From Diadema antillarum (taxonomy: Eukaryota): 64,000 nucleotides of DNA. Of this stretch, positions 1 to 64,000 are shown one piece after another. Under the pieces are notes generated by a model. It saw nothing but the letters and a program-made list of their open reading frames with translations, made no database searches and had not been told where the DNA came from. The position numbers were made by a program, and so were the translations under genes. Positions within the stretch are counted from its first letter, which is position 1. Every line of letters starts with the position of its first letter. The stretch is from assembly GCF_040938485.1 (NCBI RefSeq), contig NW_027271783.1, positions 1,426,001 to 1,490,000 on the forward strand, given 5' to 3'.

Positions 1-414
1 AAATAAATCACAAACTTCAATCGTCTCAAAGGCTTTTCACAAAACTGTGGTATTAGTCGCAACATCCTGTGAAAACCACATGAAAAATATTATCTCACAA
101 GATTCTCACTGACCAGAATATAATATCTCTTCCCAGAATTCCAATTTTTTATGTGAAATCAGTAGGAATGAGTCATATACTTTGCATCAAATCACTGTCG
201 TCTTGTATCAACTTTTGTAGCATTGAGGCATTTGGGTGGAATGGGGCTATTGTGAAAGATTCTTGAGCAAAAACATGATTATGATAATATTCTTGTGCAA
301 AACCAACAAGAGAATTTTGGAAGTGATGACATCACCCCCTCTCCTAATTTGCATACATCTTTGAGACTAACAGTGAAATGTGGAAAAACTTGCCCCCCCC
401 CCCCAATTTAAATG

Positions 415-620
415 ATTCCAAGACATTTTCTCCCGCAACAATTGCTCCCATGAAATATCTGCACGCTAAGCCAAACATAAATTCTATCCACAAACATAAC
501 CCTAACCCTAATCCTCACATCAAACTAAACCTAAAACCCTATGACAACCCCAACCCTAACCCTAAGTCCTTGGAGAAATTTTCGACCGGAGCAATTGTCA
601 CAGGAGCAAATGTTGTGTCA
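415..620. mobile_element. Fold-back MITE with telomere-like CCCTAA core
   Basis: Inverted ends contain ACAATTGCTCC / GGAGCAATTGT, with internal AACCCTAACCCTAA at about 498 and 552. Confidence 0.6.
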
Positions 621-809
621 CCAGTTTAAAGAGATTAATATTAAAGTACATCTACTGTAGCTCCTGCCAAAGTTGAGATGATGGATCACTGACTGCTATG
701 CATTTGTAACTACCACCAGTAATACCAACCAAAGGAGGGCCTTATTACTAATCAGCATTCATGATAATTACAGGATTTCTTGTGGTTGAGAGGGCAACCC
801 TTCCTTTAA

Positions 810-1368
810 AGGACAAGTCCACCTTCATATACATAAGGATTGAGAGAGTGCAGCAATATTAGTAGAACACATCAGTGAAAGTTTGAGGAAAATTGGACAA
901 TCTGTTCAACAGTTACGAATATTTTAAGTATCTGCACAGTCACTGCTGGAAGAGAAGACTACTACAGTGTATGATGTCACATGCGTACAACTATATAAGG
1001 AAAATAAAAAGAGAATTTCACAAAACTTTACTTTTTGAATAAAGTGCACATGTCTTCGACTTGCTACTGATGTATGTTAAAGGTAATATTATTCCCCCTG
1101 CCTTCTGAAAGAGAGAAGTCGAGTGTTCTTTTGTTATGCGAGAAAAATGGAAATATGTTGAATTTTCTTTATTCTTTCTTAATATCGTTGTACTCATGTG
1201 ACATCACAAGCTGTAGTAGTCTTTTCATCCAGCCGTGACTGAGCAGAAACTTCAAAAATTCATAACTTTTTAACGGATTGTCCGATTTTGCTCAAACTCT
1301 CACTAATGTGTGCTACTAATATTGCTGCATTCACACAACCCACATGTCTATGAAGGTGAACTTGTCCT
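810..1368. mobile_element. TTAA-flanked non-autonomous DNA transposon (Kolobok-like), family A
   Basis: TTAA|AGGACAAGTCCACC...GGTGAACTTGTCCT|TTAA, with imperfect TIRs longer than 100 bp. Confidence 0.85.
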
Positions 1369-2555
1369 TTAAGTTAAGCAAAAGTTCTGTTGAACCCTGT
1401 CCCAAGCCAAAAGTTAGATGCTCTTTGGGTACCAATGTCTTCAAAGTTAACTGACTATGAGTTAACTTTAAAAGTGAAACTCAATGCTCTGTGTGTACAT
1501 ATCTATTCTCTCTTTCTTTTCTATCTTATATCTAGGTCAAATATTGTACGGATGATGGTGCGTTCTGACTTCAATATATGGAGACTACACTTGTACCGCC
1601 TGATAAAATAAAATGCTGATAATGGCATGTAAACAAATGTAAACAAACCATCACACACACAAAAAGTTCTGGTAATATCTGGCTCTCTTCCAGTTATGAT
1701 ACCACTAAAGACCAGTGATTTGTCTGTAGTGATTAATGGCACACCGTTAAGCAACCGCTTTACGTGGAGAAAAAAAAGCATCTCACACACAAACCACAAA
1801 CTTTTCAATGTACTTGAATGTCACCTCCGCATTCACTAAAGAAACTCCTGGGGGTATTAATTATGTGGCGCTGGATTACCTCGACATGTCGCGAACAAAT
1901 GTGACGACAAAGGAAACCTTGAGTCACGCAGGTTTCGAGAATGTAACCTCCAACCATGAGGTAGTGTAAATGTGCCATTTCTCTTTCTGTAGTTTTCCAT
2001 TCTCATTTTTTTTCTTCTATGAAGTGAGAAATAAAAGTGAAGGGACTTTCCCTAAATCTCATCCCTCTTCCCCCGTTATCCCTGGGGCCAAGGGCAACAG
2101 TTAGCCCGGGACACGCCCAGATGCTCCCCGCCATAAGTTGCTGATACTCCACAGCACAAACTGTTCACGCTCCGCATTGTAGTAACTCGCGAGCTACCCC
2201 CATTGTGCTCATGTGACGCAGTGCGGTAGACATGCTTCTCACTGTCGCCATGGTGATGGTGACAACAGGTATGAGATTGACTGATGCTGAATTAAAAAAA
2301 AAAAAGATTTTCCACAAGCATTTCAGGGCATACAAATTTCCACAAACACACATAAAAAGATGCAACATCTACACTGCATTTGGTTCAAGAAATAAGACAT
2401 TAGTAAAAACATGCAATTGTAAATTAGGAGGATTGTCCCTCAAAATAAAAAGCAAGTGTCTCTAGGAAAGTTTCTGATCCAGAACAATCTGGGGTTCATA
2501 TTCTGCCTAGTGCATTGATCCTTTAATACACAAGATGTTTTGTCTACTATAGTAA

Positions 2556-2952
2556 GGTTCACACAAAGTTTTAATCTTTAAAGTTTTAAACTTTGATCAT
2601 TAGTAGTTTTAAACTCTGGCAGGTGTCCAGACGACCCCAAATCTTTAAGATCAAACTTTCAAGAAGAGCCTCGCTCAGAAGCCGGAAGAGAAGGGAGAAT
2701 GGGCCTCACAGAGATGTCACAGAAAAGTTTAAGTTCCTTGATTATTGTGCCAACATGATGCTAAATTAGAAGTGGGGACCACCAGCGACTCACCTATAAC
2801 ATGTAAAACGCTGAGAAACCTTCAGGTTCTATGCACTGACTAATCTTTAAGATTGCTAATTTTCGCGCATCTACATGGGGCTAAACTACGAGCCAATCAT
2901 CAAAGATTGGAACGTCAAGCTAATCTTTGATATTAGGAACATTGTGTGAACG
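2556..2952. mobile_element. PIF/Harbinger-like MITE
   Basis: TAA|GGTTCACACAA...TTGTGTGAACG|TAA, giving a 3-bp TAA TSD. Confidence 0.7.
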
Positions 2953-2966
2953 TAATTTATGTTTCT

Positions 2967-3085
2967 TTCACCCAGGTGTACAGATTGGTTCCTGGCAACG
3001 TTGCAGTAATAATAATGGCAGGCCCTCTGGGAAGAGCAGCATTTGAATTGACAAGGCTACCCTGGGTAAATAAGTATCATTATCA
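2967..3085 (+). mobile_element. Possible SINE 3' remnant
   Basis: CACCCAGGTGTA...GCTACCCTGGGTAAATAA followed by a TAT-rich tail. It resembles invertebrate SINE 3' ends as I recall them; no tRNA head is seen. Confidence 0.3.
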
Positions 3086-4047
3086 CTTTCATTAATATCT
3101 TTAAATGGAATCTAAGAGCTAGTCTTTGATCAAGGACCTGAGAAAACTCTATCAAGATTCTCCTTCAATCAAACCAGAACACATCCTGGCAACAAAAATT
3201 TATCACAGCCATACGATCTTACACTGTATCAGAGTCATTCTTTCTGAATCAAAATCTATACAGCAAACTACCAAAGAAGCAATAATTTACTCTGACAACT
3301 CCACAATAGGAAAGAAATAACAAAATATGATGAGGTGTAGTCTACAAAGGACTCAGAGGAAGTGGTAGTGGCCTAATTGGTTGTAGAAAAAAACAACCCA
3401 GACAGAAGAATTCAAATATATTTCACAATCTTGATGGAAATGAATTGAGGAATCTCTTATCTACTGGCAGACAATATAAGAACGGATCTCTGAATAAAAT
3501 TCTATTCTGTTAGATAGCTGTTACCAATCTGGTATCGGAGCCAATTCAAGCCAGAATGCGGTTGATGCATGATGTTTTCCCCCGATCCCCATCAACTATG
3601 CCCCCTCCTCTTATACAATGTCAAGAAATGACCTCATAGCTCCCCGTAAAAAATAATGTTATTGTGATATGCATTGTTCAGCGAATACAGCCATGAATGG
3701 AAAAAAAAAAGTATATTCATGGAAGGTAACCACATTCCAATGGCCATCTTATGTATATTTGTACACACATACAAACACAAACACAACACAAAGAAGAATT
3801 TCTTTTGATATAAGATTTTTGAGTGCCTTACCGTTGAAGGGCTTCACATTAAAAATAATAAACATGGCTCATACTGAAAAGCACTATTTTGTCAAGACCT
3901 ACGTCAAGAACTCAGCCACGCCTAATATCAATATACCTCACAATCTTCTAATCTTTTTTATGCTACAGTCACACAGGGCCGGGTCACAAAACGCATTTGA
4001 TGCGAGTGAAAATGAGTCAGATTAGTCCCGGAATGGAGGGTAATTTA

Positions 4048-4557
4048 TGCTGCAGTCACACACGGCCGGATTTCGAACCAGGTCCATAAAGAATTAAAAC
4101 CGTATCGACCAGGTTCAAGCCGTAGAGACCCGTATTGACCCGTATCGAACCGTATAAAAATCTGCTTTAAATCCTTTTTTACCCCTATTGACCACTGTCA
4201 ACCCGCTTCGACCCGTACTGACCCAGATGTAAACCATGTCATCATCCATTGCATGAAGGCAATGCGGTATACGGCAAGGGTCCATATGGTTTTATGCTGC
4301 GGGTTGCAGCGGGTCGATGCGAGTCAATGCGGATCGAACTGGGTCATTTCGGATATCAATAGGGAATTGAAATCCATGAGAACATTTAGGACATGACCAA
4401 AAATTTTTCACCGCCGTATCATAGTCGCCGGAATCCATCAGGAATTGACACAGGTTACGATGCGGGTCAATGCGGGTCTCTACGGCTCGAGCCGGGTCGA
4501 TACGGTTTTAATTCCTTATGGACCCGGTTCTAAATCCAGCCATGTGTGACTCTAGCA
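4048..4557. mobile_element. PIF/Harbinger-like MITE with long TIRs
   Basis: TTA|TGCTGCAGTCACAC...GTGTGACTCTAGCA|TTA, with about 100-bp imperfect TIRs. An extra left-end copy lies at 3961. Confidence 0.8.
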
Positions 4558-6702
4558 TTACAGTGCTTACATAGTCTAACCTGCACGTTTAATAGGTGAG
4601 AAAGCTGTATTCTAAAGAAGGGACAAGATATGAATAGATATTCATGAGAAATCATGCAAAAAAGGAAATGTGAGCTTATTCTCCAGTCACCTGAAGTCAC
4701 TATCCTATCTGTAAAGATATTATGATGGAGTATACGTGTCTGGACATGGAATGCCTCCTTTTTAGCAGTAAATACTTTCTGAATTACATCACCCAGGATA
4801 TAGTATATTATGAGTATCACGTTAGAAACTTCCTCCAAATTAAAGGCAGATTACAATTTTAATTCATGCAAATAAAAAAAAACACAGGGGGATTGTCATT
4901 TAGCATTCAAATTCATTTTAATAAACAATGGCACATCATACGCAGAGATGTCAGTGATACGATAAGCACAGCTTCACTAAGGCCTGTTGAAACAGAGAAT
5001 TATATCTACCAGTTAGAAAGTAATAAATCTTTTATTATTCTCTCACTTTCTCTCATATTAACCTGGTTGAATTTTACTATGATACTTATTCACAGCAATC
5101 ATTTCAGGGTAAAGTCTCAATTTGTTTCTTGCTTTAATTGGTTTTATCACAAAAATGTAGATTGCCTCATAAGGCAATAATGTACAGCCAATGTCTTTCT
5201 ATTTAGTGCTACACTTGCCCATACAGAAGATCATATGTAATTCACATGTCTCCACCATCTGATTCATGTTGGTGCTTTGAACGCATTCCACTGCCAGGCT
5301 TTATACCTGTAGTTCTCTTTCTCTCTCAGGGATGAAAAAAAAAAGAAAAGAAAAGAAAGGAAAAGTGAAGAAAAGGAGAGAATTGCGTGACAGTGCGCTC
5401 CCATCCGAAGCTCCAGATACAGACTCATATTTCCTGACCTTTGACCTAACAAATAGTTTTCTATCTCTAGGATGGGTTGGGGGGGGGGGAGTGGGGGAGG
5501 GTGGAGGGAGGGAGGGGAGAAACAAGAGAATTGCGACACTATTTTGATTCTCGAACTAGTCTGATGTCTGCAGACATTATAAATTCTGGGCTCTGACATG
5601 GTCCAAGTGGACTACATGGAGCTACAGCACCTTTCTCAATTCCAGGTTTGAAGATTTACACAAGCTTTGCAGCCCTTCACGAGATTATTCCAGAACAACG
5701 CTTCTATATTACTGTACCTCACCGTCACAAAAAAAAAAAGACAAACAGAAGTACGCTAAAAGTTGTCATCATGCAGTCAAGGAATGAGACTCGGCACATC
5801 ATGACTGAGAAGACCAAACTTTCTCATTTGCATCCTTCACCTAAAATATCCTTCATTTGTGAGCAGAAAAGGGCATCCACAGTGTTAATTACTATTTCCA
5901 TCAAATATGTCCGCAATCCAATCTCCACCATCCAGTTACGGTAGGGTAATGTATTCACAGAGGCTGGTATCAAGACTAAGGGATGAAGATCAAGTATATT
6001 GTCTTAACTCTGATTTCTCTATCTCTATTCCACATGACCCCAGGCTGGCGAAGGTCACGCTGGAAGGCCAGCAACCTCCCTTGAAACCCTAGAGTCAAAT
6101 TGTGGTCAGGGGTCAAGGGTCAATCATCTCAGCTCCACCCTCAGTCTGTCCAGTATTAACTGCGTGCTTACACAGTTACAACATGACTTAGATCATCTGC
6201 ACGACCAAAAAACAAATTCATTCTATTACAGTTGACAGTAATGGGTAGACTCAACTCAAACAACAGAGCACAGAAAGTGCCAACAGTCGTGTAAAAAATA
6301 GGATTATTTTGGAATTTCAATGATTTGCATGTGACATAAACGCAAACATCTGTCCACTAATGTGTGTTTATAATATGATGGCAATGATTAAAGGTTAAAA
6401 GGCGAACGTGAACATGAATGTCTCCTATGAAGTGAGATCTTGAATTTACCTAAGTGTAGGAGTGTGCACAATAACGGGTGATGCTCTGTGTGAGAAGGAT
6501 GTTGTAATGAGGTAATGAGGCCGATACCCTTTCAAAAATGACATCATGAAAAAAAATTGCACAGATGTCCCTCTGGTCCATCAATCTCTTTGCAATAGAT
6601 GAAGTTCACTTCTCAATGATTTACTACTTTGCAATTCCTGGTGAAGAATAAAAGTGCCCTGAGTAATGTCACATACAGTGTATTAGGTGCCCCATAACTT
6701 AA

Positions 6703-6787
6703 CCCGTTGAGGACTAGTCCCTAGTATACTCGGGCATGTGTGTATGGGAAATGCGTGTTGTGGCAAAATCAGTCCGTCCTGAACGGG
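6703..6787. mobile_element. 85-bp TTAA MITE (piggyBac-like CC...GG ends), copy 1
   Basis: TTAA|CCCGTTGAGGAC...GTCCTGAACGGG|TTAA. Three more 85-bp copies occur in the window. Confidence 0.85.
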
Positions 6788-8357
6788 TTAAGAGCGATAG
6801 ATAAATGTACAAACCTGAAATAGATACATGTAAGTAGACTGGGCTTCCCCAAAAATTAGCAATCCTCACAAACAACCCTAATGCCACTGACACTAAGTTG
6901 ACAAAGATAAAAAAAAAGAGAAAGGAAGAAAAAAAATAGAAAAAAAAAAACTAGATGAAATGAAAAATGGACCCCAAAGGTGCACAAACACTGAATAATA
7001 AGTCAAAAACTATTTTTCTACTCAGAAATATTAGTGGTAAGTACGAAGGGATGGGAAAATTTCATTGCAACATTGGAATGATAAAAGAGATTGGGAGAAA
7101 TTGTGCTTACTAACTCAGGCAAGTCCAAACTAATCCTCCCTGACACATTATTTCTTTGATGATGGTGCATAAATCACAATTATATCCCCTCTACGGGTGA
7201 AGATTATCTAGAGGCCACCCCTGTGTAAGCCATATCCAGGGGTAAGTCTTGGTCTAGTTCCGATCCAAAGGTCGGAGAGAGCCCCCTTCCCCGTGCGAAG
7301 TAGAGCGAGAGGAAAAGGCCGCCGACTCGGAGCGAAACTCTTTCACCCAAAGCCGCACTACATTTGTTGACCTACAATGAATGCATCGATTGCGATTCTT
7401 TTTGAACAGCAAAATGTTTATTTCGGGGCCGCACGTAGGTGGAAAGTTTGGGAGTTAACGGGGTCATTGTCCCTTGACCCTGCACAGAAGGAACACTGTA
7501 TCATGCGCGTTGCACGTACCTAAACAGAAAACAAATACTTATCTGTTCCTCCTTCAATTACATTTAATTCACACACAAAAAAGAATTTTTAGGGGGTATA
7601 TGAAATATAAAATTGCTCTTGCATATCATTTATACAAATTCAATACTCATTTTTTAAGACTAATAAAACAAAAACGATGGGCGCACCCAGCAATGTAACA
7701 CAAATTTGAGTGAGTGATTTTTTTTTTCTACATTCACAATCAAATCAGCAAACAAAGGAGGATTGTTTCATAATCACTGTCAGGGACACAGAGCAAAATA
7801 TGGGAAGTATAGAATAAAGTAATTTGAACCCATGCAAACCATAAAGGCATATCAATATTTCAGTGATACACTGTACCAGGTGAGCGGAAAAACAAACGTT
7901 TTCTAGAAACCCCAGATTCAGTAGCAGTCCATGTAATGATACATCATCGATTACATTTACAACAAACTAACAACAGAAATAGACCTCTTGTGCCTGTTTT
8001 TTTAGGTCATGACCGCAAAAGCACTTGAATGTATTTGCTCAGTCCAAATTAGATGTGTTGTTTTGAAGAGTAACCTTCACAGGCTAGCAATTCCTTTTAC
8101 TACAGGCCCAGTCAGTCATCAAGTTAGCCTATTGTGGCCCGCTAACAATGGTTGCTAAATTGATAGCAGGCAAGGTGTATGAAGTGGGCTCAAAACAAAC
8201 AAGCCTCCACATCAATACACACAGTCATCCATCAAAACTCATTTCAAGCCTGTCTAATCACATTACAACACTCTTCCTTTTTCCCCGCTTTTTTCTTTCT
8301 TCTTGCAGTTGAATCTTAACCTGTTGAATCCTGAAGTTATTTTTGCAGTAGCAATTA

Positions 8358-8597
8358 CTGTATACGCCGAATATTTTGCGAGGTTTTTATTTTCGCGAAT
8401 TTCGTGTGTCAGTTGCTATTTGCGAAATTAAAGACACGTTAATATATTGACTCTGATCCCGATGTGGATGTGACGTACGCGTGTACTTTGCTCCATTCAG
8501 TACATGACTCCACGATCGCGAATTTAACCACTCATGAAATCGTCGGGAATTCCCGATTCGCAAAAATTTAGACTCGCAAAATATATGGCATATACAG
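8358..8597. mobile_element. TA-flanked CTGTA...TACAG MITE with repeated TTCGCGAA-like motifs
   Basis: TA|CTGTATACGCC...GGCATATACAG|TA. The superfamily is uncertain. Confidence 0.75.
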
Positions 8598-8680
8598 TAT
8601 TACCTTGTGCCTATTGAGTTGGCAACTTACTCACATTACAACACTCTTTCTTTTTTTCCTGCTTTTTTTTTCTTTGTTGT

Positions 8681-10236
8681 TGTAGCGGCAGTATTGATTT
8701 ATTCAAGAAATATTTGATTGGAACAATTTAGACTGTTACACCCCCTTTAAGGTGCAGATCGTTACCTTGGATACACCATCAAGTGCGCATTCCTTCGGTT
8801 GCTTGCGCACTGATTTTGCTTTACGTACTAGTATGCTGTATGCGTACTACATGATAGCCACGCAAAAGATATGGGCCAAGATGCAAGACACGATCAAAAA
8901 AGAATGAGTTCGGATCTGTGATTGATTTACTTTAGGAACCTAAACAGTTTGGTAAGAGAAATTATGATGGAAAACAGACGAATATTTGATTGCTGTAGCT
9001 TTGTTTAATCCTTTATGTAGTGATATGTGTTGTGTTGTTAGCTTGTAATTGAGTTCAGAATTTAGGTTGACATAACGATTCGAAACGGTGTTCGTATAGA
9101 AAGTGATTACACATAGAACAGTACGGTACGCTGTAGGTATTGATTATTGTACATGATTCCTGCTTAGCAGGCAGGGAAGAGAAATGTTGGAAGTGTGAGT
9201 GTATGATTGAAGCTTACAATATTGTGCATGTTTATTTAGGAATAATATAAGACTCCATATTCAGAAGAATATTGTGTCATGGTCATATAGGAATGAGAAT
9301 CAGATTAAGGGATTCAACTTTTGTCACTTTCATAGAGCTGTATACTGTTAGATTTACACAAGTATATGTACGTATACCGTACGGTCAATACAATCCCATA
9401 CATAATTGCCGTTAGAGGGCTAACTTATTTAATGTTTGTGAAGGGTTAGTTTCTTTTTTGGTGTATCATATGGGTGTTGAGGTGTCAAAAGGAAAGACAT
9501 TCAAGGGTTTAAAGGGAAAGATGATCTTGGATTTATTTTATTGTAAGAAAGGCAGGCTGCATTTCTGGATAGTGTTGTAGGGATGCAATTGCATCATTTG
9601 AACTGAATTATGTGAGTGATAGAGATAAAGGTCACTTCATTATGTACGCTTTGTTTGAAATGATCAAAGTAAACAAGTGTGATAGAGTCAGGTCATTTAG
9701 AACAATATTATTATCTCATGGTGCAGTGTATTGGACACTGAGAAATGCAGTACATGTACCATACATCAGATATTGAGTCAGAATATGTCTTTACAAGACA
9801 TTGATGTGTTAATGTTTAGGACTGAACACCGAACACTTGCATATTTAGTGCACTGCATATGGTTGCATGCATTTGGGTTAATAGTGTAAAGTTGTTACTG
9901 TTGTTTATGTTAGTTGATTTATTACAAGTATTAAGTATATTTGGAAGACACAGAAATAATTACACTTGATAAGCTGTTCAAGGTAGTGATAACTAAGCAT
10001 TTATTATTTCTTTTCTCTTTTTATAGCGAACCACAAGTTCGGGTTCGACAGCAGTATGCAAGCACACAAGTACACAAGTTGGTGTGTTCCACAAGTTTTG
10101 GTTCAACACAAGTTCGTGTTTGTCACAAGTACACGAGTCCAGCTGGTATTGATGTCTTCAATAAATGAACGAACCTGTGCGTTCCAACTGTGACTGACTG
10201 AAGTAAACTTTCACCTTTATGTAGTACGTGTCTACA
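8681..10236 (+). repeat. BEL 5' LTR (1556 bp)
   Basis: Starts TGTAGCGGC and ends GTGTCTACA. It is repeated at an offset of 7564, with AATAAA at 10160-10165. Confidence 0.98.
8952..10026 (+). other. Putative spliceosomal intron (1075 nt) inside the BEL LTR; copy at 16516-17590
   Basis: Donor TG|GTAAGA at 8952, branch-like ACTAAG at about 9992, pyrimidine tract TTATTTCTTTTCTCTTTTTA and TAG acceptor at 10024-10026. Actual splicing is inferred, not observed. Confidence 0.65.
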
Positions 10237-10240
10237 TACA

Positions 10241-10252
10241 GTTCGCAAACTG
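10241..10252 (+). promoter_or_regulatory. Non-tRNA primer-binding-site candidate GTTCGCAAACTG
   Basis: Lies 4 nt after the 5' LTR end, where a PBS is expected, but lacks a TGG start. It is the exact reverse complement of 8945-8951 joined to 10027-10031. Confidence 0.6.
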
Positions 10253-10260
10253 GATCCAAA

Positions 10261-13200
10261 ATGGAAGGTCCACTGCATGATAGTCCCAGCCCATCTAGTG
10301 ACGTTGCTGATGAACAACCGGCCGTCAGTGATCCTCCCCAGGATAGATCTACCTCAGGATTGGTGGGAAACGCCCAGATTGGTGGTATTCTACCGGAGCA
10401 AGCTATCCCGAGCGTACCAAGACGTAACCCTGACGATTCGGATGACGACAGGTCAACCACGCTATCATCAGCATCACGACGAAGCAACAGGTCCACATCA
10501 TCTAGAGATAGCGGAAGGACCGCAGCGGCTTCCCGACTGCGTGAGGCCAGAATCAAGTTGGAGCTAGCGAAAGCAAGAAAGGAACAACTGAAAAGGAAAC
10601 AAGAACTAACAAGAGAACAGTTGAGATTGAATGAAAAACTTGCAAATCTTGAGCTAGAACATGAAATTGAAAATGCAGAAATTGAAACACGTGTACTAGC
10701 ATGTGAAGTTCATGATGTTGTTGGTAAGCCACAGTACGAAGTTAATGAAAAGAAGGATGAAGTGAAGTCCTCATTGTTAAATCCTGATGCTCGAGTGTGG
10801 TCAGGAGCAAAGGGTAATGGTGTCACATCTGACCCGGTAGAACGTAATTGTACCACGCCAAGTAGTCCAGTTGAATATGGTGAAGTTCGTATGTCATCTC
10901 ATGATTTGTCTCATGCACCTAACGTTGCTGTAGATGATTGTGTGAGAAGCAGTGATGTGTATAATTCTAACATGAATCCAATATTTCATGCCATTAATGT
11001 TGCTTTTAGCTTGCCAAAGCCAGATTTGGTTACCTTTGATGGCAATCCGACTGTGTATCGCAGCTTCATTAACAGCTTTGAGGTTACCGTGGAACAGAAG
11101 GTGCTGGATGACAGGACCAGACTCACTTATCTCATCCAGTACTGCTCGGGTAAGGCCCGCAACAGCATCGAGAACTGTGTTCTCATGGAACCACGTGAGG
11201 GTTATGCTGAAGCGAAGAGGATTTTGAGAGAGCAGTTTGGACAACCGCACGTGGTAGCGAATGCTCACTTGGATAAGATCCTGAAACGTTCACAAGTCAA
11301 GCAGAACGACCATGCAGGACTGTGGGATCTTGCGCGAGATATGAAGCGTTGTGGGATGGTTCTAGCCCAGATGGGATATCTCGCTGATGCAAACGGCTCT
11401 GAGACACTACTCAAGATTCAACGTCTGTTACCCGTTCACCTTCAAGCAGAATGGGCGAGGAGAGCCCATGCCATGATGGTGAGATGTGTTGTGCCCAACT
11501 TCGACTTGATGACAACGTTTGTAGAAGAATCCGCCCAGTTGGCCAGCAACATCTTTGGACGAAACATCGGGAAAGTGATTCCAAAGAATGACAAGTCGAT
11601 GAAGAAAGAAACACGACCCAGAGGGACAGCGTTTGCAACTCAGAGGGTCGATGAAAACACACCACGTCCCGTCCAAGGCAGTCGAGATCGTCCTGAAAGG
11701 AAATGTCCTTGCTGTCAAGGAAGGCACAATCTCACGTCCTGTGAATCCTTCAAGAAGAAAGGGGTAGACGACAGACGAGACGTAGCTAGGAAAGCGAGAC
11801 TGTGCTTCAATTGCCTACGACCATTTCATTTGGCTGTAGGCTGTCTTTCCACAGCTCGCTGTGAAGTAACCGACTGTGGTAAGAAGCATCATGCTCTTCT
11901 GCACACAACATACAATCCTAGTCGGAACTCTCCTCGGCAAGAGAACCGAGAGGACAGTACAAGGCAAGAAAACCAACAAGGGGTAAAGCAAGATAACCCA
12001 AGCTCTTCAAGTGGTAGTCAAGGAGATGAAAGGTTGGGTCGGTCATTCACCGCTCATTCCTCAAGAGGCAAGATCTGTCTGAGAGTCGTACCCATAAAGG
12101 TTGGAGGAAATGGGAGACAAACTACAACCTGGGCCTTGTTAGATGAAGGCAGCGACATTTCGCTGTGCACGAAGGGTCTTGTCGACAAGCTAGGTCTCAC
12201 TGGGACGGAAAGAAGCTTCAAGCTGTCTACGGTGGACCAGACAGGAGCAAGCAAACGTGGCCTTGAAGTTTCCATGTCAGTCCAAGGAGTTATGGGCCAG
12301 GAAACCTTGACACTGGACAATGTTTGGACTGTAGACAGTCTTCCAGTCGCCGACGAATGTTTCCCCAACTCAGCAGATGTAAAGGAATGGTCACACCTAA
12401 ATGACATCACCCTTCCTTCCATGGACCAAGGAGAAGTGGAGCTACTAGTGGGAGCAGACACCCCAGAAGCGTTCTGGAATTTGGAACAGAGAGTCGGCAA
12501 TCCGAAAGAACCCTATGCAGTTCGAACTCCACTAGGATGGACGCTTATGGGTCCCGTGTCCGGGAAGCGACAATCCACGACAAGTTTCCATGCGAATTTT
12601 ACTCGCCTTCAAGACGACTCCCTCGAACAACAGTTGAAGCAGTTCTGGAGGGTGGACTTTGGCGGGTATCTCAATCAGGACAATGTTGGAGATTCGGTTG
12701 AAGATCTTCGAGCACTGAAGGTGATGAAGGAATCTGCAGTGATGGTCGATGGTCACTATCAAGTCGCTCTACCGTGGCGCAGTTTTCCACCTGTCCTGCC
12801 AAACAATCGTCGTTTGGCCGAGGCGAGACTTGGGTATTTGAAGAAGAGGTTGGAACGGAACGAAGCCCTACGTGATAAGTACGTAGAGACAGTCAGCGAC
12901 TACATAGCCAAAGGGTATGCAAAGGAAGTCGAGTGCATACCGTCGGATGTATCAGCTGAGAGCGCCACCCAAGAAGAAGCTTCAAATGAGCCAGTTTGGT
13001 ATCTCCCACACCACGCTGTAGTTCATCCTCGTAAGAAAGACAAAGTCCGCGTTGTGTTCGATTGTGCGGCGAGATATGGAGGAACTTCACTCAATGAACA
13101 ACTGCTCCAAGGGCCGGACCTTACCAACAATCTAGTTGGCGTGCTTACGAGGTTTCGTCAGGAACAAGTTGCCATAGTCGCCGATATTCAGTCTATGTTC

Positions 13201-15969
13201 CACCAAGTGAAGGTTCCGCCCAGGGACAGAAACGCCATGAGATTCCTTTGGTGGAAGGACGGTGACTTGGCTCAGGAACCAGCCGAATACTGCATGACTG
13301 TACACCTATTCGGCGCCACGTCTTCACCTAGTTGTGCCAGTTTTGCTCTACGGAAGACTGCTGAGGATAATCGCGGACACTTCAATGAAGAAGTGATCAA
13401 CACAGTGAAAAGGAACTTCTATGTGGACGATTGTCTTAAGTCTGTTAAGGATCGAGCTGAAGCAGTGACTCAAGTAGAAGACATTCGTGACCTGCTCAGT
13501 CGTGGTGGATTTCGGCTCACGAAATGGTTGAGCAATGACCGCGACGTCTTAGGTTCTATACCTGAGGAAGATAGGGCAGCATCGGTGTCGAGCCTAGATA
13601 TCGACGAGCTTCCTGCAGAACGCACTCTAGGAATCCTTTGGGACGTTGAAACAGACTGTTTTGGCTTCAAGGTGCATCTCCGTGAGAAGCCTGCAACGCG
13701 ACGGGGAATTCTGTCGATAGCCAGTTCCCTCTATGACCCCCTTGGGTTCGTTGCTCCCTTCGTGCTGCCAGCCAAGATTCTCCTTCAAAGGTTGTGTAGA
13801 GTAGGATTAGGCTGGGATGAGCCTGTTGGAGCCGAGGATGAGAGAGAATGGCGAAGATGGATGGAAGACATTTCCATGTTGACTGACTTGAAGATAGAGA
13901 GATGTTTCAAACCGAATGGTTTCGAAGTCGTGTCAGCTGAAGTGCATCACTTCTGTGATGCCTCCGAAGTTGGATATGCGTCCGTTGCATACCTACGCCT
14001 GACTGACAGAACAGGACGGATACATTGTGCCTTTGTTATGGGGAAGTCGCGACTTGCTCCAGTGAAAGTAGTATCCATCCCCAGATTGGAGTTAATGGCA
14101 GCAGTGTTGGCCGTGTCCATGGATCATTTCATCAAGTCAGCGCTTGACATCCAAGTCAAAGACAGCGTCTTTTGGACTGACTCAACATCTGTCCTTCAGT
14201 ATATCCGCAGTGAAAGCAAGAGATTCATGACGTTTGTAGCCAATCGTGTGGCAAGGATTCATGATGCCTCAGAGGTGTCTCAGTGGAGATACGTAGACTC
14301 AAAGTCTAATCCAAGTGACGACGGATCACGTGGCCTGAAGGCACAGGAACTACTCCAGAACCAGCGTTGGCTCAAAGGACCAGATTTTCTGTGGAGAGAC
14401 GATGACTGGCCCATTCAGCCAGAAGTCTTGGAGTTAAGAGGAGACGCTGAAGTGAAGAAAGCAGTACCAGTATATGCGACAGCAATCAGAGCTCAAGTCA
14501 GCGACCTCTTGCATAGGTACTCTTCGTGGAATCAGTTGAGGAAATCCACAGCGTGGCTTCTTCGTTTCAAGAAGCTTCTCAAAGTCAAGGCTAAGGGGGA
14601 ATCCACGGATGATCTGAAGAAGCCCACTCTATCTGCCGACGAATTGAAACAAGCAGAGAAAGCAATCGTGACTCTGGTGCAACGCGATGAATTCAGCGCT
14701 ATCCTCGAAGGAAAGCAGATGAGCGGTACAGTCATGTCCAAGCTGAACCCAATTCTGGTGGATGGCATCATTCGAGTTGGCGGAAGACTAGAGAACGCAC
14801 CACTGGATGATGAGACGAAACATCCTATCATTTTGCCCTCTGATCACCATGTGACGAAGCTCTTGATCGTTCATCACCATCACCTAGTAGGTCATTCGGG
14901 GGCCGGGATGACCTGGACAGCCCTCAGAGAGAAGTATTGGGTGTTGAAAGGAGGGGCAACCGTGCGAAAGGTGATAGGCAAGTGTTTCTCGTGCAAGCGA
15001 AGAAATGCCAAGAAGATGGAACAATTCATGGCAGATCTTCCGAGTAGTAGGGTGACCCCAGACAAACCACCTTTCTCTTATGTGGGAATTGATTACTTTG
15101 GACCAATCATGGTGAAGCAAGGTCGTAGCCGGGTCAAACGTTACGGGTGCTTGTTTACCTGTCTGAACTGCAGAGCGGTCCACCTAGAAGTAGCAAACAC
15201 TTTGGACACAGACTCCTTCATAAACGCACTGAGAAGGTTCATCAGCAGGCGAGGTAAGCCATCTAAAATCATCAGTGACAATGGGAGCAACTTTAGAGGT
15301 GCGGAACGAGAACTTCGTGAGAACCTGGAAAGTTTGAGCCAAACGCGTGTGACTAACTTCCTCGCTGAGCAAGGCATTGACTGGAACTTCAATACTCCCA
15401 CAGCTAGTCACATGGGCGGAGCCTGGGAACGGATGGTGAGGTCTGTTCGCAAGATACTTACCTGCTTACTTGGACAGCAAATTGTCAATGATGAAGTTCT
15501 GTCCACGCTCATGGCTGAAGTAGAGTCAATCTTGAATGCTCGGCCACTCACTCAGTTGAATCTTGACCCAAACGATGACGAACCTTTGACACCAAACCAC
15601 TTGTTGATCATGCGAAAAGGCTCTAGTCTCCCTCCAGGTGTCTTTGATCAGAAGGACGCATATGGCAGACGCAGATGGAGACAAGTGCAATATCTCGCTT
15701 CTGTCTTTTGGAAGAGGTGGCAGAGGGAATATTTACTTCTGCTGCAAGAAAGGCAGAAGTGGAATGCCCCAAGACGGAACCTAGCTGTCAATGATTTGGT
15801 CTTGGTAGCGGATGAAACCAAACCTCGCGGACAGTGGCCTTTGGGTAAAGTGGTTGAAGTGTACCCGGGAAAGGATGGACATGTTCGACAGGCTCAAGTG
15901 AGGGTTGGAACAAGATTCTTCAAGAGGCCAATAGCAAAGCTCTGTCTGCTCGAAGCCGCTGAAACGTAG
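10261..15969 (+). CDS. BEL/Pao gag-pol polyprotein (1902 aa from ATG 10261)
   Basis: Uninterrupted ORF. Motifs: gag LPKPDLVTFDGNP; the BEL triple Cys/His array (CPCCQGRHNLTSC, CFNCLRPFHLAVGC, CEVTDCGKKHHALLH); protease LLDEGS (12142); RT YLPHHAV and YVDD (13420); RNase H HFCDASEVGY; integrase GHSG...CFSC, GIDYFGP, SDNGSNF and GGAWERMV; C-terminal WPLGKVVEVYPGKDG. Confidence 0.98.
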   Translation: MEGPLHDSPSPSSDVADEQPAVSDPPQDRSTSGLVGNAQIGGILPEQAIPSVPRRNPDDSDDDRSTTLSSASRRSNRSTSSRDSGRTAAASRLREARIKLELAKARKEQLKRKQELTREQLRLNEKLANLELEHEIENAEIETRVLACEVHDVVGKPQYEVNEKKDEVKSSLLNPDARVWSGAKGNGVTSDPVERNCTTPSSPVEYGEVRMSSHDLSHAPNVAVDDCVRSSDVYNSNMNPIFHAINVAFSLPKPDLVTFDGNPTVYRSFINSFEVTVEQKVLDDRTRLTYLIQYCSGKARNSIENCVLMEPREGYAEAKRILREQFGQPHVVANAHLDKILKRSQVKQNDHAGLWDLARDMKRCGMVLAQMGYLADANGSETLLKIQRLLPVHLQAEWARRAHAMMVRCVVPNFDLMTTFVEESAQLASNIFGRNIGKVIPKNDKSMKKETRPRGTAFATQRVDENTPRPVQGSRDRPERKCPCCQGRHNLTSCESFKKKGVDDRRDVARKARLCFNCLRPFHLAVGCLSTARCEVTDCGKKHHALLHTTYNPSRNSPRQENREDSTRQENQQGVKQDNPSSSSGSQGDERLGRSFTAHSSRGKICLRVVPIKVGGNGRQTTTWALLDEGSDISLCTKGLVDKLGLTGTERSFKLSTVDQTGASKRGLEVSMSVQGVMGQETLTLDNVWTVDSLPVADECFPNSADVKEWSHLNDITLPSMDQGEVELLVGADTPEAFWNLEQRVGNPKEPYAVRTPLGWTLMGPVSGKRQSTTSFHANFTRLQDDSLEQQLKQFWRVDFGGYLNQDNVGDSVEDLRALKVMKESAVMVDGHYQVALPWRSFPPVLPNNRRLAEARLGYLKKRLERNEALRDKYVETVSDYIAKGYAKEVECIPSDVSAESATQEEASNEPVWYLPHHAVVHPRKKDKVRVVFDCAARYGGTSLNEQLLQGPDLTNNLVGVLTRFRQEQVAIVADIQSMFHQVKVPPRDRNAMRFLWWKDGDLAQEPAEYCMTVHLFGATSSPSCASFALRKTAEDNRGHFNEEVINTVKRNFYVDDCLKSVKDRAEAVTQVEDIRDLLSRGGFRLTKWLSNDRDVLGSIPEEDRAASVSSLDIDELPAERTLGILWDVETDCFGFKVHLREKPATRRGILSIASSLYDPLGFVAPFVLPAKILLQRLCRVGLGWDEPVGAEDEREWRRWMEDISMLTDLKIERCFKPNGFEVVSAEVHHFCDASEVGYASVAYLRLTDRTGRIHCAFVMGKSRLAPVKVVSIPRLELMAAVLAVSMDHFIKSALDIQVKDSVFWTDSTSVLQYIRSESKRFMTFVANRVARIHDASEVSQWRYVDSKSNPSDDGSRGLKAQELLQNQRWLKGPDFLWRDDDWPIQPEVLELRGDAEVKKAVPVYATAIRAQVSDLLHRYSSWNQLRKSTAWLLRFKKLLKVKAKGESTDDLKKPTLSADELKQAEKAIVTLVQRDEFSAILEGKQMSGTVMSKLNPILVDGIIRVGGRLENAPLDDETKHPIILPSDHHVTKLLIVHHHHLVGHSGAGMTWTALREKYWVLKGGATVRKVIGKCFSCKRRNAKKMEQFMADLPSSRVTPDKPPFSYVGIDYFGPIMVKQGRSRVKRYGCLFTCLNCRAVHLEVANTLDTDSFINALRRFISRRGKPSKIISDNGSNFRGAERELRENLESLSQTRVTNFLAEQGIDWNFNTPTASHMGGAWERMVRSVRKILTCLLGQQIVNDEVLSTLMAEVESILNARPLTQLNLDPNDDEPLTPNHLLIMRKGSSLPPGVFDQKDAYGRRRWRQVQYLASVFWKRWQREYLLLLQERQKWNAPRRNLAVNDLVLVADETKPRGQWPLGKVVEVYPGKDGHVRQAQVRVGTRFFKRPIAKLCLLEAAET

Positions 15970-16233
15970 TGATATAAGTGGATGACTTAATTGCAGTCAT
16001 CAGACTTGATACTCTAGCTTAAGAGTTGAATCGAATGTTTGATGTTTGCTTATTCGAAGGTTAAGCAATGCCTTTGAGATGTAAGCGCGAGTAAGCCGAT
16101 TTGACAGTTATTTTAAACTGTAGTTATTTGCATTAAGTACATGCATTTGCTGTTGAACGGTTTGTATGTGAATAGGAAGAATTTCTGCCGCCTAAAGATT
16201 GAGGTTAAATGACCATCCTGTGGGTTGCTCATT

Positions 16234-16244
16234 GGGGGCCGGTA
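16234..16244 (+). promoter_or_regulatory. Polypurine-tract-like plus-strand primer site (GGGGGCCGGTA)
   Basis: G-rich tract directly abutting the 3' LTR start. Confidence 0.75.
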
Positions 16245-17800
16245 TGTAGCGGCAGTATTGATTTATTCAAGAAATATTTGATTGGAACAATTTAGACTGT
16301 TACACCCCCTTTAAGGTGCAGATCGTTACCTTGGATACACCATCAAGTGCGCATTCCTTCGGTTGCTTGCGCACTGATTTTGCTTTACGTACTAGTATGC
16401 TGTATGCGTACTACATGATAGCCACGCAAAAGATATGGGCCAAGATGCAAGACACGATCAAAAAAGAATGAGTTCGGATCTGTGATTGATTTACTTTAGG
16501 AACCTAAACAGTTTGGTAAGAGAAATTATGATGGAAAACAGACGAATATTTGATTGCTGTAGCTTTGTTTAATCCTTTATGTAGTGATATGTGTTGTGTT
16601 GTTAGCTTGTAATTGAGTTCAGAATTTAGGTTGACATAACGATTCGAAACGGTGTTCGTATAGAAAGTGATTACACATAGAACAGTACGGTACGCTGTAG
16701 GTATTGATTATTGTACATGATTCCTGCTTAGCAGGCAGGGAAGAGAAATGTTGGAAGTGTGAGTGTATGATTGAAGCTTACAATATTGTGCATGTTTATT
16801 TAGGAATAATATAAGACTCCATATTCAGAAGAATATTGTGTCATGGTCATATAGGAATGAGAATCAGATTAAGGGATTCAACTTTTGTCACTTTCATAGA
16901 GCTGTATACTGTTAGATTTACACAAGTATATGTACGTATACCGTACGGTCAATACAATCCCATACATAATTGCCGTTAGAGGGCTAACTTATTTAATGTT
17001 TGTGAAGGGTTAGTTTCTTTTTTGGTGTATCATATGGGTGTTGAGGTGTCAAAAGGAAAGACATTCAAGGGTTTAAAGGGAAAGATGATCTTGGATTTAT
17101 TTTATTGTAAGAAAGGCAGGCTGCATTTCTGGATAGTGTTGTAGGGATGCAATTGCATCATTTGAACTGAATTATGTGAGTGATAGAGATAAAGGTCACT
17201 TCATTATGTACGCTTTGTTTGAAATGATCAAAGTAAACAAGTGTGATAGAGTCAGGTCATTTAGAACAATATTATTATCTCATGGTGCAGTGTATTGGAC
17301 ACTGAGAAATGCAGTACATGTACCATACATCAGATATTGAGTCAGAATATGTCTTTACAAGACATTGATGTGTTAATGTTTAGGACTGAACACCGAACAC
17401 TTGCATATTTAGTGCACTGCATATGGTTGCATGCATTTGGGTTAATAGTGTAAAGTTGTTACTGTTGTTTATGTTAGTTGATTTATTACAAGTATTAAGT
17501 ATATTTGGAAGACACAGAAATAATTACACTTGATAAGCTGTTCAAGGTAGTGATAACTAAGCATTTATTATTTCTTTTCTCTTTTTATAGCGAACCACAA
17601 GTTCGGGTTCGACAGCAGTATGCAAGCACACAAGTACACAAGTTGGTGTGTTCCACAAGTTTTGGTTCAACACAAGTTCGTGTTTGTCACAAGTACACGA
17701 GTCCAGCTGGTATTGATGTCTTCAATAAATGAACGAACCTGTGCGTTCCAACTGTGACTGACTGAAGTAAACTTTCACCTTTATGTAGTACGTGTCTACA
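16245..17800 (+). repeat. BEL 3' LTR (1556 bp)
   Basis: Same length as the 5' LTR, with no differences in the stretches compared by eye. The ORF track gives identical 75-aa ORFs at 9941 and 17505. AATAAA lies at 17724-17729. Confidence 0.98.
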
Positions 17801-20800
17801 GTTGTTGTTGAATCTTAAGCTGTTAAGTCCTGAAGTAATTTTTACAGCAGCAATTATTATCTTTTGCTCATCAAATTGGCAACTCTGAAATTTATTCCAT
17901 GTCTTATATTGCAGAAAGGTTAAATGGAGCTGGTTATATTCATTACATTTGGGAAAAAAGGACATAACTAGTGATACAAAATACTGCCACTTTGAGACAG
18001 GACAAGAAAAAAAAGACACCTTTAATATTCTAAGACATGCTGCCAATTTAAGGATCAGTTACAAAGCAAGTGATTACAAGGTTTCACATAATTCTGAAAA
18101 AAATAATGATAACTAGTGATACAACTTTAACTTGGTCTAACTTTAAGGCGATTTTCTCACATGAAGCAGTGAGTTGCAAGCACAAGCTTGCAGCGCAGGT
18201 GACAACATTTGTTTTTAATTACTCAGATAAGACGTATAGTTTGCTTAGAATCAAGACTGTAAAAATAAGATTGTATTAAATCAGGTTAGAATTACCCAAC
18301 ATTCAGATAGATACATTAGTCTCCAGCAAATGGCATTTTACACAATAGCTGTATCAAGACCCCATGAGCTACCATAACCAATTAAACAAGCAATTTTTCA
18401 TAAATGTTATACCATCAAACATACATCAACCACATATATACTCAAAGAGTGCTCGGTTTGTCAGTAGAATTAAAAATGAGGTCATATTAAAGCTTTGCCT
18501 CACATGAAGATGTTTTATAGATCAAAGCATTCAGATTTTAAAGAAAAAAAATGAATTAATGAATGAATGTGAAGCTGTAATTCAGCAGGAATGGTTTGGC
18601 TGAATGTAATTGGAACAGCACGAGTGAAGAGCTGTGATGTGAGCTTGCTTTCAGACACACTAAAGTGCCTTAATTGGCCTCAAATGGATATTTCTAAAGA
18701 CATTCATTATCAAGTTTGCATTTTGCCACTTGTAAGGGTTAAATGGCCATCTTATCTCCCTCCTGCTTTAGACTTTGTGATTGTTGGTGAATGCACGTCA
18801 TTTCAGCTAAAAAAGCCAATACACCTGGTAGTGATTAACCTGAAAAAAAAATGAGAAAATCTCCAAATTTCTGATCGTTTTCTTTTGAATGTCTGACAGT
18901 TTCTCGAATTGCCCGACAATAAAGGGATGTGGTTTCATTTTTTGAGGTAAGAGATATATTATGACCAGATTTAATGCTCTGATGGTCCCCCATGCGATCA
19001 CTCATTACAATGCTACAAAGGCCACATTTCTGTCTGACAAAACCAATCAAAATAATGTCTGAACACTGCGCGTTAAAGATAAACTTCGCCTGTCTTTTGC
19101 AGGGACTGTCGAGTATCCATTATAAAATGCCAGCTTTTGAAGCCACCAAATGTCAAGTTTCACATTAGCCAACCTTCCCCACAATGTATAAAGACTAACT
19201 GATTTTCAGCTACTCTACGTTTAAAATTTACCTCAACCATCTTCCAAACAATATGGCAACTCACACTTAGAGTGAACATCTGAACACCAGAAAAATCACA
19301 TTTCAGTGAAATTGTGAAAGAAACTGTGCTAAAAGAAACAAAACGTCGCAAAAAAAAATGCAGAGAAGGGGGTGACGTCTGTTTTTGTTTCTTTGTTTGT
19401 TTGTTTTAGATTTGGGATGAGTATGTTCACTGCAGAGTAATCACAATTTGTGTCGCATGTTTTCTGCCTCCTACTCTCAGCTAAGGAACCTAAGATAATC
19501 AGCAAGCAGGGCAGACTATTTGTCAACATCACTTAACAGTTGAGATTTGTCCCCGGTGTCATGTACTTGCAATTTGTATGCTGCAAGATGACTGGAATGT
19601 TTTAACGTTGAAATTCACAATCTATGGAAAATCTGTTCATTCAGCTGCACGCTGCACCTTTTGAGAGTATTTGAAAAGAATTAAAAAGATGAGCTAAAAA
19701 TTATAGATAGCAAAAAAAACAAAACAAAACTTTGAGTTTTGAGATACCAGCCATCACTACTTTACATGTTATTCTTCTGACTGCTTCGAAGAGTCTAGTT
19801 ACAGTTCCAGGAACAACTGGCAGATTACAGCAGCACATAACTCAAATATTTTTGTTCCACAGATAAAATCCTTCATCACCCCTTCAATTTTCTTTTTTTT
19901 TTCTTGTGCTTTGCCTACAAGTGGCCCAGTTCCATACCAATGATATCAATACTTAGAGCAAGGGGACAAAAAGGGAGTCGGGAGAGAGAGAAGGCAGCAT
20001 AAAACAAGTTGAAGTACTAAAATTTCATTGACATTGGATACAGGTCAATGCCTGAAAGGAGAGACAATATTTCACAGCGCAAAGGAGAATTTGACAGAGT
20101 AATGCAGAGACTCAGGAGTAACTGTGTCATTGGTAGAAACTCGGGAAAAAAAATCAAAGATTGAGAGAAGGGGAAGATGACTGCAACTCCATGATAAATG
20201 ATAGATAGATCGAGAGAGAGAGAGGGAAAAAATTAAAGTAGATGGGGGTGAGAGAAGATGACCTCAATAAATGTGCACACCCACTCAAAAAGAATGCAAG
20301 ATGGGTACGACTTCGGAACAAGTTGGCCAAACTGAATGCAGGTAGGACAGGATGTGGGAAGACAGGTGGCACAGAAAAAAAAAACAACCTCCTTTCCTCA
20401 TTCGAAGCAAAAAATTTCTATACATGTGAAAGTTTGGTATTATGGGCACATTTGGATGTAGAAAATTTGAAATAGAAACCATAATATATTCTGAAGATGG
20501 AAAGTTACTTGATTGAATGATTTAGTGTTAAAAAAAAGCTACTTGATAAAAGTTAGAAGTCAACAATATCAACAACAGGAAGTGGTATCTATGGCCCTCA
20601 TTTTTCAAGTCATTTGTTCAGTAATACTGTCTCTCTGACATTCTGGTTAATGCTGATATTCCCCCTGTTCAGACACAAGCCAATTTATACCAAAACTCGA
20701 TAAAGAAACGACGTATAAAGAATCATCGTATAGCCGACAGACCGTTCAGAAGCCAATTTCGATTATTCCGGAAAAACGTTGTATAGATGTGCAGTTTCTC

Positions 20801-21957
20801 ACTGCGCATGTTGTTATGGTCTTGAGTGACAGTTACAAAGTCACCTTTCGTGTGCGCTCCCATTAAGCCACGCCCAGTTATACCGTTCTATGGTCGCCAT
20901 ACGTTCAGACGCACAATGGACACGATGGAATGCTGATTCGTTATCGAGTTCTAGTTCGAAACTATGCTCTGACCATAATGTCGCCATACATCGTTTCGTT
21001 TGTCAGCGTTAAGACGTATAAATTCATCGTATTTTACATTTACAAGCCAACAATACATGCTAAACTTGTCAGATCAAATCAACTGTCAAGAGGGACATGT
21101 TTGGGAACAGTGGGAACAGGTATTGTTACCAAATAATGAATGTAACTTCATCACAGAGGGCACACAGCCACCATTAGAATAACCTTTATAACTTGCATCT
21201 GAGGCTGAACATGAAATAACAAAAGTGATTGCGTTCAAAAACCACAACAATAACTGTTGACACCTGGTAATATGCTATGGCTGACACAGTATCTTTTGCA
21301 CATCATCATAATACTGGAATTCTATCCATAATCCCTTGTAATGATACACTGACGTGTAGCATTGCTTCATCAGTTATTGCATACAGGGTGTGAGTGTTTT
21401 ATTTTCTTTTTACGAACAGTTATCCTATTCAACCCCAAAATGGAGAAGGGGGCCTATCTATTTACAATCAAACAATGGCTCTCAAAACAGATATTTATCA
21501 CTTGTCAGGAGAGACTACTGCAGAAGATGGATGGCAGAAATTTTTCTAAGGTCAAAACCTTAAGTTATTTTTGCACCCCCCCCCCCAAAAAAAAAAGGGG
21601 GAGGGGTTAGAAAATTGCTTATCTACAACTTATTCAATTACAACTTTATCTATTCTTCTGTACCAGAAGCAGTTTCATACCTTCCAGTGGGAAGTTCAGG
21701 CACAGGAATAAAATAACACACTGGTTTGCACACTTTGTGAGATATTGGTGGTGTTATTGAATTAGATCAGAAAGTTTTATTACCCCCTTCTTTCTATTTA
21801 GGAAAACAGGATCCTTACAATCTCTCCTGTTTGTTCTTTTTTTTGTGGGATCGACCTGGCAATTTCAGTGTTTAGTTTTCGTCTTATGTGCATGCTTTTT
21901 CTCATATTGAAATCATTCACAGTCGGTGCTGGCTGGATCTGCCACTTTTGATAAAAG

Positions 21958-22068
21958 GGTGAGTGAATGAAGGAGTGAATGAATGAAGGAGTGACTGATT
22001 GTATGAAAGAATGAATGTATGTATGAATGATTGTATGAATGAATGAATGAATGAATGATTGTATGAAT
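21958..22068. repeat. (TGAA/TGTA)n microsatellite running into the gap
   Basis: Read directly from the sequence. Confidence 0.9.
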
Positions 22069-22301
22069 NNNNNNNNNNNNNNNNNNNNNNNNNNNNNNNN
22101 NNNNNNNNNNNNNNNNNNNNNNNNNNNNNNNNNNNNNNNNNNNNNNNNNNNNNNNNNNNNNNNNNNNNNNNNNNNNNNNNNNNNNNNNNNNNNNNNNNNN
22201 NNNNNNNNNNNNNNNNNNNNNNNNNNNNNNNNNNNNNNNNNNNNNNNNNNNNNNNNNNNNNNNNNNNNNNNNNNNNNNNNNNNNNNNNNNNNNNNNNNNN
22301 N
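22069..22301. other. Assembly gap (233 N)
   Basis: Run of N. Confidence 1.
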
Positions 22302-25117
22302 GAAGAATGACTGCAATATAAGAGGATGTTTGGGTAATATGATAACCCTCCACGGTATCTTACACAAGACCCAGGATATTTAGTCAACCTTTCAACAGGA
22401 ACCCTATTCCCCCATCATTTGATCATAAGAAAAAAGGATTGTCATTTCTCATTGTCATATTTTTTTCAAGAGCAGCTCAGAAAAAAAAAATAGAAACAAG
22501 TCAAAAGGCATTAGAAAGAACCTAAAAGATGAATGCAAGAGGTATTAAGCAGAGGGGTGAGGGTTGAGGTGTGAGTTTTCTTCAATTTTGTCTCCCTCAA
22601 CAAATGAAATTTGTAAAATCGCAACTGCTGATCTATGATTTTCACAAATATGGCACAAAATTTTTGTCTCCCTCTACAAATTTCATTGGCAGAGGGAGAC
22701 AAAATTGAAGAAAACTCACACCTAAACCTAAAAGATGTAAGAATCAGCAAGGGCTGCTGCATCCCATATGATAAAATATTCTCGCAACTTTACTATGGTT
22801 TATTCCGTCAGGGTTTTAGTGTCATTTTTTTTTTTTTTTTGGGGGGGGGGGCTAAATCTAAACCTATATGAAGACATTCCTCCCCTTCTCTAATGATAAT
22901 TCTTTATATCAGAAACTCCTAAACCTTACAGAGCAGTCTGTTTTATGTGAACATGTTACAAAAATGTGAATAACATATGACATATATATACATATTACTA
23001 CAAAACCTGAAACATTAATGGCATGAAACTCTCGCAAATTGCCGCAGGCACTCAATGCATTGTGTAAACAAAACTTCTCACATACATTTTACTTTCATGA
23101 ATCTTAGGTCCTCACAAAATTTGCAAAACTTTCATGCATGTGAAATTTTCTGATTTTACAGAAGATCAATCATATCTGTATGAGGGTAAAAATCAGGGAT
23201 TTGATTCTACTTCTTTTCCACTGCAAAACTAGCTTTGATGTGGATTATATCTTTAATCTCTGCTCCCTGATTTGCAAAAAAAAAAAAAAAGAAAAAAAAA
23301 AACTGTAGGAAAAAATTCGACACAAAAGAAGACCTACATTTGACTTTGAGATGATCACATATGCAGTGTAAATATCTTGGAGGGAAATACTGTTCTAACT
23401 GTACATGGACACAAAAGAAATGTTTCACCCTGAGGATATGACACCTGTGTGATGGATCCAGTTTTATAACTGAAAAGTCGTTTTCAAGCGCTACAAGATG
23501 CATTGTCTGCGACTGACAACAGATACAACAGTCTCATCATTCTTTGCCTCATCCCATTCTTCAGCCTCTCTTCTCTCTCTCCAACTAACTCCAAAGTGAC
23601 TATGTGGTGCGCATATAATGCCACCGTCTGTGTTCTATGTCCCGGTATCAAGAGGCAACAATCGCGGCTTTAAAGCTCGTCTGCATGAATGGGATCCACG
23701 AGTCACGAACAAGGGGATCGTCTGGATCACGGCCGAAAAGAGAAAACTCTTGAAGAGCCACAACCCCATCAATTCAGCTCAGCTCCTATTCAGTCGGCTT
23801 CCCTCCAAAAGTGGATACGGAGTTCAAAATCCGTGTCGCCAACTCAGGTGTGAGGAGGTGTAGCAAGCACGACCCTGAAGAAGCTGAATGAGGTGATACC
23901 TGGGTTACCGATAATCGGGTCGAAAGCATCTTCAACTTCACATTTGACTATGAATGCCATCAAAAGAACCTTCATAGGGTGGCCGATGACATTGATACGG
24001 CACAAAGGTGACATACGGGTATTAAGAAGCAAAAGAGAGAGAAAGGGGAACGGGCGTCTGGAGAAAAGAAACTCAACTCAATTCAACTCGGCAGTCATCT
24101 GCCTAATCAGCTGGAAAGGGACGTGCTCAAAATCACGTATCAGATTGACGTCAGATCACGACTGGATATGAAATGCGTGTGTGTTGATAAGTGAAGCCCA
24201 GACAGTGACTTGATGGTGTATTAGGTTAATGAAAATGACAAACAGTAGACACTGTAGTCAACAGTTACAATCAGCACTACTATGGAAAACAATGCCACGA
24301 GAACATCTCTCCATGCCCACCTAACAAAAGTCATTTCTAAGTAATCAAACAAAAAGATTAATACTCAGCTTCAATGAATCCAAATAGGATTCATTTTCTT
24401 GTGTAACAGAATAACAATTCAGTTAGGCTTGCTCTCATCAGCTTTATTTATCCATTTCACTGCACAAAATAAATAGATGTGATTTACAGATCACACACAG
24501 ATTGTTAATGCTTCTAGGAGCTTTAAAAACAAATAATTTGGGGGATAAAACATTTCTTTTCCTGGAATAACCTGACTTTGTCTTCCTGTAAAAATTAATA
24601 GCAGTGGCATTCAGTTCAGCAGCAGAGTACCACGATTAACCGCAGACCCTGGCAACTCTCAAAACTCATTAAAAAAGATTCTACAAACTCAGCTACCGAC
24701 TATTTTGGGGAGGGGATTAGGGTTAACTCTTGCATGCTCTGAGTGCCAGCTAAAACTGCAAACCTCACAGCGCTGTGTACACTGTCCAAAGTCCATGGTA
24801 CAGAAAAGGTTAATCTAATACTCCATTTCACTCCACATTCGGGTTTACTTCAGATAAGAAGTTATTTGAAGTTTCAGAGCTTCAGAATGTATCACCCAAT
24901 ACTGATCACAATCATAAATGATAAATGAGCTGAGGGAATGACCACATCAGCTTGATATTGCAAAATTAAGCTTGTGTACCAAAAAGGAAAGAAAAATCAC
25001 AAAAATCAATGTCTTTGAGTGAGCAAAAAAGGGTAATATCTACTATGTATCTGTTGCAAGACAATGGCCTTCTCCCGTGTGAATCTGAGATATTGCTGGT
25101 ACCAGATGCATGCTACG

Positions 25118-25525
25118 ATGGTTTGGTATGGTTTGATTGGTCCAGTTTGGCTTGGTTTGGTTTAGTTTGATTTGGTAGTTTAGTTTGGTTTGGATTGGTA
25201 TGATTTGGTTCAGATTGGCTTGATTTAGAGAGGTGATAACACAACAGATTTCCAATGCTTAGCTGGGAAATCTGTTAAGTACAGGGCTTTATGGTTTGAT
25301 TTGGTCGAGGATGGCTTGGTTTGGTTTGATTTGATTTGATTTGGTTTTGTATGGTTTGGTTTAGTTTGATTTGGTAGTTTGGTTTGGTTTGGATTGGTTT
25401 GGATTGGCATGGATTGTTCTAGATTGGTATGGATTGGTATTGATTAGTATGATTTGGTTCAGTTTGGCTTGATTTGGCGAGATATCACTAGAGATTTCTG
25501 ATGTCTGGCTGGGAAATCTGTCACG
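25118..25525. repeat. Degenerate pentamer (GGTTT/GATTT/GGATT) array in two duplicated blocks
   Basis: Each block ends in a shared spacer AGATTT...GCTGGGAAATCTGT (about 25250-25275 and 25492-25521). Confidence 0.85.
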
Positions 25526-27313
25526 TACACCCAACAACGGGTATTGTGTGCCATGCCACACTCCCTTTCAATCCACTACTTACCTTGGTCTTTCTCCTGC
25601 TAGTTCATGATTCATTTTGCCCCTTCAACCAGCCTCTTTTCAAAGAGTCTTTTGCTTTGATTCTCCCTTCTTCTAGTTTTTTTGTTCCCATCCCATCTTT
25701 GACCCCGCTTTCTGTTCTGCCACGTGCATGTTGCTAGTGATATCAATTGTTTTCTGCATTGCTTCATATTCTCAGGCCTCCCCCCCCCCCCCCGAAAAAA
25801 AGGAGGGATTTAAGCCATCTGAATGGGGAACAAGTTGTCAGCCAATGAAGTACGAGAATTAAATGTCTAAGATTCACATCCCTTCAGATATTCTATGCAG
25901 CCTGTGAGTTACAAGAATGAATCTACCTTGTCTCAGTTTAGTTCTTTTCTTCTTTTCAAAGACAATTCTTTCCAAATCTCCTCTTCTTAGGGGTCTACAT
26001 GTTTGACTTTTTCTTTCTCATCATTTTAAGATTAATCCCTCGTGAGAAAGGTGGGAAAAATTCAAGACTTTTCGTGTCACAATTCACACGCAAAATGACA
26101 TAAAGATAAATGTAGAAATAGAAAGAAAAACTATAATCGCTGTATTCTGGTCTCTTGTTAGACTTGTCTGAAGGAATATGAACAGAAGAGTTTTAGGCCT
26201 CTTCATTGAATGCAAAAAGTCACAATCACAATTAAGAATCTGAAGGTTTAACAGCCGATAGATTTTATGACCATCTTTTACATTTAGCTGTGGCAATTAA
26301 CATGTACGACATGTAGACACTACCTGGGGTATTTGTGGTCACGGATATTGCTTGATATTCACAACCATTAAATTCTACCTTACCCTAGACAATTTTAGCA
26401 TAACAAACTCTGACTTAATGATAATGATTATGAAAGACATTTTTTTTTTGTTTCCTCTCCAGACAGCTTTGATGATTTCACACAAAACTGACATACTATT
26501 ACCCCTGCCCACACTAAAACAAGGACAAATACTGATCATACAGGTATCAGCCCAACTGCTTTTAGTTGATAAATGTAATACAGTGAAATCAAACAAATTT
26601 CACTTTCACTTCGAATTTTCCAACTCACTACAAAGTTCAGGATTGGACATGAAAAACATTATTACCATTGCAACAATACCTCCAATCTCCTTTCTGCAAA
26701 TGTAATAATCATCATCATCACCAGCTCTGTCAAAATCATTCCCAACTTCCAATGGCTAAATCTATTACAATTTATGTGGCACACCATCTCCAATCTCCAT
26801 CACTACCTTCAATGCACACTGTCTCCATTCTCCGATTTCCATCATCACCTTTAATGCACTGTTTCCGATTTCCAATTTTCATCACCACCTTTAATGCACT
26901 TTCTTCAATTTCCAATTTCTATCACTGTTCCCAATGTACATCATCATCAAATTCTAATACCTAATACTGTTTCCAATGTATACTTTCTCCAATTTGAAAA
27001 TCTCAAATTGCAATTACCAAATTCCAACAGCATTATCAGCTCCAGTCTCGAACACCAATCTCCAATTTCCATCAGCATCAATGTGCATGCCATCTCCTTT
27101 GTCTACCCCTTCCCCCTCCCCTCCTCCCCCCCCCCCCAATTTCCAAACTGCATTCCCAACTCCAGTCTCAAACATCAATCTCCAATTTCCACCACCGTGT
27201 GTGTGCCCACCATTTCCTCCCTCTACCCCTTTCCCCTCCCCCTACATCCTCATCCTCTCCCCTCCCCCTCTCCCCCCTCCTTCCTTCCACCTGATCTGGA
27301 TGCACTGCCTCAC

Positions 27314-27447
27314 CTGGAGTGTGTATTGCAGGGGGCCTTGGCTTGAGAGGAATGTTGCTGAAACCGGAGGGTATCCTCCGGGGCGGGAGGGCTGGCGGGA
27401 ATGTTCTTCTTGTTGTCAGCATCGCGGGATGAGCAGGGAAGTTCCTC
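27314..27447 (-). CDS. GLIS3: GLIS1/3-like gene, Pro-rich exon
   Basis: Translates to (R)RNFPAHPAMLTTRRTFPPALPPRRIPSGFSNIPLKPRPPAIHTP(G) (134 nt, phase 2/1), with donor gtgagg and a weaker acceptor caatcatag. It is in frame with the previous exon, and PRRIP resembles GLIS3 PRRVP. Confidence 0.75.
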
Positions 27448-28157
27448 CTATGATTGTTGCAGGTGAACAAGGTTATGACATAACACATGACTTTTATTAC
27501 TGGTAGTAGCATTACATTGAGAAAGTTTGAGGACTTTGTATCATAGAGGAAGAAATGGATGAGGTGCATCATTCATATTCAAGAGATTCTCTTCAACATG
27601 AGTACAGAGCATCCTTCTTCATCGTTCTCCATTATATCTTGTATCAGAGTCTCTTGCTCACACACTGCTTTTTATGTGGGGTGACTTGCAAGGACCGATA
27701 CCAGCCACTGCTTAAGAGGGAGCCCCACTTAAACTTGAGTAAAGGTTGTCTCCCCACTTCTCCCAATTATGCAGAGACCTCCATAGAGCCTTCAGCATTC
27801 TGCATACCACCACTGGGCCTTCAGCAGATATAGGGTGCATTGTACCTCATAACATGGCAAACAATTCTCCACTTTTGAATTTTCTGTTGTACTCGACCAC
27901 ACATAACATAATACCATCTCATCAGAATCCCACCATATCATGATACATCAAATGCTCTATTCTGTTTATCTTTTGTTGATCATTTAAGAGCAATGGAATA
28001 CTTTAAGTTGCAGCACTACAAGAACATGTAATTGGTAGTAAACTGAGCAGTCATGCAGTTGAGTAAAATCTAAAAAATAATTCCTGTCATTATTGAGAGA
28101 GATGATAATACTACCACCAACAGTATTTCATAAACTTTGCTCTTGAGGACTGCATAT

Positions 28158-28778
28158 GTGACCCCCTACAACAAGAGGATCCCAAAGTCGGGGGAGGTTA
28201 ATTTTCTGAAAATGACATGACATTAGGGTATTCCCTTACTCTTCCACTTTAATTTCCTATATAACACGACTCTGTGCTCAGTTGCAGAGATTACGCCGAT
28301 TTTATTAGAGCATGTCAAGTGGTTTAGGAAATCAGCGATTCAAGAAAAGCGCCTTCAAAGTTTCCCTCCTGACACAATCATGATCACGAGGTCACCTCTT
28401 GAAAATGGAAGGTATGCTCTCAGCAACCTCCGTGATGTTCATTCAAGCTTAGCATCAGCGACCAATCAGTAACCACGATGCCGCACACTGACCAATGAGA
28501 TCACTTCCTCGTTGCTAGGGATGGAGTCTATCTGTGGTGCTAAATCCAAATCTTCAGACATGTTTCTATTCCGTTGAAAGTCGGAGAATCATGGCCCAGA
28601 AAAACACTAATTTCTTTCCATTCCTTGATCATTTAGCTTTTAAATTTTGGCAGATGACAGATGACACATTAGACTACAAAATTATTCAAAAAACAGAAAT
28701 CCGATGGTTTTGACCGATTTTGATAATCTGACTTCAAACTTGATTTTCTCGGTTCTGCCTTTTTTTGTGGCGGGTCAC
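28158..28778. mobile_element. Non-autonomous DNA transposon with GTGACCC ends (ATAT or TA TSD; Sola1-like if ATAT)
   Basis: ATAT|GTGACCC...GGGTCAC|ATAT. It lies in the GLIS intron, 76 bp from the exon end at 28855. Confidence 0.55.
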
Positions 28779-28854
28779 ATATTCTATCTATATAGATCTT
28801 TCATTTGGACCAGTTACCATTCTTGGCAGACCAAATCAGCCCCAAAGCTCTCAC

Positions 28855-28999
28855 CTCTCCTGCTGGATTTCTAGAGACTGTGTGGTGGCAATGTTGTGCG
28901 GACTTCCCTGCAGACTGTGCACCGGTGAGGCGTGGTTGCTATAGCTGTTCACACCTGTTGCCGTGTCGCTCCTGCTTGAATGTCCACTTGAGTACATTC
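28855..28999 (-). CDS. GLIS3: GLIS1/3-like gene, Ser/His-rich exon
   Basis: Translates to (G)MYSSGHSSRSDTATGVNSYSNHASPVHSLQGSPHNIATTQSLEIQQE(R) (145 nt, phase 1/2), with acceptor tctctgttcag and donor gtgaga. It is in frame with the upstream exon and shares SSRS and QGSPHN with GLIS3. Confidence 0.88.
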
Positions 29000-30149
29000 C
29001 TGAACAGAGATAGAAGTATCATATTGTAACAGACCAGTTAGGGTAATCTCTGCAACCAAGCGATGTACAACTTGAATTGGCATTAGTGCCTTACTTGAGT
29101 CTAGTTTTGAATCTAATCTTGTGGGTCTGAGAGGTGTAGACTACACTCTCACATTCTTTTTCATTTTGCTGAGGTACAAAACCCTATTGTGTGGCTCACA
29201 CATACTATTGTTTCAGTGAAAGCATGCAGCATTGACCATACAGTGTTCAGGGTTGTGTGTAGTCATCAAAATGTGGCTGGGGGACCAGTGAAACACTTGG
29301 AGCATGATGGATGGAAGCATGTCTTAGCTCAAAAGTTCCAGAAGTTTCAACAAGGTTTGCGGAGAAACAAGAGGCCTGAACTTGGGTTAAGCCACCCTCA
29401 AATTAAAGTTTGCCACTAACTGAACAAATGATGGAGTCCTGTATCATTTGTATCTAACCTGCTGTGTTACAATATGATCTACTCATATCTTCACTCATCT
29501 ACCAAAAAGGGACTAAAGAACCCCACATGATTTGAAGCTGTTGTGTGATTCCTTCTTGTGAGATGCATTGGACACCAATTACCACAAAAATATTCCAGCG
29601 GTAATATATACCACTAAATATATACTAGTAAAATATATACTACTATTAAATATATGGAGAATTGTTTGCAAAAACCGATAAGTCCATATTTGCCAAATGG
29701 AGATATTTGTGATTAAAGGTCAAGAAAAATAAAGAGAATAATAAGAAATTTTTTGCTTCTTTTGACCATAACTTCAAAAATTTACCTTTATATGTAGTGA
29801 CCAATATATCATTTGAAAGGTATTATTTTGTACTTTATGACAGAGACCTTACTTCAAAATCTTCAAAAATGGACTCATCATTTTTTGCGAACAAACTCTT
29901 CATATATGACTACAATATATACCACTAAAATTCATACTACTAAAATATATACTACTAAATATAAGAAATATTCCAGCGCTATATCAATACTACTAAAAAT
30001 CATTCATAACTTCTTTTTTTTTTGGGGGGGGGGGGGGGGAGAGAAAAAAAAAGCAATTATCCTCCATTCTAATAAAATGATGCTGACTTTCATCTAACAC
30101 TATCACGATGAAAGGGAGGATATGCCATTCCAATACTGAAACCACTTAC

Positions 30150-30318
30150 CTGGATACATGTCAGATGAAGTACCAGTCATAGATGAGTGGGGTGACCGTC
30201 CCAGCCGGCTATCACTAAGCTCTAGCGGGCTATCGCCATGACTTAAAGGATGCAGGGGTTGTATCGTCAGACACTCCCCAAGAATATCGCCGTGAAGAAA
30301 TTCTTCCCTTGTCCGTAT
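30150..30318 (-). CDS. GLIS3: GLIS1/3-like gene, first post-finger exon
   Basis: Translates to IRTREEFLHGDILGECLTIQPLHP...GRSPHSSMTGTSSDMYP+G (169 nt, phase 0/1), with acceptor cctctcttacag and donor gtaagt. It resembles GLIS3 LRSSTELHPDLLTDCLTVQSLQP...GRSP...DLYS. Confidence 0.9.
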
Positions 30319-32552
30319 CTGTAAGAGAGGCAAGTTTTGAAACGGGAAAATTTATGGAATAATTTGCATTGGTGGTTTGTTTTCATGTTTTTATCTATTT
30401 TCTTGTTTATAACGTGGTATCATGGTATCATCAGGTTTTATAAACATTCAAGGTTGAAATCTATTGCCTGAACTAAGAGAGGGTCAAGATTAACTTCAAA
30501 GCAACACTTGAGAAGGTAACAAAAAAGTAGTGGGAAGAGTGACAGTCCAAAAACCTGGAGTTTTCTTCCCATTCTGAACTTACATCACTTGCATATTCAG
30601 CTCCAAACCACACATGAAGATCCCATCTTTAAAGTATGATTTTTTTTTAAACCTTTGCCTATGAAAAACTTACTAGTGAAAAAAAAAGAATTATGCATTT
30701 AAACTTTTTTCGAACATAGGCACAAGATATGGTTACTTTCATTTATATCCCACACATGTTTGCAGATTGTGGACCAGGTATGTGTGATATGCATGCGTTA
30801 CCAACCATTATTGTTAATACAAAGTGGATGATTTTGGTGAAGGGTTTTTCCACCAGCTGAAATGATGACTCCAAAATTCCAAGTCTGTTTGATTGTTTCA
30901 AATTGGGACTTTACCAGCACAAATGGGGAGCACTTTTCTGCCTAATCAAATTTCCTCCTGAAGTGAAAATTTATGGGTCGGGTGACCTTGCTTTTTTTAG
31001 ACAAATTTCCAGCACAGAAAAGGTGTTCAGAAATTATCTAGGATATTCATTAAATGCATTAAGCAAAAGCTATATATGGAAACTAGACAGAAGCATGAAC
31101 AATACATAATCTCCACCTGCTGTGGGATGCACAATGGCGGAAGAACCACAGTGGTAGCTAAAATGTCACGGAGTCATCTTCTTGGAAATGGTATCTATTA
31201 TCGAAATAGGGATCTTCCTTTTTGAGGGAGATGAAGTTCTAGATTCCCAGTGGAAGCTCTGGAGGATGGATGGATTAACCCATCCACTACTAGAACCCGG
31301 CATTCCCTGGAGACTGTGAACTAGACCTTCTTGCTTCCAGTAAGAGAGGGGTTAAAGATGAGCAGCCCTGCCCCTCATAGGCCCACCACAGTCTATCAAC
31401 ATGTGAGCCATTGTGCAATCTAACCCCGGGGTCAAAGGTTATCTTCAACAGTGAATTCCTTCAGCATGGTAAACAAGCAGCATTACCTCTGCTGTTCTTC
31501 CAGCTCCATGCTGCGAATGTCAGACGACTGCTGGTATTAGTGGTAGCGAGGTGTCATCAATTGTATTTTTATTAGTAAGATTCAAAATTGTCCCTCATCT
31601 TCAGACAAATTGATAACAATTTAAGTGAATTGCCAACTTGGCTGAAATGAATTCGCTTCTTCCAACCTTTACCTTGGAGATATCCCTGCTCATAACAAGT
31701 TTGCAAAATCACTTCTTTCAATTCCTTGGTCCATTTGAATTCAACAAAAATGTAATGTTCCACATTTGACCTTTCACTTCTTTTAGATAGATGTATCTTA
31801 TTTTTGGATAAGTCTCTGAATTAGCCATTCCAAACATTACTGTTGGGCTTGTTTAGTTGGATGCAGTACATGAATTGAATCACCTAATAAATGACTTAAA
31901 AGATTATCTGATAACTCTCTTGCAGCTCTCCATTTTCTTCCTGTTTCATAGGTAAGTAGGTCAACACTTCGGATCACATCATTGTTTAGCTCTGTCTAGA
32001 AAATACAATGTCACCTTTGATGAAGGAATGGTTGGTACTCAAAGGGACATTCTTGTAAAAACTTGACAGTTAGACATTTGTTACATGGAAGATATTTGCT
32101 GTAAATGTAAATGAAAGTGAGGCTTGTTACCATTGTATAAGAATCATTGTTTGGTTATTCAAATCATCTAGCAAACTTCAATTCCCTTAAAATTAGCAAG
32201 TACAATTTCCTTAAATGTCATTAGTGTTATTATCATTCTTCAATAATTTGTGCAAAAGATATGTATGTTTTCTTTCATTAATTTAAACAAAGGACAGCTA
32301 CTGAAGATATGCATGCAAGTCAACGAGAGATTGGTTAGATAATAGCATTATCACTTCATCTAAGTAGAAAGAATTATGTAATCATCACCATCAGTGTTTC
32401 ATGAACCTTAATTCCATAAACCCTCTAATCTTCTTGCAAATTTGTTCCACCTTTTAATTTTTTGTCTGATCGATTATTCTTTTTCTTATTAGAGCCAGTT
32501 CAAACATGGGGATCACGTCAGGTTTCGAGATGCAGTTATTAAAGACACTCAC

Positions 32553-32663
32553 CTTTTTTCTTGCCTGCTGCTCTTTGGCTGCATGTGCTTTGACGTGCTT
32601 CCTCAGCGAGCTGGGGTCCGTGTACCGCTTGGTGCACCCTGGTATTTGACAGGCATAGGGTTT
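32553..32663 (-). CDS. GLIS3: GLIS1/3-like gene, exon for ZF5 and basic tail
   Basis: Translates to [37 protein letters not shown] (111 nt, phase 0/0), with acceptor ttctgcag and donor gtgagt. The KEQQARKK tail is GLIS3-like rather than GLI-like. Confidence 0.97.
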
Positions 32664-33921
32664 CTGCAGAAAGAACAACACGAGAGGGCCAGTAAGTTAA
32701 AGCAACCAACGATAAAAACAAAAAGTCATCATTTGAAGGCATCAATCTGCAGTGTATGGATTACCACAACACTCCATCCCAGTGGCAGAATTTGATAAGA
32801 AGTTGATCATTGGCTGGTGGCTGAAATGGACGTTGACAGCCACGGAGCAGAGGGAATAGATCGAGCTGTTACCTACCCCATGAGCGAATGAAAAATGCCA
32901 TAAAGGTATCTTGTGATCTTTGGAACAGATATGAAGTATGCCAAACCACACACACAAAAAAAATGCAAGTGATGGAAGGAAATAGAACAAAAGTTTTAGA
33001 CTCTTTTTTTTAATGTTTTCGACCATCTCTCCACCCTTCTTTGGTAACTGTAGAAGCAGGCCATCCAGTACACTTTAACATGATGTAGAAAAGTCACCCA
33101 AAAACTACTAGTGAAGACCAAAGTTTTAGTGTTTTGAATTGTTAAAATAAAATCATTAAAATATTGCATTTATAACAAATACTCAATGGGTGCTCATGCA
33201 TTTACATTTGAAAAAGAATATTTCAGTGCATTTCGTTCTACGCACTGTTTAGCAAGTTACTATTTCTTCTAACTTTATCAGTCAAAACTGTCAAAATTTA
33301 ATGGGAAAATATGCACAAAAAAAACCTTTAGGAGTAATACAATATTTGATGTCTGATATACAGAGATGCAAATTCAATTCAATTCACACCTAATTTTTTC
33401 ACTTTGCAAATGACTGTAAAATTTCCTCTTTTAAACTTTGACCAAAGCTGTTCAGATAAACCGAAAAGCTAGCAAATGTGATGTCTTGAACATTTTTAAA
33501 ATCACTGCTCCAAAGGTAAACAGGACCTTTAATACCCCCATGCTCTAGAGATCCCTCCCATCCACCTTGCTCTTTAATGGCACAAGAGGGAACTGTTATA
33601 CCGGTACGCATAATTTAACTTTCTGGATTGAATCAGATTTTTAATGGTGACAAATTTCTTTCATTAAATCACCTCTATCTCTCCTAAGAACTGGGCAATG
33701 GAGGAGAAAGTAAAAGAGAGATAGAGAGAAACAGAGAGCGAGTGGGAGAGAGTTAGGGGGGGGGGGGGGGGCAAGACTTAGCCAAATACACAAATGTTAG
33801 TACCAGCACCCAAACACAAAATTGTTGCCCTTATTCAAGAGCTGGTATCATCACTACATACATGTAGATGTCTTATAATATGAATGATGGATTGGAAGCC
33901 GGCATGCAGCATTACGCAGAC

Positions 33922-34303
33922 CATTGTTTGGGTTGAGATGGGGGATTCGAGATTTTAATTTTTTTTAGAGAGATGATTAGATATCACTTATGGAATTTGA
34001 AAGAGCATGCAATTTAAGAGGTATTCAAAGTTTGTTTGATGAAAATCGATTTTTGAAATGGCTGAGATATCCAAAAACAAACTAAAAGAAATGGTCCTAA
34101 TAAAAGTTGGGTCTCAACTTTTACTAAACACCCCTTTGTTTCTGGATATCTCAGCAATTTCAAAACCAATTTCATCAAATAAACTTTGAATTCCTATTAG
34201 AATTGTATGCTCTTTCATATTCCATAAGAGGTTTCTCATTATCTCACACACAAAAAAAGTTGAAAACATGGAGCCCCATCTAAACCAAAACTGTACCATC
34301 CCT
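33922..34303. mobile_element. TTAA Kolobok-like MITE family B, left end degraded
   Basis: Ends ACCAAAACTGTACCATCCCT|TTAA and is colinear with 39092-39475. Confidence 0.7.
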
Positions 34304-34678
34304 TTAAACCATGCTCAAAACTTTGGACTCCACCTCGTCTAGTTAAGACCTGGAAGACATTAATTTGACAGGAGGCAGCAAGGAATCTGTGATTCTCATC
34401 ATGTTCCCCTATGGATGGAGTGCTACTACAAATTGGGGGCTGCCACCCTCCCACTTAACCTCCATCTGGACCAAAATTGGAAAGTCGGTGTCAAGATCAG
34501 GCTGATGTGACATTCAGCAGGGTCTTATACTTGGCTTTACATTGTATACCTCTGCCACTTCTCAAACTTGGAGGTAGGGGTGTGGTCTGGAATTCAGATA
34601 GACCCATTATCCATTGACATGATATCTTGCATTCTTGCTTGCACCCCTTCCATGAATAAAAGGTTGCATCCATCTTAA

Positions 34679-34763
34679 CCTGTTGAGGAAGGACTGATTT
34701 TGCTACAAAATGCACTTCCCATAGACACCTGCCCGAGTATACTCGGGACTCGTCCTCAACAGG
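34679..34763. mobile_element. 85-bp TTAA MITE, copy 2
   Basis: TTAA|CCTGTTGAGG...CCTCAACAGG|TTAA; it is inverted relative to copy 1. Confidence 0.85.
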
Positions 34764-35692
34764 TTAAAGAAGTCATCATCTATACCCTCATTTTTCAAAA
34801 TCAATCACATCCCATAATCAACATATCTGCAGTCCTCTACTGTGGATTTTTATCATAATTTTCAAATATTCATTGCTAGTGTTTCAAAGGGTAGGAAAGA
34901 AAAACTCATTTTGATACAACAAGAGTCCTTGAAGACAGCACCAACACAGAATCCATAAGAAATGTCATGCGATAATGACTGATTATTACCATGACTATTA
35001 GCATTGTTAGATTATATTACTCTTTTATTACATTGTTAAACATATCTAGATTAAAGGGTCATGGCCTAAAGCCCCTATCCCCCCCCCCCAAAAAAAAGCA
35101 CATAGGTTTTTACTACATCTTTTGAATACAGAACTTATGATCAGAGAAACATTAAGTTCCTCATACCACTGCCAACATGATTATGGGGGGGGGGGGGGAT
35201 TAGGGTTATCAGTTTATCATTTACCATAACTCATCCTTCTTGATCTTTTAATATGTCTGTCTGCCTGTATGTATGTCTATCTGTCTGTCTGTCTGTCTCT
35301 CTCTCTCACTCTTGTTTGCTTTCTTAGGAAGCACATAAGATTTTAGTGCAATCACGCGCTCCGTGTGCGCTCAGTAATCTCTTTAATTCCTGTCTCAAGT
35401 TCAATGTTTATTTATTGTGAAATGATGAGGAGAGGTTTCTAGCCTGGCGTCACTCAGCCAGTGTGCCTTTCAAAGCGTCTATGAAAACATGGAGAACAAT
35501 GCATCGTGCCCTCTGTGCTGTGCCATCTTTTTAAGCCTTCAATGTGTTAGAGCTACACAATGCCTTCAATACTTGTGCAGTTTAAGTCTGCATTGTGTTC
35601 AGAAAAGCAGTAAGAAAAAAAATAAGAATGATCCAGAAGTTTGGCCACCTACCAAGAGTGTACATGAGACCAGACATGAAATATGCCTAGTA

Positions 35693-36256
35693 CAGTCAAA
35701 CCTGTCTATAGCGGCCACCCAAGGAAGACGAAAAAGTGGCTGTTATAGACAGGTGGTCGCTACAGACAGGTTATCCAACTTTGTGTGCATTGCCTACATG
35801 TACATGTATCATCGTTGCATACATCTATAAGTACATGTACACATATGTGTATATGCAGGGATGTATGCACACGTGCAAGTTGGATACATTGAACAATGCC
35901 GGTGTTTATCAAATTGTTATACAGTAGCATGAATACAATCATGAAGAAAGCTCAACACTAGTGCATTATTATGACTGCATGCTGTGGCGATCACTGAATG
36001 TTGCCCATGAATGGCTGGCATGGCTACAAAGAAGATAGCATGCTGCATTATCGGCTCAGCTACGGTTCCATTGGGTCTGTGGCCGCTATAGACAGGTTAA
36101 AATCTAAAGCGGGAAACAAAATTTGTGGACGCTGGCCGCATTAGACAGGTGGCCGCTATACACAGGGTCTTTAACAGGGCTTTTCTCTCTCGGATTTTTT
36201 TTTTCAGTGGCCGCTATAGACAGGTGGCCGCCAATTAAATAAGGCAGCTTTGACTG
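35693..36256. mobile_element. Tc1/mariner (pogo/Tigger-like) MITE
   Basis: TA|CAGTCAAA...TTTGACTG, with several subterminal GGCCGCTATAGACAGG repeats. Confidence 0.7.
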
Positions 36257-49829: not shown

Positions 49830-50230
49830 AAGAAATATCCATATACTTGCATTGTAATACATTACATTACATATATAGTCTATTCATTAACATGTTTACT
49901 GGTATTTGTTTTTGCGCTTGATTTGTTCTTTTTATTTCTGCTTGTTTGTCTGCTAACAGGCAACGCACCTGGCTTCTGATGCGTATTTCCTACGTAGACA
50001 AATTTACGTCAAGATGAGATTTCATACCCAAAGAAATATCCATATACTTGCATTGTAATACATTACATTACATATATAGTCTATTCATTAACATGTTTAC
50101 TGGTATTTGTTTTTGCGCTTGATTTGTTCTTTTTATTTCTGCTTGTTTGTCTGCTAACAGGCAACGCACCTGGCTTCTGATGCGTATTTCCTACGTAGAC
50201 AAATTACGTCAAGACGAGATTTCATACCCA
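49830..50230. repeat. Near-perfect tandem duplication of about 200 bp
   Basis: AAGAAATATCC...TTCATACCCA occurs twice at an offset of 201/200, with a few differences. Confidence 0.95.
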
Positions 50231-50813
50231 ATGAGCCGTGATGTGCATCCTACCATTCAATTCTTCAATTTGTCTGGATTCCACTTTGTTTCATCATCAA
50301 AATCTCCAAATTCCCCAATACTTTCATTATGATCACATTTCCAGGGTTTTAAAAAAAGGAATCATGCGTGTTGCCCATTGTAAAGTAAAACAATGATGTA
50401 ACAGAGGAATAAAGGAAACCAAGGTTGCTGCGATAACCAATTCAAGCAAATCATAAAGCAAGAATTTTTGGCTTTGGAGGAATAATAGTCTGACGAATGA
50501 CACCTGGTTGAGAAGGCGCATTACTCGCTACAAGGGAATTTCCCAGTTTTGAAGACTCAACTTTTTTTTCTCTCTCTCTGTTTTACTCTTTCTCTCTTCT
50601 CTGCTTGTTTTGCCATCTCTCTAGGGGCTTTTACACTGCCACTGAAAAAAACACACAGTCTTTTGCACATTCCAGTAGTTTGTTAGAAGTTGCTAGGCAA
50701 CAATCAGTATATGAGCGATAAACTGGAATAAAAACATACAAACAAACCTCCTAAGAAGAGAATCTCTTTGAAACTCCACAATTCCATTTCTGATTTTAGC
50801 AAATGTCAATTAA

Positions 50814-51173
50814 AGGTCCTGTTTATCCTTGGGGAGCAGTGATTTTAAAAATGTTCAAGATATAACTTTTGATGCATATGTGCAGGTCAGTTGTATCACA
50901 AAACATCCTACCATATAAAATATTTGCAATAAAGCCTAAAATATTAGGAGATATCACTATTTTGCTCGTCAAACCATAACTGTAGACGGTTTAGTCTAGA
51001 AACATTTTCATTATAACTAATGTTCACATTTTGTATATCTAACATTACTTAACATCAATTATACTGGTTCAAATTTTCACATTGGTTGTCTCTATCCCTA
51101 ACTCACATTCTAGAACTATTTTGAAGCACTAATGCTGGGTTTTTGTTTCATCTGCAAATGGTAAATTATGCCT
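50814..51173. mobile_element. TTAA Kolobok-like MITE family C
   Basis: TTAA|AGGTCCTGTTTATCC...GGTAAATTATGCCT|TCAA. The same left terminus occurs inverted at 33478-33528. Confidence 0.6.
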
Positions 51174-51847
51174 TCAATGCTCACTCCAGGACTGGCCAGT
51201 TTTCTTCCAGTATTTGGTCACATGACATCTATACTACCCTTTGCAAGGGGAATCTCTTACCTGCCTGTCTACACTAAAGAGACAGCAGCAAGTTGCATAT
51301 GCCAACTACCTGAATATCCTGAATATTCACAAATGTGCATTTCCTGCCCAAAACACCAGAGATTTTTTTTTTTTTTAGCAGTGTGAATGGTACATCCAGA
51401 AACTCATGTTTTTGTTTTGTTTTTGTTTTTGGTAATATAAGTGCCCCTACTTTATTTCTCCTGTCATTTTTATGGCAGTCATTAGCTCTTTCTCTTCTCA
51501 TTACACGACCATAATTAAACAAATGAATATATAAATATATATACATATATATAAATATAGGGGCCGTGACGCAAGAAAAGGGTCCTTAGGGCATAAAATA
51601 CATATATACATACATATAAAATACATATATATATACAAATATGTATATTTATATATAATATTTTAATGTTCATACCAATGCATATGTTTATACATAGATT
51701 TCTCTTTGTGTAAAAATATATTTCTCTATCTCTCCACCAATCTATCTATGTGTCTCTATCTAATCTATATCTACCTCTCTACCCATCTGTCTGTATAGCT
51801 ACCTCATTTCCATTGATCTATTTCTCTCACTCATCTATCTCTCTTAC

Positions 51848-52009
51848 CGTGTCTAAGTGTGTCCTCTGGTGCTTTGCCCGGTCAGACGAATTGCTGAATG
51901 CCTTGGTGCAACCCGGATGTTGACAGAGGTACGGCTTCTCGCCCGTGTGGGATCGCAGGTGGATCTTCAGGTTCTCTAGGCGAGAGAACGCCTTATTGCA
52001 CCCTTCGAA
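51848..52009 (-). CDS. GLIS3: GLIS1/3-like zinc-finger gene, coding exon for ZF3 (part) and ZF4
   Basis: My minus-strand translation is [54 protein letters not shown] (162 nt, phase 0/0), flanked by ctgcag and gtaaga. It is near-identical to vertebrate GLIS3/GLIS1 fingers as I recall them. The exon is not in the ORF track. Confidence 0.97.
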
Positions 52010-53740
52010 CTGCAGGTATCAGGGCGAAGGAGGAGTATTTGGAGGAGAAAAAGGGGGAAACAATGTTAAAGTCGAATCATTTTGTGAACGAACAATATGA
52101 GAAACACAGGTTAACTCAATTGCATCAATGACTGTCAGATTAAACAATGGAAGATATATATTCACCTGGTAGAGATGGAGATGAAGAAGAGAAGTTTAGA
52201 TGGGGGAAGTCCCAAACATTTTGGGTGTTCAGTGAACAAAATCTGTTTGGATCTCATCAGCTTTTGTGCAAATACAAATACAGATACATTGCAGAGCAAT
52301 ACAAATGCCACTGTAAAAGTGCATCTCTGCTTGCATGATTTTTTGTTTTGTTTTGCACAGGGCCAATTTCAGTGAACTTCATTTGTTTATAATTTCGCCG
52401 ACAAGAGTTTTGATTGTACGATATTTGTGATTTCCCCAAATATTTTCATTGTTAAGATTTACGCTGCTCTATTGAGTACAAAATGTGGGACAAAAAAAAA
52501 AAGATTCCAGAAGGCTTAATATTCTATGCATACAACAGCTCATAACTATGGATCAAAGTTACAACTTACTTCAGATAAACATTCTCTGTATGCAGATCAG
52601 GATGTTGCCTGATGCAATTGTCATTTTTAAACAATCAAACAAATATGATATTGTTCTTTATGTGCTCAGTGATGACAGCTTGCTACAATGTATATATTCA
52701 GCAATTCGGGTATGTTACATAGCAATATGAAAAGTGAGACTCAACTTTAGTAATAGCATCTGACAAAATATCAAGGAAGCCAAACGGCATGGAAAAACAC
52801 CTCGGACTAGAAATATACATTACATAAGAACTAATGAGAAGTCTTGGCAAACATAACGCTTATGGTGACTGACTTGTCTAATGTCAAAACTCACATGGTT
52901 CACTATTTTCTGCACATGCATTTGTACACACCTCATCTTTTAGTACTGATGCTCTCTTTCCTACCTAACAATAAAGTGTACAGAAGTTATCTCTGGCAAA
53001 TTCTGACCATTTAAGTGCACTGCTAAATCAGTCATGATCGTGAAGAAGTATGAAACACAAGATTCCATGTAGCCCTTCGTGCAAACTTCTGGACATGTAA
53101 GCACGTTCAGGAGTGGTACGATCAGATTGCATGAAGGTCTGGTTACAATGTACTGACACTTGAGAGCACACATTCCTCCCTTTCTGTATCTAATTTCCTT
53201 TTTTATTTTGCTTTTTTGTGTCTTTTTTCTTGGGTGATGAAAGTCAGAAAACACTCATCTTCAAGCCAGCAGACATTTTTATTTGTTCTGCTCATAAGAC
53301 AGTAGACGGCATTGTATAATGTGCCCTGCGCTTGATATCAGACTCTCATTAAAAGCATCAAGAAACTATTTTTTGATGCACGACCATTTTTTGCTACAGA
53401 TGTAGGCCAAGAATGTGCAATTTGCAATTTGACTCATTTTATCAGATTACTTTGAATAAAAACATCTTAACATCAGAAATTGTTCTCCTTTTCACTGAAT
53501 AAATCATACTTTAAAGGACCTTGTCAATGTGATGTAATAACCTGCCTTTGTAGGCTAACCAAATATTGTCCATTCAAAGGAAACACCACAGAAGAGCTGG
53601 CCTTTAAAGACAGGTGGTCACTATAGACAGACTGTCAGCCAACTTGACATTATCATATAGATACAATAATAAATGTCACACAGACAAATCTTGTGAAAAT
53701 ATAATAAATGTGATACAATCATGAGGCCCATTGACACATA

Positions 53741-53924
53741 CAGTAAACTCCCATTATAACAAATACTGTTAAAACGAAATTTTCATTACAACGCAGCAAA
53801 AGTTCAGGTCCCCAAATTACCACCTATATATCTTTACATAATTTACTGCTCAGCTTCAACAAAATTTTGACACAATGAAAGAAAACAGCTGATCCCGTGG
53901 ATTTCTTATAATGGGAGTGCACTG
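53741..53924. mobile_element. pogo-like CAGT...ACTG MITE
   Basis: TA|CAGTAAACTCCCATTATAA...TTATAATGGGAGTGCACTG. Confidence 0.7.
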
Positions 53925-54084
53925 GACCAAAAAATATATAATAGATTATGCTGGACAGATTTTTTTTTTTCATTGTGATGCATATCATGAGAGTTACCAA
54001 TTTTTTGTGTCTACACACAAGAATTACTGGATTTTGCATCGTGTTAAAGAATATCGAATTTTCAAAAAATCACTAATATATGTG

Positions 54085-54088
<4 letters not shown>

Positions 54089-54165
<77 letters not shown>
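54089..54165. repeat. (AT)n microsatellite; another AT-rich tract lies at about 51528-51660
   Basis: Read directly from the sequence. Confidence 0.9.
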
Positions 54166-54167
<2 letters not shown>

Positions 54168-54708
54168 AATATATGTGTGTGTACAGGATTCTTAAAGTTG
54201 CCAAAGCAAATTCTTTTTCCCATCCACAACAATGCTCAGCTAGCAGGACATGCTAACCACCATTGAAAGGTAAATAAGACATATCAATCACGAAATCTAG
54301 TCTGTGTTGTTTCTTCTTAAAAAACAGCACTATACTGTGGATCTGATATTGCTATAAGACATGTGTAGTCATAATAAGATGATCATAGGCTGCGTTTATC
54401 AACTTTCCCATGTTTGAAACACGTATCAATACCCACTATCAAAATGAGTTTTCGGATCTCAGGTTGTTTCTTGAGTTGTTGCATTTATCAACTCTGTCGT
54501 GAGTCGATTGGGAGGCTTTGTTACTGTGCATCTCCATTGACGGGACAGAAAATCTCAAGATTTTTTGCTCCAGCATTCACACACATGCCAGATTTCGAAT
54601 TATTGTACTATTTTTCAAATTATTGTGATTTCTCAAATTATCGCAATTTCTAAAATTCTTGGGACTTGGATCACGATGCTGATTGCACTATCTTTGATAG
54701 TGGGATTA

Positions 54709-54894
54709 CAGTACACTCCTGTTATAACGAACACAGTTATAACAAAATTCCTGTTACAACGAAGTAAAAGTTCGGGTCGCAACGTTATTCGCTCTATGTA
54801 TTCTTAATGTTTATTTATTGGATTAAAACGAAATTTCGATATAACGAAAGAAAACTGCCGGTCCCACAGACGTCGTTATAATGGGAGTCCACTG
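54709..54894. mobile_element. pogo-like CAGT...ACTG MITE (same family as 53741)
   Basis: TA|CAGTACACTCC...GGAGTCCACTG|TA, with repeated TTATAACGAA-like motifs. Confidence 0.8.
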
Positions 54895-54955
54895 TATTGT
54901 CCACACAGGCAAAATCTCACGATGTGTATCCCCCTCATCAGTGTGAATCCCACTA

Positions 54956-55162
54956 CTGTAAAACGAGAAATGTTCGCGTGCATTCTAATTTCGCGAATTT
55001 CGCGAGCGCCAAGATTCGCGAAATTAAAATGCACACGAAAGTTCTTGTCTACACTATATGCATTGAATGCCAGTGGCAGTTCGCGAAAATTTCATGCCGC
55101 AAAAAAGGCCGTCGGCTCCAATTCGCGAAAAATTCATGCCGCGATTATATCATGTTTTACAG
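54956..55162. mobile_element. TA-flanked CTGTA...TACAG MITE
   Basis: TA|CTGTAAAAC...GTTTTACAG|TA, with multiple TTCGCGAA palindromes. Partial relatives lie at about 23030-23160, 43690-43825 and 56880-57080. Confidence 0.8.
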
Positions 55163-55437
55163 TATTTTGATTTTTTTTGTTGTTGATATTCTCAAAAGCT
55201 GATGCTACCGGGATTTGAAGGAACGCTCAACTACGTCTGTTGCTTGCCAGCACGTGGCACTGATCCCTGCCATCATCATGGCTAAAAAGGTCTGCATAGC
55301 TACTGCCCAAATGTCGTTTCCGGAATAGATTTGAAAGCTCCTGTCAATGCGCTGACAAAGTTCAAAGGCATGGACTGACAATTCTCGATACAGACTGAGG
55401 CAGTCATGTACTCATGAAACTTTTATCATCTGGCATA

Positions 55438-55644
55438 CTGTAAAACCAAAATTATTTGAGGCATGAAATTGTTGCAAATTGGAGCCGACAGCCTTTTTGG
55501 GGGCACAACATTTATGCAAAATGTCACTGGCATTCACTACATAGTGGAGACAAGAACTTTCCAGTGCATTTTAATTTCATGAATCTTGGCACTTCCCAAA
55601 ATTCACAAAAAATTTAATGCACGCGAAAATTTCTGGCTTTACAG
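55438..55644. mobile_element. CTGTA...TACAG MITE, inverted diverged copy of 54956-55162
   Basis: TA|CTGTAAAAC...GCTTTACAG. The internal sequence is the reverse complement of the neighbouring copy. Confidence 0.75.
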
Positions 55645-57944
55645 TGCGTTCATAAAGAAGAAAATCTAAAACCTGACATCCGCAAAATAGTGTTCAAAAT
55701 GCAGACATTTGGCAGTTGCTAGGAGCAGAATACAAACAAGATTCCTGAACATATTTGAGTGCTTTTGGTCTAAACAGCAGGAGCTTAACATGTCTCAACT
55801 TTAAGAATATTGTTAAAAAAGGAAAAAAATCTGTAGAGGGATATATCTCTCTCTTACTCTCCTGATAAAAGCCTCTTGTAAATTCTGTCAAAATAAATGA
55901 TATCGAGAAATTCTTTAAAACACCTGGGACACGATTTCATGACACTCCTGCACATCAATGAACATGTTGTTTGAAGAGAGATAGAGAGAACAGAAACAAG
56001 ACTTCCAGAGCCGTGGGGCGAAAACTTGAATCGCGGAGAATGACTTGAATAAGACAGACAAATGTTCAATGATGCGGGATTCTTTCAAGTTCAAAGATCT
56101 ATAAACAAAATGCCACTTGTCACACTGCAAAGCTAAAGAGAACCAAAAAGCCGGCATAACCAAGGGGCGCAAAGAAAGAAAAGACGGTGTAAGCTTTCAC
56201 CCCTTTGTGCATCAACCGGCGGCCCGCGAGAGATCGCAAAGAAAAGCGACAGAATAGAAAACGTGAAAGGTCCCTAGCAGAGGGGTAAAATTTACAGCCC
56301 TTTGGGGAACTGCTCTTCAACAACTCCACTCCACAAGAGGCAGATACGCCGTCACTGCACTGCCGAGCAGCGCCCCTGCCACATTGTTGCCAAGACATTC
56401 TCCGCGGTGAATGTTCCTCGAAGCCGAGGAAGAGGTCAGAGAAAGAGCCGCTCATCACATGACCTCGATATCACATGACCTATTAGACTGCAGACAGAGA
56501 AACTAGAAAGATTGAGCCCCAGGCCCGACTACCCCTTTATCGTGAATGGCGCAAACATAAGACTACCCTCTTGCATTCCTTCCCACACAGGTGGAACATG
56601 GAATTTCGTCAGAGCAAGAATCTGGTCCCATAAATTGTCTAATCATCATTTCAGACATGAGGATGTCATGAAGAGGTTGTTGTTTTCTCCTCTCTCATTT
56701 TTCAGATAGACAACCATCACGTTCACACACACTTTTTAATGAATGGTTAGTTGAGAATCAATTTTCTTATTTTTGCAGTGTTATGCGAAAACCTTCAATT
56801 CTTGTGTGTGGACACAAAACTGTCATTAAACTACCGTGATGTGAAAATCGGCCAAGTTGATTTTCTTTTAATTCTCATACTGTCAAATCAGATATTTTCG
56901 CATGAGCAATTTTTCACGCTCAGCTGAGTAAGATGAGTCTTATGTATTTTTAATTTTGCAGAATCAAGACATAACTGTTGAAAAATATGGCATGCAAAAA
57001 TATTCCTATGCTTTTATTTTCGTGTTAGCTTCTGGTTGCGCGAAATGCGTGTAAATTTCAATACCGCAAAAATTTCCAATATTTCCAATATTCTTAATTT
57101 CATAACGTGACTCGCCACACTGTGATACCCTAGGTCATGCTCCAGCCATCGTTTAGGCATGTGCAATCTAGTGATTTAAAAAATGCTTCATTTGCAGCCC
57201 GGTTATATTTTCTTACCATGTGTGTGAACGGTGGTAAATAAAGTCGATTTTCGCATTGAAAAGCAAAAACAGATAACTCCTGTGTGTGAATGCAGCTAGA
57301 GAGACAACCTTGCCAGATATCTTAAGTGAGCTCTCGGCCAATTAGCACATTTCTGGAGCGACATGGAAGTCATGGAGGTCAGCCGCGAGAGCAGACAACA
57401 CTCGTAATGATGTATCATTCTGGTCGACCACCACACCCGTCATCCATCCATCGGCATCACTTCATCACGGCACCATATTCATCAAACACTTCTCTAAGGC
57501 AAATTTGAGGAGGACGTGGATCAACAATTGTGAATTTATCAGGAGCTCTTGGAACACTTTCATCAAGGGGCAAAAAAAACCAACAAAACAAAACTTGAAC
57601 AACTGAGATATCTCATGAAACTTTCGTTTCCATCCTAAAGGGTGAAAATGATTCAGCTAGAAAATGATTCAGCAATAAACAACCACACAAGAGCAACACA
57701 ACTGGCTGTGCCTTCTCACGTAGTCAGTATGTTCCATCACAAGTATTAGATCTAGATGTGTGACAATGACGATTTACCTTCTACCCCCTATGAAGGAAGA
57801 AAATGTTTCTCAATTCATTTTCACCCATCTAATACCATTTCACATATCAATTGGTTAAAGTTAGGCTAAAAAAATGACATTCTTAGTCATCTTTGACCTA
57901 TAACCTGACTTGGCACTGAGATGAAAAGCATATCGTCTCACTAA

Positions 57945-58434
57945 TTACCTCCGCCAAGGGAGGAGGTTATGTTTTCGTTACCGTTGGTTTGTTCGTTAGT
58001 TCGTTAGTTCGTTTGTCCGTGTGCAAAATAACTCAAAAAGTAGAAAACGGATTGGGATGAAACTTGCAGGACAGGTTGAGAATGACACAAGTAACAAACG
58101 ATTAACTTTTGGTTGTGATCCAAGAATTTTTGGGGGAATTTATGAAGGATTTTTGATATTTTAGCAAGTAGGGTCAATGAACTTGGGAGTTCAGGCTGCG
58201 CGTATTTGAGGTTTGCATGTGCGCACTAAAGTGCGTGCTCTAGTTTCTGCTAGGGCGAGGCGCGCCGTGCAGCTGAGGGTTTGTGACGTAACAAAGGCTT
58301 CTGTATTAGGAAATCGGGTGGTACGTATCTATATGGGTGGAAATCACTGATATCTCTGTGGAAGAACAAGATCAGTGGTGGAAATGAGCTGCATGCTTGG
58401 CGGAGGTCTGCGCTCTCAGAGTGCTTTTCTAGTT
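57945..58434 (+). mobile_element. Second Helentron-associated (DINE-1-like) element, different family
   Basis: SubTIRs CCTCCGCCAAG and CTTGGCGGAGG, a 5' hairpin followed by a GTTC/GTTA microsatellite, and a 3' hairpin GCGCTCTCAGAGTGC followed by a T-run. Confidence 0.8.
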
Positions 58435-60849
58435 GTTTACATATCTTGGTCCTCGTCACCAAATCATATTTCTGCTGGACAATCAGAGCTGAATTTCTGG
58501 CTAGAAATTACATTTACGTGGGAAGTTCGACGACTTTTGACCTGTGACATTGAGTAACCTTAAACAAAATCTTTCATTTCTATGTTTCAGGTAGCATACC
58601 TGCACATATTGACCAAGTAGGCCTACCATTAAAGGCCAGGAATCTTTTTCAAAATTGTGATACCGAGATGGCCGCATGGACAAGACATCCCCAAAACATC
58701 ATGACCTGCAATCTCAGGGCATAAGCATGTCAATTAGCAACACCTAAAATGCAGCAATATACTGAATATATTTACTGAACATCGTTACTTTCTATAAAAC
58801 AGCCCAAAAAGTAATCTCTTCCAGCCCCCTCCCAAAAAAAAGTAGCCAACTGCACACTCACATGCACAAAAATAACAATTGAAAATAGAATTCAAACTAA
58901 TAAGGTTATTCAAACAATGATGGATTCATTCTTTGATAGTTCTTAGCTCAAGATTGTTGTCGTAACCATTCTGTTTTTATATTTCTCACAGGGGACAATA
59001 TTTCCTGTAAAGCGACTGAGAAATATTGCACTTTGGTCATCCGAATGGTTTTGTCTCTGGGACATGGCCACAGGGACCGAAATGAATACATTCAAGGGAC
59101 TCCTGTGCATCGCTAGACTTGACCTGAGCAGGTTGCAAGAATTTAGTCCGAGCAAGGATCTCTAGCTTCAGTATAACTTTTCCCGATGTCCATGCTGCTT
59201 TGTGTTTTTATCTTATGCAATTTATTCCACCTTCAGGTATAAATTTGTATGATCTAAGGTATAACACTGCCAAGAAATACCATGTTTTTCCAGCTGTAAG
59301 TCTATCTAATTTTCGGCAATGAAGTGGTAATAACCACTGAAACATTGAACGAGCAGCATGAAAACACGCAATTTGTTGAAAATTATCAAGCACCTTGTTA
59401 AGGACAAAATGACACCTTTTTGACAGTACCTTGACCAGCTCTTACAATTCACATCCAGATCAAGGTGCCCCAGGAATTTCAACACATCACCAGCAGCCAG
59501 CACATTTAAAATTTACATATGCATTCATATGCATGCAACTGCTACAAATTGAATATTCATGAAATGCAAATTATATTTGTCTAATGTAGAATAGTAAGTA
59601 ACCCACATATCCAAGAGAAGGATACCTGAAGAATTCTGCACAAGCAATACATTTTACAAGTAAATATTGCAAATCAGAACTTTAAAAGAAGACTATTGCA
59701 GGTAAAAAAGTTTAATTCAATTGAAGTGATAGACTGAGATTTCTGTAAGCATCTCAGAGACTGCTTTTATGGAATGGAAGGCACTATTTCAACATTCCAA
59801 AAATATCACTGGACTCAAAAAGATCCCTGCATTTCTGGTGCATTGCATGTTGAAATGTAGTGTGATTGCTCAATGCTGGTTTGATCTAAACTTCTAAAGT
59901 TTAGGAACAGCGTGTGAACCTAACTAAAGACGTCTTGAGTGGCGGCTGTCTCTTTCCTCTAGTTCTAATGTTTCCTAGGGCAGTGTCTTGGAGTAAGGAG
60001 GTACAGTAAGGAGGAAGGGAGGGACCAGATGGAGGGATGCTGGCAGGGGGAGAGAGAAGGGGATGCTGGTAGGAGCTGGGCCGTACCAGGGGTATTGAGT
60101 AATGCCGTCCATGAAATATGGGAGGGTAAATTGGCATGACTGGACCGCATTATTTGCTCGTGACAGACGAGTAGAGTATTCCCTTTCCTCTGGGTCAGAG
60201 ATTCGAACCGAGAGGCGAGCAGATTTATGGTTTGTGTGGCTGCCGAGTTCATGATGCATGTGTAAACTTCTTCTAGCAGATCCACAAACTCATACTAATT
60301 GGGGGCAAAAGTGTGCATGACTCTTTCTCGGATGCTGTTGTGGTTGTTTTTCAAATTCAACACGAACAAGCTGTTGTTGTTGCTTTTTTCACAGGCCATA
60401 TTCAAAAAACAAATGACTTTTTACCATGAAGACACTGAACATGAAATTGGAAGAGAGTCCTAGTGTGAGACCACACTGTACAGCACACCAGATGAAAATG
60501 TACAAGAAGAGGGATGCCAACTTTAATGTTATCTTTGTTCTTCCTCTTCCTATTTCTTACACTGGCCTGCAATTATGAATCCACAACATCCATCTTCAAA
60601 CCACAGTACACTGCATCTCATGATACAAAGACTGATGATGACAATGATGATAGTGTCACAAATGTACACACTAGTAGTTATGTACATATGTATGATGTAC
60701 TGTATGCATGGTTGTTTTAATGTGTATGTACACAGGTTGACCAGATTAATGGAGAACATTCTATGTGGTATAGATATAGTACATACAGGCTGACCAGATC
60801 AGAGGAGAATTTTCTAGGTGGTATACAATGTAGCTATACAGTACATGCA

Positions 60850-61203
60850 TGTAACAGGAAATACATTATAGCTCACTCAATCTAGAATGATTTCACCCAT
60901 TCCAGAAAGTTCTGGGAAGTGCTAACATATTTGGCTGAGTGAGGCACTGTCCCTGTAGCCCAATGTGATTGGTAGTTATTCTTGGCAATGATGTTTTGTA
61001 CATAGATAGGCAGTGAGTCATCCAGATTTCCTGGAACTTAGACTGGCTAGTAGGTTGGAGAGAGTTATAGAATGTGCTAGAAGGGGTGAATAGATAGTAT
61101 ATAAGCTAGAGAAATTCTGCAGTAGGCAGAGTACCCAACACCTCTGCTCTGAGAGTTACGTCACTTCTGGCTCTGAAGCGACTTGTTATAGTCAGTCAGT
61201 ACA
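60850..61203 (+). promoter_or_regulatory. Candidate 5' LTR or promoter of the Gmr1-type element
   Basis: Begins TGTAACA, has TATATAAG at 61098-61105 and ends TACA directly before the ATG. The second LTR is outside the window, so the boundaries are unconfirmed. Confidence 0.4.
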
Positions 61204-64000
61204 ATGGATGTTCAGGCATTTGTTCAGAGGACAGATTTGTCCCTCAAAGATTTGCAAAGGTTACGCAAATGTGATTTGACCGCTGTTGCACAGCATTTAA
61301 ATGTTGATGTTCCACAAGGTGTAAGAAAGGCAGAGATTCTTGACTTAGTAGCTGGTCACATGGAGCTCAAAGAAGAAATTGACACTCCAGATCGAGCTCA
61401 AATTTCAGATCAAACACGGCTTGAGCTTGCTAAATTGCAACTGAAGGAGAAAGAAATGGAAATGAAGGAAAGAGAAAGAGAAAGAGAAATTGAAATGAGG
61501 AAACTTGAAATTGAAGAGAAGAAAATGGAGCAACAACTGAAATTGCGTGAGATGGAATTGACTCATGCACAGACTGTTGGAAATCGTGAAAGGGCTCCCT
61601 CTGAATTTGATTTGGCCAAGAACATTCGATTGGTGCCAAAGTTTGAAGAAAACAGAGTTGATGCATACTTTGTGTCATTTGAGAAGGTGGCTAACAGTTT
61701 GAACTGGCCACAGGAATTTTGGCCCTTGCTCCTGCAAAGTGTGTTTGTCGGCAAAGCAGCCGATGTGTACTCATCTCTCTCTGAAGAGCAATCACGTGAC
61801 TATGCTACAGTCAAGAAAGCAGTATTGAATGCTTATGAGTTGGTGCCAGAGGCATATAGACACAAGTTCAGAAATTCGTACCGAAAACCAGGCCAGACAC
61901 ATGTTGAGTTTGCTCGTGAAAAAGAAATGATGTTTGATAGGTGGTACAGATCCCTGAAAGTGGATCAGGACTTTGATAACCTACGTGAGGTTGTTCTTTT
62001 GGAAGAATTCAAAAAGAGTGTTGCTTTCAGTGTGAGGTCACATTTGGATGATCACAAAGTGACAAGTTTGCATAAAGCAGCCTTGATGGCTGATGAGTAT
62101 GAGCTGACCCACAGAAATGACAACAGACCACCTTTCAGGAATTTCTCTGGAAATAAGAGAGACAAAATTCATTCGAGCAATCCAAAGAATGCTGGTCCTG
62201 AAAAAGGCACAAGTTCTGAAACTTCATCGGCACCAAAGCCTCAATCTGACAAAGGGTCCAGTACAAGGGCAAATGTAATCAAATGTTTTCACTGTAACAA
62301 GACAGGGCATGTAAAGTCACAGTGTTGGAAGTTGCAAAACAAAACAAAGAAGGACTTGGGATTTGTCATGTCAAAAAGTGTCCTACCAGAAAACAGTGTC
62401 CCGTTCAGTGAAACACAGGCCATTGAAAGTCAATCTCCCAAATTCAAAGATAGGATGAAGCAGGTGGATGAGAGCTATCATAGCTTTTTGTTTGATGGTG
62501 AGGTGACCCCATGTACTTCTGGTGAGGCAGGTAAGCCAGTGGTCATCCTGAGGGATACGGGGGCCTCTCAGTCATTGATGGTGGATGGTGGTATGACTTT
62601 TCCACCAGATAGTGCAGTGAATGCAAAAGTTTTGATTCAGACTGTTGATGGCAGTTATATGTCAGTGCCACTGTATAGAGTGGATTTGAAGTGTGACCTA
62701 GTTTCTGGTCCTGTCACTGTTGGAGTTGTTCCTGAGTTGCCCATGGCAGGCATTGACTTCTTGTTGGGGAATGACTTGGCTGGGGACAAGGTGGTTGCGT
62801 CTCCAGTTGTTTCGGAGAAACCAGTGGTGGTTGCTGAAACTGAGCAGTTGCAGGAGGAGTTTCCTGGGATTTTCCCAGATTGTGTTGTGACTAGGTCTCA
62901 GGCTCGTAGAGCTGTTCAAGATGATGCGGATTCTGTTGATGTGGAGGAGAATTCCGGTGTTTGGTTGGCAGAAACCTTTTTCAAGGATCTGAATGATGGG
63001 GTTGCTGTATTAGGCTCCGAGGCTAACAGTGATGGGCTGTTTAGCAAGTCTTCCTTGGTTGAAGCACAGCAGGCAGACTTTGAGTTGAAAGGCTTGTCTC
63101 AGACGGCGTGTTCTGAGGCTGAGGCTGAAAAGGTCCCTGAGTGCTATTATGTCAAAGATGGCATTTTGATGAGGAAGTGGAGACCTCCCCATAGGCCAGC
63201 TGATGAGGATTGGACGGTGGTCCGTCAAGTTGTTGTCCCTCCTAGTTACCGCAATGAGATCTTGAGGATTGCTCACGAGTTACCAGTTGGCGGCCATTTA
63301 GGCGTCAGAAAGACAAAGGATCGGATCATGAGGCATTTCTATTGGCCGGGGTTGAATGTGGATGTGGCTGAGTTTTGCAAGACTTGTCACACATGTCAGG
63401 TGGCTGGTAAACCACAGCATTCAGTGAAGCCGGCGCCATTGATTCCGATACCTGCGTTTGAAGAACCATTCAGTCGGGTTCTAGTCGACTGTGTTGGACC
63501 TTTGCCTAGGACTAGGTCGGGTCATAAGTACCTCTTGACAATCATGGATATGTCCACACGGTTTCCAGAGGCTATCCCATTGCGAAATATCACTGCTAAG
63601 ACTGTGGTAGATGCTCTAGTGCAGTTTTTCACTAGGTATGGGTTGCCCAAGGAAGTGCAGTCTGACCAAGGGTCAAATTTCATGTCAGGCATATTTCAAG
63701 AAGTGATGTATCGTTTGGGTGTGAAGCAGCTGAAGTCGTCAGCTTATCATCCCCAATCCCAAGGTGCGTTGGAGCGCTACCACCAGACCCTAAAGACAAT
63801 GATTAGGGCATTTTGTGAGGAGTATCCCGAGGATTGGGATAAGGGCATCCCTTTCCTGCTGTTTGCAACGAGGGACTCCCCAAACGAGTCGACGGGTTTC
63901 AGCCCATTTGAGTTGGTGTACGGTCATGAAGTCAGGGGCCCACTGAAGCTCATCAAAGAGAAATTCATGACGGAGGATGATGAGGTCCACCTACTTGACT
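61204..64000 (+). CDS. Gmr1-type Gypsy polyprotein (gag-protease-integrase), open to the window end
   Basis: Hand translation from ATG 61204 gives 932 codons with no stop. It has a coiled coil, gag core (FEKVANSLNWPQEFWPLLLQS), CCHC knuckle CFHCNKTGHVKSQC (62284-62325), protease ILRDTGASQS (62554), integrase HHCC (63274-63396) and D-D(35)-E at 63487, 63664 and 63772. No RT lies between protease and integrase. Confidence 0.95.
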   Translation, partial: MDVQAFVQRTDLSLKDLQRLRKCDLTAVAQHLNVDVPQGVRKAEILDLVAGHMELKEEIDTPDRAQISDQTRLELAKLQLKEKEMEMKEREREREIEMRKLEIEEKKMEQQLKLREMELTHAQTVGNRERAPSEFDLAKNIRLVPKFEENRVDAYFVSFEKVANSLNWPQEFWPLLLQSVFVGKAADVYSSLSEEQSRDYATVKKAVLNAYELVPEAYRHKFRNSYRKPGQTHVEFAREKEMMFDRWYRSLKVDQDFDNLREVVLLEEFKKSVAFSVRSHLDDHKVTSLHKAALMADEYELTHRNDNRPPFRNFSGNKRDKIHSSNPKNAGPEKGTSSETSSAPKPQSDKGSSTRANVIKCFHCNKTGHVKSQCWKLQNKTKKDLGFVMSKSVLPENSVPFSETQAIESQSPKFKDRMKQVDESYHSFLFDGEVTPCTSGEAGKPVVILRDTGASQSLMVDGGMTFPPDSAVNAKVLIQTVDGSYMSVPLYRVDLKCDLVSGPVTVGVVPELPMAGIDFLLGNDLAGDKVVASPVVSEKPVVVAETEQLQEEFPGIFPDCVVTRSQARRAVQDDADSVDVEENSGVWLAETFFKDLNDGVAVLGSEANSDGLFSKSSLVEAQQADFELKGLSQTACSEAEAEKVPECYYVKDGILMRKWRPPHRPADEDWTVVRQVVVPPSYRNEILRIAHELPVGGHLGVRKTKDRIMRHFYWPGLNVDVAEFCKTCHTCQVAGKPQHSVKPAPLIPIPAFEEPFSRVLVDCVGPLPRTRSGHKYLLTIMDMSTRFPEAIPLRNITAKTVVDALVQFFTRYGLPKEVQSDQGSNFMSGIFQEVMYRLGVKQLKSSAYHPQSQGALERYHQTLKTMIRAFCEEYPEDWDKGIPFLLFATRDSPNESTGFSPFELVYGHEVRGPLKLIKEKFMTEDDEVHLLD

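Follow-up and report, generated by a model that had tools for sequence, protein, structure and literature searches.

The Ty3/gypsy element Tf1 primes from its own RNA: the leading 11 nt pair with the primer-binding site (PBS), and RNase H cuts between nucleotides 11 and 12 (PMC7175516). According to the ICTV profile, Belpaoviridae have long terminal repeats (LTRs) 0.2-1.2 kb in length and an 18-nt site that binds tRNA-Arg or tRNA-Gly of the host, and a host tRNA primes their replication (PMC8742986). The common view is that LTR retroelements copy unspliced genomic RNA, and a start of reverse transcription that is tied to nuclear splicing would be unexpected. A functional 5' splice site within an LTR is known from retroviruses. 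HTLV-1/BLV and foamy viruses have their major splice donor inside R, downstream of the transcription start; their acceptor lies outside the LTR, splicing gives subgenomic mRNAs and not a primer, and priming is by tRNA. Introns having both splice sites inside the LTR were reported for maize LTR retrotransposons, with a claim to be the first evidence of LTR introns (bioRxiv 10.64898/2026.05.08.723830).

The window analysed here, a 64-kb stretch of the Diadema antillarum genome, contains an intact and very young BEL/Pao retrotransposon with the following parts.

8676-8680, + strand: left copy of the target-site duplication (TSD), GTTGT, repeated directly behind the 3' LTR.
8681-10236, + strand: 5' LTR, TGTAG...CTACA, 1556 nt, with 0 differences to 16245-17800 by position-by-position identity.
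10261-15969, + strand: single gag-pol open reading frame of BEL/Pao type, 1902 aa, with Pfam matches.
16232-16244, + strand: polypurine-tract-like TTGGGGGCCGGTA (GGGGGCCGG tract), adjoining the 3' LTR.
16245-17800, + strand: 3' LTR, 100% identical to the 5' LTR, with the same donor (16515/16516), intron and acceptor (17590/17591).
17801-17805, + strand: right TSD copy, GTTGT, matching 8676-8680 (5-bp duplication).

The reading frame matches Peptidase_A17 (E 3e-46), DUF1759, DUF5641, RVT_1, rve and Integrase_H2C2 in Pfam and shares 99% identity with a Diadema antillarum protein. The criteria of protein domains and LTR structure for BEL/Pao elements are satisfied (Pao-type domains; TG..CA LTRs, a short TSD and a polypurine tract, with a GGGGCCGG motif at the equivalent position in relatives), and the criterion of a Ty3/gypsy (chromovirus-like) pol is failed, the pol being Pao-type. 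BEL/Pao membership thus stands by protein, and the presence of a tRNA PBS, a criterion that this element fails, is descriptive and not phylogenetic. The element shares the gag-pol domain set, TG..CA LTRs, 5-bp TSD and polypurine tract with canonical BEL/Pao elements (Belpaoviridae, Semotivirus); its clade differs from them in lacking a tRNA site, in LTRs of up to ~1.8 kb and in having an LTR intron. A zebrafish BEL element that was examined identically has a classic TGG... site, unlike this clade, and no TGG-led tRNA complement is found in the post-LTR sequence TACAGTTCGCAAACTGGATCC. The original prediction, made from sequence alone, was that no TGG-starting tRNA PBS follows the 5' LTR. This held with a small correction: there is a TGG at 10251-10253 (CTGGATCC), without anything like a tRNA 3' end after it.

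The 5' LTR and the sequence after it can be subdivided as follows.

8681-8944, + strand: putative U3 (promoter part), inferred as the part upstream of the initiator-like AACAGTT where complementarity begins; there are no start-site data.
8945-8951, + strand: exon 1, (C)AGTTTG, the 5' half of the proposed self-primer, ending at the donor G/GTAAGA.
8952-10026, + strand: LTR intron of spliceosomal type, 1075 nt, GTAAGA...pyrimidine tract...TAG, precisely absent from both LTRs of one full-length copy.
10027-10031, + strand: first 5 nt of exon 2, CGAAC, the 3' half of the proposed self-primer, read from the sequence.
10032-10236, + strand: rest of exon 2, a working R (six CACAAGT repeats, AATAAA at 10160-10165) and U5, read from the sequence; the role in strand transfer is inferred.
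10218-10238, + strand: predicted hairpin UAUGUAG...CUACAUA (U5-IR-like) directly before the primer site, from the minimum-energy fold of the spliced leader.
10237-10240, + strand: spacer TACA between LTR end and primer site, read from the sequence; 0-8 nt in relatives.
10241-10252, + strand: primer-binding site GTTCGCAAACTG, the exact reverse complement of spliced CAGTTTG+CGAAC, starting 4 nt past the LTR.

The original prediction had named the donor CAGTTTG/GTAAGA (8951/8952) and the acceptor TAG/CGAAC (10026/10027), had described their junction as the exact 12-nt reverse complement of 10241-10252, had placed this site 4 nt from the LTR edge, and had stated that neither half suffices alone. 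All of these claims held, with LTR limits taken from position-by-position identity. The acceptor follows a pyrimidine tract ending in ...CTCTTTTTATAG at 10009-10026, and the spliced 8951/10027 joint reads CAGTTTG/CGAAC, so that the primer is split 7+5 by the intron. No contiguous complement of at least 9 nt to the 40 nt after the LTR exists within the LTR, and the criterion of a Tf1-style contiguous primer at the U3/R border is failed. In an unbiased comparison of all GT/AG pairs of the LTR with the 40 nt after it, this junction and site gave the sole match of at least 11 nt; when the post-LTR 40-mer was shuffled 20000 times with the junction fixed, 12 nt was reached once. The site is unaltered in the six full-length copies that were read directly and in the intron-less copy described below. 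In relatives, AGTTG/GTAAGT donors homologous to that of the window element are present, and the distance from LTR start to donor is 137-530 nt. The match begins at an initiator-like CA(+1)GTT / CCA(+1)AT motif, which is the sole basis for calling it the 5' end of the transcript. No TATA box was seen at a fixed distance, merely a loose A/T-rich patch ~17-27 nt upstream, and the predicted transcription start at about 8945/8946 remains an inference.

Splicing at exactly 8951/8952 and 10026/10027, and reverse transcription of the spliced RNA, are shown by genomic copies. In copy C735, which is flanked by a TSD of its own (TACAT) and shares the primer site of the window element, both LTRs are 482 nt long, have 0 mutual differences and lack exactly 8952-10026. 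The criterion for a GT-AG intron (consensus donor GTAAGA, CTCTTTTTATAG acceptor and precise loss in a retrocopy with its own TSD) is thereby satisfied. Besides such precise intron-less retrocopies, the predicted junction was seen in one public-run X2 contig, which joins 8950/1 to 10026/7 with GT..AG ends, although this joint may come from RNA or DNA: the four runs compared were all contigs, and none is recorded as RNA. Precise intron-less LTRs occur in three further families (C654; C111/C551; C665/C1803), and in that of C654 28/28 bases agree at the junction. Because intron-less copies exist, spliced RNA can itself be a template; among the genomic LTRs of the window family, ~40 retain the intron as against 2 without it. 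Two loci seemed at first sight to have other arrangements. The 'contiguous Tf1-like primer' of L081 was rejected, as other copies of its family keep a 340-770-nt intron at exactly that point and L081 is therefore a precise intron loss; the contiguous primer in the C665/C1803 copies is likewise a secondary intron loss. The 'two halves 10 nt apart' of L080 were rejected as an imprecise, near-complete intron deletion, other copies retaining a 730-nt intron.

The original prediction had proposed that donor-side and acceptor-side exon bases should co-vary with the post-LTR sequence in related families, and this test was passed. In 16 families, drawn from Diadema, Strongylocentrotus, Lytechinus, two further assemblies and probably a mosquito, the LTR splice junction at the homologous place is complementary over 10-14 nt to a site 0-8 nt past the LTR. 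There are 14 distinct primer/site pairs among them, each complementary only to its own partner type. The pairs include the following (a slash marks the splice joint).

AGTTTG/CGAAC, site GTTCGCAAACT (window family)
AGTTG/CGAAC, site GTTCGCAAUU (one G.U pair)
AGTTG/TAAAC, site GTTTACAACT
AGTCG/TGAAC, site GTTCACGACT
AGTTG/TGAAC, site GTTCACAACT
AGTTG/CTAAC, site GTTAGCAACT
AATCG/TGAAC, site GTTCACGATT
TATTCA/ATAAC, site GTTATTGAATA
TGTC/GTTGAAC, site GTTCAACGACA
TGAT/ATTGAAC, site GTTCAATATCA
TGTT/ATTGAAC, site GTTCAATAACA
AATTTG/ATTGTTAT, site ATAACAATCAAATT
TGAATT/TTGAAG, site CTTCAAAATTCA (mosquito, 52-nt intron)

The complementarity and its co-variation are shown by these families. The first two bases of exon 2 co-vary with the post-LTR site across families, and in sister families both primer halves differ and the site has changed to match. 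Ten families in the Diadema genome have ten different sites, and no site is matched by any LTR junction other than that of its own family. The intron separating the halves is 237-1322 nt long in families of the echinoid clade and 52 nt in the mosquito element, and the observed match length was attained in 0-6 of 20000 shuffles per family. On this 16-family co-variation, the pairing of junction and site is functional. In L068 (P0004), a sister of the C673 family, a homologous acceptor, CAG/CGAACC, is present, but a GTAAG donor, a CTACA LTR end and a complement between junction and site are all missing. The low-coverage contig that carries it is assembled in tandem or circular form, and the copy is possibly rearranged or an assembly artefact. 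For L091, an LTR pair was absent from the range examined. The P0003 family was sampled through C221 in the genome. The starfish copy L077 is truncated, without LTRs, and uninformative.

We consider it likely that the element starts reverse transcription from a piece of its own RNA that exists only after splicing. The original prediction that self-priming takes place only after splicing is supported to this extent; the start site, the RNase H cut, the act of priming and the unequal splicing of the two LTRs are inferred. In the proposed mechanism, transcription would begin within the 5' LTR, only 5-8 nt ahead of the donor at 8951/8952, and excision of the 1075-nt intron would join (C)AGTTTG to CGAAC. 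The resulting 11-12-nt 5' end would fold back on GTTCGCAAACTG, 4 nt past the LTR. The element's RNase H would then cut after ...AAC, as in Tf1, and the free 3' end would prime minus-strand DNA into U5. Since this cut would take away all of exon 1, strong-stop DNA would end within exon 2 and could then pair with the same exon in the 3' LTR copy. If the 3' copy is unspliced, the intron would be restored to both new LTRs; if it is also spliced, an intron-less copy would result.

The likeness to Tf1/Tf2 and other Tf1/sushi Ty3/gypsy elements consists in a post-LTR site that can pair over 10-14 nt with the RNA of the element itself (with its 5' end, as proposed here), in the absence of a tRNA and in a stem-loop predicted between primer and site. 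The criterion of a U5-IR-like stem-loop beside the primer site is satisfied by prediction. The differences are that the primer here is non-contiguous and is joined only by splicing of an LTR intron, that the elements are BEL/Pao and not Ty3/gypsy, and that cut and extension are here inferred. Several points count against the mechanism, among them L068 with its unmatched junction and the want of direct RNA or cDNA evidence. A first exon of 5-8 nt is unusually short for the spliceosome. With up to 8 nt lying between the LTR end and the site, integrase would have to trim more than the usual 2 nt. Intron-less copies are rare despite having a ready-made contiguous primer, and this rarity is unexplained. 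The mechanism also raises the puzzles of how the same intron is removed at one end of the RNA and kept at the other, and how so short an exon is spliced. A bolder reading, to which we give slightly less than even odds, makes splicing a condition that must be fulfilled before replication throughout a large, old BEL/Pao branch extending from sea urchins to mosquitoes. Only RNA with a spliced, cap-proximal micro-exon of 5-8 nt would then carry the primer, and the intron would be rebuilt in each cycle from the unspliced 3' LTR copy. The element would in that case need its two identical LTR copies to be spliced differently within a single RNA.

The rival explanation that survives best is priming in trans, in which the spliced RNA or its 5' fragment donates only the primer and a co-packaged unspliced RNA is the template. 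This remains possible. It needs no unequal splicing of the LTRs, since the intron is simply copied along from the unspliced template, and the ~40:2 excess of intron-bearing LTRs is as expected if unspliced RNA is the usual template. Retroviruses package unspliced RNA, which is a further point in its favor, and ATG codons in the intron may hinder translation of the unspliced form, fitting a division of labour between two RNAs. On the other hand, minimum-energy folds give an intramolecular closing duplex, the review of Tf1 describes RNA structures within a transcript that bring both regions together (PMC7175516), and spliced RNA is able to act as template, as the intron-less copies show. The present evidence does not separate priming in cis from priming in trans.

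A second rival accepts the duplex of junction and site as real and selected, and assigns it to packaging, dimerisation, translation control or poly(A) bypass, the true primer being unrecognised. Retroviruses have long-range pairings of the 5' leader with regulatory roles, and there is no biochemical evidence of priming here. We nevertheless regard this reading as unlikely. The site lies 0-8 nt past the LTR edge in every family, which is the position that defines the start of the minus strand, and in the duplex the junction strand is oriented with its 3' end towards U5. There is no other conserved candidate primer site and no tRNA-type site in these leaders, and in length and geometry the duplex is the same as that of the Tf1 self-primer (PMC7175516).

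It is less likely still, and in our view very improbable, that the true primer is some host RNA matching GTTCGCAAACTG, be it a tRNA, a fragment of one or another small RNA, and that the junction match is incidental. In its favor, BEL/Pao elements are described as primed by tRNA-Arg or tRNA-Gly (PMC8742986), and the full set of host tRNAs is unscreened. Against it, the site does not start with TGG, no tRNA genes were found in the 64-kb window, and there are no Rfam matches in the LTR and leader (8600-10400). One host RNA cannot fit, moreover, because ten families in one genome carry ten different sites; a matching host tRNA, which the original prediction had listed as a possible refutation, is contradicted by these families, each site being matched only by its own LTR. 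Chance, meaning a lucky donor and acceptor among the many GT/AG pairs of a long LTR, is all but ruled out: unbiased searches do turn up the occasional chance split match of 10-12 nt whose splice signals are poor (11-mers in L076 and L066), but the intron-less retrocopies fix donor and acceptor independently of the match, and homologous sites yield matching junctions in 16 families with compensatory changes.

If the self-priming reading is true, it would add a third priming route for LTR retroelements beside the host tRNA and the contiguous self-primer of Tf1, and would place it in Belpaoviridae, which reference texts describe as tRNA-primed. The original prediction knew of no description of a primer created by splicing, and consistent with this, no papers on self-priming of BEL/Pao elements or on a primer made by splicing were found in the literature searched. 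The spliced LTR transcripts of maize differ in coming from plant elements and in having products read as lncRNAs, with no link to a primer site or to reverse transcription (bioRxiv 10.64898/2026.05.08.723830). A self-primer made by splicing would account for both the great length of these LTRs and their intron. Primer and site are free to drift together because both are owned by the element and there is no conserved host tRNA to match, and the 14 different pairs are evidence of such joint drift. There is also a gap in annotation, in that pipelines relying on tRNA sites miss the primer site of these elements.

Folding of the spliced leaders agrees with this arrangement at the level of prediction. 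The 5' end pairs with the post-LTR site in the minimum-energy fold of 12 of the 14 spliced leaders, and AAUAAA lies within exon 2 in 13 of the 14. A TGTAG...CTACA hairpin comparable to that of the window element is predicted, by folding only, for most of its relatives.

The window element is an intact BEL/Pao retrotransposon. Its two LTRs, compared position by position at an offset of 7564, have 0 differences; their termini are TGTAG...CTACA, and the 5-bp target duplication GTTGT lies on both flanks. The open frame between them contains Peptidase_A17, DUF1759, DUF5641, RVT_1, Integrase_H2C2 and rve domains; its product shares 99% identity with a protein of Diadema antillarum, which places the host among the diadematid sea urchins. 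The 1.75 Gb genome contains no fewer than 15 full-length copies (97-100% identity), and the post-LTR sequence was alike in 6/6 copies read directly, barring one spacer change. As a separate observation, the left flank (8500-8696) is an extremely abundant repeat in sequencing runs X2 and X4, with a summed word depth of about 100000 versus 75-300 for the element, and contig breaks are numerous inside it at 8597-8601.

Features of the window element (forward strand)
8681-10236: first LTR, 1556 nt
8945-8951: donor-side half CAGTTTG, followed by GTAAGA
10026: end of the pyrimidine tract, in TAG
10027-10031: acceptor-side half CGAAC
10241-10252: proposed primer-binding site GTTCGCAAACTG, 4 nt past the LTR end
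10261-15969: single open frame, 1902 aa
16245-17800: second LTR, 1556 nt

The original prediction was that splicing within the LTR assembles the complement of the post-LTR site. All of its sequence letters and coordinates held on re-reading, and the match was confirmed. When every GT/AG pair in the LTR was searched without bias against the 40 nt after the LTR, CAGTTTG/CGAAC (exon 1/exon 2) was the sole match of 11 nt or more, and any contiguous complement in the same search was shorter than 9 nt. The complementarity is present after splicing only. Independent lines of comparative and genomic evidence support the further interpretation, a splice-made self-primer; the priming act itself is inferred.

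Probing the genome with 23 nt across the spliced junction gave two matches, both on contig C735 and 6463 nt apart. This locus is a full-length copy with two 482-nt LTRs (0 differences between them), exactly 8952-10026 being absent from both. The copy is flanked by a target duplication of its own, TACAT, shares the primer site of the window element, and has a reading frame broken near residue 404-413. Since the copy lacks the intron and has its own target duplication, RNA spliced at exactly the 8951/10027 bonds was reverse-transcribed and integrated. The donor-plus-intron junction is present in 40 LTRs of the genome, compared to the two of C735 without the intron. In addition, one X2 contig runs from 8950/1 straight into 10026/7, with GT..AG ends, and contigs of run X1 break exactly at 8951 and 10026. 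Because it is not on record whether these runs are RNA or DNA, we took them as evidence for the existence of the joined form and nothing more. The junction CAGTTTG/CGAAC, which had been suggested as a thing to seek, was therefore found in one genomic retrocopy and one contig of unrecorded type.

The genome was also probed with predicted junctions of other families. The C221 family probe had an exact 28-nt match on contig C654, in an LTR with U3 and exon 1 fused directly to exon 2 and U5, and the junction of a C155-like subfamily had two matches (C111 and C551); the C1070 probe had no match in the genome. A contiguous primer, considered for copies on C665 and C1803, was rejected in favour of a precise loss of the intron, since 340-770 nt interrupt other copies of the family exactly at TGTT/ATTGAAC, with GTGAGT...TTTTGCAG at the split point in the C7 copy. 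Splicing at the predicted bonds is documented in four families. In the C810 copy (L080:2165-2200) both LTRs have lost nearly all of the intron, but imprecisely, with GTAAGTAGAA left between the primer halves; the ORF of this copy is intact, and at least 8 other copies keep the 730-nt intron. Intron-less forms were a small minority of copies in each family examined, and this rarity, despite a ready-made primer, is a weak point that the proposal does not account for. Two further loci were irregular. On C665, the LTR pair without intron (C665:1196802-1197119 and C665:1189859-1190239) is only about 90% alike, and both C1803 LTRs match the C665 5' LTR at 100%; recombination may have produced the C665 copy. 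The C1512 3' LTR lacks about 1.08 kb found in its 5' LTR (L064:770-2547 versus L065:353-1050), the deletion lying between two GTTATATTTT repeats, with the donor lost and the acceptor kept.

In order to compare families, relatives were gathered by protein from other urchins and further assemblies, and 5' regions of other families from the Diadema genome. Every resolved relative (locus L068 was unresolved) has a strong donor 137-530 nt into the LTR, an acceptor with a pyrimidine tract 177-370 nt before the LTR end, and a junction complementary to a site 0-8 nt past the LTR. LTR introns of the tabulated families are 237-1322 nt long.

Junctions (exon 1/exon 2) and post-LTR sites. C, families of the Diadema genome; L, fetched loci of related elements.
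Window family: (C)AGTTTG/CGAAC; site GTTCGCAAACTG
C673: AGTTG/CGAAC; site GTTCGCAAUU, one G.U
C1070, S. purpuratus L067, L. pictus L076: AGTTG/TAAAC; site GTTTACAACT
C221: AGTCG/TGAAC; site GTTCACGACT
C155/C78, S. purpuratus L075: AGTTG/TGAAC; site GTTCACAACT
L. variegatus L066: AGTTG/CTAAC; site GTTAGCAACT
L069: AATCG/TGAAC; site GTTCACGATT
L078: TATTCA/ATAAC; site GTTATTGAATA
C56: TGTC/GTTGAAC; site GTTCAACGACA
C370: TGAT/ATTGAAC; site GTTCAATATCA
C7: TGTT/ATTGAAC; site GTTCAATAACA
C1512: AATTTG/ATTGTTAT; site ATAACAATCAAATT

When junctions were crossed with sites, pairing was restricted to the own site type. With the junction fixed, shuffling the post-LTR 40-mer 20000 times reached the observed match length in 0-6 cases per family. 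In the pol tree the window family groups with C221 as its sister (support 99/97); both primer halves differ between them, with matching changes in the site. Primer and site co-evolve, and the suggested test of co-variation between exon bases and post-LTR sequence came out in favour of the prediction.

Spliced leaders, starting at the first paired base and extending 28 nt beyond the LTR, were then folded. In 12 of the 14 the 5' end is predicted to pair with the post-LTR site in the minimum-energy structure, and a predicted hairpin UGUAG...CUACA (10218-10238 in the window element) usually lies just before the site; AAUAAA is located in exon 2. This predicted layout is that described for the Ty3/gypsy element Tf1 (PMC7175516): nt 1-11 base-pair with the site, the RNase H cut falls between nt 11 and 12, and a U5-IR-like stem-loop has to be present. 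By inference, without start-site data, transcription would start at the initiator-like CA(+1)GTT where complementarity begins, or at CCA(+1)AT in another subgroup, leaving an exon 1 of only 5-8 nt. RNase H would cut after ...AAC, and the 3' end would prime into U5, although no cDNA-end data are available. Since this cut would take off all of exon 1, strong-stop DNA would end in exon 2 and transfer to the same exon in the 3' LTR copy. An unspliced 3' copy would restore the intron, and a spliced one would give C735-like products. The cap-binding complex favours a cap-proximal donor, and exon definition would poorly handle a 3' donor after a ~6-kb 'exon'; on this textbook basis only, the two LTR copies might be spliced unequally. 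Plus-strand strong-stop synthesis copies the primer in retroviruses with tRNA primers. By analogy, it would write junction changes into the site one cycle later, and such copying would make it easier for primer and site to drift in concert.

The main alternative, which remains possible, is priming in trans on unspliced co-packaged RNA; it could not be separated here from priming in cis. Priming by a host tRNA or small RNA and a chance origin of the match are both all but excluded, because ten different sites coexist within one genome, each complementary to its own LTR. Splice-made self-priming in BEL/Pao is therefore the likely reading, with priming, start site and RNase H cut inferred and no raw RNA reads. 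Its weak points are the unusual 5-8-nt first exon and spacers of up to 8 nt, which imply end-trimming beyond the usual 2 nt.

Belpaoviridae are described as primed by host tRNA-Arg or tRNA-Gly, with LTRs of 0.2-1.2 kb (ICTV profile, PMC8742986), and self-priming has been reported in Ty3/gypsy elements of the Tf1/sushi group (PMC7175516). Introns lying within LTRs have been reported for maize in a 2026 preprint, which calls this a first and draws no tie to priming (bioRxiv 10.64898/2026.05.08.723830). Neither self-priming in BEL/Pao nor a splice-created primer was found in the full-text literature searched. It is probable that this form of self-primed reverse transcription is new, but coverage was incomplete and novelty is unproven.

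Beyond sea urchins, a BEL element of the mosquito Malaya genurostris (L090:3535-4000, CM058073.1; 32% identity) appears to have the same design in miniature: its LTR is 449 nt long, with a 52-nt intron between donor CACTGAATT/GTAAGT and acceptor CCCTTCTAG/TTGAAG. Its junction TGAATT/TTGAAG is complementary to CTTCAAAATTCA (12 nt), 3 nt past the LTR, a match reached by 2/1000 shuffles and by 0 with strong splice signals. This single instance is only a lead; should it be borne out, the trait would predate sea urchins by far. A zebrafish BEL element (L089:3961-3985, CM111188.1) differs in having a classic tRNA-type site, TGGTCCTTCGAGCCGGA, 3 nt past its 929-nt LTR, a probable match to the tRNA-Tyr 3' end.

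Some repeats were also seen. The start of exon 2 in the window element (10030-10135) has six CACAAGT copies, with CACT/CACA-rich short repeats at the matching position in relatives; this stretch is proposed as R for strand transfer. Several families (L066:4398-4500, L071, L072, L073, L078) have 2-4 tandem, slightly differing primer-site motifs between LTR and start codon, four units of ~24 nt in Lytechinus; these may have arisen by slippage in strand transfer, or may be spare sites. Finally, TGG(A/G) directly follows the self-primer site in about half of the families (window 10251-10254; L070, L071, L076, L064, L079), in the contexts CTGGATCC, TTGGGGAC, TTGGATTT, TTGGACGT, TTGGACTG and TTGGAGTT; the bases beyond it vary among families, so that no single tRNA fits.
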